Positions 1-64,000 of a stretch of 64,000 nt of DNA are shown piece after piece. Every line of letters starts with the position of its first letter. Positions within the stretch are counted from its first letter, which is position 1. A program made the position numbers and the translations under genes. This stretch comes from Prorocentrum cordatum (Eukaryota): positions 434,001-498,000 of the forward strand of contig CAUYUJ010000203.1 in NCBI GenBank assembly GCA_963575745.1, in the 5' to 3' direction. The notes under the pieces were generated by a model that was not told the DNA's origin, made no database searches, and worked only from the letters and a program-made list of their open reading frames with translations.

Positions 1-1291
1 GAGATCGACGGTGAGGTCGATGGATGGTGAGATCAATAGATACAGTGAGATCGATCGTGGAATAAGTAGTAGCTTTTCCGTGGTGTCGCGTGGTGTCTCG
101 TGCTACCCTGTGGCCTTGTGTATGCTGTTCCGTGGTGTCTCGCGGTGCCTCGTGTCGATAGATCGATAGCGGGACTGTAGATAGATAAGTCGATAGTGAG
201 GTCAATCGGTAGATGTCTCATGGTGCTCGTGGTCGGTAGTAAGATCAAGAGTGAGATCGCTACGTAGATAGTGAGATCGATTGTGCGGTGGATAATGAAA
301 CCCATGGGTAGTGTGACTGGTAGATGGGTAGAGGGTCGCGATGGTGTCGTCTATTTGCCTCAGCAGTGTCTTGAGGTGCTCCGTCCGATGGTATCCCGAT
401 GGTGTCCCGATGCTGACCCGATACTGCTGCACAGGTGGTGCCCCAGTGGCCTCACCAGCGTCGGTATTACGCATCGTCGCCGACTCGTGAGCACATCACC
501 CTCATCGTCACCATCACAATCGTCTCAGTTGTCAGCAGTCCCCCCCCCTACCCACGACCTCCTGATTACCCGAAGGGTGGTCGTATGGGTACGAAAAGTA
601 GATCCCGAAAAGTATACCGAACTGAAGCGAATGTGCTAGCTAATCCCCTATGGCGTTTCGAGATGAACTTCAACGCATTTCTGCGCACGTTTCGGATGTG
701 CCGCTCAATTGGTGCACTTCTTCGCTGGCTGAGAGGAACTCAACAAATTTAGTCTGCTCTCACGCTGCGTAGTCATAATTCCACACAGGGTCGCGCTTTG
801 CCAAAACATAGGACGCTGCGAAATTGGGCCTCAATCCGTTGCAAGCCATGGGCTGTGCCCGAAAGGGCACCCAAAGAAAGACGTCATCCGTGGCGCGGCT
901 GGGCCGCCCGATCGATGATGCATTTTCTAGAAGGAGCAAGAAATAACATGCATCTCAACTTTCGGAGTCCGTCGGGAGGGCCAACACCGATCCGAGACAT
1001 CCGCGCAGAGCTCCGGAAGTGTATGCTTGTGCCGTTTCTTGTTCGTTGATCTTCGCAGCGCGATGCTCCGACCCTGACGGCGGCAACGGCGGCGTCAGTC
1101 AATCAATCAATTCGCGGAGCCCAACGGCGGCGGCCCACCTCACAGGGCGATCACCTCACATGCACGGCTGGCCAGGTCGACCGAGCGGCGGCAGCCTAGC
1201 CGCCCCTGAGGAAGCCCCCAAAGATCTCGCTGAACGAGGGCCCCTCCTGGACGCTGAAGAGCGCCACGGGGCCGACCTTAGAGGCATCCTG

Positions 1292-1509
1292 GATGGGGTC
1301 CGAGTAGATGGGGTCGGGGGATCGCGCCGCATCGCCGATGCATCGCCGATGTATCGCCGATGCATCGGCGATGCATCGGCGATGCATCGGCGACGTCGCG
1401 ATGCATCGGCGACGCCAGCGTGGAGAGCATCGGACTCCAGATCGAGCCGCATCGCCGATGCATCGGCGATGCGGCGCGATCCTCCGACCCCATCTACTCC
1501 GACCCCATC
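1292..1509. repeat. Fold-back element with about 54-bp terminal inverted repeats and a CATCG(C/G)CGATG array
   Basis: 1292-1345 is the reverse complement of about 1456-1509 with 2 mismatches. A diverged second module lies at about 1695-1880. Confidence 0.8.
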
Positions 1510-3668
1510 TGGGAGGCCTAGAGACCTTCATGTCCCCCTTCTGGTTGCCGGTCACCACCATCAGCCCCTCCGCACCCTCGGGCACCTTCGTGCGCGGGAG
1601 GTCGAACTGCAGATCTTCGCCCGTCTTGCGCAGCAGCTTCACGGCCGACTGCGCCGACGACAGCCTCAGGGCAAGGGGCATTATAGGAGGACACCCGGAT
1701 CGGGTCCGAGCAGGTGTGGTCGGAAGATCGCGCGGCATCGCCGATGCACCGCCGAAGCATCGCCGAAGCATCGGCGACGTCGGCGATGCACGGGAGACGT
1801 CGGCGTGGGGAAAGCCGGGCCCCACATCGAGCCGCATCGCCGATGCATCGGCGACGCGTCGGGGTCCTCCGACAACATCTGCAATCGAGCCTGAATGGAG
1901 AGGACACGCGAGAGCAAGCAAAGCCCTTTTGAGGGCCAACTGGCCGCAGGAATGTAAAAGGCATAGGCCGCTAAACGCAGAACAAGAGGGCGGCCCTTGA
2001 TTCGGGCAGGGTCGACGTCCTACCCAAAATCGACTGCACTCGAACACGACTCGGGAGGCATGGAACAATTTGCCACCGCACACCCTGGGGCCCATTGCTT
2101 CAGAGGAGCAGGTGGCCACCTGGCCTGGACTCCACACGGCCCAGGCCCAGAGTCGGCCTGGTGAAAGCAAACCTGGTGGCAAGCGCCCTCTCGACGATCC
2201 TCAGGAGCATTCGGCGGCGCTGCAGGAGGTGGTAAACCCAGACATTGGCCTAACACACGTCCTGAGGATCATCGACCCTCTCTCCCATAAGTCCACCATA
2301 AGCCCCCCATTGGCCAACACCGAAGCGGAACAGATCGGGGATCTCTGGGACCCGGCCCTTCTGGAGGATGCATCGGGCACCGCGGCCCTTCCAGAGCGCT
2401 CGGGACTCAAGGAATGCTCCGAGGGCGTCCCGGGACGCCCTGGAACGACTTTGAACCTGGCCCTGGACCCGCCCAACCTCAGCCCCTGCCCCTCCCCGAG
2501 AGCCTCTTGCCGCGCGCCGCCCACCACAGGGTGTAGTGGTCCAGGCTCGACTCGTCCAGGGCCCTCTTGATGCGCACTGGCCCCTTCCGAAGGGCAACGT
2601 GAGGGGGGGGCCGGCTCAGGGAGGAAACATCGACCTGGAATCGGCGAAACGTGGACTGCGAATCCAGGCGTTCCTGCACGGGGCTGGCTATCGGGCCCCT
2701 AGCGGCGATCGATGGGCGATTGGGGGTCGATGCGTCCCCCCTTGAGCCCATCTCGCCCAGTGATCCTCATCGTCTGGCTTTTGAGTCAGACCTCGGGCCT
2801 CCGGCGGCAGTTCTGGACGATCCAGGCACCCCCGGAGCCGCTCCGGACGGGGTGCAGCCGATAGGGAGCACCCCGAAGCTGGAAAACCGCCAAGAACCGT
2901 CGGAAACACCCGAAAATCACCAAAAGCTCCCCTATCCACAAAACTCCCCCTGAGCCTTCGGTCAGGCAGTCAGGCATTCTTGCTTAGCGTGTCGCGACAC
3001 GCTATGCCTTGCAAGCTTGTAGCGTGTCGTTCCGCCTCCTCAGCCTCCCCCTCCGCCTTCTCCCCCTCCTCCTCCTCCTCCTCCTCCTCCTCCTCCTCCT
3101 CCTCCTCCTCCTCCTCCGGCCCTGTCGAGGTTGGGGGGAGGGTGCCGAAACGCACGAAGAGCCTGGCAAAGCAGGAGGGCACAGACCCGACTTGTCTGAT
3201 TGATGCTCTGGGGGGGGCCTGTGCTCAGGGGAGGCTGCAGAACCGCTCAACGATGTGTTGTTTAAATCGAACCTGCAGTGTGGGCCCTTTCCGTCAGGGG
3301 GAGTCGCCCAGATCTTCTCAATAGGCCACTCCGTTAACCTCTCTGGAGCTCCGCGCGCGCGCCTCCTCCTTCTCCTCCTCCTTCTCCTCCTCCTCTTCCT
3401 CCTCCTCCTCCTCCTCCTCCCCATCCTCTTCCTCATCCTAGTCCTCCTCCTCCTCCTCCTCCTCCGCCTCCTCCTCTTCCTCCCCCTCCTCTTCCTCCTT
3501 CTCCTCGTATGTCTCCTCCTCCTCCTCCTCCTCCTCCTCCCCCTCCTCTTCTCCTCCTCCTCCTCCCCTCCCTCTCCTATCCCTCCTCCTCCTCCTCCTC
3601 CTCCTGCTCCTCCTCTTCCTCCTCTTCCTCCGAGTTCTCCTCCTCCTCCCCCCCCTCCTCCTCCTCCG

Positions 3669-5100
3669 TAGGCGCCAGCGTTGATGCTGGCGTCGGTGCT
3701 AGCGTCGGCGCTGGCGTAGGCGCTGGCGTTGGTGCTGGCGTCGGTGATGCCATTGGTGCTGGTCGAGACGCTGCCAGCGAAGGCGCTGGCGTTAGTGCTG
3801 GTGTCAGTGTAGGCGTCGGCGCCGTTGTAGGCGATGGCGTCAGTGTCCGCGCAGGCGCAGTCGTTGGTGCTGGCGTCGGTGCTGGCGTCGGCGCAGGCGT
3901 AGGCGCGGGCGTTGGTGCTGGCGTCGGTGTTTGTGCCAATGCTGGTGTTGGCGCCGGCGTTGACGCCGGCGTAGTCACCGGAGTTGGCGCTGGCGTCAGT
4001 GCTGATGTAGACGCCGGTATAGGCGAGGGCGCTGGTCCCCGCGCAGGCGCAAGCGTTGATGCTTGCGTCGGTGCTGGCGGCGGCACTGGCGCAGGCGCCT
4101 TCGTTCATAATGGCGTTGGTGCTGGTGTAGGCGCTGGCGTTGGTACCAGCGTAGGCGCCAGCGTTGGTGCTGGCGTCGTAGATGCCGTCGGAGCAGGTGC
4201 AGGCGCTGGCGCTGTTGCCAGCAGAGGCGCTGGCGTTAGTGCTGACTACGGAACTCACGAAACCTGAGTGTAGGCGTCGGCGTTGGTGCCAGCGTAGGTG
4301 CAAGCGTTGACGCTGGCGTCGGAGACATGCTTGGTGCCGACGTAGGCGCAGGCGGTGATTCCGGCGTCGGTGCTTGTGTCGGCGCCAGTGCCAGCGGAGG
4401 CGCTGGCGTTGCTGCTGGCGTCGGTGCCGGCGTCGGCGCTGGAGGCGCTGGCGTTGGTGCAGGCGCAGTCGCAGGCGTTGATGGCAGCGTCGGTGATGGC
4501 GTCGGCGCTCACCTAGGCGGGTGCTGGTGTCGGTGCTGGCGTCGGTGCTGGTGTAGGCGCCAACTTTGGTGCCGACTTCGGCACCGGCGTTGGTGCCGGC
4601 GTCGCTGTAGACGTCGGTGCTGGTGTAGGCCCTGGAGCTGCTGATCGTCCACTCGCCGAGCTCGCGGCCCGAGGGTGGGCCCGAACTCCTCATCGACCGT
4701 GGTTTCTATCTATTTGAGGTCCATCCTGCGCGGACCACCTATGACGATTATTGCCCGGGCAATTTGGCCCCACCTGGTTCTCCGAATGTCCGCACACGTG
4801 TTGCGCCGACTGGCGAACAACCGCCCGAATTTCCGCCCCTCTGGCAGGGCGGTGGTGCAGGCAATGTGGTGCAAGCATTCGTGTCCCCGCCGCGTGGCCG
4901 ATGGAATCTTGATGACAGAAAAACCTGAAAGCCGGCAGAGGCGCAGGCGTCGATGCCGGCGTAGACGCCGGCGCTGGCGCCGGCGTCGGAGCGCTGGCGT
5001 CGATACTGGTGCAGCCGCAGGCGTCGGTGCCGGCGTAGGCGCAGGCGTCGGTGCTGGTGCAAGCGCTGGTGTTGGTGTCAGCGCAGGGGCAGGCGACGGT
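3669..5100. repeat. Degenerate 6/12-bp minisatellite (GGCGTYGGTGCT)n, interrupted at about 4630-4930
   Basis: Direct reading; it yields spurious AGVG/PAPT ORFs. Confidence 0.85.
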
Positions 5101-5209
5101 GACTACGGACGGCGAGCGTTACGACAAGACAAGGTGGAAACCGTGACACGCCCAGGCGGGTATTCCGTGACATCACGCAGCCCCCAGAGCTGCAAGCGTC
5201 ATGACCATG

Positions 5210-5841
5210 GTGATCGCAAGTCATCCGCATCCTCATCCTCATCATCTTCATCATAATCGTAATCCTCACCATCATCGGAAAAAAAAAACAATTATCATCC
5301 TGATCCTCATGATCCTCATCCTCATTATAATTAACACCCTCAGCACCATCATTCTCATCATCCTTATTATCATTGTTGTCATTATTATTATCATAATCGT
5401 CCTCGCCAGCATCCTCATCATCACTGTCATAATCCTCATGACCCTCGTCATCACCATCATCGTCATCATCAGCCTCATCATCATCCTGACCATCATTATC
5501 CTCATCCTCACCCTCATCCTCAATATGATCATCATCAGCATCATCATCATCAACATTATCATCGTATTCAACATCATCAACACCATCATCCCCACCACCA
5601 TCATCATCACCACCATCATCAGCATCATCGTAATCATCATCATCAGCCTCACCGTCATCGTCATCATCATCAACACCACCATCATCCGCATCCTCATCCT
5701 CATCCTCATCCCCATCCTCATCCTCATCATCCTCATAAGCATCATCAGCATCATCAACATCATCGTCATCATCATTAGCATCATCATCATCACCACCACC
5801 ACCATCATCATCGTCATCATCATTAGCATCATCATCATCAT

Positions 5842-5873
<32 letters not shown>

Positions 5874-5919
5874 TCATCATCTTCATCATCACCACCACCA
5901 CCATCATCATCATCATCAA

Positions 5920-5979
<60 letters not shown>

Positions 5980-6042
5980 CATCATCCTCATCATCCTCAT
6001 CATCCTCATCCTCATCCTCATCCTCATTCTCATCCTCATCAT
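5210..6042. repeat. Degenerate (ATC)n microsatellite
   Basis: Direct reading. Confidence 0.95.
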
Positions 6043-6107
6043 CGCCGTCCTCCCCCCGCTCCTCCTCGCCCCCCCCTCCCCCTCCCCCACCCAGCGCAGC
6101 CCCTGAC

Positions 6108-6243
6108 CTTCACGAAGCCCGGGCGCGCGTCGCGGTCGTCGAATTCGACGCCCCGCGCCCGGACGCTCGGCACGTACAGGGCCACGCCCGCGGCGGCGCG
6201 CGCCTTGGCCTGCTCTTCGCTGTGCCCGGCGGCCGAGGCCGTC
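6108..6243 (-). CDS. Exon of left host gene (TASAAGHSEEQAKARAAAGVALYVPSVRARGVEFDDRDARPGFVK)
   Basis: AG|G acceptor, AAG|GTCAGG donor, strong GC3; an island between low-complexity tracts. Confidence 0.62.
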
Positions 6244-6589
6244 CTTCGGAGGAGGGCCACTCGAGACCACGGCGGCTCCCTCGGCCCTTCCCTTCCGTTC
6301 TGCCTTCCCTTCCCTTCCTCCTTCCCTCCTTCTCCTTCCCTCCTTCCCTCCTCCCTTCCCTTCCTTTCTTCCCTCCTTCCTCCTTCCCTGCCTCCTCCTT
6401 CCCTCCTCCTCCTCAACCTCTCCTTCCCCTCCTACCCCTTCTTCCTCCCCCTCCGCCTCCGCCTCCTCATCCGTCGCTCTTCTTTCTAAGTCACTCCTCC
6501 CTGTCGCACCCCGAGGCCGGTCGAAAACGGCGGGCTGGGCGTTTCGCCCGAGACTTCCTCGCCGTCCATGGTCCCGAAGCTAAATACGC

Positions 6590-6935
6590 AACAGTTCCAC
6601 GGATGGAGGGCGGTCCGTTTTCGAAACGTGGCTCGCGCCTCAGCGCCGCGCAGGGTCGCCCCAAAAAGTGCCGGAGCTTCACTGATGGAGGCGGCCCGTT
6701 TTCAAGATGTGGCTCTCGCCTTCGCGTCGCGCGCGCTCGTCTTCAACAAAGCCAGAGCTTCACAAATGGAAGGCGGTCGCCCACCGTGTTTTCAAAAGTG
6801 GCCCTCGCCTCAGCCCCGCGCACAGTCGTCTCAGGAGTTTGCAAGTGTTCGAAGGATGGAGGGCGGTCCGTTTGCAAAATGTGGCTCTCGCCTTAGCGCA
6901 GCGCACATTCGTCCTCAGAGTTTGCAAGAGCTTCA
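6590..6935. repeat. About 85-bp tandem repeat, 4 diverged copies
   Basis: ATGGAGGGCGGTCCGTTT...GTGGCTCTCGCCT recurs near 6603, 6685, 6766 and 6856. Confidence 0.8.
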
Positions 6936-8216
6936 CGGGTTCTCATGGTTAACGCCCCAAAGATGGTTTTGGCAGGGTGTCGGAATGTCAGGGCGCAACA
7001 GTCACGTTCAATTGCGGTGCTGAAGTTCCAGAAATGGCGTCGTGGCACGAATCAGGATCGTCAAGAAACAACCGAAATGGTGACTCGCGGCGCTGAAGTC
7101 CTAGGAATGCCGTCCTGGCACAGCTCCGGATTTTCAAACGGCTGTCCTCCAACGGGGAACCACCCTCAGTGAAAATCAATCCCATGTCGTTGAAAAGTCT
7201 TGGGTTTGCACCAGCCCCTCCTCCTCCTCCTCCTCCTCCTCCTCCTCCTCTTCCTCCTCCTCCTCCTCCTCCTGCTCCTCCTCCTCCTCTTCCTCCTTCC
7301 CTTTGCTCCTCCTCCTCCTCCTTTTCTTCCTCCTCCTTCCCCTCCTCCTCCTCCTCCTCCTCCTCCTCCTCTTCCTCCTCCTCCTCCTCCTCCTCCTCCT
7401 CCTCCTCCTCCTCCTCTCCCTCCTCCCCCTCCTCATCCTCCCCCTCTTCCGCCTCCCTTGCCTCCTCCAATTCCGCCTCACCTTCCTCCGCCAACCCTTC
7501 CTCCTCCACCTCCTCCTTTGAATCGTTCTCCACGCGATCAGGCCAGTCGAGGCAATGGCGGCCCTCTCGCTGGCTGGTGTGCTTCGTCCCCAGGCGTGCT
7601 CTCGTCGTAAGACAGATCGCGACGGAACTGCTCTGGCAGTGTCTGGCCTCTTCGGGGCCCCTCGCCCGGCCCTGTAGGAGTAAAGTCGGGCCTGTCTCCC
7701 TACAGGGGGATTTTGGACGAAAAATTGTCAATACCCCCAGAATGCCCCCCAACTGCCCCAAGCCGGTCAAAGCATCGTCCCCCAACTATTTGTCACTACT
7801 TTTGAATCTTCCCCCTGCAGAGGGTCAGGCCCGACTGAACTGTAGGACCATGAAAAAAACGGCGTGGGAAGAAACACGGGCCCTTGTGAAAGGGTGGGGA
7901 CTTCCGGGGACGCATGTTTTTGCAGGATGGTCCAGGATGGTCCTCGCCGAGAAAATTGCATACGTCCGAGCGATGCCACGCCTACGGAAAAGGTCAGGAC
8001 GTCGCATGCTTGGGGGGCCAGTCGAGACAGCGGCGGCTCTCTTGCTGGCGCTCTTCGCCCTCTCTGGGCCTCCTGGAGGCTCCTCGTCGCCAAACGCGGG
8101 TCCGCCTCGAACAACGGGTCGGCATGGAACCCCGGGAGGGGTCTGGGTACCGACTTGGCGCCGAGGTGGGGCGGGCGGGAGAGCCGCCGTTGCCTCAGCT
8201 GGCCCTGCTCCGAGTC

Positions 8217-8266
8217 CTGGCGGTGCCCTCCTGGAGCAGGGAGGCGGCGGAGTTGTGGTCGGCGAC
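8217..8266 (-). CDS. Exon of left host gene (VADHNSAASLLQEGTA-R)
   Basis: CAG|G acceptor; GA donor in phase 2 matches the phase of the exon at 6243. Confidence 0.55.
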
Positions 8267-8599
8267 CTGGGGGCGGGGGGGGGGGGAAGCGGTGGGAGGA
8301 TGCGCAGGAGGGCGAGGAGGACGAGGAGGGGGAAAGGAGGAGGGAGGGATTCGCTGGGAAAGATTCGCATCGATGCCGTCCTCGCGGCAGAGCCCACACC
8401 CAGCCCCCAGCGTCACCGTGGAAGTCGAAAACAACAAAAGAACCCTGGGCGCAAGGATGGCCGTCAGTTCAGAGGCGCATCGCACGCCAAAACAGGAGGT
8501 CCAGGAATCGGCCAGGGAGGAAAGAGGGAGAGGCATGATGAGACGGACGAGGAGGAGGAGCGGCGGGAGGAGAAGCAAGAGGAGGAGCCGACGGCCGAC

Positions 8600-8668
8600 C
8601 CACGTCGGCAGCGTCTGGTTGGCCGGGCTCTGCCGGTCGGCGGGCTTGGACTTGGGCTTCTTCGGCGC
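8600..8668 (-). CDS. Exon of left host gene (APKKPKSKPADRQSPANQTLPTW), unknown product
   Basis: AG|G acceptor, GT donor, 23 codons, GC3-rich; G|GTCG shared with the next acceptor. Confidence 0.55.
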
Positions 8669-10289
8669 CTTAGAAGTCCCCCTCCACGCCAATCCAGATC
8701 GGTCAACGCCTTCCCCATCGAGTAAGCGCAGCAGGAAGGTGGAGAGAGCAAGAAGAGGGAGGCAGTGGAGGATGGCGGGAGGAGGGCCATGTGGGGGGAG
8801 GGGGATGACTTCACACAGGCAAATCAAAAGCGTAAGAGGATGATGGAGGGATGAGAGGAGGAGGAGGATGGAGGAGGATGAGGATGAGGAGGTGCAGGAG
8901 AAGGTTGGGATGGGGACCCAAAGTGATCCACCCCCGGTACACCCCCGAGCGCATGGCACTCTGCCGATTGAGAACCCGTCCCATCGACTTGCCATGTGCG
9001 CGTGTACCTTCACGCGGGCGACGTGACGGGCAGTCCGATCGACGTGCGCGACTGCACGATCGACCAACCCGCGGGGCTCGGCACCGACCGATCGACGACC
9101 AGGGGTCGACGGAAGGACGAGTGAGCCAGGGCGAGGGAGAGGGACGAGGGAGAACTGAGGGAGGGAAGGGAAGGGCGGGGGAGGAGAAGTGAGAAGGCGG
9201 ACGAAGAAAGAAGAATAACAACAATAATACGTACTGCGACGGTCGGACCCCACATGAGCACCTCCTCAGTCTGCCTGGGCGTAACGCTCGCCTCCATTCT
9301 GTCCCATCCCTGGGATTCAAGAAACATAAGAGGCGGGCCCCATAGGGAGGGGGCTCCCCGCACGAGACTTCCCCACAAATCACTCACAGACGACTCCCGC
9401 TCAAGACTTGCTCCATGCTCAATTCTCAGGAGCTCAAACATGATGACAAGTACACGTTTCGAATGTGCCCCTGGAATTAGATATATGAAGCGCGGGTCCC
9501 ATAGGGAAGGGCTCCCGCCTGAGACTTCCTCGCAATCCACTCACAGGCGAGGCCCCCGCCTGAGACTTCATCAAGATTCAAGCTTCGGGGGCCCAGAAAT
9601 GACGACAATTTACAAGATTAAAACTACTTCCTGAAATCCCAGACTTGTCTGCGCATGCTAAGCAGATTTGTCGCAATTCTGGTCGGAACTGTTCAGACTT
9701 GGGCACTTTCCCAGCAGAAGCCTGGACAGCAGCGGTGCGCAAGTATACTGTCTAGCGCACGCTCGTGCCATTGCTCATGTGCCTACGGGCACGCGGCTTC
9801 ATTCCTTCACTCATTCCTGAAATCCCACCAGACCTCTGGGCTGAGCGGTCGAACGTCGCTCCCTGCCACAACCCCTCCGACCCCTGCTGGGGGGAGGGGC
9901 TGATCACTGCTTCCTGTTAGCATACGCCCCCATCGCCCAGGCGACCGGCGGCCAACCAGAAACCATGCTCCCCCCCACAATCCCTTTCAACAAGCAGTGC
10001 AAAACGCTCTCTGCCTCCACGTTTGGAACATGCGCCGACACACCGATGCGGCCCCCCACACCATCCCTCTCAAAAACAATGCAAACTACACTTTGGGGAA
10101 AAATCTTGAATCATGTGCGTGAGACCCGCGAGCACCTTGTATTGTTCCCAAACCTCCTGCGTTGGGTACTCGTTTTGAGTAGAGCACTGCGGTCGCACAC
10201 CTTCTTGCTCCTCCCGCCCCCTCTCTCCTTCTCTCCTGCCTCTCACCTCGCTCTTTCGTGCGTGTCAGATTACCTCCTACCTGGCCATC

Positions 10290-11335
10290 GTTGGGGGGGG
10301 TGCGATCTGCGAACGTGTCGCCACTTTCGAGGACTGCTGGGGGGTCCAGCGGGGTGACGTCCCACGCGGACTCAAGTAACACCTCGCCATCCCTGGGGGG
10401 GGCAGCGATCTGCGAAACAGTCGCCACGTTCGAAGGCTGCTGGGGGGTCCAGCGGGGTAACGTCCCACGCGGACTCAAAACAGACCTCGCCATATCGGGG
10501 GGGGGGAGGGGGCGATCTGCAAAACTGTTGCCACTTTCGACGACTGTTGGGGGGTCCAGCGGGGTGACGTCCCACGCGGACTCAAAACAGACCTCGCCAT
10601 ATCGGGGGGGGGGGCTGCAACCTGCGAAACAATCGCCACTTTCGAAGGCTGTTGGGGGGTCCAGCGGGGTGACGTCCCACGCGGACTCAAATAAGATCTC
10701 GCCGTCTCTGGGGGGCTGCGATCTGCGAAACAGTCGCCACTTTCGAAGGCTGTTGGGGGGTCCAGCGGAGTGGCGCCTCACGCGGGCTCCACTTAGGCCT
10801 AGCCATTCCTGGGGGGCTGCGACCTGCGAAACAATCGCCACTTTCGAGGGCTGCTGGGGGGTACAGCGGAGAAGCGTCTTACGCGGAACCAAATGAATGC
10901 GATGTGCGAAAGTGTCGCCACTTTCGAGGGCTGCTGGGGAGGTTCCAGCGGAGCGACGTCTTACGCGGACTCAAATTAAACATCGCCACCCCTGGGGGGC
11001 TGCGATCTGCAAAACTGTCGCCACTTCCGATGGCTCCTAGGGGGGTCCAGCGGAGTGACGTTTCACGCGGACTCAAGTCACGCCTCGCCATCCCTGGGGG
11101 GGCTGCGAGCTGCGAACATGTCGCTCAGCGGAAGGACGTCTTACCCAGATTCAAACTAAACCTCGCCATCCCTGGGGGACTGCGATCTGCGAAACTGTCG
11201 CCACTTTCGAGGACTGCTGCGGAGTCCAGCGGAGTGACGCACTGCGCAGAATCAGGTTCGACACCATGTTTGGGATGCTGCGATCTGGAAAGCGGTCGCC
11301 ACTTGCGAGGGCTGCTGGGGGGTCCAGCGGGGCGT
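10290..11335. repeat. About 115-bp satellite, about 9 copies
   Basis: GGGGGCTGCGATCTGCGAAA..TCGCCACTTTCGA.GGCTGCTGGGGGGTCCAGCGG...CACGCGGACTCAA recurs. Confidence 0.9.
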
Positions 11336-11644
11336 TGTCGCGGGCCGCCCGCAGACCTGGCGGCGCGCCTTGGAGCGCTTACCTCTCGCACTGAACAGTG
11401 CAGGAAGGAAACAGGGAAGCTGGCGGGCAAGGTAGGCCTCGCTCGATTCTTGCACTTAATATAAGCATGTTTAATCCTTGTGTCGGGCGCCGCGGCGACA
11501 TGGAGCAAGCAACGCTGCATAGTTAGCGCACCACCGACAAACACAACACGTGTCGGCCTAGCCAAACTTAGCCTGACAAAGAACCCCACCGTATGCAGTT
11601 GTCAATACCGTCATTGTTAGTATCGTCTTCAATTGTTCTCCTTA

Positions 11645-13500
11645 TGAGGCCACGAGGCGCGTGACAAGTGTGCCGACATGGGGCAGGTCGGAACTCAAGA
11701 TGGGGCCACGAAACGTGTGAGGGGTGCAACAAAATGGAGCGGTGCCGCCATGCGGACTGCGACACAGGGACCTTCGGTGGAGCTCCCTATGGGGCCACGA
11801 AACGTGTGAGGGGTACGCCAAAATCGGGCGGCGCCGCCATGCGGACTGCGCCACTGGGACCTTAGGTAGAACTCCCTATGGGGCCACGAAACTTGTGAAG
11901 GGTGTGCAGCGCCGCCATGCGGACTGCGCCACGGGGGCCTTAGATGGAGCTCCGTATGGGGCCACGGGGCCACGAAACGTGTGAGGGGTGCGCCAAAATG
12001 GGGCGGCGCCGCCATACGGGCTGTGCCACTGGGGCCCTGGGTGGAACTCCCTATGGGGCCACGAAACGTGTGAGGTGTGTGTGTGTGTGTGTGTGCGTGT
12101 GCGTGTGCGTGTGCGTGTGCGTGTGCGTGTGCGTGTGCGTGTGCGTGTGCGTGTGCGTGTGCGTGTGCGTGTGCGTGTGCGTGTGCGTGTGCGTGTGTGT
12201 GCGTGTGTGTGTGCGAAAATGGGGCGGCGCCGCCATGCGAACTGCGCCACTGGGACCTTAGGTGGAGTTCCCTATGGGGTCACAAAGCGTGCGAGACGGG
12301 TGCGCCAAAATGCGGCGGCGCCGCCATGCGGATTGCGCTACTGGGACCTTAGATGGAGCTCCCTATGGGGCCACGAAGCGTGCGAGGGGTATGCCAAAAC
12401 GGGGCGGCGCCGCCATGCGGACTGCGCCACTGAGACCTTAGGTGGAGCTCCCTGTGGCCACGAAACGTGTGAGGGGTGTGCCCAAATGGGGCGGCGCCGC
12501 TGTGCGCAGGGCTACACACCCTAACAAAATATGAGCCTGACGAAAGACCCAACCATATGCAGCTGCGAGAGCAGCGAGGGAGATAGGAGGAAGGAGGAGG
12601 GCACGCAAACCCCGAATGGCGCACGCGGTATACCCTCTGCTCGCACACACACAACGTGCCGCATGAAGAACGAGGCACGGGGCAGTGCGGGCAGGGGGGA
12701 GGGGACGAATGGGTGGGACTTTCGGTGGAGCTCCCTATGGGGCCACAAAGCGCTGTACTGGGTGTGGCGGTACATCTCCCTATGAAGCCACGAAGCGCTG
12801 TACTGGGTGTGCCGGGCGCATGCGGGCACCCCCTTTGGGCCCTCGGTGGAGGTCCCTATGGGGTCACGAAGCGCTGTACTGGGTGTGGCGGACGCATGCG
12901 GGCACCCCCACTGGGGCCTTAGGTGGGGCTCCCTGTGAGGCCACGAAGCGCTGTACTGAGTGTGGCGGACGCGTGCAGGCACCCCCACTGTGGCCTTCGG
13001 TGGAGCTCCCTATGAGGCCACGAAGACTTGTACTGGATGTGGCGGACGCATGCGAGCACCCCAACTGGGGCATTCGGTGGAGCTCGCTCTGGGGCCACGA
13101 AGCGCTGCACTGGGTGTGGCGGGCGCATGCGGGCACCCCCACTGGGGCCTTCGGTGGAGCTCCCTATGGGGCCACGAAGCGTTGAACCGGGTGTGGCGGA
13201 CGCATGCGGGCACCCCCACTGGGGCCTTCAGTGGAGTCCCCTATGGGGCCACGAAACGCTGTACTGGGTGTGGCAGACGCATGCGGGCACTCTCCTTGGG
13301 TGGCTTTCGGTGGAGCTCCGAATGAGGCTACGACACGGCTGTACTGGGTGTGGCGGAAGCATGCGGACACCCCAACTGGGGCCTTCGGTGGAGCTCACTA
13401 TGGGGCCACGAAGCGCTGTACTGGGTGTGGCGAACGCATGTGGGCCCCCCCACTGGGGCCTTCGGTGGAGCTCCTGATGGGGCCACGGAACGTGTGAGTG
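11645..13500. repeat. Satellite array of two related subfamilies (about 105-bp then about 77-bp units) sharing GGTGGAGCTCCCTATGGGGCCACGAA; (GTGTGC)n at 12075-12213
   Basis: Direct reading. Confidence 0.9.
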
Positions 13501-13549
13501 GTGTACCGAAATCGTGGACATGCGGTGAGCAAAGGCAGGGATGGGAGCA

Positions 13550-13583
<34 letters not shown>

Positions 13584-13799
13584 GAGGAGGAGGAGGAGGA
13601 GGAGGAGGAGGAGGAGAGGAGGAGGAGAGAGGAGGAGGAGGGGAAGGAGGAGGAAGAAAAGGAGGAGGAGGAGGAGCAAAGGGAAGGAGGAAGAGGAGGA
13701 GGAGGAGGAGGAGGAGGAGGAGGAGGAGAGGAGGAACGCGGGGCGCTGTCTCTTCAAAACGAGGACCCAACACCACACGATGGTCGGGGACAAAACAAT

Positions 13800-14400
13800 A
13801 TAACATGCTCCTCGCGGCTAAATCTGGATCATGCGCGGCCACCCCGCGATCACTGTGAAGTGGTTTTTGACAGGGACGGCGGGGGTGGTGGCGTATGGCC
13901 TGCTGTGCGCACGCCCACCAGACACAATGATGGGCATTGGTTACCAATAAAAATGGCGGGGGCCGACACGTTTCCTGTGTGCTGTCACGTGCAAAGGCGC
14001 ACCTGACGCAATCTGCACGTGCCCCGAACGTGGCACACTTGGCGTGGCTGGAGTGTGCGGCACACCCGGCGAACTCGGAGCACGTGGCGCATCTGGCGCA
14101 CCAGGCGTGCCTGGCACGCTCGGGCCCCAGGGGTGCCTGGCGCGCGTGGCGCCCCTGGCACGCGCGGCGCACCTCGCCCAAGCGTCGCTCACCTGGTCTC
14201 AGTTTTGGTTCCCAGTAATTGCCCATCCATGCACTCCCTCCCCCAGGCGGCCAGGGGCCAACCAGGCACCATGAGGACACCATGCCGACACCATAACGAC
14301 CAGCCCCCCACCGTCCCTGTGAAAGAACAATACAACACGCACTCTGCCTCCACATTTGGAGCATGCGCGGCCAAACCGATGCGCCACCCCCCACCATCCC
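13800..14400. repeat. Long repeat unit that continues at 18138-18740; related copy at about 9950-10150
   Basis: 13800-14230 matches 18320-18740. 14255-14400 plus 18138-18240 together match 9950-10150. Confidence 0.8.
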
Positions 14401-14810
14401 TTTTTGGGGGGGGGACTCTCCTGCAACTTCTCCTCCGCCGGCCTCGTGGAATCGGCGCGACGCCGGAGCCTGGTTGGCATCAATTCGCAGAGAAAGACCA
14501 GCGGCTACGCGCCTCGCACTGCGGGCGGCGCCTGGCAGATCCAACCTACTGCAACTCAGCGGCGAGCATGTGAAGGAGTGCACGCGTACACAGCTCGCTC
14601 TACAAAACAGCGCACGCAGCCAAGACGCGCGCACGCGGTCGCCGCGCTGCACTCGGGAGCGCGGGCGGTGCGCACGACGGCTCGCCACCACTGCCGCCGC
14701 GACCAACCTCGCAGGCAAACTCGAGACGCGCTGCCTGAGCAAGCGCACCTCAGCTGCGAGTCGTGTCTGAGCTTGAGTCCCAGGGGCGGTCCGCTAAAAC
14801 TCACGAATCG

Positions 14811-15154
14811 CAAACTGACGGCGAGAGCGTCGCGAAGTCCAACCCCCGTCTGACCATCGGCACCCGCCAGGTCCAGCCGCCACGCCAGCTATCGGCCCGG
14901 GGAGTCCGCAGCGCTTCGGCGAGGACATGGAGGAGCGACCTCAGCACAAAGGGGGGCGAGCGAGCGCCCTTACTACGCCTAGGGCCTAGGCTGCTCAAAC
15001 TGACGGCGAGAGCGTCGCGAAGTCCAAACCCCGTCTGACCATCGGCACCCGCCAGGTCCAGCCGCCACGCCAGCTATCGGCTCGGGGAGTCCGCAGCGCT
15101 TTGGCGAGGACATGGAGGAGCGACCTCAGCACAAAGCGGGGCGAGCGAGCGCCC
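14811..15154. repeat. Near-identical tandem duplication (about 159 bp, period 185)
   Basis: CAAACTGACGGCGAGAGCGTCGCGAAGTCC... at 14811 and 14996. Confidence 0.9.
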
Positions 15155-15963
15155 TCCCTCAGTGCTCACTCGACGGGTGGCCTGCAGCAGGCCGAGGGCG
15201 TGCACGCGCCGCCCCCGCTTCCACGGGGAGGGCCGCGCCGCCCCGCCCTCGAGCCGCAAGCGGCGCTATACAGCGCCTGCTCCAGGATGGCCAAAAAACA
15301 CCGCTTGCGACGGCGATGAAGGCGCTGTGCAGCGCCTGCTCCAGGAGGGGGGGGGAGAGGCCAGACGGCCCAGCGGAGCCAGACCCCTGCCTCTCGGCGT
15401 TGGATCTCGACGTCCGACTTTCGACAGCCTGAGCAGCAGGCAAAAGAGGAAGGCAGACGAGGGCACTGCACCATCCGCAGGGAGGGCCGCGCCGCCCCGC
15501 CCTCGAGGAGCCGCACATGGCGGGCGCTATACAGCGCCGGCTCCAGGATGGACAAATACCGTTTGCGACGGCGATGGACGCGCTATACAGCGCCTGCTCC
15601 GGGATGGGAAAAAAAACATTTGCTCCGGGATGGAAAAGTGCCATGTGCGACGGCGATGGACGCGCTATACAGCGCCTGCTCCGGGATGGAAAATACAAGT
15701 TGCGACGGCGACTCTATATAGATAGAGAGAGAGAGAGGAAGAATGAAAGATTTGCTTGGGGAAAAGATGGGGGCGAGAACGCTCATCGAACACCCGGTTA
15801 ACTTAAGAATCGCTAGCGAGATAGACCTAGCGGACAAATTCTGAGGCGCAAACACCGCCCCAGGGAATGGGGAGGGGAGCGCGAAACCATAATGCACACG
15901 AAGATGAGTGGAAGCTCAACGCCTCTTGGATGCAGACTTGCTGGAAAGAATCATACGGGCCTC

Positions 15964-18035
15964 TTACGCACCGACTAACGTCACATCGAGTTCGGCAGCA
16001 GGGGCCTTCGCTTGCACGGCCACGTACGGCACGGACGAATGGTGCAGGAAGATGCGAACCTTACCGTCCTCGCAGCGTTTGTAGCCAAAGGTGTACTCGA
16101 CTTTGGACTTCTCTCCAGTTGTTGCGCAGGTGAAATAATAGTTGCCCATGGCGATGGCAATACTACTTTTGACTGCGACTTGGTGGTTGTCGTACACGCA
16201 ATCCGACCAGCCCTTGCCACCATTGATCGCAAAACCGCCGTCCTCAGCGTACCCATTATCGACAGCCTTGCAGCCGACGAAATAGGACATGGCCTCCTCG
16301 GCCTTGGGCCGGAACTGGTGCTGGGCAGCCTTGGTCGGCTTGAAAAGCACGTCGTACTTGCCGTAGGCGTAGAGCTCACCAGCTGCGGTAGCAGCGGCCT
16401 GGACGTAGTCGCCGTTCTCCTTGTAAATCTTCGAAATGCTTTTGATCGCGCCCGCCCATGCGTTCTGCACAGCGATCACATCTTCCCTGGTGACCGCTGC
16501 TGTGCTGGCCGCCATATTTGCCTTGGGGTCCGCTGCTTTACTGGAGACGGCGTATGGCACGGACGAATGGTGCAGGAAGATGCGCACCTTACCGTCGTCG
16601 CAGCGTTGGTAGCCAAAGGTGTACTCGACTTTGGATTTCTCTCCACTTGTTGCGCAGGTGAAATTCGCTGGCCCAACGGGCCAGAGGCGTGCTAAGATCT
16701 CCAGTAACTACTCAACAATATTTCTAGTTCGCGCGCGCGGGGCGGCCCCTGGGGGCCCCCGGACGAAAAGTACCCCGGCTGATCCCCGGCCGGATCCCGG
16801 GCGATCCCCAGGAGGGAGGCTATTCTTCGCCACCCCGTCGCGAGGATCGTGAACTCCGAGGGGGTGGCTGCAATCGAGTGCCCCCCCTCCCGCCCCAAGG
16901 GGCCCCCGAGAGCCCCCTAAGAGGTCCCAGGGGAGCCCAAGACGTCGCCAAGGAGCCCCAAGACGCTCCCAAGAAGCCCCCAAAAGGCCCCCAAGACGGC
17001 CCCAAGAGGCCCCAAATAGCGCTCCAGGGCCGGCGGAATGAGCAAAGCGATTGAATAATAGTTGCCCATGGCGATGGCGACATCGGTCTTGAGTGCGATC
17101 TGGTGGTTGTCGTACACGCAATCCGACCAGCCCTTGCCGCCGTTGATCGCAAAACCGCCGTCCTCAGCGTACCCTTTGTCGACAGCCTTGCAGCCGACGA
17201 AGTAGGACATGGCCTCCTCGGCCTTGGGCCGGAACTGGTGCTGGGCAGCCTTGGTCGGCTTGAAAAGCACGTCGTACTTGCCGTAGGCGTAGAGCTCACC
17301 AGCTGCGGTAGCAGCGGCCTGGACGTAGTCGCCGTTCTCCTTGTAAATCTTCGAAATGTTTTTGATCGCGCCCGCCCATGCGTTCTGCACAGCGATCACA
17401 TCTTCCCTGGTGACCGCTGCTGTGCTGGCCGCCATATTTGCTTTGGGGTCCGCTGCCTTACTGGAGGCGGTGAACGGCACGGACGAATGGTGCAAGAAGA
17501 TGCGAACCTTACCGTCATCGCAGCGTTGGTAGCCAAAGGTGTACTCGACTTTGGACTTCTCTCCAGTTGTTGCGCAGGTGAAATAATAGTTGCCCATGGC
17601 GATGGCGACATGACCATTGAGATCTATCTGGTGGTTGTCGTACACGCAATCTGACCAGCCCTTGCCACCATTGATCGCAAAACCGCCGTCCTCATCGTAC
17701 CCATTATCGACAGCCTTGCAGCCGACAAAATAGGACATGGCCTCCTCGGCCTTGGGCCGGAACTGGTGCTGAGCAGCCTTGGTCGGCTTGAAAAGCACGT
17801 CGTACTTACCGTAGGCGTAGAGCTCACCAGCTGCGGTAGCAGCGGCCTGGACGTAGTCGCCGTTCTCCTTGTAAATCTTCGAAATGCTTTTGATCGCGCC
17901 CGCCCATGCGTTCTGCACAGCGATCACATCTTCCCGAGTAACGTCGGCCCCCGCCGCCCCAACAACGTCGGCCCTCGCCGCTCCCACGACTTCCGTTGCC
18001 TGGGATTTCGGCGTGGACTTACACAGACCGAACAT
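15964..18035 (-). CDS. Three-repeat COG4337-like (NTF2-fold, iota-class) carbonic anhydrase-like protein; processed retrocopy interrupted by a 392-bp insert. Join 18035..17055 + 16662..15964 gives 559 aa; possibly a pseudogene
   Basis: Three near-identical domains with a 176-aa (528-bp) period: VTREDVIAVQNAWAGAI...LYAY...VLFKPTKA...FRP...AMSYFVG...EDGGFAI...AMGNYYF...KVEYTFGY...RIFLHHSSVP. The HHSS, LFKPT and AMGNY-x-F motifs are typical of the family. Domain 2 to domain 3 spacing is 920 = 528+392. No introns otherwise, and an SL lies 65 nt upstream of the ATG. Confidence 0.85.
16663..17054. mobile_element. 392-bp dispersed-repeat fragment inserted in CA domain 2
   Basis: Removing it restores MGNYY|FTCAT. 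AAT is duplicated at the junctions. The left part matches 53201-53320 and the right part is the CCCCAAGA-rich family. Confidence 0.8.
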
Positions 18036-18100
18036 GGCGAAAGCCCGGCTGGCGAGACAACACTAAACTGGTGGCGCGATATGCCTGCGTGTCAACCACA

Positions 18101-18115
18101 CTTGAGCAAAAATGG
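18101..18115 (-). other. Relic spliced leader in tandem with the full SL
   Basis: Reverse complement CCATTTTTGCTCAAG versus the 15-nt relic CCATTTTGGCTCAAG (1 mismatch), directly 3' of the full SL. Confidence 0.9.
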
Positions 18116-18137
18116 CTTGAGCCAAAATGGCTACGGA
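18116..18137 (-). other. Genomic copy of the dinoflagellate spliced leader (full 22-nt DinoSL)
   Basis: Reverse complement reads TCCGTAGCCATTTTGGCTCAAG, an exact match to the consensus. Confidence 0.95.
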
Positions 18138-18829
18138 CGCCCCCCCCCACCATCCCCGTCGAACAACAATGCAACATACACTTTGGGGCACAGTCTTGAG
18201 CCATGTCCGTGAGGCCCGCGAGCACTTTGCATTGTTTCTTGACAAGGACGGCGGGGGTGTCGGCAGATTCCCTGCTGTGCGCAGGGCTATCATCCCTCAC
18301 TCCCCCAAAAAAACAATCCTAACATGCACCTCGCGGCTAAATCTGGATCATGCGCGGCCATGCCGCGATCACTGTTAAGTGTTTTCTGATAGGGACGGCG
18401 GGGGTGGTGACACGTGGCCTGCTGTGCGCAGGCCCACCAGACACAATGATGGGCATCGGTTTTCGACAAGGATGGCGGGGGCCGACATGTTTCCCGATGT
18501 GTGGTATCACGTGCGCAGGCTCACCTGACGCACTCTGCACGTGCCCCGAAAGGCGGCGCACCTGGCGCGGCTGGAGTGTGCGGCACACCTGGCGAACTCG
18601 GAGCTGGCGCACCAGGCGTGCCTGGCAGGCTCGGGCCCTAGGGGTGCCTGGCGCGCGTGGCGCCCCTGGCACGCGCGGCGCACCTCGCCCAAACGTCGCG
18701 CAGTTGGGGTCGGCTTTGGTTCTCAGTAACTGTCCATCCAAAATCGACCGCTGGACATGCTCAGGCTCGGTTGCTTATTCGTAGGGAGGGCAGGTGGGAG
18801 TGAGCTAGACGGCTTGCGGGCGGATGGGT

Positions 18830-19500
18830 AGCTTGACCCCTCCCCCTACCCCCTCCCCTGGGCCCGGGAGGGGGGGAGGAGGGGGGGGCGAACCGACAGA
18901 CTGCCCAAGATGGCCCCAAGAGGGCCATCGGCAGTCCAAGACGGCCTCCAAAATGGCCCAACATACCTCAGCGTCGCTCAAGATAGCCTCCGACATGCCT
19001 CCAAGGCGGCCCAAAGCAGCCCCCAAGGGGGTTCCGAGTGCCCGTTGAGCTTCCCAGGGCCCCCCCCAAAGAGGCCACAAACTACCCAAACCTTTGTATC
19101 AATCAAGGTGTGGTTGGGCTTCTCGCACGTTCGTTTCCGATGAGCCCTTTTGGGCCTCAAAATGACACCAAGATGGCTCAATAGAGGCCCACGAGGGCTC
19201 CAATACGGCCCCCAAAACGCCCAAGAGGCGCCCAAGAGCGGCCCAAGAGGCCCCCAAGAGGCGATATTGGAGCTCACGAGGAGGGGGCCTGACCTGATTC
19301 CCCCCACTTCTTGGTGCGATCTCCTCCAGGGTGGCCCCAAGCGAGCCCAAAGGGGCGCCCAACACCACAAGGGAGGCGACCAGCATCACCAGCGAGGCCC
19401 CCAAGCGGCCCCCCAAACGCCCCCACGAGAGACCAATGGGGGCTCCAAGAGGCTTCCCCGAGGCATCACAAACGCCCCCAGAGGCCGCAAGGACCACCAA
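18830..19500. repeat. CCCCAAGA-rich dispersed repeat family; other copies at about 16900-17030, 32030-32400, 48940-49350 (reverse), 50420-50680 and 53330-53710
   Basis: Recurrent GGCCCCAAGA(C/G/T)GG units and a shared CCCTCCCCCTACCCCCTCCCC motif at about 18838 and 32041. Confidence 0.75.
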
Positions 19501-20559
19501 GACCTCTCCTCCTCCTCCTCCTCCTCCTCCTCCTCCTCCTCCTCCTCCTCTCCTCCTCCTCCTCCTCCTCCTCCTCCTCCTCCTCCCTCCTCCTCTCCTC
19601 CTCCTCCTCCTCCTCCTCCTCCTCCTCCTCCTACCCTTCCTCCTCCTCCTCCTCCTCCTCCTCCTCCCCTCCTCCTCCTCCTCCTCCTCCTCCTCCTCCC
19701 CCCTCTCCTCCTCCTCCTCATCCTCCTGTACTGTGCTCAATGGAAGCGGCCGTCGATGCCAACCGCCCCAAACAACAACACACGCTCCTAGTAACATGTG
19801 ACTACGGAGCGGGCCGCACACATCCAAACCTTGCAAGAAGCTGGGCAGGGCCCCAACATTCTTCCCACAAGCCTGGGAAACAAGCTGCCTGCTCATTGTC
19901 TTCAGCTTGCCGGACCTGGACCCCATCTATTGGCCGACCTGATCAAGGCCAACAAGTCAAATGGAGACGGGGGTCCATGTCCTGAAACAGTCCAACCTGC
20001 ATGCGGCTTCCCCAAAGACGGGAAAACTCCTCGCAGAAATCTGGACCTCTGCTGCCTGAGGTCCTTAGTCCGGGGCGTGCTCTGACACTTGGCCGCCCAG
20101 GAAAAGACCCCAGACCAGGCATATCCACCACACTTCAAGCAGCAGGTCACCCACCCACTCCCACCAGCCCCCCCGCCGTCCCTGACGACGACCTTTGCTT
20201 TGCAAAGGTTGTGGCCCTGCAGTCTGGGCAGGAGGGTGGTTTCGCTAAGCACCTCCCCAGGTGCATCATCGGGCGCGTCAGACAAAATGGGCACCTTGAA
20301 ATCGATGCGCGGCGCCCACCGTCGACGCCCAAACTCGGAAAGAATATTCATCTGCCTGACAGCTGCACGCTTTGATGGCCTAGATTGGGTGGAATTCGGC
20401 GAATCACAATCCACCGCAACGTGCCCAGGGAAACCAGACGAATCCACCCAACCCCTCGCGGCCATAAAAGCATCTTGCATGCTGCCCCACCTGAGCAGCT
20501 CTTTCTGGTGCTCAATCAAGCGGGAACGAAGCTCAAGAGACTGCTCAGGCAACGGGTGG

Positions 20560-21060
20560 AACGCAGCTCCTAGCCTGGCACATCTGTCCGCGTGCTTATT
20601 GCCGAGGCGCCGTGCCCCCGAGAATCTACAATTCAAGACATCCGAGGCCGTCGCATGGCTTTTGACCTTGGAAGCAGGCAAACCATTTTCAAAAACATGT
20701 CAAACCTTGGTCCAGAGGTGCGCCCGAGGATTCTGGGAAGAGCAGCTGCTGGCACTGTCCCAGACACAACCAAAGGCCCCCCCGGCAACCCGTTGAATAC
20801 GCGTTGCCGGAAAATGGTGCAACAAGCTCTGACGCCACTTTGTAGGCGTAGTCCTCGCCATCTCTAGCCTGCTGCCACGGGGCATCTTCCCAGGGCACAG
20901 GCCCATCGGCAGCAGAAATCACATCTCCAAGTTCGTTAGTTTGGACCAGACTCCAGCCAGCCCTGCGGGTTTCAACGCGCTGAAGGTTAATCGCCGAACC
21001 GTCGGTAAAAATTCTACCACTCAGCCTACCAGAGGCTGGCCTGTTAAACCACACCACTTT
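20560..21060 (-). pseudogene. RNase H domain remnant of the LINE
   Basis: IFTDGSA, RRAGWSLV, QARDGEDYA, KVKSHAT...LGNKHADRCARLGA (the GNxxADxxA helix). Confidence 0.78.
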
Positions 21061-21899
21061 ACAGGAGGAACGAGCAAGAGGAGGGGGAACCAGCTCACGA
21101 GGATGAGGGAGCACCCCAGCAGCATATTTCTCAAGATCCCGCCCCCAGTCCTTTACTCGTCTCGCCGCCTTGGCACAGGCAGCAGAGAGGCATTGACGTC
21201 TGTCTCCGTCGAAGGCCTCACACTCGAACCCCCAATGTTCAAAGTGCCCCTGCCAGCCAGGCACAGCGGGCAGAGGTCGTTCTCGGCCAGCCCGTGATCC
21301 TTGAGGCGAGCCTGAGTCCAGGAACCTAGAGCAAACGCATTTCTCAGACGCGCTTTGCGGTGGGGTCCCCAGACCTGGCTGCACCCATCTTTCAGAAGCT
21401 CTCTGAGCCCCTCCCACAGAACAGGCCTGCACCAAACTCCATTGAGCTCGGGCCTTAGGAGGAGAGCCCTTCTGTCAGCCCAGTGTCCTGCACCACGCTG
21501 CGCAAGACTGCTGACCATAACAGGCGATAGCGAAAGCTGGCCCACCACCTCACCCTGAGCGGCAGACACCTGTCTGGCCGAAGTAGGAGTCCAGCCTGGC
21601 TCGCGCAGCGCAAGTAAGTATACATGCGCTGGACAGGCACATGCATTCCACGGTCTTCGGACCGGCCAGAGTTCACCCACTGCACATTCGAACGCCAACT
21701 GCGCAACATCAAGCCCAGAAGAACCACCCCCAAAAGCCCGACAACACTGTAACACCACATTTGTATGGTAAAGAATGCATGGGCCCATTCGGGCTCCAAT
21801 AGGGTGAGCCCTGAGCCTGAATGAAGTGAGGGCCCCAGACTTGTCTTGGCTCAAACTGCGCGCGGCGGCAAGTCTCATCGAGCGCAACTGCTTGGGACT

Positions 21900-23050
21900 C
21901 AGACCTGCCACAGCAGAACCCCAGAGTCCTGCCGCTCGGGGTCCAGCGCACGGTGCATGGCCCACGAAGGCCCCCGCATTCTGCCATTCTTCAATCCCAG
22001 TAGCCTCCTGGATCGCTTGGAGGCCTTCAAGAGACGAGCACGTGCAGTGGGGTTTCGCCGAATACGTCTAGCAACAGCGTCACACCCCACTGACCGCACA
22101 ACATGCTGGGACTTTAAGCCGTACTTACTCCATAGCCCACGTGACGCAACGTCTAACTCCTTGCGCGATGCAATGCACTTGGTCTGTTTACCGGACAGCG
22201 CATGTCTGAGCTTCCCAAATCCCTCTTTCAACGTCACTCCGGCCCCTCCCAACTGCTCCCCCACAAACCGTACCGCACCGATGGGTCGCGTCGAAACATC
22301 ATCAATCACATTCCTGATCGTGAGAGAAGGGTATGCCGCAGTGAATGCCGAGAGTAATCTGTACAATACCACTCGCGCAAAAGATGTGGCCAAAACTGCA
22401 ACCTGCCAGGATCGCCCCTGCGGCGCGCAGAATTGCCGAGCACGCGCCCTGGAAAGTGAGAGCCCGAGCACCAACATACAACTGCATGGCAGCACGCGTC
22501 AGACAAAGACTGAGGCCAGTGGCATTGGCTTCCTAAAAAAAAAAAAAAAAAAAATCCGCGGTGCCAGACGCTCGTAAAACTTGTCCAGGTCGCTAAACAG
22601 GGTCCCAGAGTGGAGCCGCTTGACCCGTGCAAACGCACACAACATAGCATGGTTCCAACCAGCCCGGTCACACTCATCATCCCTTTCGCCCCCAAAGAAT
22701 CGAGCAGAGCGCGAGCGCTCCCAAGACCTGACCACCTGCTGACGGACTCTGGCCCAGACCCTTAGCACGCTAACAACAAGAGCCAGCGGGCGCAATCCAG
22801 CACCATCAGGTGTACCCAGGAACACTATGAGGGTGGCATACTTGCCGGGCAACTTGGGCCTCTTTTCCAACAGCATCAACAGGTCCGTCAACCGATCCAC
22901 GTACTCATCGGGCAACAATAACCAACTCCTAGGATTCATACAATCGGCTCCTAAACCAGTATCATGCTTGAACTTATTGGGAGCCCACCTAACTTGTTGC
23001 CTGTCGGGTCTCACAGGAGGAGGCCCTGCATCTGCTTCGGCATGCTGCAA
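21900..23050 (-). pseudogene. Non-LTR reverse transcriptase remnant
   Basis: TGLGAD (PGxD-like), IVFLGTPDGAGLRPLAL...RVWARVR (domains 1/2), FSDLDKFYE (DxxKAFD-like), QG-like segment, NVIDD (YADD-equivalent). A long A-run near 22535-22554 disrupts the frame. Confidence 0.82.
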
Positions 23051-23779
23051 CGGCAGGAGATCACACCGATGAGGGGGCCAATGCCTCCCCCATTAATCCT
23101 GAAGAGCAGAAATAGCACAATCACCTTGCAGCGCTCACCCTTCAAGAGAAAGAGGCCCCTGAGCAGGGGCCTTGACCTTGGAGTAGGCGCGCGCGGCCTT
23201 GCCGGCCTTGGCAGAAGCGGCGTCTTGGGCCCAGGCCTTCCAATCAGCCCATCTCTGGGAAGGCTTATCTTTTGAACTTGCTGTCGTAGCTCAGCTTGCA
23301 GGCTGGCCCCAGGTGCCCGATCTCGACCCCCTGGGAGTCCTCGATCTTCCTGATGAAACCAGGATGGCCATGGGGCTAGACACAGGAACTTGGCACCGAG
23401 ATTGTCCACGCTCAAGCCGAGAATGGAAGCGCGCAGCGCAGGCCGCATCGCAGAGCCCTCCAGGTCCCCCGCGCACTCTGCAGCCTAGACAAGATACGCA
23501 TCTAGAGCACGCCAAGCACGAAGTCGAGGATTACGGTGCGCAAGCCACTTTCCTTTCAAGACCGCGCCCTGGGAAACCTGCCTCCTCCTGAACACACCTC
23601 CACATCCTCCCCCGCGATATTATAGATGTGGCAGAGTTCGAGCTCGACGTTTTCAACCCATTGATCCCACGCCACTTCCAACTCCAGAGCGCCTGTGTCC
23701 CCCGTGTCCCAATCCCAGGGCAACTGCAGAGGCTCTCGAAGGCATCCAGCTTGAGGCTTAGTAGGGGACACTTTCCACT

Positions 23780-24530
23780 CAACTCTGGCTTGAACGGGCA
23801 GAGCTAGGCTGACCGCGCGTAGGGTAAGCTCCATAAGGGGAGTGCGGCGAGCAAGGTGCTTCACTCCAAACTGTAATAGCACTGACACAAGACGAAAGAC
23901 CAGCAGAGACAATAAAGTAGTCACACCCCTGTCCAGATCCCGCGGCGCACGTCTTTCTTCCCAGGAGAGATAACACAGGCCCCAAGCTTATGGCACCATT
24001 CAAATAATCCAGACGTCGCAGGATTCACATTAGCGTCACAGCCTATCACCCAGGGAAGTGCCAGAGAACCAAGATACTTCCCCAGGGCAGCCATCAGTGG
24101 AAGGCTGTCGCCCTGGACCTCCTGGGAGTGATGGAAAGACACAGGCGGCCAAATCAGACCACCAGATAAGACCCCATCGACATGTCTGGCCATGATGCTG
24201 CCACGGGTCTCAGGCAGCGTAGACCTCGTCCAGCTGCACCGTGCGCCGGCAGATGTGCGAGAGGCCCCCAGCCAATACACCTGCCGAAGTGGATAAAACA
24301 GACGTGTTTGTGCAGACTGCAGGGCAAACATCAGCATTGATACCTCGTGCTCGCAGGGGCCCAGCATATTGATTTATCACGTCCTGGTCAGAAGCCCTCG
24401 TCTTTTGCGCAGCCCAAAACTGTGGATTCGGACCTCGGGCCTCCTCCATTCTCCACTCCAAGAGAGGCTCCCAGGATGCCCAGGTATTCGCATTACAGGA
24501 AAAGAAAGCCCAATCAGTACGCTTTCCTTT
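23780..24530 (-). pseudogene. LINE apurinic-like (EEP) endonuclease remnant
   Basis: AFFSCNANTW (N-terminal motif), WAAQKTR (QE-like), SAGVL, PWVIGCDANV (GDxN motif), DYFIVS; several frameshifts. Confidence 0.72.
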
Positions 24531-25199
24531 AACTTTCCTGCCCCTGGAAGTCCCGCGAGGAGCAGCAGCGAGGACAGAGCCGGAAGCCTGCACGCAAGGC
24601 TCGCACCCCTGCCGCTGAGCAGCGGCAGCATCTCTAGGCCGAAGGTCAGGAACGGGGGCTTGGGCAGTTCGCAGTACTTCATCATCTGCATGAGGAGCTG
24701 CAACCCTGGCCTGACCAACGGGAAGAAGAACGCCGTCTTCTCGCTGAAGTGAGCGCTGATCAGCTTGACCAGACTCTTCAAGGCACGATTTCCTAACACC
24801 GGGTCGGAATAAACGTGGGAACGAGAGAGCACCTTCGGCGCTCGGAGACAGATCTGCAAACTCAGCACCAGTCGCTCGGTCTCCTCCAACAGGCTGCGCA
24901 GACAGCCCCCTCCCACCATGCGGGTAGACAACGCTGGCCGTGCTCGCAGGAGACCTGGCCGAAGGCGAAGACGAAGGTGGCATTGGCGCAGCCGCAGTGT
25001 GCCACCTCCTCCACGCATCATCAGGCGCAAACCTGCTGTCCTGAAACACTTTGTGTGGCTGCAGCGCAGGCATCGCAAAGCCCAGCTGCAGCCTGTCCAC
25101 ATCAATGACGTTGTGGTTCCAGAAATCCTCGTTGCCGAACTGCAAGACCTGCTTTGGAACTAACTCTGGAAAGAAGTAACAAAATGAGCATTGGCTCGA

Positions 25200-26308
25200 G
25201 CATTCAACCCGTGCTCTCTTCTGACGTATCAAGGCAAGCTGCTCACGGAGTGCTCGCTTAGCTGCTGCAATCTTGCGTGCTGCCTCCTCCTTGTTGGCAT
25301 CGCTGTCAGCCGCCCGTCTGGCCTCGAGAAGGGCCTCTCCTGCAGCAGCCAAGTTCTTCTCGTCTTGCTCGCCGGGGTCCATGTCATCGTCGGCCCCACC
25401 AGCAGGTCGAGTTTCGACATCAGCAACAGAAGGCCTTTTCCTGGCGCTGGGCTTCCTTGATGGAGACTGCCGGGGCCTCCAGCAACTGCCGCCAGGTGTC
25501 CAGGTGTTCGCCTCACCCTGCATATGCGCGCATCCTGCCGAACCAGTCCTTGAACTATTGGCTGGCCGAGGCGATCTGCGGGTCGCCCATCTTGAGGATA
25601 TGTTCTCCATCTTGTGCGAGCCCTTTAGCGTAGGCCTCACGTGCTTCTTGTTGGAGAAGATCTGCCTGCCTCCTGGCCTCGTCGAGGGCCATCTGAGCGT
25701 GCGCCAGCCTTTTGTCCAACTCTGCCTTGGCCTTCTCGATCTCAATCTTCTTCTCGACCAGATTGTTCTCGAGCGTGGCCACCGTTCCCTTCGCCTTCGA
25801 CAGGCGAGTGTTGATGGACATCTGCTGGACATGCAGCGGTTTGGCCTCTTGTAGCGCCTTCTGCAGCCGTTCGACTTGCGCATCTGCGAGGGCCCGATCA
25901 TCATCATGAGTCGAGAGACGGGCCGCCTTCTGCCAATGCGCAAACCTCTCCTTGATTTCCTTGACTTCCTTCCCGTCGTCCGACTCTGTGCGCCAGGGCG
26001 GCTTGGCTTCTCCAGCCTTGCCACCTTTCTACATCGCGTCGAGCCTCTTGAGGATGGAGCCCAGGGCATCTTGCAGCTGCGGGCCACCTTGGGCCCACTC
26101 CCCTCTTGGCGGTTGATGTTGAGCGCCTCCTGCCACGGCCTTCTCAAGTGCTTCCTTGGCTGCTTTAGACACCTCAAAGGGCACGGGGCAGCTGCAAGCA
26201 CACTTTATCCGAGGCGCCCAATTCCCTTTTCCTGTGACAACTCGCGCAACTCCACAATGGCTTCCGTGGACCGAGGAGAACGTCCTTCGAGCCAACACCA
26301 GTCGACAT
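25200..26308 (-). pseudogene. LINE ORF1 remnant: N-terminal RanBP2-like zinc finger plus coiled coil
   Basis: MSTGVG...WSCASCHRK/(frameshift)GNWAPRIKCAC; SINTRLSKAKGTVATLENNLVEKKIEIEKAKAELDKRLAHAQMALDEARRQ. The end is approximate. Confidence 0.6.
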
Positions 26309-26442
26309 CGCACGGCTAGCACAGGTGAGATGGGTCTGCTCCGACAGGAGGTCACCAAAAAAACAAGCAGCAACTCGCCTGGCCAAGGCAGACGAGGGGA
26401 ACGGTGGGGGCCGCTGCTCCCCCTTGCCAGAAAAGGCCAGGT

Positions 26443-26475
26443 CCTGTGCCAAAAAAGGCTACGGACTTGAGCCAA
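26443..26475 (-). other. Tandem SL-like sequences at the LINE 5' end
   Basis: Reverse complement: TTGGCTCAAG (exact last 10 nt of SL) followed by TCCGTAGCCTTTTTTGGCACAGG (SL with about 3 substitutions and 1 insertion). Abuts the assembly gap. Confidence 0.75.
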
Positions 26476-26476
26476 C

Positions 26477-26576
26477 NNNNNNNNNNNNNNNNNNNNNNNN
26501 NNNNNNNNNNNNNNNNNNNNNNNNNNNNNNNNNNNNNNNNNNNNNNNNNNNNNNNNNNNNNNNNNNNNNNNNNNNN
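26477..26576. other. Assembly gap (100 N)
   Basis: Run of N. Confidence 1.
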
Positions 26577-26929
26577 CTCCTCCCCCATCTTCCTCACCCT
26601 CGTTCCGCCTCGTTCTTCGTCCTCCTCCTCCTCCTCTTCATCCTCCTCCTCCTTCCCGTCCTCCTCCTCATCCTCCTCTTCCTCCTCCTCTTCCTCTTCC
26701 TCCTCCTCCGCCTCTTCACTCAGGACAACATGGTATCCTGCATGTCATACTCAACCCCTTTGGAGCATAATCGGTAACGACTGACCCAACCAGGGCTTCA
26801 TGCAACCTTCTCATTCCCATCCCCCTTCCCCTCTCTTCCCCCCTCCCCGTACCCCTCCTCCACCTCCCCCCCCTCCTCGTCCTTCGCGTCGTCGTCGTCG
26901 TCATCCTCCTCCCCCTCATCTTCCTGCTC

Positions 26930-27141
26930 ATCCTCATCATCACCATCATCACCTTCACCACCACCATCATCAGCATCATAATCAGTAGCATCATCAGCAT
27001 CATCGTCGTCATCAGCATCAACATCATCATCAACAACGTCGTCAGCATCATCGGCATCAACATGACCAACATCAACAGCATCATCATCATCAGCAGCATC
27101 ATCATCAGCAGCAGCATCATCAACATCATCAGCATCATCAG

Positions 27142-27210
<69 letters not shown>

Positions 27211-27301
27211 AAGCATCATCATCATCATCAGCATCATCATCATCAGCAGCAGCAGCAGCATCACCATCACCACCACCAACAACAACACAACCATCACCAC
27301 C

Positions 27302-27371
<70 letters not shown>

Positions 27372-27399
27372 GCATGATCATCACCACCACCACCACCAA

Positions 27400-27435
<36 letters not shown>

Positions 27436-27454
27436 CATCATCCTCATCATCCTC

Positions 27455-27524
<70 letters not shown>

Positions 27525-27690
27525 GCATCATCATCCGCCAAGAACCTCCGCCGCCGCCGCCTCCACCTCCGCCTCCGCCTCCGCCTCCTCCTCCTCCTCC
27601 TCCGCCTCCGCCTCCTTCTCCTCCTTCTCCTCCTGCTGCTGCTGCTCCTTCTCCTCCTCCGTTTCCTCTTCCTCCTCCTCCTGCTCCTCC
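26930..27690. repeat. (ATC)n followed by (CCT)n microsatellite
   Basis: Direct reading. Confidence 0.95.
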
Positions 27691-27712
27691 TCCGTAGCCA
27701 TTTTGGCTCAAA
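27691..27712 (+). other. Genomic DinoSL copy heading a second retroelement
   Basis: TCCGTAGCCATTTTGGCTCAAA, 21/22 match, directly after a (CCT)n tract. Confidence 0.92.
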
Positions 27713-30110
27713 CTGTCTTGCCCGCTGCGGCCGCGGCCCGCCTGCCATAGCCCCCGCGCCAGCGGCCCGCTGCTGCGGGCGCTCGCGATTCCCGAGCGCA
27801 GGTCGTGCTCACCAGCCTGGCACCGCCGCCTGCGCAAGTGCCGAGCGCGGGCGAGGCTCGCCCTCCGCTGCGCCTGAGCGCGCAGGCTCCTGGAAGGCCA
27901 TCACGGCGAACGTCTGCTGGGTGGCCTCCCTGGCGTTGACATGCCGCCCAGGCAGCCCCCGTGGAAGGCGGCGGCGTCTGGCCAGCCGCAGTGGGCGTGT
28001 GTGTGTGTGTGTGGCCACGCGGCTGCGCGGCTTCCTCACAAACTTCAGCACGCGAGACACACCGATGCTGGAAGTGCGGCCGCGGTCGAACTGGACGACT
28101 GCCGCCCCCTGAAGATGGAGCGAGCCCAGCGACTCAGCCTCTTGCCAGCTCGGCCTCCGCGAGCCGCCCTCGGAGTCGCCCTCGCTCTGGTGTTGCTGCT
28201 GCCCCTGGTCAGCGCCGCAGTGCTGCGGCCGCGCCCGTGGCGTGCAGCGCGCGCGCGGCAAGGCCTCTCGGCGCTCCAGCAGCTGCAGTACGCCGAGGAC
28301 CACCCGCTCATCCTCGCCGCCAAGCAGGAGCTGGCAGCTTTGGAGGCCGAGGAGCAGAGGGCCCAACCGCCCGAGGGGCTGCTCAGTGGCCTTCAGCAGC
28401 GCCTCGCCGACGCCAGGAGCGCGCTCGGCCAGAGGGAGGAGGAGCTGGCCGCCGCCGAGGCGAATGTCGTCAAGCTGCGCGGCCAGCAGGAGCAGCTTGC
28501 AGGTGACGCCAGCAAGCTCGAGGTCGAGGTCACTGCCGCCCAGCGCGCCGTGGCCGCCCCAGCTGCAGGCCCCAGCGGTGTGGACTTGGCGGGGATTGTG
28601 TCCAACCTGGTGGACTTGCAGGCCTTGCTCACGGCTGCCCCCGCCAGGGCCCACCAGGGCCAGGGCGTCGAGGTCCTGGAGGCGATCAACACGCAGGTGC
28701 TGGCGATGGGGGCAGCTTTCCCCGCTGCCCGCACCTGGCAGGCGGCAGCTCACGAGGGTCGGCGCCCCCGCGCTGGGGCCGGCTGCCCCCGCCGCCGCTG
28801 GAGGGCTCGCGCAGGCCCCCGCCCCGGCTGGAGGGGATCATCCAGGCGCCCTCCCCTGTGGCCGTGGCGCCCGCAGCCGCCGCGGTAGCAGCAGCAGCCC
28901 CAGCTGGTCCAGGAGGTGGTGCTTTTCCAAGCGCCGCTTTTCGCCCCCCAGGTGGGGGCCCAGCCGCGGCGGCATGGGGGGATGTCGGCATGTACTGCTC
29001 GTCGTGGCGCGCGCAGATCACACAAAAAGAATGCTACACTGGTTGCGAACAACGGCTCGTCATGGGGATCATGCCGTGAGTTCCTGGACAGGTGTGCTGA
29101 TCTTTCAAAGCTGTCGCAGCGCAAGAGCTTCGCATCGATGGGGATGAAGTTCAACGGGATGAAGGGTGGGCAGCGCGGGCAGGATGACATGCCATCATCT
29201 CGCCATACAGGCGCCTCGAGTCTGGGCGGCGTTCCGCTGGGGTTGGACTCTTCGCCGGGCGCCGCATTGGCATGACATACTTGCCAGGCTGCGCTGAAGC
29301 GCCTGGGTCTTTTGAGGTCGCCCCGAACTTCTGCGTCGCCTGCCACGCGGATTTCGGGGTCAAGGGCGGCCTCGTCTTGCTGGCGGCCTACATCGAGGTG
29401 AACAAGTGTGGCCTTGGCGCGAACACATCGCGCCTCTTCTCCATCGCGACTGCCTTGAGAGGGCGGAACAGGCGTTTCATCTTGACCGCCGATTTCAATT
29501 GTGCTCCCAGTCTGCTCAACGCTGACGGCTCCCTCGACTACATTCCTGCCCGGGTTGTTGCTCGGCCGTGGCGGGGCGGCGGCAATGTCGGCACGCGCAG
29601 GAGAGCAAATGGCAACTATTCTAACATTGCCTACTGGTTGGCGAGCTTGTCCATCGCAGGCTCGCTCTCGGCCCCGCAGCCTGTCCAAGGATGGCCTGCG
29701 GCGCCGCGCTACCCCATGCAGACGGCCTTGGCGGCAGATGCCAAGTCAGTCAAGTGTTTGATGCTCGCTGGGCCCAAGGCTTGCCCCAAGCAGGCTCCCG
29801 AGCACGAGGTCGAGGTCGTCGCCGATCATGACCACTTGGGCATCATCGAGCGAGACGCGGAGTTGGGTGGCAGCCCGTCCTCGGCGCAGGCGCAGGTTAG
29901 GTTGAATTACCTCTGCTCCGACTTTGTCGCCATTGCTGAGCAGGAGCTGGCGTTGCAGCATGGACTCGAGGATGACGAGTCTCGCTACGCAGGTCGAACT
30001 GCTAAGGCCACCTACTCTTGGCGGCAAGCTGGAGGACCGCCTGCTGGCCCTTACCCTGCTGCCCCTCCTGATGCCAGGATGGCCAGGCGCTTGGCCCAGG
30101 CCGCCAAGGA
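27691..30110 (+). mobile_element. 3'-truncated LINE-like element: SL, coiled-coil ORF1, degenerate APE endonuclease
   Basis: ORF 27941-28888 is coiled-coil (LAAKQELAALEAEEQRA...LQQRLADARSALGQREEELAAAEANVVKLRGQQEQL). It is followed by TLVANNGSSW, VLLAAYI, FILTADFN (GDFN), NIAYWL (IDY-like) and PRYPM (PHxPV-like). No RT is reached. Confidence 0.7.
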
Positions 30111-31232
30111 CGCACGCACTCGTACCCCACGCGCTCCTCGGCGTCGACCTCGGGGTCTGGCGGGACAGAGCCGTCGACGCTGAACAAGTCCTCGTCGTGC
30201 TGCCCCATGCCCTGCTCGACTTCGTGCACCGACGCGTGGGCCACCAGCTCGACCTGCCTGGCGTAGTACGGCACGACGGAGCCGTCGTCGTCCTCGGCCC
30301 CCGCGCAATCCACGTACACGTTGAGTCCAGCTCCTCCTTCACCATGCTGTGCTCCGCCCCCGCCGCCGCGGTGACGCAGAGCACGTCCTCGCCGTACTGC
30401 GCCTCGCCGCGCTGCTTCTCGTCGCGCACGGCCTTCTCTGCGAGGCGCCAGTCCGCCTCCAGCCCCTTAGACAAAGATCTCGGCCTCCGTCGCGGGGTCC
30501 TTCAGCTGCCACGTGCCTGGTGCTAACCAGCCCGTGGTCGCCGCCTCGCTCTCCACGTGGATCCTCCCGTACGGATCCTTTGTCACACACTCGGCGCCCG
30601 ACTCGACCGCCTTGGGGGCCGCGCTCTCCAGCACAGTCTCCTCCTCGAGCTCCAGGTGGAACGGCACCTTCTTGAAGGCCCCGCCGCAGACGCCCGCCTC
30701 GGAAGCCGATTGCTCACTCCTCCACGGGCTCCTCCAGGCGCGACACCTCCGAAGCGTTTTTTTCACGCCGAGCCGCGGGCCGCTCTGCGCCGCGCGGAGC
30801 TGCGCAGCACCAGCCCCCAACACGTCGATGCCCTCCGCCACCGCGTGAAGGGCCACGTTGCGCCTCAGGCGAGCCACCGCCGTCGGCTCCTCCCCGCGGA
30901 CGAGGGCGCCCAAAGCAGGGGCGGCCGCAGCCAAGCGCCTGCTCAGTTCGCCATCCGCGCCCGCAGCGCCCAGCGCCGCCGCGAGGTCCTCGTAGAGCCT
31001 GCGCCAGGCCCTCGCCTCGAGCGCCTGCCGGTGGACTGCGGCCTTAGCTGCCGCGGCCGCCGCCTTGCGCGCCTCCCGACGATCCCGGTTTGAGCGCCGC
31101 ACCGGCGGCGCGGCCAGCGGTTCCATGGCCGACCTCCCGTGAGCCACCATGCCAAGCCCCGCGCGCGCCCGTCGAGCCCGCGGCAATGGGCCAGGAAGGC
31201 ATGAGGCAAAATGGCTACTAAATGGCTACGGA
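30110..31232 (-). mobile_element. SL-headed, frameshifted, intronless ORF (retroposed transcript or ORF1 of a third retroelement), 3'-truncated
   Basis: SL-like head at 31200-31232. Ala-rich, GC3-rich ORF MEPLAAPPVRRSNRDRREARK...ARLRRNVALHAVAEG, continuing via frameshifts to ...DPEVDAEERVGYECV. Confidence 0.55.
31200..31232 (-). other. Partly duplicated SL-like sequence
   Basis: Reverse complement TCCGTAGCCATTT-A-GTAGCCATTTTGCCTCATG: the first 13 nt of SL, then a 17/19 match to SL nt 4-22. Confidence 0.8.
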
Positions 31233-31258
31233 TGATGATGATGTTGATGCTGATGATA

Positions 31259-31324
<66 letters not shown>

Positions 31325-31519
31325 TTGATGATGATGCTGCTGATGATGATGACGATGATGATGATCATCATGCTGCTGCGGATGATGCTGATGAGGATGA
31401 GGATGTGGATGATCATGATGATGATGGATGATGATGATGATGATAATCTGATGAGTACGATGATGACGATGATGATAATAATGCCGACGCTGCCGATGCT
31501 GATGCTGATGCTGATGATA

Positions 31520-31567
<48 letters not shown>

Positions 31568-31767
31568 GTCCGCTCCAGTGCACCGGCGCAGTGGAGAGTG
31601 GTTCTGAAGATGAAGATGATGATACTCGTGAAGATGATGACGATGATGATGGCGATGATGATGATGATGATGGTAATTATTATGATGATGTTGACGAGAT
31701 ATGGTGATGATGGTGATGATGATGACGATGATGATGATGATGATGGTGATGCTGATGATGATGATAG

Positions 31768-31823
<56 letters not shown>

Positions 31824-31957
31824 CTGGTGGTGGTGAAGAAGATGATAATGTTGACGATGATGGTGATGATGGTGATGATGATGATGGTGATCATGGTGAT
31901 GGTGATGTTGGAGATGATGATGGTGATGATGATGAAGCTGATGCTGCTGATGATGGT
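31231..31957. repeat. (GAT)n microsatellite
   Basis: Direct reading. Confidence 0.95.
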
Positions 31958-32882
31958 AATCCCACCAGCCCTCTGGGCGTCGGTGGTTTAGAGCGTTTCC
32001 TCTTCCACCCCTCCTTCTTCCCCTTCGGGGAGGGGTTTACCCCTCCCCCTACCCCCTCCCCACTGACCTGGACAGGGGGTTCCGCGGCGCGCTGGAGCGC
32101 CCAAGATCGACCCCTGGGAAGGCTAAAATTCGACACCCCTCACGAGGATCGTGGCTCCTGGGGGGGGGACTCTAATTAAGGAACCCCTCTTCTTTGATCG
32201 ATTTCCTCCACGATGGCCGCAAGAGGCCCCCAGGATGCCCCAAGAGGCCGCAGGATGGCCCCAAGATGACCCCAAGAGGCCCCCCAATAGGCCCCCAGGA
32301 GGCCCCCAAGAGACCCCCAAGAGGCCCCAAGAGACCCCCCAGAGGCACCCAAGGTGCTCCCAGAGGCCCCAAGATGGCCCCAAGAGGCCCCAAGAGGCCC
32401 CCACTCGCCTGGGCGTCGTTTCTGGACGGGCTGGTGGGAATACTTTTTTTTTACAGCCGCAGGCGGAAGCGCCAGCGGCGCAAGGTCGCGGGCCGTGGAC
32501 GCGACTAATTTCTGGTGGGGATACGCGAAGCGTCTAGAATTTTGATGATGCTGAAGATGATGATGATGCCGATGCTGCTGATGATGATGGTGATGACACT
32601 GACGATTGCAATACATAACCATGACGATGTCGATGACGATGCTGCTAATGAGGAATATGATGACGATTATGAATCGCATTGGTGGTCATGGTCACTCACG
32701 GTGACGATGTGCTCACGCTGCTCGGAGGGAATGTGATGGGTGGGTGTGAGGACTCCGCGGGGGGGTCTACAGAAAGCAAGAAGTTGGCTTAGGACGCGGG
32801 GAATGTGGTGACTATTCTGGGAAATACGATGAAGGGGACGACGCATAAACCAAACATGAGGATAAAGCGATAGAACCATGCG

Positions 32883-33083
32883 TTAAGCTAAGGCCAGGAA
32901 GAAACGACAGACCGACTGGCCAAGGTCCGCTGAGCTCTGCGCTGGCTCCGTGCAGAGTCCGCACAGCGCCGGGCAGGCGGCGGAGACTGCGGTCCCCGAC
33001 GCGCCGAGCTGCGCGGTCCCCGACGGGCCCTCACGAAGGGCGTCGACGAGGTCCGAGTCGCACCCGAGGGGCAGGAAGGTCTC
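32883..33083 (-). CDS. Probable late or terminal exon (ETFLPLGCDSDLVDALR...)
   Basis: CAG|G acceptor with a GC3-rich start. The end is uncertain (first in-frame stop at 32883, or an earlier donor). Confidence 0.45.
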   Translation of the reverse strand, partial: ETFLPLGCDSDLVDALREGPSGTAQLGASGTAVSAACPALCGLCTEPAQSSADLGQSVCRFFLALA

Positions 33084-35929
33084 CTGGGCACGCGGGGGGG
33101 GATGCAGAACCGCCCACCGCGCCCCCCTCGCCTCCAAGAATACCCCGCCCCCCATGCTTCCCTGGCCACCCCTTCCCCCCCTCCTCTTTGTACGTTCGCA
33201 AGCGTGATATTCTAGGCTGTCCTCCTGATCCTCCTCCCCCTCTCTCCAGGCATCTTCAATTACACATTCTGCTTCTCTCCTCTCTCCCCTGACTCGGTCC
33301 AGAAGATGATGTGCCGCGCTCTCCGCGCGTGTCGTTTCTTACACACAAGATTGGACCAAGGTGGTTTGGGTATCATTGTATCATGGCTGTTTACATACAA
33401 TCCCGCTGTTTTCGGTATTTCAAAAGGGTGTTGCTGCTGCTGCAACGTGGGCCTCACTTTCGGATCGGCGCTCTGCTCTCGTCGTCCAGAATGGCGCTCT
33501 CGCCCCATCGCGGGCAACTCGTCTGGATCCGCGTCCTTGTTCAACGTTGTCGCTCCCCTCAATTCCCCTCCTCCGCCTTCCCCTGTCCCCCCTTCCCCTC
33601 CCACTCTACTCCAGTTCTCGCGGTCCTGTTCATCTTCCTCCTCCTATCTCCTGCTTCTGGTCCTCCTCCTCTTCCTCCTTCTCCTTCTCCTTCTCCTCCT
33701 CCTCATATCTCCTCCTCCTCCTCCTCCTCCTCCTCCTCCTCCTCCTCCTCCTCATACTATCTCCTCCTCCTCCTCCTATCGCCTGCTCCTCCTCCTCCTC
33801 CTCCTCCTCCTATCGCCTGCTCCTCCTCCTCCTGCTCCTCCTCCTCCTCCTCCTCCTCCTCAGCTCCACCGTTCTGATTGCGCACAGAACTGTGGGGCCT
33901 TGTTGGGGGCTTCAGGTCCGCTGGACACGCGCCCGCGCATACAAAAAAAACAAGCGCAACGGGAAGGGATGGGCGGGAGGCGTAGGACGCCAGATATGGC
34001 GAGAGCGCACTTCGCCTGTCTCCGCGCCAAAAGGCAACGGCCGCAGCTCGGTCGAGAGAGACTGCCGAAAGCAGAGCGCGCGGGCGCCCCCGACTGGGAT
34101 TCTGCGAGCGCGCCTCCACTCCTCAGGGAGTGGGATCAAGAGAAGGAGCAGGAAGAGGGAAGTAGGGAGGAGGAGGAGGAGGAGGAAGAGGAAGATTTCC
34201 ATCGCCGCAAATGCTTTCCCGATTCTTCCCCTAGCCTGGCCATGCGAGCGAGGGTTCGGCCCTCGAGCCGAAACCAAGACAGGGACAATCCCGGATAGGG
34301 AGCAATCAGGGATCCCTGAGACCCCGCAGTCGGCGATTCTGCAGGATGTATCGGGCGCGGCGGCATTCGCAGAGCTTTCTCGGAACGCTCTGGGAGCGTT
34401 CCGCAAGGCTCTGGAACGATGTGTCCCTGTGCTAGCGCTCCGCTGGAGCCTTCGTCTCGTCTGACTGCTCTATGTGAGCAATTCTTTGCTCGCGGCGCTG
34501 GCGGTCGCTCAGCGCGTGGGGGGGGGCCCAGGCCAGGTTGCGAAGCGGCAAATTGGCACCATGAGGGCGGGAGGAGAAGAGGGCGGCCGCGGAGATGGGA
34601 CTGCTGGCGGGCGAGGCGCTCATGACACGAAGCTCATGACGCCAGTACTGCAGCACAGAGGCTCAAGGCACTGAGTATGCTAAACAGGCCCGCGTAAGAG
34701 AGCGTGCCCCGCGCTATGCCGCGTCTGGTGCGTGTCGGGTTCGGTAGCCCCTCTCCCTCTCTCTGAAACAGCCTCACGCTCGGTGCGAGGCAACATGTTT
34801 GCTGGGCCCCGCAGGCGCGAGGATGGCCCACTCGCTCCCCGAACATGCTCTGGGCCTCCGATAAGGCAGCGGCGCCCAAAACAGCAAAGTTTGCGGTGGG
34901 CCCGTCCGTGACCGCCTCCCCCCAGACCTGCCATCCCAGCCACCCCATGCCACCACCACCCCGCAGCGGGCAGCCCAACTCGATGAGCACTGCAAGCCGG
35001 GTGCGAGCCTGCCAAACGTGTGTCGATATCGGGCTTCAGTGAAAACGTGGCACACACTCATCGACACGTTCGTTGTCTTCCCCAGTGAATGTTCAAAGAA
35101 GGGGGAAGAAGAAGGGGATGCACCCGACTCACCTCCAGCCGATCATTTACAATGTGTTGTAAAAGCGGCGGGACCGGTATCAGGCTGCAAACCAGAAAGA
35201 AACCCCTCTGGTAAAGTAGAACTGGCAGCTTCTGATAGAGAACATGAAACACAATGATAGGAGTGAGGGAACAACAACGCGACCCGTAGGTCGACAAACT
35301 TCGCTACATCACCTCAAAGAACGACGGGTGCTCGAATGGGCTGTCGAACTCGATGCAGTGTGAACGAGCGAGTGCATACGCGGGAGTTCTCTTTCACGCG
35401 GCTTCAGCTGCGCGAGGTCGCGGCCAGCACGGCGGCACGGACGAGGGCTCTCGGGAGCAGAAAGCACCAGCAGCCTGAAGGGTGCAATGGGCACGCTACG
35501 CTGTGTGAACTCTGTGGTCCTTCGGGTGTGACCGAGCCCACGGCAGTCTTCGAGAGCGCGGGGGCCTCTGCAGAAGGGAGTCCAGACGCACCGCTCCGGC
35601 TCTGTTGTGAAAGACGCCAGCATGTCCTCAGCACGTACAACACTGGACAATCCGTGCCCCCGCGAGGGCCTGCTCGTAGCACCGGTGAAAGTATAGAAGC
35701 CCGCCCGCGATGCCCCTGGTTAACAGGATGAGGACGAGGCGGCACCAGAGGGAATGGGACAAGGATGAAGGAAAGCGGAGGGAGGACGGAAAGAGGAAGG
35801 GAAGATGGAGGCACGACTTCTGGACACCGCCCCCACCAACAAGCTGCTCGGCACAAAACCGTGGAGCGGGGCTGTGTTTAGAAAAACGGCACCCCCAAAC
35901 AAGCTGATCTGGGGGGCCACACGCGCACA

Positions 35930-36044
35930 CTACCCCTGCCCCCCACGATTTCTGAGGGGGGAAGGTGGGGTTCACTTCGCTCGGGAGCTCCCGAGCGAAG
36001 TGAACCCCACCCTCCCCCTCAGAAATCGTGGGGGGCAGGGGTAG
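35930..36044. repeat. Spacerless palindrome of about 115 bp centred on GAG|CTC (35987/35988)
   Basis: The arms differ by one mismatch and one indel. Confidence 0.92.
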
Positions 36045-36365
36045 GGGGTAGGGTTCGCATGTGGCCCCTGATGGTCCGGCACAAGGTACGGACAGGAACT
36101 CTTGCGTGGCGTGTGGCGGCGGCGGCCCCGGCGACACGCGATGCCTTGCGAGCGGAGGGCGCGCCGCTCCGCTCCGCGGGGCGGGGCTCCGGGAGAGCTC
36201 GGGACTTCGACGCCGGGGGGCAACGGCGTGGGTGGCGTGTCGCGCCTGAGCGCGGTGGGTCCAAACCGGCGGAGCGGCACGCCATCCAAAACACATCCCA
36301 ACCGCAGGTGGCCACAGATCGGGCACGGAGGGAACGGAGGCGGGAGGAGGGTCCTCGCACGTGAC

Positions 36366-36437
36366 CCCCTTCAGGACGGCAGGGTCCCAGTCCTCGCAGC
36401 GGTCCGCCAAGCAGGACAGGTACTCGCGGAGGCCGTC
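36366..36437 (-). CDS. Exon (DGLREYLSCLADRCEDWDPAVLKG)
   Basis: AG|G acceptor, GT donor, strong GC3. Confidence 0.6.
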
Positions 36438-36891
36438 CTCGAGCGAACCGGGAGCAACGGCAACTGCGGAGAGCCTGTCCCCTCCGGGGCAGGAGGAAGA
36501 GGGAGGAGGGAGGGAGAGGGGAGAGGAGAGATTGGGGGAGCAGGAGGGAGAAAGGAGGAGGAGGCATGATTGAAAATGACGAGGAGGATGGTGAGGCTCG
36601 GAGGAGATGAGAGAGAGAACGATGTGTGTGTGTGGGGGGGGGGACGAGGATAGAGGGAGAAACATGATAAGAAAGAAGAAGCGGAAAAAGTGAACGGGGA
36701 AAAGAGGAGGGCGACGACGGAGAAGAAAGAGGAGGAGGAAAATAACGGAAAGATAATGGAAGGAGGAAGTGGTTGAGGAGATTAACCAACCAGTTTGCAC
36801 ATCAAATGGCTATGTAACCAAGCGACAAACAACTCAATACTAGCCCCTTGGGCGGGTCGGCGCCCTCTTCGTGAGCCTCGGTAAGTTTCCC

Positions 36892-36892
36892 G

Positions 36893-36927
<35 letters not shown>

Positions 36928-36999
36928 CTGAATGTGATGATGATGATGCTGAATGTGATGACGATGGTGACGATGATGCTGCTGCTGCTGATGTTGCGG

Positions 37000-37031
<32 letters not shown>

Positions 37032-37358
37032 GCTGATGCTGATGCTGATGATGATGATGATGATGCTGATGATGACGAGAGTTTTTGATGGTGGTGATGC
37101 TGATGCTGCTGATGCTGATGACGATGATGATGCAGATGATGACAATGAGCATGAGCATACTGTTGTTGATGATGATGGCGCTGCAAGCGATGTATTTGAT
37201 GATGGTGATGATGATGACGAGTGCGGTGGTAATGATGATGATGCTGATACCAATGGTGATGTTGATGATGATAATGGTGATTATGGTGATTATGCTGATG
37301 ATGCTGGTGATGACGACGACGATGATGATGCGGATGATTAAAATGAGGCTGGTATCGC

Positions 37359-37397
<39 letters not shown>

Positions 37398-37931
37398 GCA
37401 TGAGTAAAATGAGTATGATGATGCTGATGACGATAATAACGGTGATAATGATGATATTGATGATGATATTGATGTTGATGACGGTGTTGGCGGTGCTGGT
37501 GGTGGTGATGAGGATGCCGCTACTGCTGCAGCTGCTGCTGCTGATGGTGACGGCGACGACGGCGGCGACGGTGACGATACTGGTAACGACGATGATGGGG
37601 CTGATGATGCTGACGAGGATGATGATGGTGATGATGATGATGATGATGATGATGACGGCGACGACGACGGCTACAACGACGATGCTGATGATGATGCTGT
37701 CGCTGAGTACGATGATGACGACGACGATGACGATGATGATGCTGATGCTGCTGATGCTGTTGATAATGATGATGCTGATGTTGATGCTGATGTTGATGAT
37801 GGTAATGATGATGATCATGATGGTAATGGTGATGGTGATGCTGCTGATGCTGATGATGAGGCTGATGATGCTGCTGATGATGACGATGATGATGCTGATG
37901 ATGATGATGACGATGCTGATGATGATGATGC

Positions 37932-37978
<47 letters not shown>

Positions 37979-37980
37979 CG
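36892..37980. repeat. (GAT)n degenerate microsatellite
   Basis: Direct reading. Confidence 0.95.
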
Positions 37981-38599
37981 GCTGCTGACGAGGCGCAACA
38001 TTGACTCCTCCTCGTCCCTCCTCGTCCGCGCCATCCTCACTCCGTCCCCCGTGCCGACCTGTATCTCCCTCTCCACTCGCCCTTCCCCCTCGACGACTTG
38101 GCGGGGAGATCGGGCACCTGCAGCCCCATCAACCCGCTCCCGCCAGCCGCGATCTCGCCCTGCAATCCATCCCTCCTCGACCCCCTGCCCTCGCCTTCCT
38201 ACCAGGGGGCGACGAGGCAGTCAAGCAATTACCTCCTCTCCTTCCTCCCTCCCTCCCTCCCTCCCTCCCTCATTCCTCCCTCCACGCTCCCTCCCTCCTC
38301 CTCCTCCTCCTCCTCCTCGTCCTCGTCCTCCTCCTCCTCCTCTCCTCCTCCTCCACCTCGTCCTCCCGTCCTGCTCCTCCACCCCCTCCCCCTCCTTGTC
38401 CATTTCTCGTCTCCTGGTGTCCCCCGAAGCTCACTCAACTTCCTCACGAACTCTGAGAGCACTCGCCAATGTTCCGTGCGGATGGTGCGAAGCCGCGACA
38501 TGGCCCAGATTAAAAGAGCCTCCTGTGCCAGCCTCGGGGGATGATGAGGACGAGGAGGAACAAGAGGATCGGGCAAAGGGCCACGAGGGTGGGTAAATC

Positions 38600-38728
38600 C
38601 TTGTGGGAGAAGGGGCACGTCGTGGCGGCGGCCTCGGACGCCGCGACGACGTCTATGGCCGAGGGCTCGGACTTCAGGGCGAGCACCGTGCTGCCGGACA
38701 CGGCGAAGGGAAGGTAGCCGCCGTCCAC
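38600..38728 (-). CDS. Exon (VDGGYLPFAVSGSTVLALKSEPSAIDVVAASEAAATTCPFSHK)
   Basis: AAG|G acceptor, AAG|GA donor; completes GWLKVDGGYLP. Confidence 0.75.
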
Positions 38729-39566
38729 CTTCGACTCTGCCGCTGCTCACTCCCCTCGGCTGCTGCTGCTGCTCAAACGCCCCGGGCCGTCCTTTGGTTG
38801 GGCCACCGAGTCCGCAAGGGGTGCTCTTGGGCCCAAGCTCGACCTGGTCTCGGCGCCTGTGGCGCCCAGGAAATTTGAACGCCCGACATGGGTACGGCAA
38901 AAATGGGTGCGCTGTTCAACAGCAAATGTTCTCAAACCGACAACGGCCGCTGTTGGGCAGTCGGCCTTGCTTCAAATGGACAACGTCCGCCGCGATATCA
39001 GCAGCGAGTCCTGCTCAAAATGAGCAGGAACTGCTGTCGGGCTTTGCACCTATTCTTCCCGTGACAATGTCAATCTTGTCCAGGAGAAAGCAGAATGGCA
39101 CGGTGTCGTCTGCTTGAGTCCTCACTCTCCCTTCTCTCCTCGCTCCTCCCCTCCTCCGTCCTCACTCATACCGGTCTCGCAAGCAGGCCGGGATTGGCCG
39201 AGCCCCTTCACTCTCCGGCCTGACCAGGGCCCCTGGAGCCCCCACCGGCAAACCAGGCGTTCCGCTCCTACTGCTCCTGATCTTCTGCGTCCTTGGCCTT
39301 CTCCTCCTCCTCCTCCTCCTACTTTTCCTCCTAGTCCTCCTCCTCCTCTTCTCCCTCCTCCTCCTCCTCCTCCTCCTCCTCCTCCTCCTGCTCCTCTCCC
39401 TCCTCGTCATCCTCCTCTCCCTCCTCGTCATCATTATCCTCCGCCTCCTCCTCCTCCTCCTCCTCCTCCTCCTCTCCTCCTCCCTTCCTCTTCCGCCTCC
39501 TCCTCTTCCTCCGCTCCCCCTCTGCGCGCACACTCCTGGCCCTGAGTGGAAATCGTGAGCATGGAC

Positions 39567-39638
39567 CTTGAGCCAGCCGTCTCCCTCGTCGAGGCCGCTG
39601 ATTATGGAGCCCCAGGCCAACGGCTTCATGGTGTCGTC
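39567..39638 (-). CDS. Exon (DDTMKPLAWGSIISGLDEGDGWLK)
   Basis: CAG|G acceptor, AAG|GT donor; WG...G.DEGDGWL motif. Confidence 0.78.
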
Positions 39639-41732
39639 CTGGGGTGAACACAATGTTGAGGAGGACCAGCGAGAGGGGAGGGCCAGTATAGGGATGAGGA
39701 GCAGGATGAGGAGGACGCGCAAGAACTAGAGGATGAGGATCAGCGCGAGGATGAGAGCGGATGCGCGAGGTCAGAGCAACGACTCCAACCATCGCACGGC
39801 ATGGCATGCGCAAACGCCCGCCGCTGCGGATCAGAGCGGGGGGCTGCGCCAAGGGCGGTACGCCCCCGCACTCCCCCCCCCGCACGATCCTCTCCGTATG
39901 TCCCCCCCTTCCACCCCCCCGAGTTTATTCCTCTGTGTCATCCCCTCGTATGGCCCTGCCGTACGGTCCGCGCGCGCGCCGGCCCTCCCGCGCGCGCGCG
40001 GACCTCCCGCGCGCGCGCGGACCTCCCGCGCGCGCGCCGCCGTGCCGGGCCCTCCCGCGCGCGCGCCGATGGACACCACGTGTGACTCCAGCAGCAGCCA
40101 GGCTCCCCCCTGCCATACACCTTCCGGCGAGCCTGCGGGCTCGAGTCCCAGGGCGCACCTCCCCGGCCACTCCCCCCCCGCAACATCGCCTTGGTAGAGG
40201 AAGAAAAAACCATAACCTAAACTTTTGGCGCTCCGCGCGGATTTCTTGGATCTGCGCTGGACCCCCCTCCCTGGCGCGCGGAGAGCGCCAGGGGCGGCGC
40301 CGGAGGTGCCGCCAGGGGGGCCAACGCGCGGATCCGAGAAATCCGCGCGGAGCGCCCAAAGTTCATGTCCATGCCGTTGTTTCACAGTTGGAGTCTGGGG
40401 CGCTCGTGGTGAGCATTGGCCTCCCGAGGACCCCTCTGGGGGGTCGCGGCCTGCCGCTGGCGCCCCGCGGCCCGCTTCGGGCCTGCAGCGGCGGACCGGA
40501 CGCCAGGCTCCCATCTCCAGCTGCGTGGGTCATCCCCCCTCTCCTCAAATGCCCCGAGGTCGAGGCTACGGGCCCGAGTGCTCTACGTCGCGTGCATGTG
40601 AGCGTTCCTGGAAAGCTCACAGGTCCGAGACGTGGAGCACGGTGAAGGTGAAGTCGTTGGGAGGAACATGAACCGTCAGAGTGCACTCCTTGCAGAGCGC
40701 ATTCACCGTACGCGGGCCTTGAACGTCCCTCTTGGGCCACTAGTATTCGGACCCGCAGGCTTGCCCGAGACGCGCATTGCAATTACCAACAGCACATTGT
40801 CATGGTCACAGCTCTCACCTGGCGATGGTGAGCCGACATAGCAGGCGACAGCCGCTGCCCAGGTCTTGCCGTGCCGTGCCTTCCCCCCCCCCCCTCATCC
40901 TCCGATGTAATATTTCTATCATCCCCTTCCTTTCTCCGCGTCGCGCTCCTAGTCCTCCTTCCTGCTCTCGTGCTCATGTCCAACTCTCCACGTGGTCATC
41001 CTTGTTCGTACCATGTTCCTGCTCATCAGCCCTCTCCCTCCTCCTCGACCTTATCATTGTAAGCGACAGGACACGCACTGCACATGCCACTTCAATAATG
41101 AGGTATGATTCGATATCCGACTCGATGAACGAAACGCACTGTGAGGGGATGGGCGGGGGGGAAGGTTTACGGATGTCGTGGGCGCACCTACCTTGCTTCC
41201 TCTCCTCTCCTCCACTCTTCTGCCTGCTCCCCTTACACACTGTGCGCTACACCCTTCTTTGCCCCCCCATTTCCCTGCCCCCCTTCCTCCCATCCTCGGA
41301 AAAATGGGGGTGGGGGAAGGAAGGGGGAAGAGGAGGGAAAGGAGGGGGAGGGGGAGAGGAGAGAGACGAGCAGAAGGCGGACTGACGGACTGACGGACCG
41401 ACGGACTGACTACGTCAGGTCGGGCGACCTGCTCGGCACTACGGCCGCAGCACGCAGCGCCGCGAGAGAGGAGCCTTCCTCCTGCCCGCAGTCGAGGTGC
41501 GAAAGGCACCAACCAAAACCGCAGCCCCAGAGGGCCGCGCACGGCCCCCAAGGGGCCCAAAGCCAGGAGGGCCAGGAGGGCCAGGGAACCCGCCCCAAAG
41601 GACCGAGACGAGCAGAAGGAGGCGGAGGAGGAAGAGGAGGAGGAGGAGGAGGAGGAGGAGGAGGACGACGACGAGGAGGACGAGGAGGAGGAGGAAGGCA
41701 GACCCCCCCCCTCTCCCCCTAGATTGCCCGTC

Positions 41733-41850
41733 CTTGTCGCTAAGGCTCTTGGTGAGGCGGTACGCGAGGCCGCCCACCTTCTTGCGCAGTTTCTCGTCGC
41801 TGGACTCCACCGTGTAGTACGCCCTCTCCTTGCTCGCGACCTTGACGGCC
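41733..41850 (-). CDS. Exon (AVKVASKERAYYTVESSDEKLRKKVGGLAYRLTKSLSDK), start of a small beta/SH3-like domain
   Basis: AAG|G acceptor, AAG|GA donor; reads through coherently into the next two exons. Confidence 0.75.
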
Positions 41851-43799
41851 CTTGCGGGGGGAGGGGGCAGGGAGGAGGAGGGAAGACGAGGAAGAGCACG
41901 AGGAGGAGCAGGAGGGGCTGGTCGGCCTTCCCCTACCTCCGCTCCCTTCCTGTGCCCCCGCCGCTGCCGGCCCTCGGGCGCTCTGTCCCCGCGTCGATTT
42001 CGAGCCCAGAACTCGGGCCTCCGTCGGGACGACTCGGACGCCCCCAGGAGCGCGTTCGGCGTGGCGCAGCTGCCGGAGAGCACCCCGAGGCCGCAGAGAG
42101 CCGCCAGGAACTCGCGAAGGCGTCGGACGACCTCGAACCCCCCCCTTCCCCTGCGATCCGACAGCGCTCAAAACATTCAAACATAGTGAAGCATCGCGAC
42201 CAGAGCCCTAGGCCCAATCTTTCTGTGCCAATTTTTCGAGCCCGATCGATCTGTGAGAATCCCCGAGGCCCGAAACCATGCGAAAACGCCGGGCTCGAAC
42301 GAATTGAGGCGACAGAGTCTCTGGGTCCTTCACATTCCCCTACTGGTGCCCCCGCCCCCCTCCTTCCCTGACATCCGCCGATGTGGTTTGTTGGATCTGT
42401 TTTTGGTAGCCCCAAGGACGGATAACTGACACCCGAGGCCGAAACTGAGAAAAAAAAAAAACGCCCAGACTGAAAAAAACCATCGTCGGAGGTCTGGGTT
42501 CACACTTCAAGCCAATCCTCACACCCCTCAGTGAACCTAGATCCGCTGCTCTTTGGTCGATTTTCCGCCTTGCAATTGTGTCGGACATTTTCCGTAAACG
42601 ATGCGGAACAGTAAAATGGAGTCTCCCGCCTTAGAAAAAGTAGAGTGGGCATTTCCGGAAAGAAGTATGGCGGAAACAGCGAGGGCAAAATACGGCGGAC
42701 GTCGGCAGCAGAGGAGCTTGAGAAGTGGGGCGGAAACTTCCGCCCTACTTGCGAAATTGCTACAGGTGCGGTGGAACCGCGGACCCAGAGACAGGGGCCC
42801 GCCTCTCCTCCCTCCATCCCTCCCTCCTCGCGGGGCAGACGACATGGGGGGATAGGGAAAACGGGGGTTACGAGATCAGCTGCGCGAGCTGATTCGATCA
42901 CCCCCCCTGTACTACCGCCCCACCCTTCGTCCGACCCGATCCTCTTCCCTCTCTGGATTTTTCTCGTCCTTGACATCCTGGGGGTGCGGGGCACAGATAG
43001 GGAGAGGACCGGCTCAGGCGGGAAAACATCGAGCTGGAATCGCCGATGCATCGCCTATGGATCGACGATATGCCCCCGATGGTGAATCCGCACGTGCCTG
43101 GGCAGTGTGGGGCTATTGGGCCCTAGTCAGTGTTGAATGGGTGATTGGGGGACGTTGCGTTCCCCCCTGGACCGTTTCTCCCTTATCTGGGCAGCGCGCA
43201 GAGGGGGGTAGGGGGAGGGGGGAGGGCTTCTTAGATGCACCCATCCTTCTTAGAAGGCGCGGGCCTCACATCTGTAGATCAGGCCCGCGTCTTCTAAGAA
43301 GCAAGTGTTCGGCGGTGGACAAACCTCCCTTCAGTAAACCTCCCCTCAGTGAAAACGGCCTGGGACCGAAACCGACGGACCTGGACCTGCAAAAATGACG
43401 GCCGCGACGCCCTCTCGCAAACCGAAAACGGCCAATTCCTTGATCGACGCTTCAGGGTAGGATTTTGCATCAACCTCCGAAGTGGGGTTCCAGGAAGCGT
43501 TCCCGCCTCCCCCTAACCCCACAGGGTCTTTTGACCCCCCCCCAATAGTGCGCAAATGAATGGTTGTCCCGCGGGCTTATTGACGGACTGGGACCCCAGC
43601 ATCAATTGGAAATATTATTTTCCGTGTGGAACTCGGGCCCCACGGGGAGGGAGGGAACCCGCGAGGACCGTGAGAAACTTCATCCTCGATTTATCCATCC
43701 TAAGGAAAATGCGCGACTGCCTAAGGAGAACGTAAGGACAACCTAGGAAAACCGAAAGACAACCTAAGGACAACCGAAGGAAAACCTAAGGAAAACCTT

Positions 43800-45200
43800 G
43801 TACTACGTGCCTTGCACGAACAGGCTCCGAAAACCTCCCCCGTGTAGGGTAACCCACGCGGGGTTGTTTTCCAAGAGAAAGAACCACCCACCAATACCCA
43901 GCACGGCGAACAATATCGGGATTCGAATCCTGGCCGAGCGGGCAGGGAGGGACTGATTGGACTGATGGGTCGGATTGGACTGATGGGGACTGATTCGGTT
44001 GATTGGCGCTAATTGGACTGGTTGGGCAGATGGGGACTGATGGGGACTGATTGGGTTGATGTGGACTGACTGAACATGAGCAGCGACCTGAGACGGAGGG
44101 ATCTTGACTACGTGCCTTGCACGAACAGGCTCCGCAAACCTCCCCCGTGTAGGGTAGCCCACGCGGGGTTGTTTTCCACGAGAAAGAACCACCCACCAAT
44201 ACCCAGCACGGCGACCAATAACGGGAATCGAATCCTGGCCGAGCGGGCAGGGAGGGACTGATTGGACTGATGGGTCAGATTGGACTGATGGGGACTGATC
44301 GGGTTGATTGGCATTGATTGGACTGATTGGAATGATGGGGACTGCTTGGGATGGTGGGGACTGATGGGGACTGACTGGATTGATTTGGACTGACTGATTC
44401 GAACAGCGATTCGAGACGGAGCGATCTTGTACTACGTGCCTTGCACGAACAGGCTCCGAAAACCTCCTCCGTGTAGGGTAGCCCGCGCGGGGTTGTTGTC
44501 CAAGAGAAAGAACCACCCACCAATACCCAGCACGGCGAACAATATCGGGAATCGAATCCTGGCCGAGCGGGCAGGGAGGGACTGATTGGACTGACGGGTC
44601 AGATTGGACTGATGGGGACCGATTCGGTTAATTGGCATTGATTGGACTGATTGGACTGATGGGGACTGCTTGGGGTGATGGGGACTGATGGGGACTGACT
44701 GGGTTGATGTGGACTGACTGACACTGAACAGCGATTCGAGACGGAGCGATCTTGTACTACGTGCCTTGCACGAACAGGCTCCGAAAACCTCCTCCGTGTA
44801 GGGTAGCCCACGCGGGGTTGTTTTCCAAGAGAAAGAACCACTCACCAATACCCAGCACGGCGAACAATATCGGGATTCGAATCCTGGCCGAGCGGGCAGG
44901 GAGGGACTGATTGGACTGGTGGGCCAGATTGGACTGATGGGAACTGATTTGGCTGATTGGCGCTAATTGGAAAGGTTGGGAAGATGGGGACTGATTGGGA
45001 TGATGGGGACTGATGGGGACTGACTGGGTTGATGTGGACTGACTGAACATGAGCAACGACCTGAGACGGAGCGATCTTGTACTACGCGCCTTGTACGGAC
45101 AGGCTCGGGAACCCCCCCCCGTGTGTGGTAGCCTACGCGAGGTTCTTTTCCAGGAGAGATAACCACCCACCAACAACCAACACGGCGAACCATAACGGGA
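43800..45200. repeat. About 310-325-bp tandem repeat, 4 full copies plus a partial one, with internal GACTGAT(T/G)GG subrepeats
   Basis: ACTACGTGCCTTGCACGAACAGGCTCCG recurs near 43802, 44107, 44431, 44755 and (diverged) 45081. Confidence 0.92.
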
Positions 45201-45227
45201 AAAAAATTCAAACTGATCGCTACGGCC

Positions 45228-46189
<962 letters not shown>

Positions 46190-46462
46190 AGTCCTCGTAG
46201 CTTGCGAGAGGTCCTCAGTCCTCGTAGCTTGCGGGAGGTCCTCAGTGGGGGGAGGGAGAGGGAGCGAGGGGGGAGGACGGGGGGAGGGGGGGGGAGGACG
46301 GGGGGGCGCGGAGTTTTATTCCCCGGAGAGAGAACCAGGGGGGAGGGGGGGGGCCCTTTTCTAAAGACCCTACCGGGTTACCCCCCCTTTGCGCGTGGCT
46401 GGCTGCCCCTGATAGGGGGCCTTGCCCGCCCTCGGACGGGTGTCAATTGAAGAGGCCCTGGG

Positions 46463-46498
<36 letters not shown>

Positions 46499-46825
46499 CA
46501 CACACACATACACACAAATACACACAAACAACAGGATTCCCTATATTTTCCCATATGTTCTGGGTTGTTGTCTTCCCCCCACTTCCCATATTTTCCCATA
46601 TTTTCCCAGGAATCGACGATTCAGTGTGTCTGTGTATGTTTTTCCCCTCCTGATGGTGATGGGAGTTGAAGTAAATGAGCGGTGAAGAAACAGGCCCCTT
46701 CACGGGCCCTCCAGGGCCCTCCAGGCCCCTGCTGGCTCCTTTCGGGCCCTTCTCTTCACCCCCCATTGAGGGCCCCCCCCCCGTTTCATCACCCACCCCA
46801 CCCCCCCTGGGCCCTGGGCCCCGGC

Positions 46826-46917
46826 CTCTTCCCCGTGCTGACGAGCTGCATCGCGCCAGGCGAGGCCCTCGTCTCCATGTCGGCCCCCTCGGCGACGGGG
46901 TCGCGGCGCGCCGCCCC
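46826..46917 (-). CDS. Exon (GAARRDPVAEGADMETRASPGAMQLVSTGK-R)
   Basis: GC donor in phase 2 matches the exon at 41850. The acceptor is ambiguous because of a local duplication. Confidence 0.55.
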
Positions 46918-48611
46918 CTCGGCGACGGGGGGCGCCAGCGGCGGGCGCGGGAGGGGGGCGGGAGGAGGAGGGGGGGGGAAGAGGAGGTAGGGTGGAGAGA
47001 GACCCAGAGGTCCAACGCATCGAAAACGTTTCGTCGTAGTTTTCGGCCTCTGGAGGCCCTCGCCAGCTCCGGGACCGCCAAGAGACGGCGCGGGATGGAA
47101 AGTTGGCCCTGGGGAGTGGGTCGGGACAGCCAGGACCCCGCATTGAGAAAATCAAGACGCCGCATGTATGGGGAGAGAGGAGGTGTGAGAGTGAGATGGA
47201 GGGAGAATGCGGCAGGATCGTGTCGTGACGACCCTAGCATTGGCCCCTGACACCGCGTGGATCGTTCCACCTTGACCGCTCGCCAGATCGTCCCATTTGG
47301 GCCGATTCTGTGACGGTGGCGGCGCTCAACCTTGAACGCCCGCGGCGGGGTCTCTGGCGCGTCGACACGGCGCGAACCTGCCGTGCAGGAAGATGGAGGA
47401 GAAGGCGGGTCTACATGTGCCTGTGCGTGCGGGCGGGCGTGTGCGCGTGCGCGCGTCTCGCTGTCGGTCGGCCTGCTCTGCGCCGCGCCGCTGCGCGCGT
47501 GGCCGCGACGGAACGCCAAAGCAAGTGCGCATGCGCGTGCGCGCGCTATCGCGGCGCTCTCCGCTAATGACATCAATCTCAAGACGCTTCCGATAGGTCA
47601 ACCGCTGATCAAACATGTCACTACCGAGAGTACTCATCTGACTGTAGGAGGATGGAGGAGAAGGCGGACGGGAGAGGAGCCGAGAGGAGGTGGGGGACAA
47701 TATGCCGTAGTCCAGGTTCGGAGTTAAGAGGGGGAGGGGAGTGGCGGGGAGGTGGGAGGGCGGGCAAGCAAGGGCGAGAGCGATGGATGCTCTGGAACAC
47801 CAACACCGACCGCCACGGAAACTCGGGCTCTCTTCGCTTCGCGGTGCTGACGCGGTAGTCTCTGGTTCGCCTCTGCTCCGCTCCGCCTCTGGTCCTGTCG
47901 TCAACGATGCTCGTGCGATGCTGCATCGTAGGCAATTTGGCCCAAAGAGCCCCTGGGGGGCGAAACGCGTACAGTCAACCCGCATCACGAAGATGCGCGG
48001 TAAGGATGCAGGGGCCTTGGAAGGCCACGTCGACACTTTGCAGGCGGGGCGCGGCCAGCGAAAGCGGCCGAGGAGGGGCCGAAGGAGTAGGATGCAGAGG
48101 TACCCTTGGGAAGGTTGCCCATCCTTACGCGGGCCGACTGTCGCCTCCTCTGCGCTTCGCCCGAGACTCGATCCGAAAAAACACGGGATCTTCTGCATGC
48201 CCGTGCACTTCCACGGGGGGGAGGACGGCGGGAGAGGGACTCCGGGGCCCTCCAGGTCTGCCTGGGTGGCCCCCGGGCGCCGCTGTCCCTCGGGGTGCGC
48301 ACGGTCGGCCGGAGGGGATCGGCAGCTTGGGGATCGTCTTCGGCACGCCCGTTTGCAGTCGGCCCGTATCATGAGGATGAGCCAAAAAGAATGGAAGAGC
48401 TTCGGACGCCCATGTCGAAGCTGTTCGAGAGGGGTGCGGCCAACGAAAGTGGCAAAGGATAGGCCGAGGAGGCAAGGACAAAATGGCACCCTCGGAAAAG
48501 TTGCCCAATCTTACCATGCGGGTCGACTGTACCTCCACAGTGGGAGAGAGGGCGGGTAAGGGCAGGAAATCGAAAAGGGCCGCCGCGGCGGGGTCGCGGA
48601 GCGTCGCGGGC

Positions 48612-48653
48612 CTGCGCAGAAGCGTTGGTCGACGACGCGTGGGCCCTGGTCTC
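48612..48653 (-). CDS. Exon (ETRAHASSTNASAQ)
   Basis: AG|G acceptor, CAG|GC donor, phase 0/0. Confidence 0.5.
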
Positions 48654-49364
48654 CTCTACGCGGCCCGAAAGGGGAGGGGCAGTCCGAGGATCTCTCTGCT
48701 CATCCTGCGTCCTCTTCCCCCCCGTTGTCGACGTCCTCCTCCTCCTCCTTCTCCTCCTCCTCCTCCTCCGCCTCCTCCTCCTTCTCCTCCCCCTCCTCCT
48801 CCTCCCCCATCCTTCTCCTCCTCCTCTCATTCACGCTTCCGCCCCCTTCCTTCGTCGTTCACTGTTTCCCCAGCAGAAATGACCAGGAAAGGCAGATCGT
48901 GAAATCCGCTGTCGCCCAGGACGGCTATCCTCCTGGGACCCCTTGGGGGCCGTTTGGAAAGCCTTGTCGGGGCCTCTTCTGGGCCGCTTGGGTGCCTCTT
49001 GGGGCTTGTTCGGGGCCGTTTTGGGGCTCTCTTGGGCCGTCTCGGGCGCCTCTTGGGCCGTCTTGGAGCCCTCTTGGGAAGTCGTGCGGGCCTCTGGCCA
49101 ACTTGGGGCGGTTTCGGGGGCGTCGTGGGCCGTTTTGGAGCGTCGGGAAGCCCAAAAGTCGCACGTGCTAAAAACGCACGCGTTCCAAAAAGAATGTGAC
49201 GGTGTTGGCCTCTTGGGGCCGTCTTGGGAGGCTACTTGGGGCTCACTTGGGGCGTCTGGGAAGCATCTTGGGCCGTCCTGGGGCCAACTGTGGCGCCTTG
49301 GAGTCCTGTTGGCCCGTGTGGAGGCCCTTTGGGCCGCCTTAGGGCCTCCAGGGGTACTCCTATA

Positions 49365-49628
49365 TTTATATGTGTGTAAATACATGTATACACCGATGTG
49401 TATGTATGTATGTGTGCGTGTATGTATGTATGTATGTATGTATGTATGTATCTATGTATGTATGTATGTATGCATGCATGCATACATGCATGCATGCATG
49501 CATGCATGCATGCATGCATATATGCATGTATGTATGTATGTATGTATGTATGTATGTATGTATGTATGTATGTATGTATGTATGTATGTATGTATGTGTA
49601 TATGTATGCATGTGTATATGTATGTCTG

Positions 49629-49697
<69 letters not shown>

Positions 49698-50153
49698 GTA
49701 TGTGTATGTATGCATGCATGCATGCATGCATGCATGCATGCAGGTATGTATGTATGTATGCATGCATGCATGTATGTATGTATGTATGTATGTATATATG
49801 CATGTATAGATGTATGTGTGCATGTATGTATGTATGTATGCATGTGTGTATGTATGTATGTATGTATGTATGTATGTATGTATGTCTGTATGTATGTATG
49901 CATGCATGCATGTATGTATGTATGTATGTATGTATGTATGTATGTTTGTATGTATGTATGTATGTATGTATGTATGTATGTTTGTATGTTTGTATGTATG
50001 TATGTATGTATGTATGTATGTATGTATGTATGTACATATATACATGCATATATGTGTATAAATATGTGTGAATATATACATATATATACATATATATTTA
50101 TATATGTATATATATGTGTATATGTATAGATGCATGCATGCATGCGTACATGC
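49365..50153. repeat. (TATG)n/(CATG)n/(TA)n compound microsatellite
   Basis: Direct reading. Confidence 0.97.
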
Positions 50154-53016
50154 ATTCACCGATGTGTGAAAATATACACACGTTTCCTTTTCTTGTATGT
50201 TGACGAGCCGAAAGGATGAGACCCCCCTTCCAAAACCGAGCCCCCAGGATCCTGGATTTCGGGGCCTCCTGGGCACCCTTGCCAACGGTGCCCTGGCTCG
50301 CCCCGGACCTCTCGGGGCGCTTGGGCGGGTCTACCCAGCAGACCCCAGGCGATCAGAGCGGCGAGCAGAAAGGCCGAAGAAAGACCCAAGACAGCACAAG
50401 AGCGCTGCAAGAAGGACCCAAATGGCGTCCAGAGGCCCCCAAGACGGCTTCAGGAGGCCCTGAACAGGATTCCCAGAACGCAGAAACCCCTTCATTCCCT
50501 TAAGCCCACGGAGGCCGTGGGATGCCCCCCAGACAGGCCATGGGAGGCCACCATGTGGGCTCACGTGGCCCCCGTAAGGTCCACAGAGGGCCCAAGCTCC
50601 CCAACGCGGCCCCAAATGGCCCAAGGTCGGCTCGAGAGGGCCCCAAGCTGGCCAACCAGGGCTCCAACAAGGCCCACGCGGCGTTTTCCACCAAAGTGAC
50701 CAGAATCCAGGGTTCGCAACCACATGCCTGGGAAATTTGTTGCGACCCCGGGATCCGGTGCATTCCCTAAGAATTATTTACTGTCGCGTGCCCCGATGCG
50801 ACCCGCTGCAGTGCGACATCCTCGGTTTGGCATTGCGTTGTACTTTGCAACGTTGTTTGACAGTGCGTCGTTTGTTTGGCATTCATTCACGTGGCTTACC
50901 ATTCCTTCGAATTGCCTACCGGGGCACCTGAACCACGAGCGGGCCAATGTGCGTGCCCACGAAGGCCTTTCGTCGTCATTCACTGCCAGACAATTCTGCA
51001 AGCGTGTACGTACACATGCAACTGTAACCGCTGGCTTCTGGACAGCGGTCCTCGGTGCGGCGCAACCGAAATTCTTCGCCGTCCCTCGACGGGGCCATCT
51101 CTTTCACTCCTCCTGCTCCTCCTCTGGGTCCTCTCCTCCTCCTCCTCCTCCTCTTTCTGCCGCTCCACTGCTCGTCCTCCCCCACATCCGCTTCCCTCTC
51201 CTCGAACCCCGAGGTTACCTCCCTCCTATCCTTCGCCCTCCTTCCGGCGTGTTTCGGGAGCCCCTGGGGTCCCGGGAAGGGCCACAGACCGCCCGATGTT
51301 TTGAATAATTCCGACAACCACCGCAGGGAAGGGGCCACACTTCCAAGTCCTCTAGGGATGGCGCGAACGACCAACATAAGCAAAGCCTCAAGGACCAAGG
51401 TGCATGGCGCGGGGCCATATTTCCATGTCCACTAGGGATAGCGCGAACGACCAACATAAGCAAAGCCTCAAGGACCGAGGTCCATGGTCCATGGCGCGAA
51501 GCGCCAATGCAGTCCTGAGTATATATATATATATATGTACTACATATATGAAGCCATATGTCGAAGTGTGCGCATGACTATATATATATATATATATATA
51601 TGCATCGCTTACTTACATGTAAATGTGTATACATACCATATACTCTGGGAAACAACGTCTCTGCCACCTCGCCAGCCAAAAGCCACCGGATCCAGGTGGT
51701 CTCATCCCTCCAGCCCGAAGCGAATACGACGTCGACCTGCTTCGCTCCAACATGGACGCGGACATCCGTTGTCAACGGCGCACACCGCGAGGCGGGGATG
51801 CGACGTGGCGCGCACCGTGCGCGACCCAGCGAACTGTTCCTCTCGCCTGCGAGGCGCGGCGCCGCGCGGGCAGGCGAGATGCAGTTCTCGCAGCAGCGCT
51901 CGGCGGGTGTCGTCTGAAGGTGGCGCGCGGGGCCTGGGCGCGGCGCGTGGTGCTCGCCGACCAGCCGATGGGGGCGCGGCCGCGCGCGAGCGGGCGAAGT
52001 GCAGTCATCGCCAAGGCGCTTGGCAGACTTCTGAAGGTGGCGTTCGGGGCTCGGGCGCAGCGTCTCTTGTTCGCTCGGCCAGGTCGTTCGGGGCGGAGCC
52101 GCACGCGAGGGGGAGAATTTGCCGCAGTCGCGCAAAAAGGGCGCTCCCACTTGGGCGCAGCGCATCTCGGCCGCCCAGTCGATGCAAAAGCGGCAGCGTG
52201 GACGCGAGCCAGCGGGCGAGATGTGGTTCTCGCCCAAACGTCGCGGACAAACAACGCCAGGAAAGTGGCAATGCTGTTTAGGCGCGGCGCGTGTCGCATG
52301 TCTGTTTTCGCATCTCTGATCGGAAAGTTGGCCGCGCAAGAGAGAGAGAGAGAAAGAGAGAGAACAAAAAAAACAAAGAGAGAGATAGAGAACTAATAGG
52401 GATATTGCCACAGCGTTGCGCAAGGATGTTATGACAGTGCCGATCCCACCCTTGCGTTGCCAATGCCTCTCCTCCCTCGTCGAGTCGTCAGATGCGGGGG
52501 AGAGCCCGCACGCGTGTTCCCTTCGCAAAGTGCGAACGAGCGACGACCGCCCGTCTCAATATCCAGATGGACCTTCATGTGTCCGTGTGTGATGCGATGG
52601 AGGGCAGGCGTGGGCGGGGTCCGCTGACTCGGTTGACCTGGCGAACTCGACTCCCCATTAGGGAGGTCACACAGGACGTTCACGCCCAACCACGTGCATA
52701 AATACGGCCCCTCAGTCCGCGAGACTAGCCTCGTGATACGAGTGTCCTTCTTCCGCTCCTGGCCTTCTCGTCTTCCCCTCCATTTCCCATATGTTCCTGG
52801 GAGGCGATGCTTATGTGTGTGTCTGCTTTGTTTGTTTTCTCCTCCTGAGCTCCCTATGCCCTAGCCTTCTCCGTGCCTCCCTCACTCCGTCGCCCTCCCC
52901 CCTCTCCTCTCCCACCTCCCCCCTCACGCCCTCCCACCTCCCCCCCCTCCCCCCTCTCTCCTCGCTCTCTCTCCCTCCCTCGCTCGCCCCTCCCCCTTCC
53001 CCCCCCCGTGCCGCTC

Positions 53017-53133
53017 CTCGCCCTCGAATAGCGACGGCGCCACGGACTTCATCGCCGCCACGGCCCCCGCGGAGAAGAGCGAGAGGACGTGGGAGGGCGA
53101 CGAGGCGTCCGAGCCGCCCAGCCGCGGCATGGC
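53017..53133 (-). CDS. Exon (AMPRLGGSDASSPSHVLSLFSAGAVAAMKSVAPSLFEGE)
   Basis: AG|G acceptor, GA donor, GAGGAG boundary repeat. Confidence 0.6.
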
Positions 53134-53759
53134 CTCGGCGCGGCGAGGGGGGGGGGGAGGGGAAGGGGGAGGGCTCGTGTAAAAGGGGCCCAGGGACACA
53201 GAATTTCGCTGCCCCAACGGGCCAGAGGCGCGCTAAGATCTCTGGCAACGGGTTAACCACCTTTCTAATTCGCGCGCGCGTGGCGGCCCCTGGGGACCCC
53301 TGGACGAGAAGTACCCCGACCGGTCTGACTCAGGCGCCCCAGAGCCCTCCTAGAGGGTCCCAAGAGTCCCCAAGAAGGTCCAAAAGGGCTCCGAGTCGCC
53401 GACCGATCGGTCCGAGACGCCCAAAATAGTTTCCAGACGGCCGCAGACGCCCCCAAGACGCCCAAAGAGGCCTCGAAGAAGCGTCTCAAGAGGGCCCCAG
53501 GAGGCAAAACCATAGATTTCCCATCGGTTATTGAAAGATTTTGGCGGTCTCCTCTTTTCTGCTTTCCAACGCTCCAAGACGGCCCAAGAGGTTCCCGAGA
53601 CCGCCCCAAGACGGCCCAAGAAGCCTCCAAGAGGGCCCCAAGACGGCCCAAGATGGCCCCAAGACAGCCCAACAGGCGCCCAAGATGGCCCAAGAGAGCC
53701 CAAGCCGACAGAACTACCACGCCCGGGGAGGGCTCTCAGAATTTCTGGGGGGGTAAAAA

Positions 53760-54800
53760 TTGACACCCCTCACGCAGATCCGCAGGCTCAGGGTCCAAAA
53801 ACACAAGGGATTTGCCACATGTTTGAACTTCAGTGGCACCCCTCATGCAGATCGGCGGGGTCAGGGTCCAAAAACACAGGGGATGCGTCTCATTTCTCAA
53901 ATTTGGTGGCACCCCTCATGCAGCTCGGGCGGGGTCAGGGTCCAACAACACAAGGGAATTGCCACATTTCTCAAATTCGGTTGCACCCCTCACGCAAATC
54001 GGCGGGGCCAGGGTCCAAAAACAGAAGGGATGTGCCACATTTCTAAAATTCGGTGGCACCCCTCACGCAGATCGGCGGGGTCAGGGTCCAACAACACATG
54101 GGATTTGCCACATTCCTAAAATTCGGTGGCACCCCTCACGCAGATCGGCAGGGTCAGGGTCTACAAACACAAGGGATGTGTCACATTTTTGAAATTCGGT
54201 GGCACCCCTAATACAAATCGGCGGGGTCAGGGTTCAAAAACTCACGGGATGTGCCACATTTTTGAAATGCGGTGGCACCCCCTGACCAGATCCGCAGGGT
54301 CAGGGTCCAAAAACACTGGGAATGTGTTATATTTGTCAAATTCGGTGGCACCCCTCACGCAAATCGGCGGGGCCAGGGTCCAACAACACAAGGGATCTGC
54401 CACTTCTGAAATTCGGCGGCACCCCTCAAGCAAATCGGCGGGGTCAGGGTCCAAAAACAAAAAAGATGTGCCGCATTTCAAAAATTCGGTGGCACCCCTT
54501 TCGCAGATCCGCAGTGCAGGGTCAATAAAAACAATAGCATGTGCAACACTTCTGAAATTCGGTGGCACCCCTCATGCAGATCGGCGGGGTCAGGGTCCAA
54601 AAACATATGGGATGTGCAATATGTTTGAAATTCGGTTGCACCCCTCACGCAAATCGGCGGGGCCAGGGTCCAAAAACACAGGGGATGTGCCACATTTCTG
54701 AAATTCGGTGGGTCATAAAAACAATAGCATTTGCAACATTTCTGAAATTCGGTGGCACCCCTTACGCAGATCGGCGGGGTCAGGGTTCAAAAACAAACAG
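53760..54800. repeat. About 72-76-bp satellite, about 14 copies
   Basis: AAATTCGGTGGCACCCCTCACGCAGATCGGCGGGGTCAGGGTCCAA recurs. Confidence 0.92.
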
Positions 54801-55712
54801 GTCCCGACACTGCTTCACGGCGGCGCCCAGACCTCATGATTTAGCATTTGCATCTCCCATTATCCGAGACAGGGGGCCGGCGGCATGGGGCGAAGCCCTT
54901 ACGGATAAATAAACGCAAATCCCAGGATGCCCTGTATTTTCTCATCTTTTCTGGGTTTTCGTCTTCCCGCCCACTTCCCAGATTCTTCCTGGGAGTCGTC
55001 GATGAACTGTGCCTGTGATGTTTTCCCCTCCTGACAGATCTCCGACGGTGTGATGTGACTTTTGAAATCCATGCGTCCTCGGGCGCCCGTCACGGGGCGC
55101 ACGGGGCCACGAACAGATGATCCAGGGCGAAGAGCTGCCCCCCCTGGGGCAAGAGTCGGGGCCCCTGGGGCCGAGGAGGATGCCTGAAGGGGGGGAGGGA
55201 GGGGGGAGCCTCCTCTCCCCTCCTCCCTGGGGAGAAGCAGCGATACCGATACCGCTGCTCCCCCGACCTCTCCCTGGGTGCGTTCTGACCAGCCCTTCAA
55301 GGAAAATCCGGCCGTGGCGGCGAGGGCTCTCCAGGACGGGCACCGGCATCGCTACCTCTTCCACCGAGCCAGCGAGGGCACTCTGGCACCGCTGACCCCC
55401 CCCTCCCTCTCCCTGCCCGTCCTCCTCCTGCGGGCCGAGGGCCTCTGGCTGAGCCCAGTCTGCATGGAGCCCCATTGCCTGCCCGCTGACCCGTCTCTCT
55501 CCCTCCCCGCCTGTCCTCCTCCCCCTCCCTCCTCTCCACCTCCCCTGGCCCTCCCCCCCCACTCGTCCGCCTTTGGGGCGAGTGGCCCACCGGGGCCACG
55601 CGTGTGAGGCGAGTCCGAGTCCAGCGCCGAATATATGCGTCGAGCGGAGCGAGCCTCCCGTCCGTCCACTCGCGCCCTCTGCGCCGGTCCTCCTGCCCGG
55701 GCCGAGGGAGGC

Positions 55713-55835
55713 CTCCAGCGCCGTGTCCAGGAGCTTCGGCAGCGGCTGCTGCTGGCGGCGACCGCGGCGCCCGGCCATCCGCACGCCGCTGGTCTCGCCG
55801 CGGCGACCGGAGGCAGCCGCCACGACGGCGGCGAC
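55713..55835 (-). CDS. Exon (VAAVVAAASGRRGETSGVRMAGRRGRRQQQPLPKLLDTALE); could be a first exon starting at MAGRR
   Basis: CAG|G acceptor, GAG|GC donor, GAGGCC repeat shared with the next acceptor. Confidence 0.6.
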
Positions 55836-55879
55836 CTGCGGCCACACCCCCCTGCCCTCCTTGCTATCCTGGCCCCTTG

Positions 55880-56121
55880 CTCTCCTCCTGCTCCTCCTCC
55901 TCCTCCTCCTCCTCCTCCTTCTCGCTGTCGTCGTCCTCCTGCTCCTGCTCCTACTCCTGCTCGTGCTCATGCTCCTCCTGCTCCTCCTCCTCCTCCTCCT
56001 CCTCCTCCTCCTCTTCCTCCTCCTCCTCGTCCTCCTTCTCCTCCTCCTCCTCCTCCTCCTCCTCCTCCTCGTCCTCCTCCTGCTCCTTCTCCTGCTCCTC
56101 GACATCACCATCACCATCATC

Positions 56122-56220
<99 letters not shown>

Positions 56221-56531
56221 GTTATCATAATCACCACCACCACTACCATCATCACCATCATCATCAGCAGCAGCATCAGCATCAGCATCAGCAGCATCAT
56301 CATCATCATCATCATCATCATCAGCATCATCATCATCATCACCATCATCATCAGCAACAGCAACAGCAGCATCATCAACATAGTCAGTATAGTCGCCATC
56401 ATCATCATCATCACAACATTCACCACCATCAACACCATCACCAGCAACATCATAATCATCAGCATGATCATGACCATAATCATCAGCAACACCATCATCA
56501 TCAACATCGGCACAATCATCATCATCATCAA

Positions 56532-56613
<82 letters not shown>

Positions 56614-56700
56614 GTCAACATCATCATCACCCTCACCATCACCGTCATCGTCATCGCCGTCGTCGTCATTAACGACAACGCCAGCATCGTCATCATTACC
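55880..56700. repeat. (CCT)n then (ATC)n microsatellite
   Basis: Direct reading. Confidence 0.95.
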
Positions 56701-57664
56701 ATCCACCTGTCCGTCGTCTTTCCATTGGGGTGGGGCACATTCTGGAAGCCTAGCGGGCTGTGGGAGATACTGGTCGTCATTGTACTGGCTCTTGCTGTGC
56801 ACTGTGTTGCCCAGCAGGGGCTAGCTTTGTGGATGCCACGGCAATGGACACCCTAACAGTCGTATCATTGAATGTAAACTGTGGTTTAAATGTCGGAAAG
56901 CTGTTCCCAACATGTATTAAGCATGCATGTTACACGTTTTAAAACATGCTCAAAACATGTTTTAGACATCTGGAAATTATTTGGCAACACGCTTCCTCTC
57001 CATTGATCGGCCTCCACAAGGCTAGCTGGGGCACCCCGCCACAGTCGTGCAGAGTAGGCGCAGCGCACGCTGCCCGTGCGCTGCGAGCACACCAGAGGTC
57101 CACGGCGGGGGGGGGCAGGGCGGCGGCGAACTGAAAACCCAGTGAGCTGCAGGATGCGACGCCATGGCGCCAACGCACATACTACCCAAACGTATAAGTG
57201 CATGGATACCCATCGGTCGGAAGAAGCGGGTAGAATTGTGGATGTCATGGCAACAGACACTCTAACAATCCGACCAGTGTTGAATCAACAATATGTTTAC
57301 CTGGAAAACATGTTCTAAACAACGTTTCAAACATGCTTTTGTTTTTGTTTTCATGTTTAACAGCAGTTTTGAAACATGCTCTAGACATCTGGAAATCATT
57401 TGGCAGCACGCTTCCTCTCCATTCATCGACTTCCACAACTGTAAGTGCACGGATACCCATCGGTCGGAAGAAGCGGGTCGAAGCCTGAGGTGGGAAGGCG
57501 TTGGAAGCAGATTGGACTTCTGCCCGCCCCCTGAAGAGCAGGCAAGAGGGACAATCGCTCGACTCTTGAGGCAGGAAGGCGCCTGCAAGAGCTCGGGATC
57601 CGGGAATCCAGAAGTACGTACTTTCAACCACCGATGGGTTCAGGATGCAGGGCTATAGCATGTC

Positions 57665-57769
57665 CTTCAGCTGGCTGGCCTTGCTCGCGTCTGCGCTGTC
57701 CGCGGCGGCGCTGGCGGCCGAAGGCGCCGCACCCGAGGCACGCGCCTCGATGAGCTGCGCGTCCTTCTC
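57665..57769 (-). CDS. Exon (EKDAQLIEARASGAAPSAASAAADSADASKASQLK)
   Basis: CAG|G acceptor, AAG|GA donor, 35 codons. Confidence 0.6.
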
Positions 57770-58000
57770 CTGCGCGGCGGCGTAAAAAAGGATCGGGCCT
57801 CTGGCCGCCTCCCTCCCACGGTCTCCCTCTTTCGTGAAGGGGGACAGGGGGGAGGGAGAGGGGAGGCGTGATGGAAGGAGGTCGGAGGGGCGGGCGGGTG
57901 TGGCGGGGGGGGGCAGAGGAAGGGCGAAGATGTGGGGGAGAGGAGAAAGGGGATGGGAAGAAGGGGCGGCACGGAAACAGCGTGAGAGGAAAACAACGAT

Positions 58001-58034
<34 letters not shown>

Positions 58035-60074
58035 GAATGCATGTGCTGTAGGAGGCTGGGGATTGGCAAGGGAGTGAAGCGGGGGAGCTCACACAATCAT
58101 ACTGGTTGCGCCGTCATGCCATGGGCGCGACGTCTCAGTCAAGCTGCTTCTTCGCTGACGTTGTAATGAACATTGGGGTCGCCATGCTTTTCGAGGTGCT
58201 CGCCATGACGGTCCTCACGGCGACAAAGAGCGCAGCAATAATAGCCCTCTACTTCGTGGACCGTGGTCCTGCCTGAGCATAGATCACGTCCGACAACTGG
58301 TGCATCAACGACATGGGTTGACCGTGTTGTCTCCTTTTGCGCTGGGCTCAACCGGGTGGGGATCAGTCGTATCAGGGTGCAGCCACCATCTCGCCGAAGA
58401 TATTCCCCGAGGCGTCAGAGGCACCCCAACACGGTTCTTCCCGCACGCATCCTGTGGCTCAGAGTCGCGCTCCTCCCCCTCCTGCTGCGCTTTGTCGCGC
58501 GAGGGACCCACCGCATCAATGCTGCACACACCCAACAAAACACAAGTTAACCTGCCACCGTCCCTGTCTCAGATGGTCCACAGGCAGTGAGAGTGCCAAG
58601 TCGAACTACCTGGGCGGGGCCTGCTCATCGCCAACGGCCAGGCAAACCGTGCCCGCAAGCCTGCTCCTCGCACAAGCATCCTCATTCCTCTCGGGTCGCT
58701 CGAAAGGGGGGGGGGGCTACCAAAGCAGTGAAGGGCTCAACGACTTCTGCCGACCCTGGACTCGCGCTGGAGCCGCCACAAGTTGCTAAGTGTCGCTTGA
58801 GATCTCCCGGTGTACTTGGATTTGCATTTACCTGCCAGGATGTACCTAGATGTGCTCAGATGTTTCTGCATCTACCTTGATGTATCTGGCGTTGGCCCCA
58901 CGAGTCGATTGGCGTACCAAGCCCTTAGGGACACAAAGGGGGTGGGTCGGCGAATCGGCTCATGTAGCTGGTTTTTAGCGGCCCCGATACGCAACACGCG
59001 ACACGTAGCGTATCGATGCGGAGCTCAGCACGTCGACTAAAAACGTCATTAGGTCTGACGCGATACAATTCGCCAAGACGTGGGCCAATACGCTGAGACA
59101 ACACGCAGCGTATTGACACGGACGCTTTGAGCACAGTGCGTGTTGCGTCCCAAGCCGGGCGTGTCGAGGCAGCCAAAGGAGGGGGGGCCTTCTCAGAAGG
59201 GTCGGAAGGCCTCGGGCCTGCTGAGGAGCCTTCGGGGCTCTGGGCCTCGTCCGCAGCCGCAGAGGGCTTCTCGGGAGGCCAAGGCGCTTCTGCGAAGCCC
59301 CGCCGCCTTCTGAGCCGGCCTGCCCCCTCTCGTTCCCCCCCTCGGCGCGCGCTGGCTTTCTCGGCGCCTCCTGGCGCCAGGAGGCCTCCCGAATGCCGCG
59401 GCAGGCGCCCCCCGCGGCGGGGCCGAGACCAGCTGCACGCGGCAGATCACACACACACACATACGTACACACGCACACACACACGCACACACACACACGC
59501 ACACACGCACACACCCGCCCTCGGCGGCGAGCGAGGAGGGGAAAGGGAGGAGGAGGAAGCCTTCTCAGAAGGCGGTGGGGCTTCTCAGGAGCCCGCCGGC
59601 CTTCTGACAAGTTTTCAGCGTCTTCGGAGAGGGCACAGACAGAATAGAATCTCAGGAGGCATACAGCCTTCCGAGCCTTCTGAGAAGGCCTCCTCCTTCT
59701 CACTTCCCCCCCCCTGGGGGCACCCAAAGGTACCGATACCGCAACTCCCCAGACCTCTCCTGGGTTGCGTTCTGACCAGGATTTCGAGGCGAATCCAGCG
59801 GTGGCGACGACGGAGGCCCAGGAGGCCCCAAAAAGGGGAACACGAGGGGAGGGGAGAGGTATGGGTACCTTTTCCTCCTCTGACCCCTCGCGCGCCGCCG
59901 ATTGCCCCCCCGCCTCTGATCACCCGGCCCGATGCTCCCTCCCGATCCGTGGCGCCCTGCGCCGCGGCCCCAGCAAAGCCCCAGGAGGCAAGCCCCAGAG
60001 AAGCGGGGCGGGGCGTGGCCCCGCTGGCGCTGCGCGCCGCTCCCCACCCTGGGAGACGCGATGTCATCGGAGGC

Positions 60075-60133
<59 letters not shown>

Positions 60134-60143
60134 GCGGCGGCGA

Positions 60144-60180
<37 letters not shown>

Positions 60181-61172
60181 CGACGGCCGACATCGACGGC
60201 GACGACCGCAGCACATGCACTGAAGTCTGCGGGCCTTCGCCCGAAACGCAGTGCACAGGTTCGGCTGAACGTCTCGGCCTCGCGCACCTCCCCCGAGGCC
60301 TGTCCACGACACCGTGCGCGGCTGCGAACGTAGCGTCAGGGTCGTGCTCCTGCCCCCGACGCCCTCCGTGTCCGCTGCGCTGGGGCAGCCCTGGGCTGCA
60401 GGCCGAGAGCCCTGTGCAACGGGCCTCCGTGGCGGCAAGCCAGGGGCCCTGCCGGCCGTTCTGCAGGTCCGCGCGAGCGAGGCTCGCCCGTCGTACCAGG
60501 CTGCTCCCAGGTCGAGGCGGGGTGAAAAATCAACGCGGGGCCCGTCCGCGCGATCGCCAAGCCTCCTCCTCCGCCTCCTCCTCATCCAGGAGGCGGGGTG
60601 GAGAAGCGGGAAGAGGAGTCGCCAAGCCTCCTCCTCCTCCTCCTCCTCCACCTCCTCCTCCTCCTCGTCATCCAGGCGGCGGAGGTGGAGAAGCGGAAGG
60701 AAGACGAGGACCAGAATATCTGACCAAGCATCCGGGTTCACGCGCGTGCAATCCACCATTAGACAGTCCTGCGGTTTTGAATGATCTGTTCACGTGGAGG
60801 AAAACCTTTTGACTTGGGAACCCCCCAACTAGTGGCCTGCACGTATAGGGAGATCGCGAGGGCATCCCGTCTATCAGACCATCCATTCTCCACATTCAAG
60901 TCGTGAGGAGGACGAGGGGGGAGAGAAGAAGGGTGAGGAGATGACGGTCAACAGGAGAACGGAGGGGACAGTTGGCGGAGGAAGTGAGGATGAGAACAGG
61001 ACAACTGGTGGCGAGGGTGTGAGGATCGCCGCGATGCTTGCAAGAAAGACAACGACGAGGAGGATGAGAGGGCCGGGGCCGAGGAGCAGTGGAGGAGGGG
61101 AGCAGAACGCAACCGACGCGTTGCTTCCGCCCTCGGCTCCTGCTTCGCCGAAGCGCGCCGCGCCCTGGCCTC

Positions 61173-61302
61173 CTGCGCGGCCTCCGTGGCCGAGCTGGCG
61201 AGTGTGTGCGAGTCCAGGTGGGCCGACCCGGCGTGCTTCGCCAGGCCGGCGTGCTTCGCCAGGCCGGCGTGCTTCCTCCCCGCGCCCAGGCGCTCGGCGA
61301 AC
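61173..61302 (-). CDS. Exon (FAERLGAGRKHAGLAKHAGLAKHAGSAHLDSHTLASSATEAAQ)
   Basis: AG|G acceptor, GA donor, 12-bp boundary repeat shared with the 57769 acceptor. Confidence 0.55.
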
Positions 61303-62242
61303 CTCGCCAAGGCGGCTGCTGAGCCCCCACTCATCTCCGAATCCAGCTGCGCCCCCTCCGCTTCCACCCCCTGCTCCTCTTCCCCCCTTCTCTCCCTCCT
61401 TGCCGTCGCTCGGACGTCCATTTCCCGTGTATGTTTCGGTTTCGTACGTGTTTTTGTTGCTCGATGGTCCAGGATGGTCCTCGATGGTTCTCGCCGAGGA
61501 GAAATGCACACGTCCGAGCGATGCCAACTCCTGATTCGCCCCCCCCCCCTCCTCATCATCCCCCCTCCATAGATCATGCCCGTCGTCCTCACGTTCCTCG
61601 TCCTTCACCCACTCCCTCTCCTTCAACTCTCCCGCTTCGTCAACTCTCCCCCTTCTTCCTCCTACCCCTCCTTCTCCTCACCCCATTCTCATGCTGCCCC
61701 TCCTACGTAATCTCTCCTTCCCCGCCCTCTCTCCCTCCCCCTCACCCCCCATGCTGCTCTCCCAAACTCATTCCCTCTTCCTGCCTCATACCTCTATCAG
61801 CGCCTACAAAGTCACAACTATTCTCGATAATGATATGCTGAGGGGTGGTGCCAATGCAAATCAAGAGAATATGCTGGACATGCCGCAAGCAAGCATCCGG
61901 TAGCCAGGTGAGGCTCAGAATGACAAGTATTTCTGGCACAGCGCTCACCCGTGGAAGAGGAACAGGAGGAGGCGAGCCAGACTGAGGAGACCCGAGGATG
62001 CAGCAGAAGAGGCAGAAGAGGAGGATGCGGAGAAGGAGGAGGAGGAGGAGGCAAGGAGGAGGAGGAGGAGGCGAGGAGGAGGAAAAGCAGGAGGCAGAGG
62101 AGGCAGAGGCGGCAGAGGAGGAAGAGGAGGAGAAGCCTCGGGAGGAAGAGCGGCGCAGGAGGAGCTGCAGGAGGTGGAGCAGGCGCGCGGCGCGCGGGCG
62201 TGCGAGGTGGGCGTGCCGAGCACATTCGCAGCCCCCACCCGC

Positions 62243-62357
62243 CTCTGCTGGAGCGACGAGACGGAGGCCTCCTTCTGGACAGCGCACACCGCGTCGTCCA
62301 GCGCCCCCGGCCCAACTCTGGGGCGTGACTCCACGGGGCTCACTGCGGCGGTCACTC
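62243..62357 (-). CDS. Exon of right host gene chain (...GPGALDDAVCAVQKEASVSSLQQ-R)
   Basis: CAG|G acceptor (start less certain); GC donor in phase 2 is compatible with the next exon. Confidence 0.45.
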
Positions 62358-63123
62358 CTGGAGGCGGCTCGAGAGTGGACCGGCCTCGATGGAGAGATGG
62401 CAATGCGAGCGTGCGTGAGGAAACACATGTCAATACCACCCCCCCTCCTCAATTCATCTCTGCTTCTCCACCGCCCGCTCCCCACCTTCTACCTCCATTC
62501 CCCGTCCTCTCCCTCACCCTTTATTCTCCCACTCCTGCTCTTCCTCCTTCTGCTTCCTTACCCCTCTTCCCTCCTGGATACGCCCTCGTTGTCCCTCATC
62601 CTCCTGCTTCCCCTCCTCCACCATCTTTTCCTAATCTCCTGATCCCCTGCTCTCCTGATGCTCCGACTCTTCCTCCGATCCTCCTCTGGTCCTCCTGCAC
62701 CTCCTCCTCCGACTCCTCCAACTCCTCCAACTCCTCCATCTCGCCCTCGTCACCGTCCTCATGCTGCTTCTGATTCTGCTACAAGCTGTTCCTCTGGCAC
62801 CTGCTCCTGCGCCTGGAGATGCTGCAGCTGCTGCAGCTCTACTCATCGTCATCATTCTGACCGATTCCCTAGGAGACGCCTTCAAGCTCGTCCTGCCCAT
62901 CTGCTTCTCGTACTGCAGCTGTTGTTGCTGCGACTACTCTTCTGCCTCGTCCGCCTTCCCGATTGCTCCTCTTTCGCGTCGTCCTCCGATTCTCCCCCTG
63001 TCCCTCCTCCTCAAAACCTTCACCGTCACTCGCCCGTTCTCACCCTGCTTATGCTGTCCCTTCTTCACCGCATGGTCCTCTTCATAATTATCCTCCCATA
63101 TTGTCCCGCCATCTCGGCCACCT

Positions 63124-63165
<42 letters not shown>

Positions 63166-64000
63166 CCTCCTCCTCCTCCTCCTCCTCCTCCTCCTCCTCC
63201 TCCTCCTCCTACATGCCGTACTCGTCGTAACCAACCTCTCTTCGCTCATATCTGAGATGCCACATATACTGCATACTGCTGCACATCCTCCTTTTCCTGA
63301 CATCCTCCTCCTCCTTCTCCTCCTTCTCTTCTCATCCTCCATCTTCGCCTACCCTCACAAGTCCCTCCCCTTCCATCTTCATCCGACTCCTCATCCGATC
63401 CTTGTCCCTTCCCCCTGTCATCTCTCATTTTCCCCGTTCCCTCCTGCTCCTCATCCCCCTTCAACTCTGGAGCCACTTTCCACAACAACCCTTCATCCTC
63501 AGCTCCCCACTCCTCATGCTGAGGGGATACAAAGCTGGGGGGGCTTCCAGCGCAAGCTTGTGTCCCTCCTGCCCCGCTCTGAGCCTCCCCACCTTCCATC
63601 CTAGCTCCCACCCCCCATCCTCCCTCCCTCTCCGCACCTTGCTCTCCTCCGTTTTCCCTATATCCTCCCCCCCTGTCATCACCTCATGCTGCGTCTGTTT
63701 CTAATTGATGTCCTCCTCCTCCTCCTCCTCCTCCTCCTCCTCCTCTTCAAAATCTCTTCTCCCTTCCCCTCCCAACCCCTGCGTGCCTCCCCCTCATCTC
63801 AAATCCGTTCTGCCTGATCCCTCATCCTTCTTCCCCAAATTTGCTCTTCTCCACCCCAGTCATGCCTGCCCCATCCCTCCTTCCAGCTCCCTCCTCCCAA
63901 CTCCCCACTCCCTGATCTCGCATCCCTTCTCCCAAAACCCTCCTCACAATGACCTGATCTACAGCCTTCCCGCCCTCCTCCGTCCGAGCTCCTGAGACTC

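What the first reader, a model, noticed from the sequence alone, without database searches (positions are those of the whole stretch)
19730..31232. Non-LTR retroelements whose 5' ends are the spliced leader (SL-headed LINEs), clustered in microsatellites
Seen: three adjacent elements each begin with DinoSL sequence (26443-26475 minus, 27691-27712 plus, 31200-31232 minus). Two carry APE-type LINE domains, one of them a full APE-RT-RNase H set. Established: SL-headed retrocopies of host genes are known in dinoflagellates, and SL-gene-targeting retroposons of trypanosomes and nematodes (CRE/SLACS, NeSL) use RLE rather than APE endonucleases. Inference: these LINEs are trans-spliced from host read-through transcription and re-integrate with their SL. 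An integrated SL supplies an internal AG acceptor for the next round, so the element would need no promoter. The tandem and relic SLs at two of the heads fit repeated cycles.
Basis: partly seen in the sequence, partly recalled or inferred. Interest (0 to 1): 0.85.

Follow-up and report, generated by a model that had tools for sequence, protein, structure and literature searches.

The report
Spliced-leader-headed LINE copies in a dinoflagellate
A dinoflagellate jumping gene of the LINE type carries the host's 22-base mRNA leader at the very start of its DNA copies, which suggests that its RNA is processed like an ordinary host message before being copied back into the genome.

Summary
DinoSL sequence lies at 26444-26476(-), 27691-27712(+) and 31200-31232(-), and a fourth site lies at 18101-18136(-); shuffles give none.

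Element A (19.7-26.5 kb, minus) is a decayed, full-length LINE: two tandem full-length SLs, a 135-nt 5'UTR, ORF1, then APE-RT-RNase H and a (GAG)n tail. Pfam sees none of these domains directly. They show through 1028 HMMER relatives that carry Exo_endo_phos, RVT_1 and RNase_H.

Contigs of public DNA runs show that A belongs to a multicopy family. Six contigs complete the upstream SL and stop at or one base beyond its first base.

Element B is an SL-headed 5' fragment with APE homology only. Element C is not a LINE. It is an SL-headed retrocopy of a gene family named in Prorocentrum cordatum, and three annotated paralogues also read through an SL at the same junction.

Trans-splicing followed by full-length reverse transcription is well supported. 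The promoter-free cycle through the SL-internal AG is not: A's older SL is full length, and head C looks like an 11-nt slippage duplication. No RNA data were available. I rate this a new variant of the known SL-retrocopy phenomenon, of moderate interest.

The parts
26466..26476 (-). Element A: 3' ten bases of the newer, canonical DinoSL. The other 12 bases lie in the assembly gap. Base 26476 disagrees with the contigs.
   Evidence: sequence; loose end AATGGCTACGGA behind 26475 in 5 X1 contigs and 1 X2 contig.
26444..26465 (-). Element A: older, full-length 22-nt DinoSL variant TCCGTAGCCTTTTTTGGCACAG
26477..26576 (.). Assembly gap of 100 N directly upstream of head A
26309..26443 (-). Element A: 5' UTR of 135 nt, between the older SL and the ORF1 ATG
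   Evidence: P0171 residues 7-27 match 26290-26228, which puts Met1 at 26308-26306.
25203..26308 (-). Element A: ORF1 (cysteine-rich N-terminus, then a coiled coil), broken by two frame changes and one TAG
   Evidence: P0170 is 66% and P0171 48% identical (E 7e-71 and 4e-62).
23610..24515 (-). Element A: APE-type (Exo_endo_phos) endonuclease region, frameshifted
   Evidence: P0009 residues 21-321. Exo_endo_phos at P0009 residues 50-234.
22067..23254 (-). Element A: reverse transcriptase, with one in-frame TGA and a 20-T run
20487..21024 (-). Element A: RNase H region
   Evidence: P0036 residues 1391-1459 (E 1.4e-7) and 1509-1571 (E 0.004), and P0017 residues 741-838 (E 4e-5). RNase_H in both.
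19728..19932 (-). Element A: end of ORF2 homology (19932), stop at 19902, and 3' UTR
19506..19727 (.). (GAG)n on A's strand, about 75 units. It is either A's 3' tail or a split target microsatellite. There is no poly(A).
26620..27693 (.). Block of (TCC)n, (TCA)n and (CCT)n between the diverging heads A and B
27691..27712 (+). Element B: single DinoSL TCCGTAGCCATTTTGGCTCAAA, joined directly to (CCT)n
27713..29112 (+). Element B: leader and a coiled-coil-rich open frame (27878-29275, one stop). No relatives were found.
   Evidence: No tblastn hit.
29113..29973 (+). Element B: APE-type endonuclease region. No RT follows. B ends somewhere between 29973 and 30440.
   Evidence: P0048 residues 327-590 (E 7e-11), P0028 (E 4.9e-7), P0019 (E 5.7e-6)..
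31200..31232 (-). Element C: DinoSL with an 11-nt internal duplication, joined directly to (ATC)n
30668..31199 (-). Element C: retrocopy of a gene family of unknown function. The frame stays open to 30002 with one TAA.
31231..31955 (.). (GAT)n array upstream of head C
18101..18136 (-). Fourth head, outside the reported interval: perfect SL plus the canonical 15-nt relic CCATTTTTGCTCAAG

Best explanation
Element A is a dead but full-length copy of a multicopy dinoflagellate LINE. On the minus strand its order is: two tandem 22-nt DinoSLs, a 135-nt 5'UTR, ORF1, ORF2 (APE endonuclease, reverse transcriptase, RNase H), a roughly 170-nt 3'UTR, and a (GAG)n tail. Element B is a 3'-truncated copy of a second LINE lineage that starts with a single SL.

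The SLs are there because the LINE pre-mRNA, like most dinoflagellate nuclear messages, received the leader by trans-splicing. Reverse transcription then ran to the very 5' end of that RNA and wrote the leader into the new DNA copy. Neighbouring SL-tagged retrocopies of host genes (element C, and the head at 18.1 kb) are by-products of the same kind of machinery.

Shown here: the position of the SL relative to ORF1, the domain order, that the family is multicopy, and that six contigs end at or one base past the SL's first base.

Inferred: trans-splicing as the source of the SL, target-primed reverse transcription, and two rounds of SL addition in A's lineage.

Untested: that integrated SLs let daughter copies be expressed without a promoter of their own.
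For: - SL sequences far exceed chance.
- The RT frame of A has 1028 HMMER relatives at E<=1e-3; the best is 5.6e-49.
- Of 17 long relatives scanned at E<=0.001, 13 carry RVT_1, 9 Exo_endo_phos and 4 RNase_H; 3 carry nothing.
- P0009 residues 21-1532 align collinearly to 24515-19932 on the minus strand.
- A profile that includes A's RT matches solved R2 proteins (E 4.6e-9) and human LINE-1 ORF2p (E 3e-5).
- ORF1 homologues P0170 and P0171 align to 26290-25203, and the Met1 of P0171 falls on the ATG at 26308, 135 nt below the older SL.
- Run X1 gave 250 contigs on A: 16 at 99% or more, 19 at 95-99%, 58 at 90-95% and 157 below 90%. Five of its contigs, and one from a metagenome of another study (X2), extend 11-13 nt past 26475 to complete a canonical SL and then end.
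- B has SL at 20/21 and APE homology at 29113-29973. A nearly continuous frame runs from 27878 to 30183, with two stops and one frame change.
- No SL is followed by a GT donor.
Against: - No RNA evidence of any kind was available, so trans-splicing of LINE RNA was not observed.
- Pfam detects no domain directly in the window's ORFs, so the domain calls are transitive.
- Only one full-length copy was seen whole, and its head abuts an assembly gap.
- X1 may be the sample the window was assembled from. Independent support for the head therefore rests on one X2 contig.
- That contigs end at the SL because the copies diverge there is my inference from how unitigs break.
- The 1.4 kb between B's SL and its APE region has no known relative. 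B could be composite.
- 0 of 136 SL sites in viral contigs and 0 of 135 in metagenome contigs had any homology to this LINE family. No example from another organism was found.
- The older SL of A is full length, unlike the canonical AG-truncated relic.
Confidence: 0.7

Rival explanations
1. Template jump. The LINE RNA had no SL of its own, or only one. At the end of reverse transcription the enzyme jumped from the RNA's 5' end onto another SL-bearing RNA or a free SL exon, producing the SL head and in particular the tandem of two complete SLs.
For: Both SLs of head A are a full 22 nt and are joined end to end, with no AG-truncated relic. End-to-end template jumping by non-LTR reverse transcriptases is recalled knowledge, not tested here.
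Against: The same SL-SL head is present in at least five variant X1 contigs. It was therefore inherited through the RNA rather than made afresh at each insertion. B, C and the head at 18.1 kb also begin with an SL, as expected if the messages are trans-spliced.
Confidence: 0.12
2. Chance or secondary juxtaposition. A LINE copy landed just downstream of an SL left by an older host retrocopy, so the SL is not part of the element.
For: SL-headed host retrocopies are common here: C and the head at 18.1 kb. The region between B's SL and its APE region has no LINE relative.
Against: In A, a conserved ORF1 start lies 135 nt below the SL. Paralogous contigs carry the same head and end at the SL. Two different LINE lineages in 12 kb both start with an SL.
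Confidence: 0.07
3. Site-specific insertion into SL-RNA genes, as in SLACS/CRE/NeSL. The SL would then be target DNA.
For: Only the bare association of a retroposon with SL sequence.
Against: - The SLs are complete exons in the element's own orientation at its 5' end.
- None is followed by a GT intron start.
- Rfam found no RNA gene in the window.
- A's 3' flank is (GAG)n, not an SL intron.
- The endonuclease homology is APE-type.
Confidence: 0.03
4. Assembly artefact. The SL heads were created by mis-joins at microsatellites and at the gap.
For: Head A touches a 100-N gap, and base 26476 disagrees with the contigs. B and C are both 3'-truncated and meet tail to tail with no recognisable junction.
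Against: Contigs from two studies reproduce head A. P. cordatum paralogues of C carry the SL at the same junction.
Confidence: 0.03

Closest known systems
Dinoflagellate SL-relict retrogenes ('recycled cDNAs'). Song et al. 2017, PMC5585692 (passages read). Slamovits & Keeling 2008 seen only as cited there.
   Same: - A genomic DinoSL sits at the 5' end of an intronless copy.
- SLs occur in tandem after repeated rounds.
- Song et al. discuss the AG within the DinoSL as a potential acceptor for another round of trans-splicing and propose its TTT(T/G) motif as a basal promoter.
- They report the GO term 'RNA-dependent DNA replication' enriched among SL-relict genes, so RT-coding genes with SL relicts were already counted.
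   Different: - Here the copied RNA is an autonomous LINE: ORF1 plus APE-RT-RNase H.
- The SL is the unit boundary of a multicopy family.
- A's older SL is not AG-truncated.
- The tail is (GAG)n, not poly(A).
- Song et al. treated the RT genes as evidence for the driver of retroposition, not as SL-headed elements.
SymbioLINE-Dnmt and other Symbiodiniaceae LINEs. de Mendoza et al. 2018, PMC5890265 (passages read).
   Same: Dinoflagellate LINEs with Exo_endo_phos, RVT_1 and RNase_H, an upstream ORF1, and no poly(A) tail.
   Different: - Described as having conserved 5' and 3' UTRs and target-site duplications.
- The term 'spliced leader' occurs 0 times in that text.
- Its ORF1 is a DNMT. A's ORF1 has no DNA_methylase hit.
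Trypanosomatid L1Tc/ingi with the Pr77 internal promoter. PMC1874656 and PMC8190864 (search-listing abstracts only).
   Same: APE-type LINEs living in a host that trans-splices its messages.
   Different: Their first 77 nt act as an internal promoter that gives unspliced transcripts. These elements avoid the SL, whereas A and B begin with it.
SLACS/CRE/NeSL, retroposons that target SL genes
   Same: Physical association of a non-LTR element with SL sequence.
   Different: In those elements the SL is the insertion target in an SL-RNA gene, and the endonuclease is of the restriction-like type. Here the SL is a complete exon at the element's own 5' end, there is no intron, and the homology is APE-type.
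Microsatellite-targeting LINEs (recalled from the R1-clade literature; no paper read).
   Same: A is flanked on both sides by the same purine-rich trinucleotide repeat, and it ends in that repeat rather than in poly(A).
   Different: Target specificity was not tested here. B and C are preceded by other repeat types.

Membership tests
APE-type non-LTR (LINE) retrotransposon | Reverse transcriptase of the non-LTR type | tested here: met
   Met through relatives; 1028 relatives. RVT_1 in 13 of 17 long relatives; a profile including A's RT matches R2 (E 4.6e-9) and L1 ORF2p (E 3e-5). Direct Pfam on the window's RT frame was negative.
APE-type non-LTR (LINE) retrotransposon | N-terminal apurinic-like (Exo_endo_phos) endonuclease upstream of the RT | tested here: met
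   A: P0009 residues 21-321 match 24515-23610. B: P0048 residues 327-590 match 29140-29973, E 7e-11. Pfam places the domain in those residues of the relatives. Catalytic residues were not checked.
APE-type non-LTR (LINE) retrotransposon | Interspersed multicopy family | tested here: met
   of 250 X1 contigs laid on A, 234 are below 99% identity.
APE-type non-LTR (LINE) retrotransposon | Target-site duplication and a 3' tail from target-primed reverse transcription | tested here: inconclusive
   The 3' end runs into (GAG)n and the 5' flank is a gap followed by the same repeat type. No duplication can be defined, and there is no poly(A).
Dinoflagellate SL-relict retrocopy | Genomic DinoSL at the 5' end, in the same orientation as the copy | tested here: met
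   for A, B, C and the head at 18.1 kb.
Dinoflagellate SL-relict retrocopy | Older SL truncated at its internal AG (15-nt relic CCATTTTGGCTCAAG) | tested here: not met
   Not met for the LINE heads. A's older SL is a full 22 nt and B has a single SL. Met only at 18101-18115.
SL-gene-targeting retroposons (SLACS/CRE/NeSL) | Insertion inside an SL-RNA gene, with intron or Sm-site sequence at a flank | tested here: not met
   No SL exon-GT junction. Rfam gave 0 matches. A's 3' flank is (GAG)n.
SL-gene-targeting retroposons (SLACS/CRE/NeSL) | Restriction-like endonuclease C-terminal to the RT | tested here: not met
   The relatives carry Exo_endo_phos N-terminal to the RT and RNase_H C-terminal to it.
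SymbioLINE-Dnmt | DNMT domain in ORF1 | tested here: not met
   No DNA_methylase hit in A's ORFs or in the ORF1 homologues.

The most novel reading that the evidence does not exclude
A dinoflagellate LINE lineage has given up any promoter of its own. The 5' end of its transposition-competent RNA is set solely by host SL trans-splicing, and the SL is written into every full-length daughter copy. There, together with the purine- or pyrimidine-rich microsatellite the element lands in, the SL rebuilds a trans-splice acceptor or a TTTT core motif. Any copy inside the long unidirectional transcription units is then expressed automatically. The same elements would supply the machinery for the SL-tagged host retrogenes lying next to them.
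Probability: 0.3. Interest if true: 0.75.

Novelty: new variant of a known kind. Interest (0 to 1): 0.55.

Why it matters
Dinoflagellate genomes hold thousands of SL-tagged retrogenes, and the enzyme source and the means of expression of these copies are still argued over (PMC5585692, PMC12014239; passages read). An autonomous LINE family whose unit boundary is the SL would link the machinery to its products. It would show that the elements pass through the same mRNA pathway as host genes. It would also give a sharp contrast to trypanosomatid LINEs, which carry an internal promoter and stay unspliced. In practice, SL-primed long-read cDNA could then be used to catalogue active LINEs in these very large genomes.

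In six full-text searches, and in passages of twelve papers, I found no statement that dinoflagellate LINEs begin with DinoSL. The nearest is the GO enrichment reported by Song et al. Their supplementary tables could not be read and may list such genes.

Tried and rejected
- Direct Pfam scans of 30 ORFs, 7 ORFs at E<=10, and the joined RT frame found no RT, EEP or RNase H.
- No whole genome is held for this window, so no census of copies was possible.
- There are no intra-window DNA repeats of A, B or C.
- Exact-SL scan of viral contigs: 119 loci, 233 sites, 136 unique, of which 112 have at least 3 kb downstream. tblastn with the LINE proteins of 300 aa or more gave 0 hits on either strand. 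Those contigs lack the family altogether, so this is uninformative.
It gave 0 hits and is underpowered.
With P0009 alone it found no relative in metagenome contigs.
- A search for translated-SL peptides in the fetched relatives found none.
- P0001 (24210-26204) had no homologue among proteins of 365-1162 aa.
- The Atlas search on B's upstream ORF gave no usable hit.
- P0009 alone against PDB sequences gave 0 matches.
- No RNA holder was listed for 22000-31300.
- Runs X3 and X4 gave 0 and 1 laid contigs.
- The supplements of PMC5585692 were unreadable.
- I considered and dropped the idea that a roughly 90-nt head is shared with unrelated downstream sequence. The loose ends at 26387 and 26394 resemble the window's own sequence with small insertions and deletions, so they are diverged copies.
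- I did not build an RT phylogeny, because no reference clade sequences were at hand.

Full report
**What is in the sequence.** The window is GC-rich DNA (0.49-0.67 in 2-kb bins) that carries the dinoflagellate spliced leader.
- The 21-mer CCGTAGCCATTTTGGCTCAAG with up to 3 mismatches matches at 18116-18136(-) (perfect) and at 27692-27712(+) (1 mismatch). One hundred shuffles gave none.
- The 15-nt relic form with up to 2 mismatches matches four times, including 31200-31214(-). The shuffle mean was 0.09, and 0 of 100 shuffles reached four.
- Head A on the minus strand reads ..TTGGCTCAAG | TCCGTAGCCTTTTTTGGCACAG. It runs into a 100-N gap at 26477-26576.
- Head C reads CC GTAGCCATTTA GTAGCCATTTT GCCTCATG. 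This is most simply one SL with an 11-nt internal duplication plus two substitutions.
- Without gaps, A's older SL has 6 mismatches, which alone is chance level; Markov controls gave 0-5 hits per window. What makes it convincing is its 8/8 start, its TTTTGGC core and its place directly behind a canonical SL.

**Are these LINEs?** Pfam finds no RT, endonuclease or RNase H in any of 30 ORFs, even at E<=10 for the seven best candidates or for the RT frame read through its one TGA. The domains appear only through relatives.
- phmmer of that RT frame (P0002, 21902-23092 minus) against 1.84 billion representatives gave 1028 proteins at E<=1e-3, 237 at E<=1e-10 and 6 at E<=1e-30. The best was 5.6e-49 at 36% identity.
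- Of 17 long relatives scanned, 13 carry RVT_1, 9 Exo_endo_phos, 4 RNase_H and 3 nothing, at E<=0.001. Some of these scores lie below Pfam's own cut-off.
- tblastn of the 61 relatives of 900 aa or more back onto the window gave 164 matches, all either on the minus strand at 19.5-24.5 kb or on the plus strand at 29.0-30.0 kb.
- P0009 residues 21-1532 align collinearly to 24515-19932 through at least seven frame changes. This places APE at 24515-23610, RT at 23254-22067 and the RNase H region at about 21024-20487.
- A profile of 25 family members that includes the window's RT matches solved R2 proteins (E 4.6e-9) and human LINE-1 ORF2p (E 3e-5).
- Element B has only APE homology, at 29113-29973 (best E 7e-11). 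It lies in a nearly continuous frame from 27878 to 30183. No RT follows it.

**The SL sits at the true 5' end of element A.** The stretch from the SL to the coiled coil (P0169) has two relatives, P0170 (66% identity, E 7e-71) and P0171 (48%, E 4e-62). Both are free-standing ORF1-like proteins from short ENA contigs.
- tblastn puts P0171 residues 7-285 on 26290-25462 and P0170 residues 215-285 on 25406-25203.
- Met1 of P0171 therefore falls on the ATG at 26308-26306, 135 nt below the older SL.
- Element A thus has a complete layout: SL, SL, short 5'UTR, ORF1, ORF2, roughly 170-nt 3'UTR, then (GAG)n at 19727-19506 in place of poly(A).
- It is dead. ORF1 has two frame changes and a TAG. ORF2 has at least seven frame changes, a TGA and a 20-T run.

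**Other copies.** No genome is held for this window, so I laid contigs of four public DNA runs on 19728-26476.
- Run X1 gave 250 contigs: 16 at 99% or more, 19 at 95-99%, 58 at 90-95% and 157 below 90%. A therefore belongs to a multicopy family.
- X2, a metagenome from another study, gave 23 contigs. X3 gave 0 and X4 gave 1.
- The best-supported loose end is behind 26475. Five X1 contigs read AATGGCTACGGA and one X2 contig reads AATGGCTACGGAC, with full agreement and a median length of 11-13 nt.
- Together with the window's CTTGAGCCAA, this completes a canonical TCCGTAGCCATTTTGGCTCAAG. Head A is therefore two full 22-nt leaders in tandem.
- All six contigs end at the leader's first base or one base beyond it.
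- Such contigs break where sequences branch, so I read this as copies that share everything up to the SL and differ upstream. That step is inference.
- X1 may be the sample the window came from, so only the single X2 contig is independent.

**Element C and the fourth head.** C (P0159, 30005-31225 minus, one TAA) is 48% identical over 264 residues to P0160, named 'unnamed protein product, partial [Prorocentrum cordatum]'.
- All nine members of P0160's cluster carry that organism name.
- The three 'partial' models read through their upstream DNA as ..IRSHFGS|CLPRARARG (two of them) or ..FRNHFGS|CLPRARARG (one). RSHFGS is the SL translated.
- C has SSHFAS|CLPGP at the same junction. The upstream residues differ between paralogues.
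- C is therefore one member of an SL-headed retrocopy family of unknown function, not a LINE.
- The head at 18101-18136(-) has the textbook SL plus 15-nt relic.

**Alternatives.**
- Insertion into SL-RNA genes is rejected. None of the SLs is followed by the GT intron start that SL genes have (the gene form is quoted in PMC12584245, passages read). Rfam gives nothing. A's 3' flank is (GAG)n. The endonuclease homology is APE-type.
- Chance juxtaposition is unlikely for A, given the conserved ORF1 start and the shared head. It remains possible for B, whose 1.4 kb between the SL and the APE region has no relative.
- Because A's older SL is complete, the tandem did not arise through the SL-internal AG. 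Either an AG lay immediately upstream of the integrated older SL (A's flank on its own strand is AG-rich (GGA)n), or the reverse transcriptase jumped onto a second SL-bearing RNA. I cannot separate these two.

**Microsatellites.** Trinucleotide arrays are dense throughout the window, about 22 arrays. Even so, heads B and C touch arrays at 0 bp and A's 3' end does too. By my arithmetic the chance probability is about 1e-4 or less. A has the same purine-rich repeat type on both sides, which fits insertion into, or tailing with, that repeat. In B the pyrimidine-rich (CCT)n run followed by TCCGTAG resembles a 3' splice site. This is an observation only.

**What is known.**
- Song et al. 2017 (PMC5585692, passages read) described SL-relict retrogenes. 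They discussed the AG in the SL as a potential acceptor for another round of trans-splicing and proposed its TTT(T/G) motif as a promoter. They found 'RNA-dependent DNA replication' enriched among such genes, so SL-tagged RT genes had been counted but not described as elements.
- de Mendoza et al. 2018 (PMC5890265, passages read) described Symbiodiniaceae LINEs with the same ORF2 domains, conserved UTRs, target-site duplications and no poly(A). That paper never mentions the spliced leader.
- Trypanosomatid L1Tc/ingi use an internal promoter and give unspliced RNA (abstracts in the listing).
- Six searches and passages of twelve papers gave no explicit report of SL-headed LINEs.

**Verdict.** The core of the interpretation, that LINE messages are trans-spliced and copied back with their SL, is well supported for A and plausible for B. 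The self-sustaining promoter-free cycle is untested, and its proposed internal-AG signature is absent from the LINE heads. I rate this a new variant of a known kind, of moderate interest.

Noticed in passing
window 16026-18136 (-): A perfect DinoSL plus the canonical 15-nt relic (18101-18136) heads an open frame (16917-18062) that contains tandem units of about 528 bp at roughly 95% identity (16026-17935). It has no Pfam family.
   Followed up: partly
window 16893-17013, 19207-19263, 32215-32403, 49013-49095, 53570-53704: A recurring 11- or 21-nt satellite (GGCCCCAAGAGGCCCCCAAGA-like). Two of its sites lie about 250 bp beyond the microsatellites that flank elements A and C.
   Followed up: no
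window 22525-22563: A run of 20 T on the minus strand lies inside the RT frame of element A. The read-laying tool skipped this place as a repeat.
   Followed up: no
window 47926-47946 (+): A degenerate SL-like 21-mer with 5 mismatches. This is within the range of the chance controls.
   Followed up: partly
whole window: A very high density of long trinucleotide arrays, about 22 in all, of (CCT)n, (ATC)n, (TGA)n and (ACT)n, up to 1.1 kb long, together with several longer-period satellites.
   Followed up: no
L001-L119 (viral contigs), e.g. L024, L059-L061: Exact DinoSL occurs in 119 stretches of IMG/VR, mostly in bins named as giant-virus MAGs and with several SLs per contig. Some SLs are spaced 50 bp apart. 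This suggests dinoflagellate-like DNA in those bins, or SL-gene arrays.
   Followed up: partly
P0013, P0087, P0153, P0154: The closest relatives of A's RT (80-82% identity, 68-170 aa) carry a EukProt label of a green alga (Pyramimonas sp. CCMP1952). That is odd for a DinoSL-headed element, so the label or the culture may be mixed.
   Followed up: no
window 29973-30668: Elements B (+) and C (-) are both 5'-complete and 3'-truncated. They meet tail to tail with no poly(A), repeat or other recognisable junction.
   Followed up: partly
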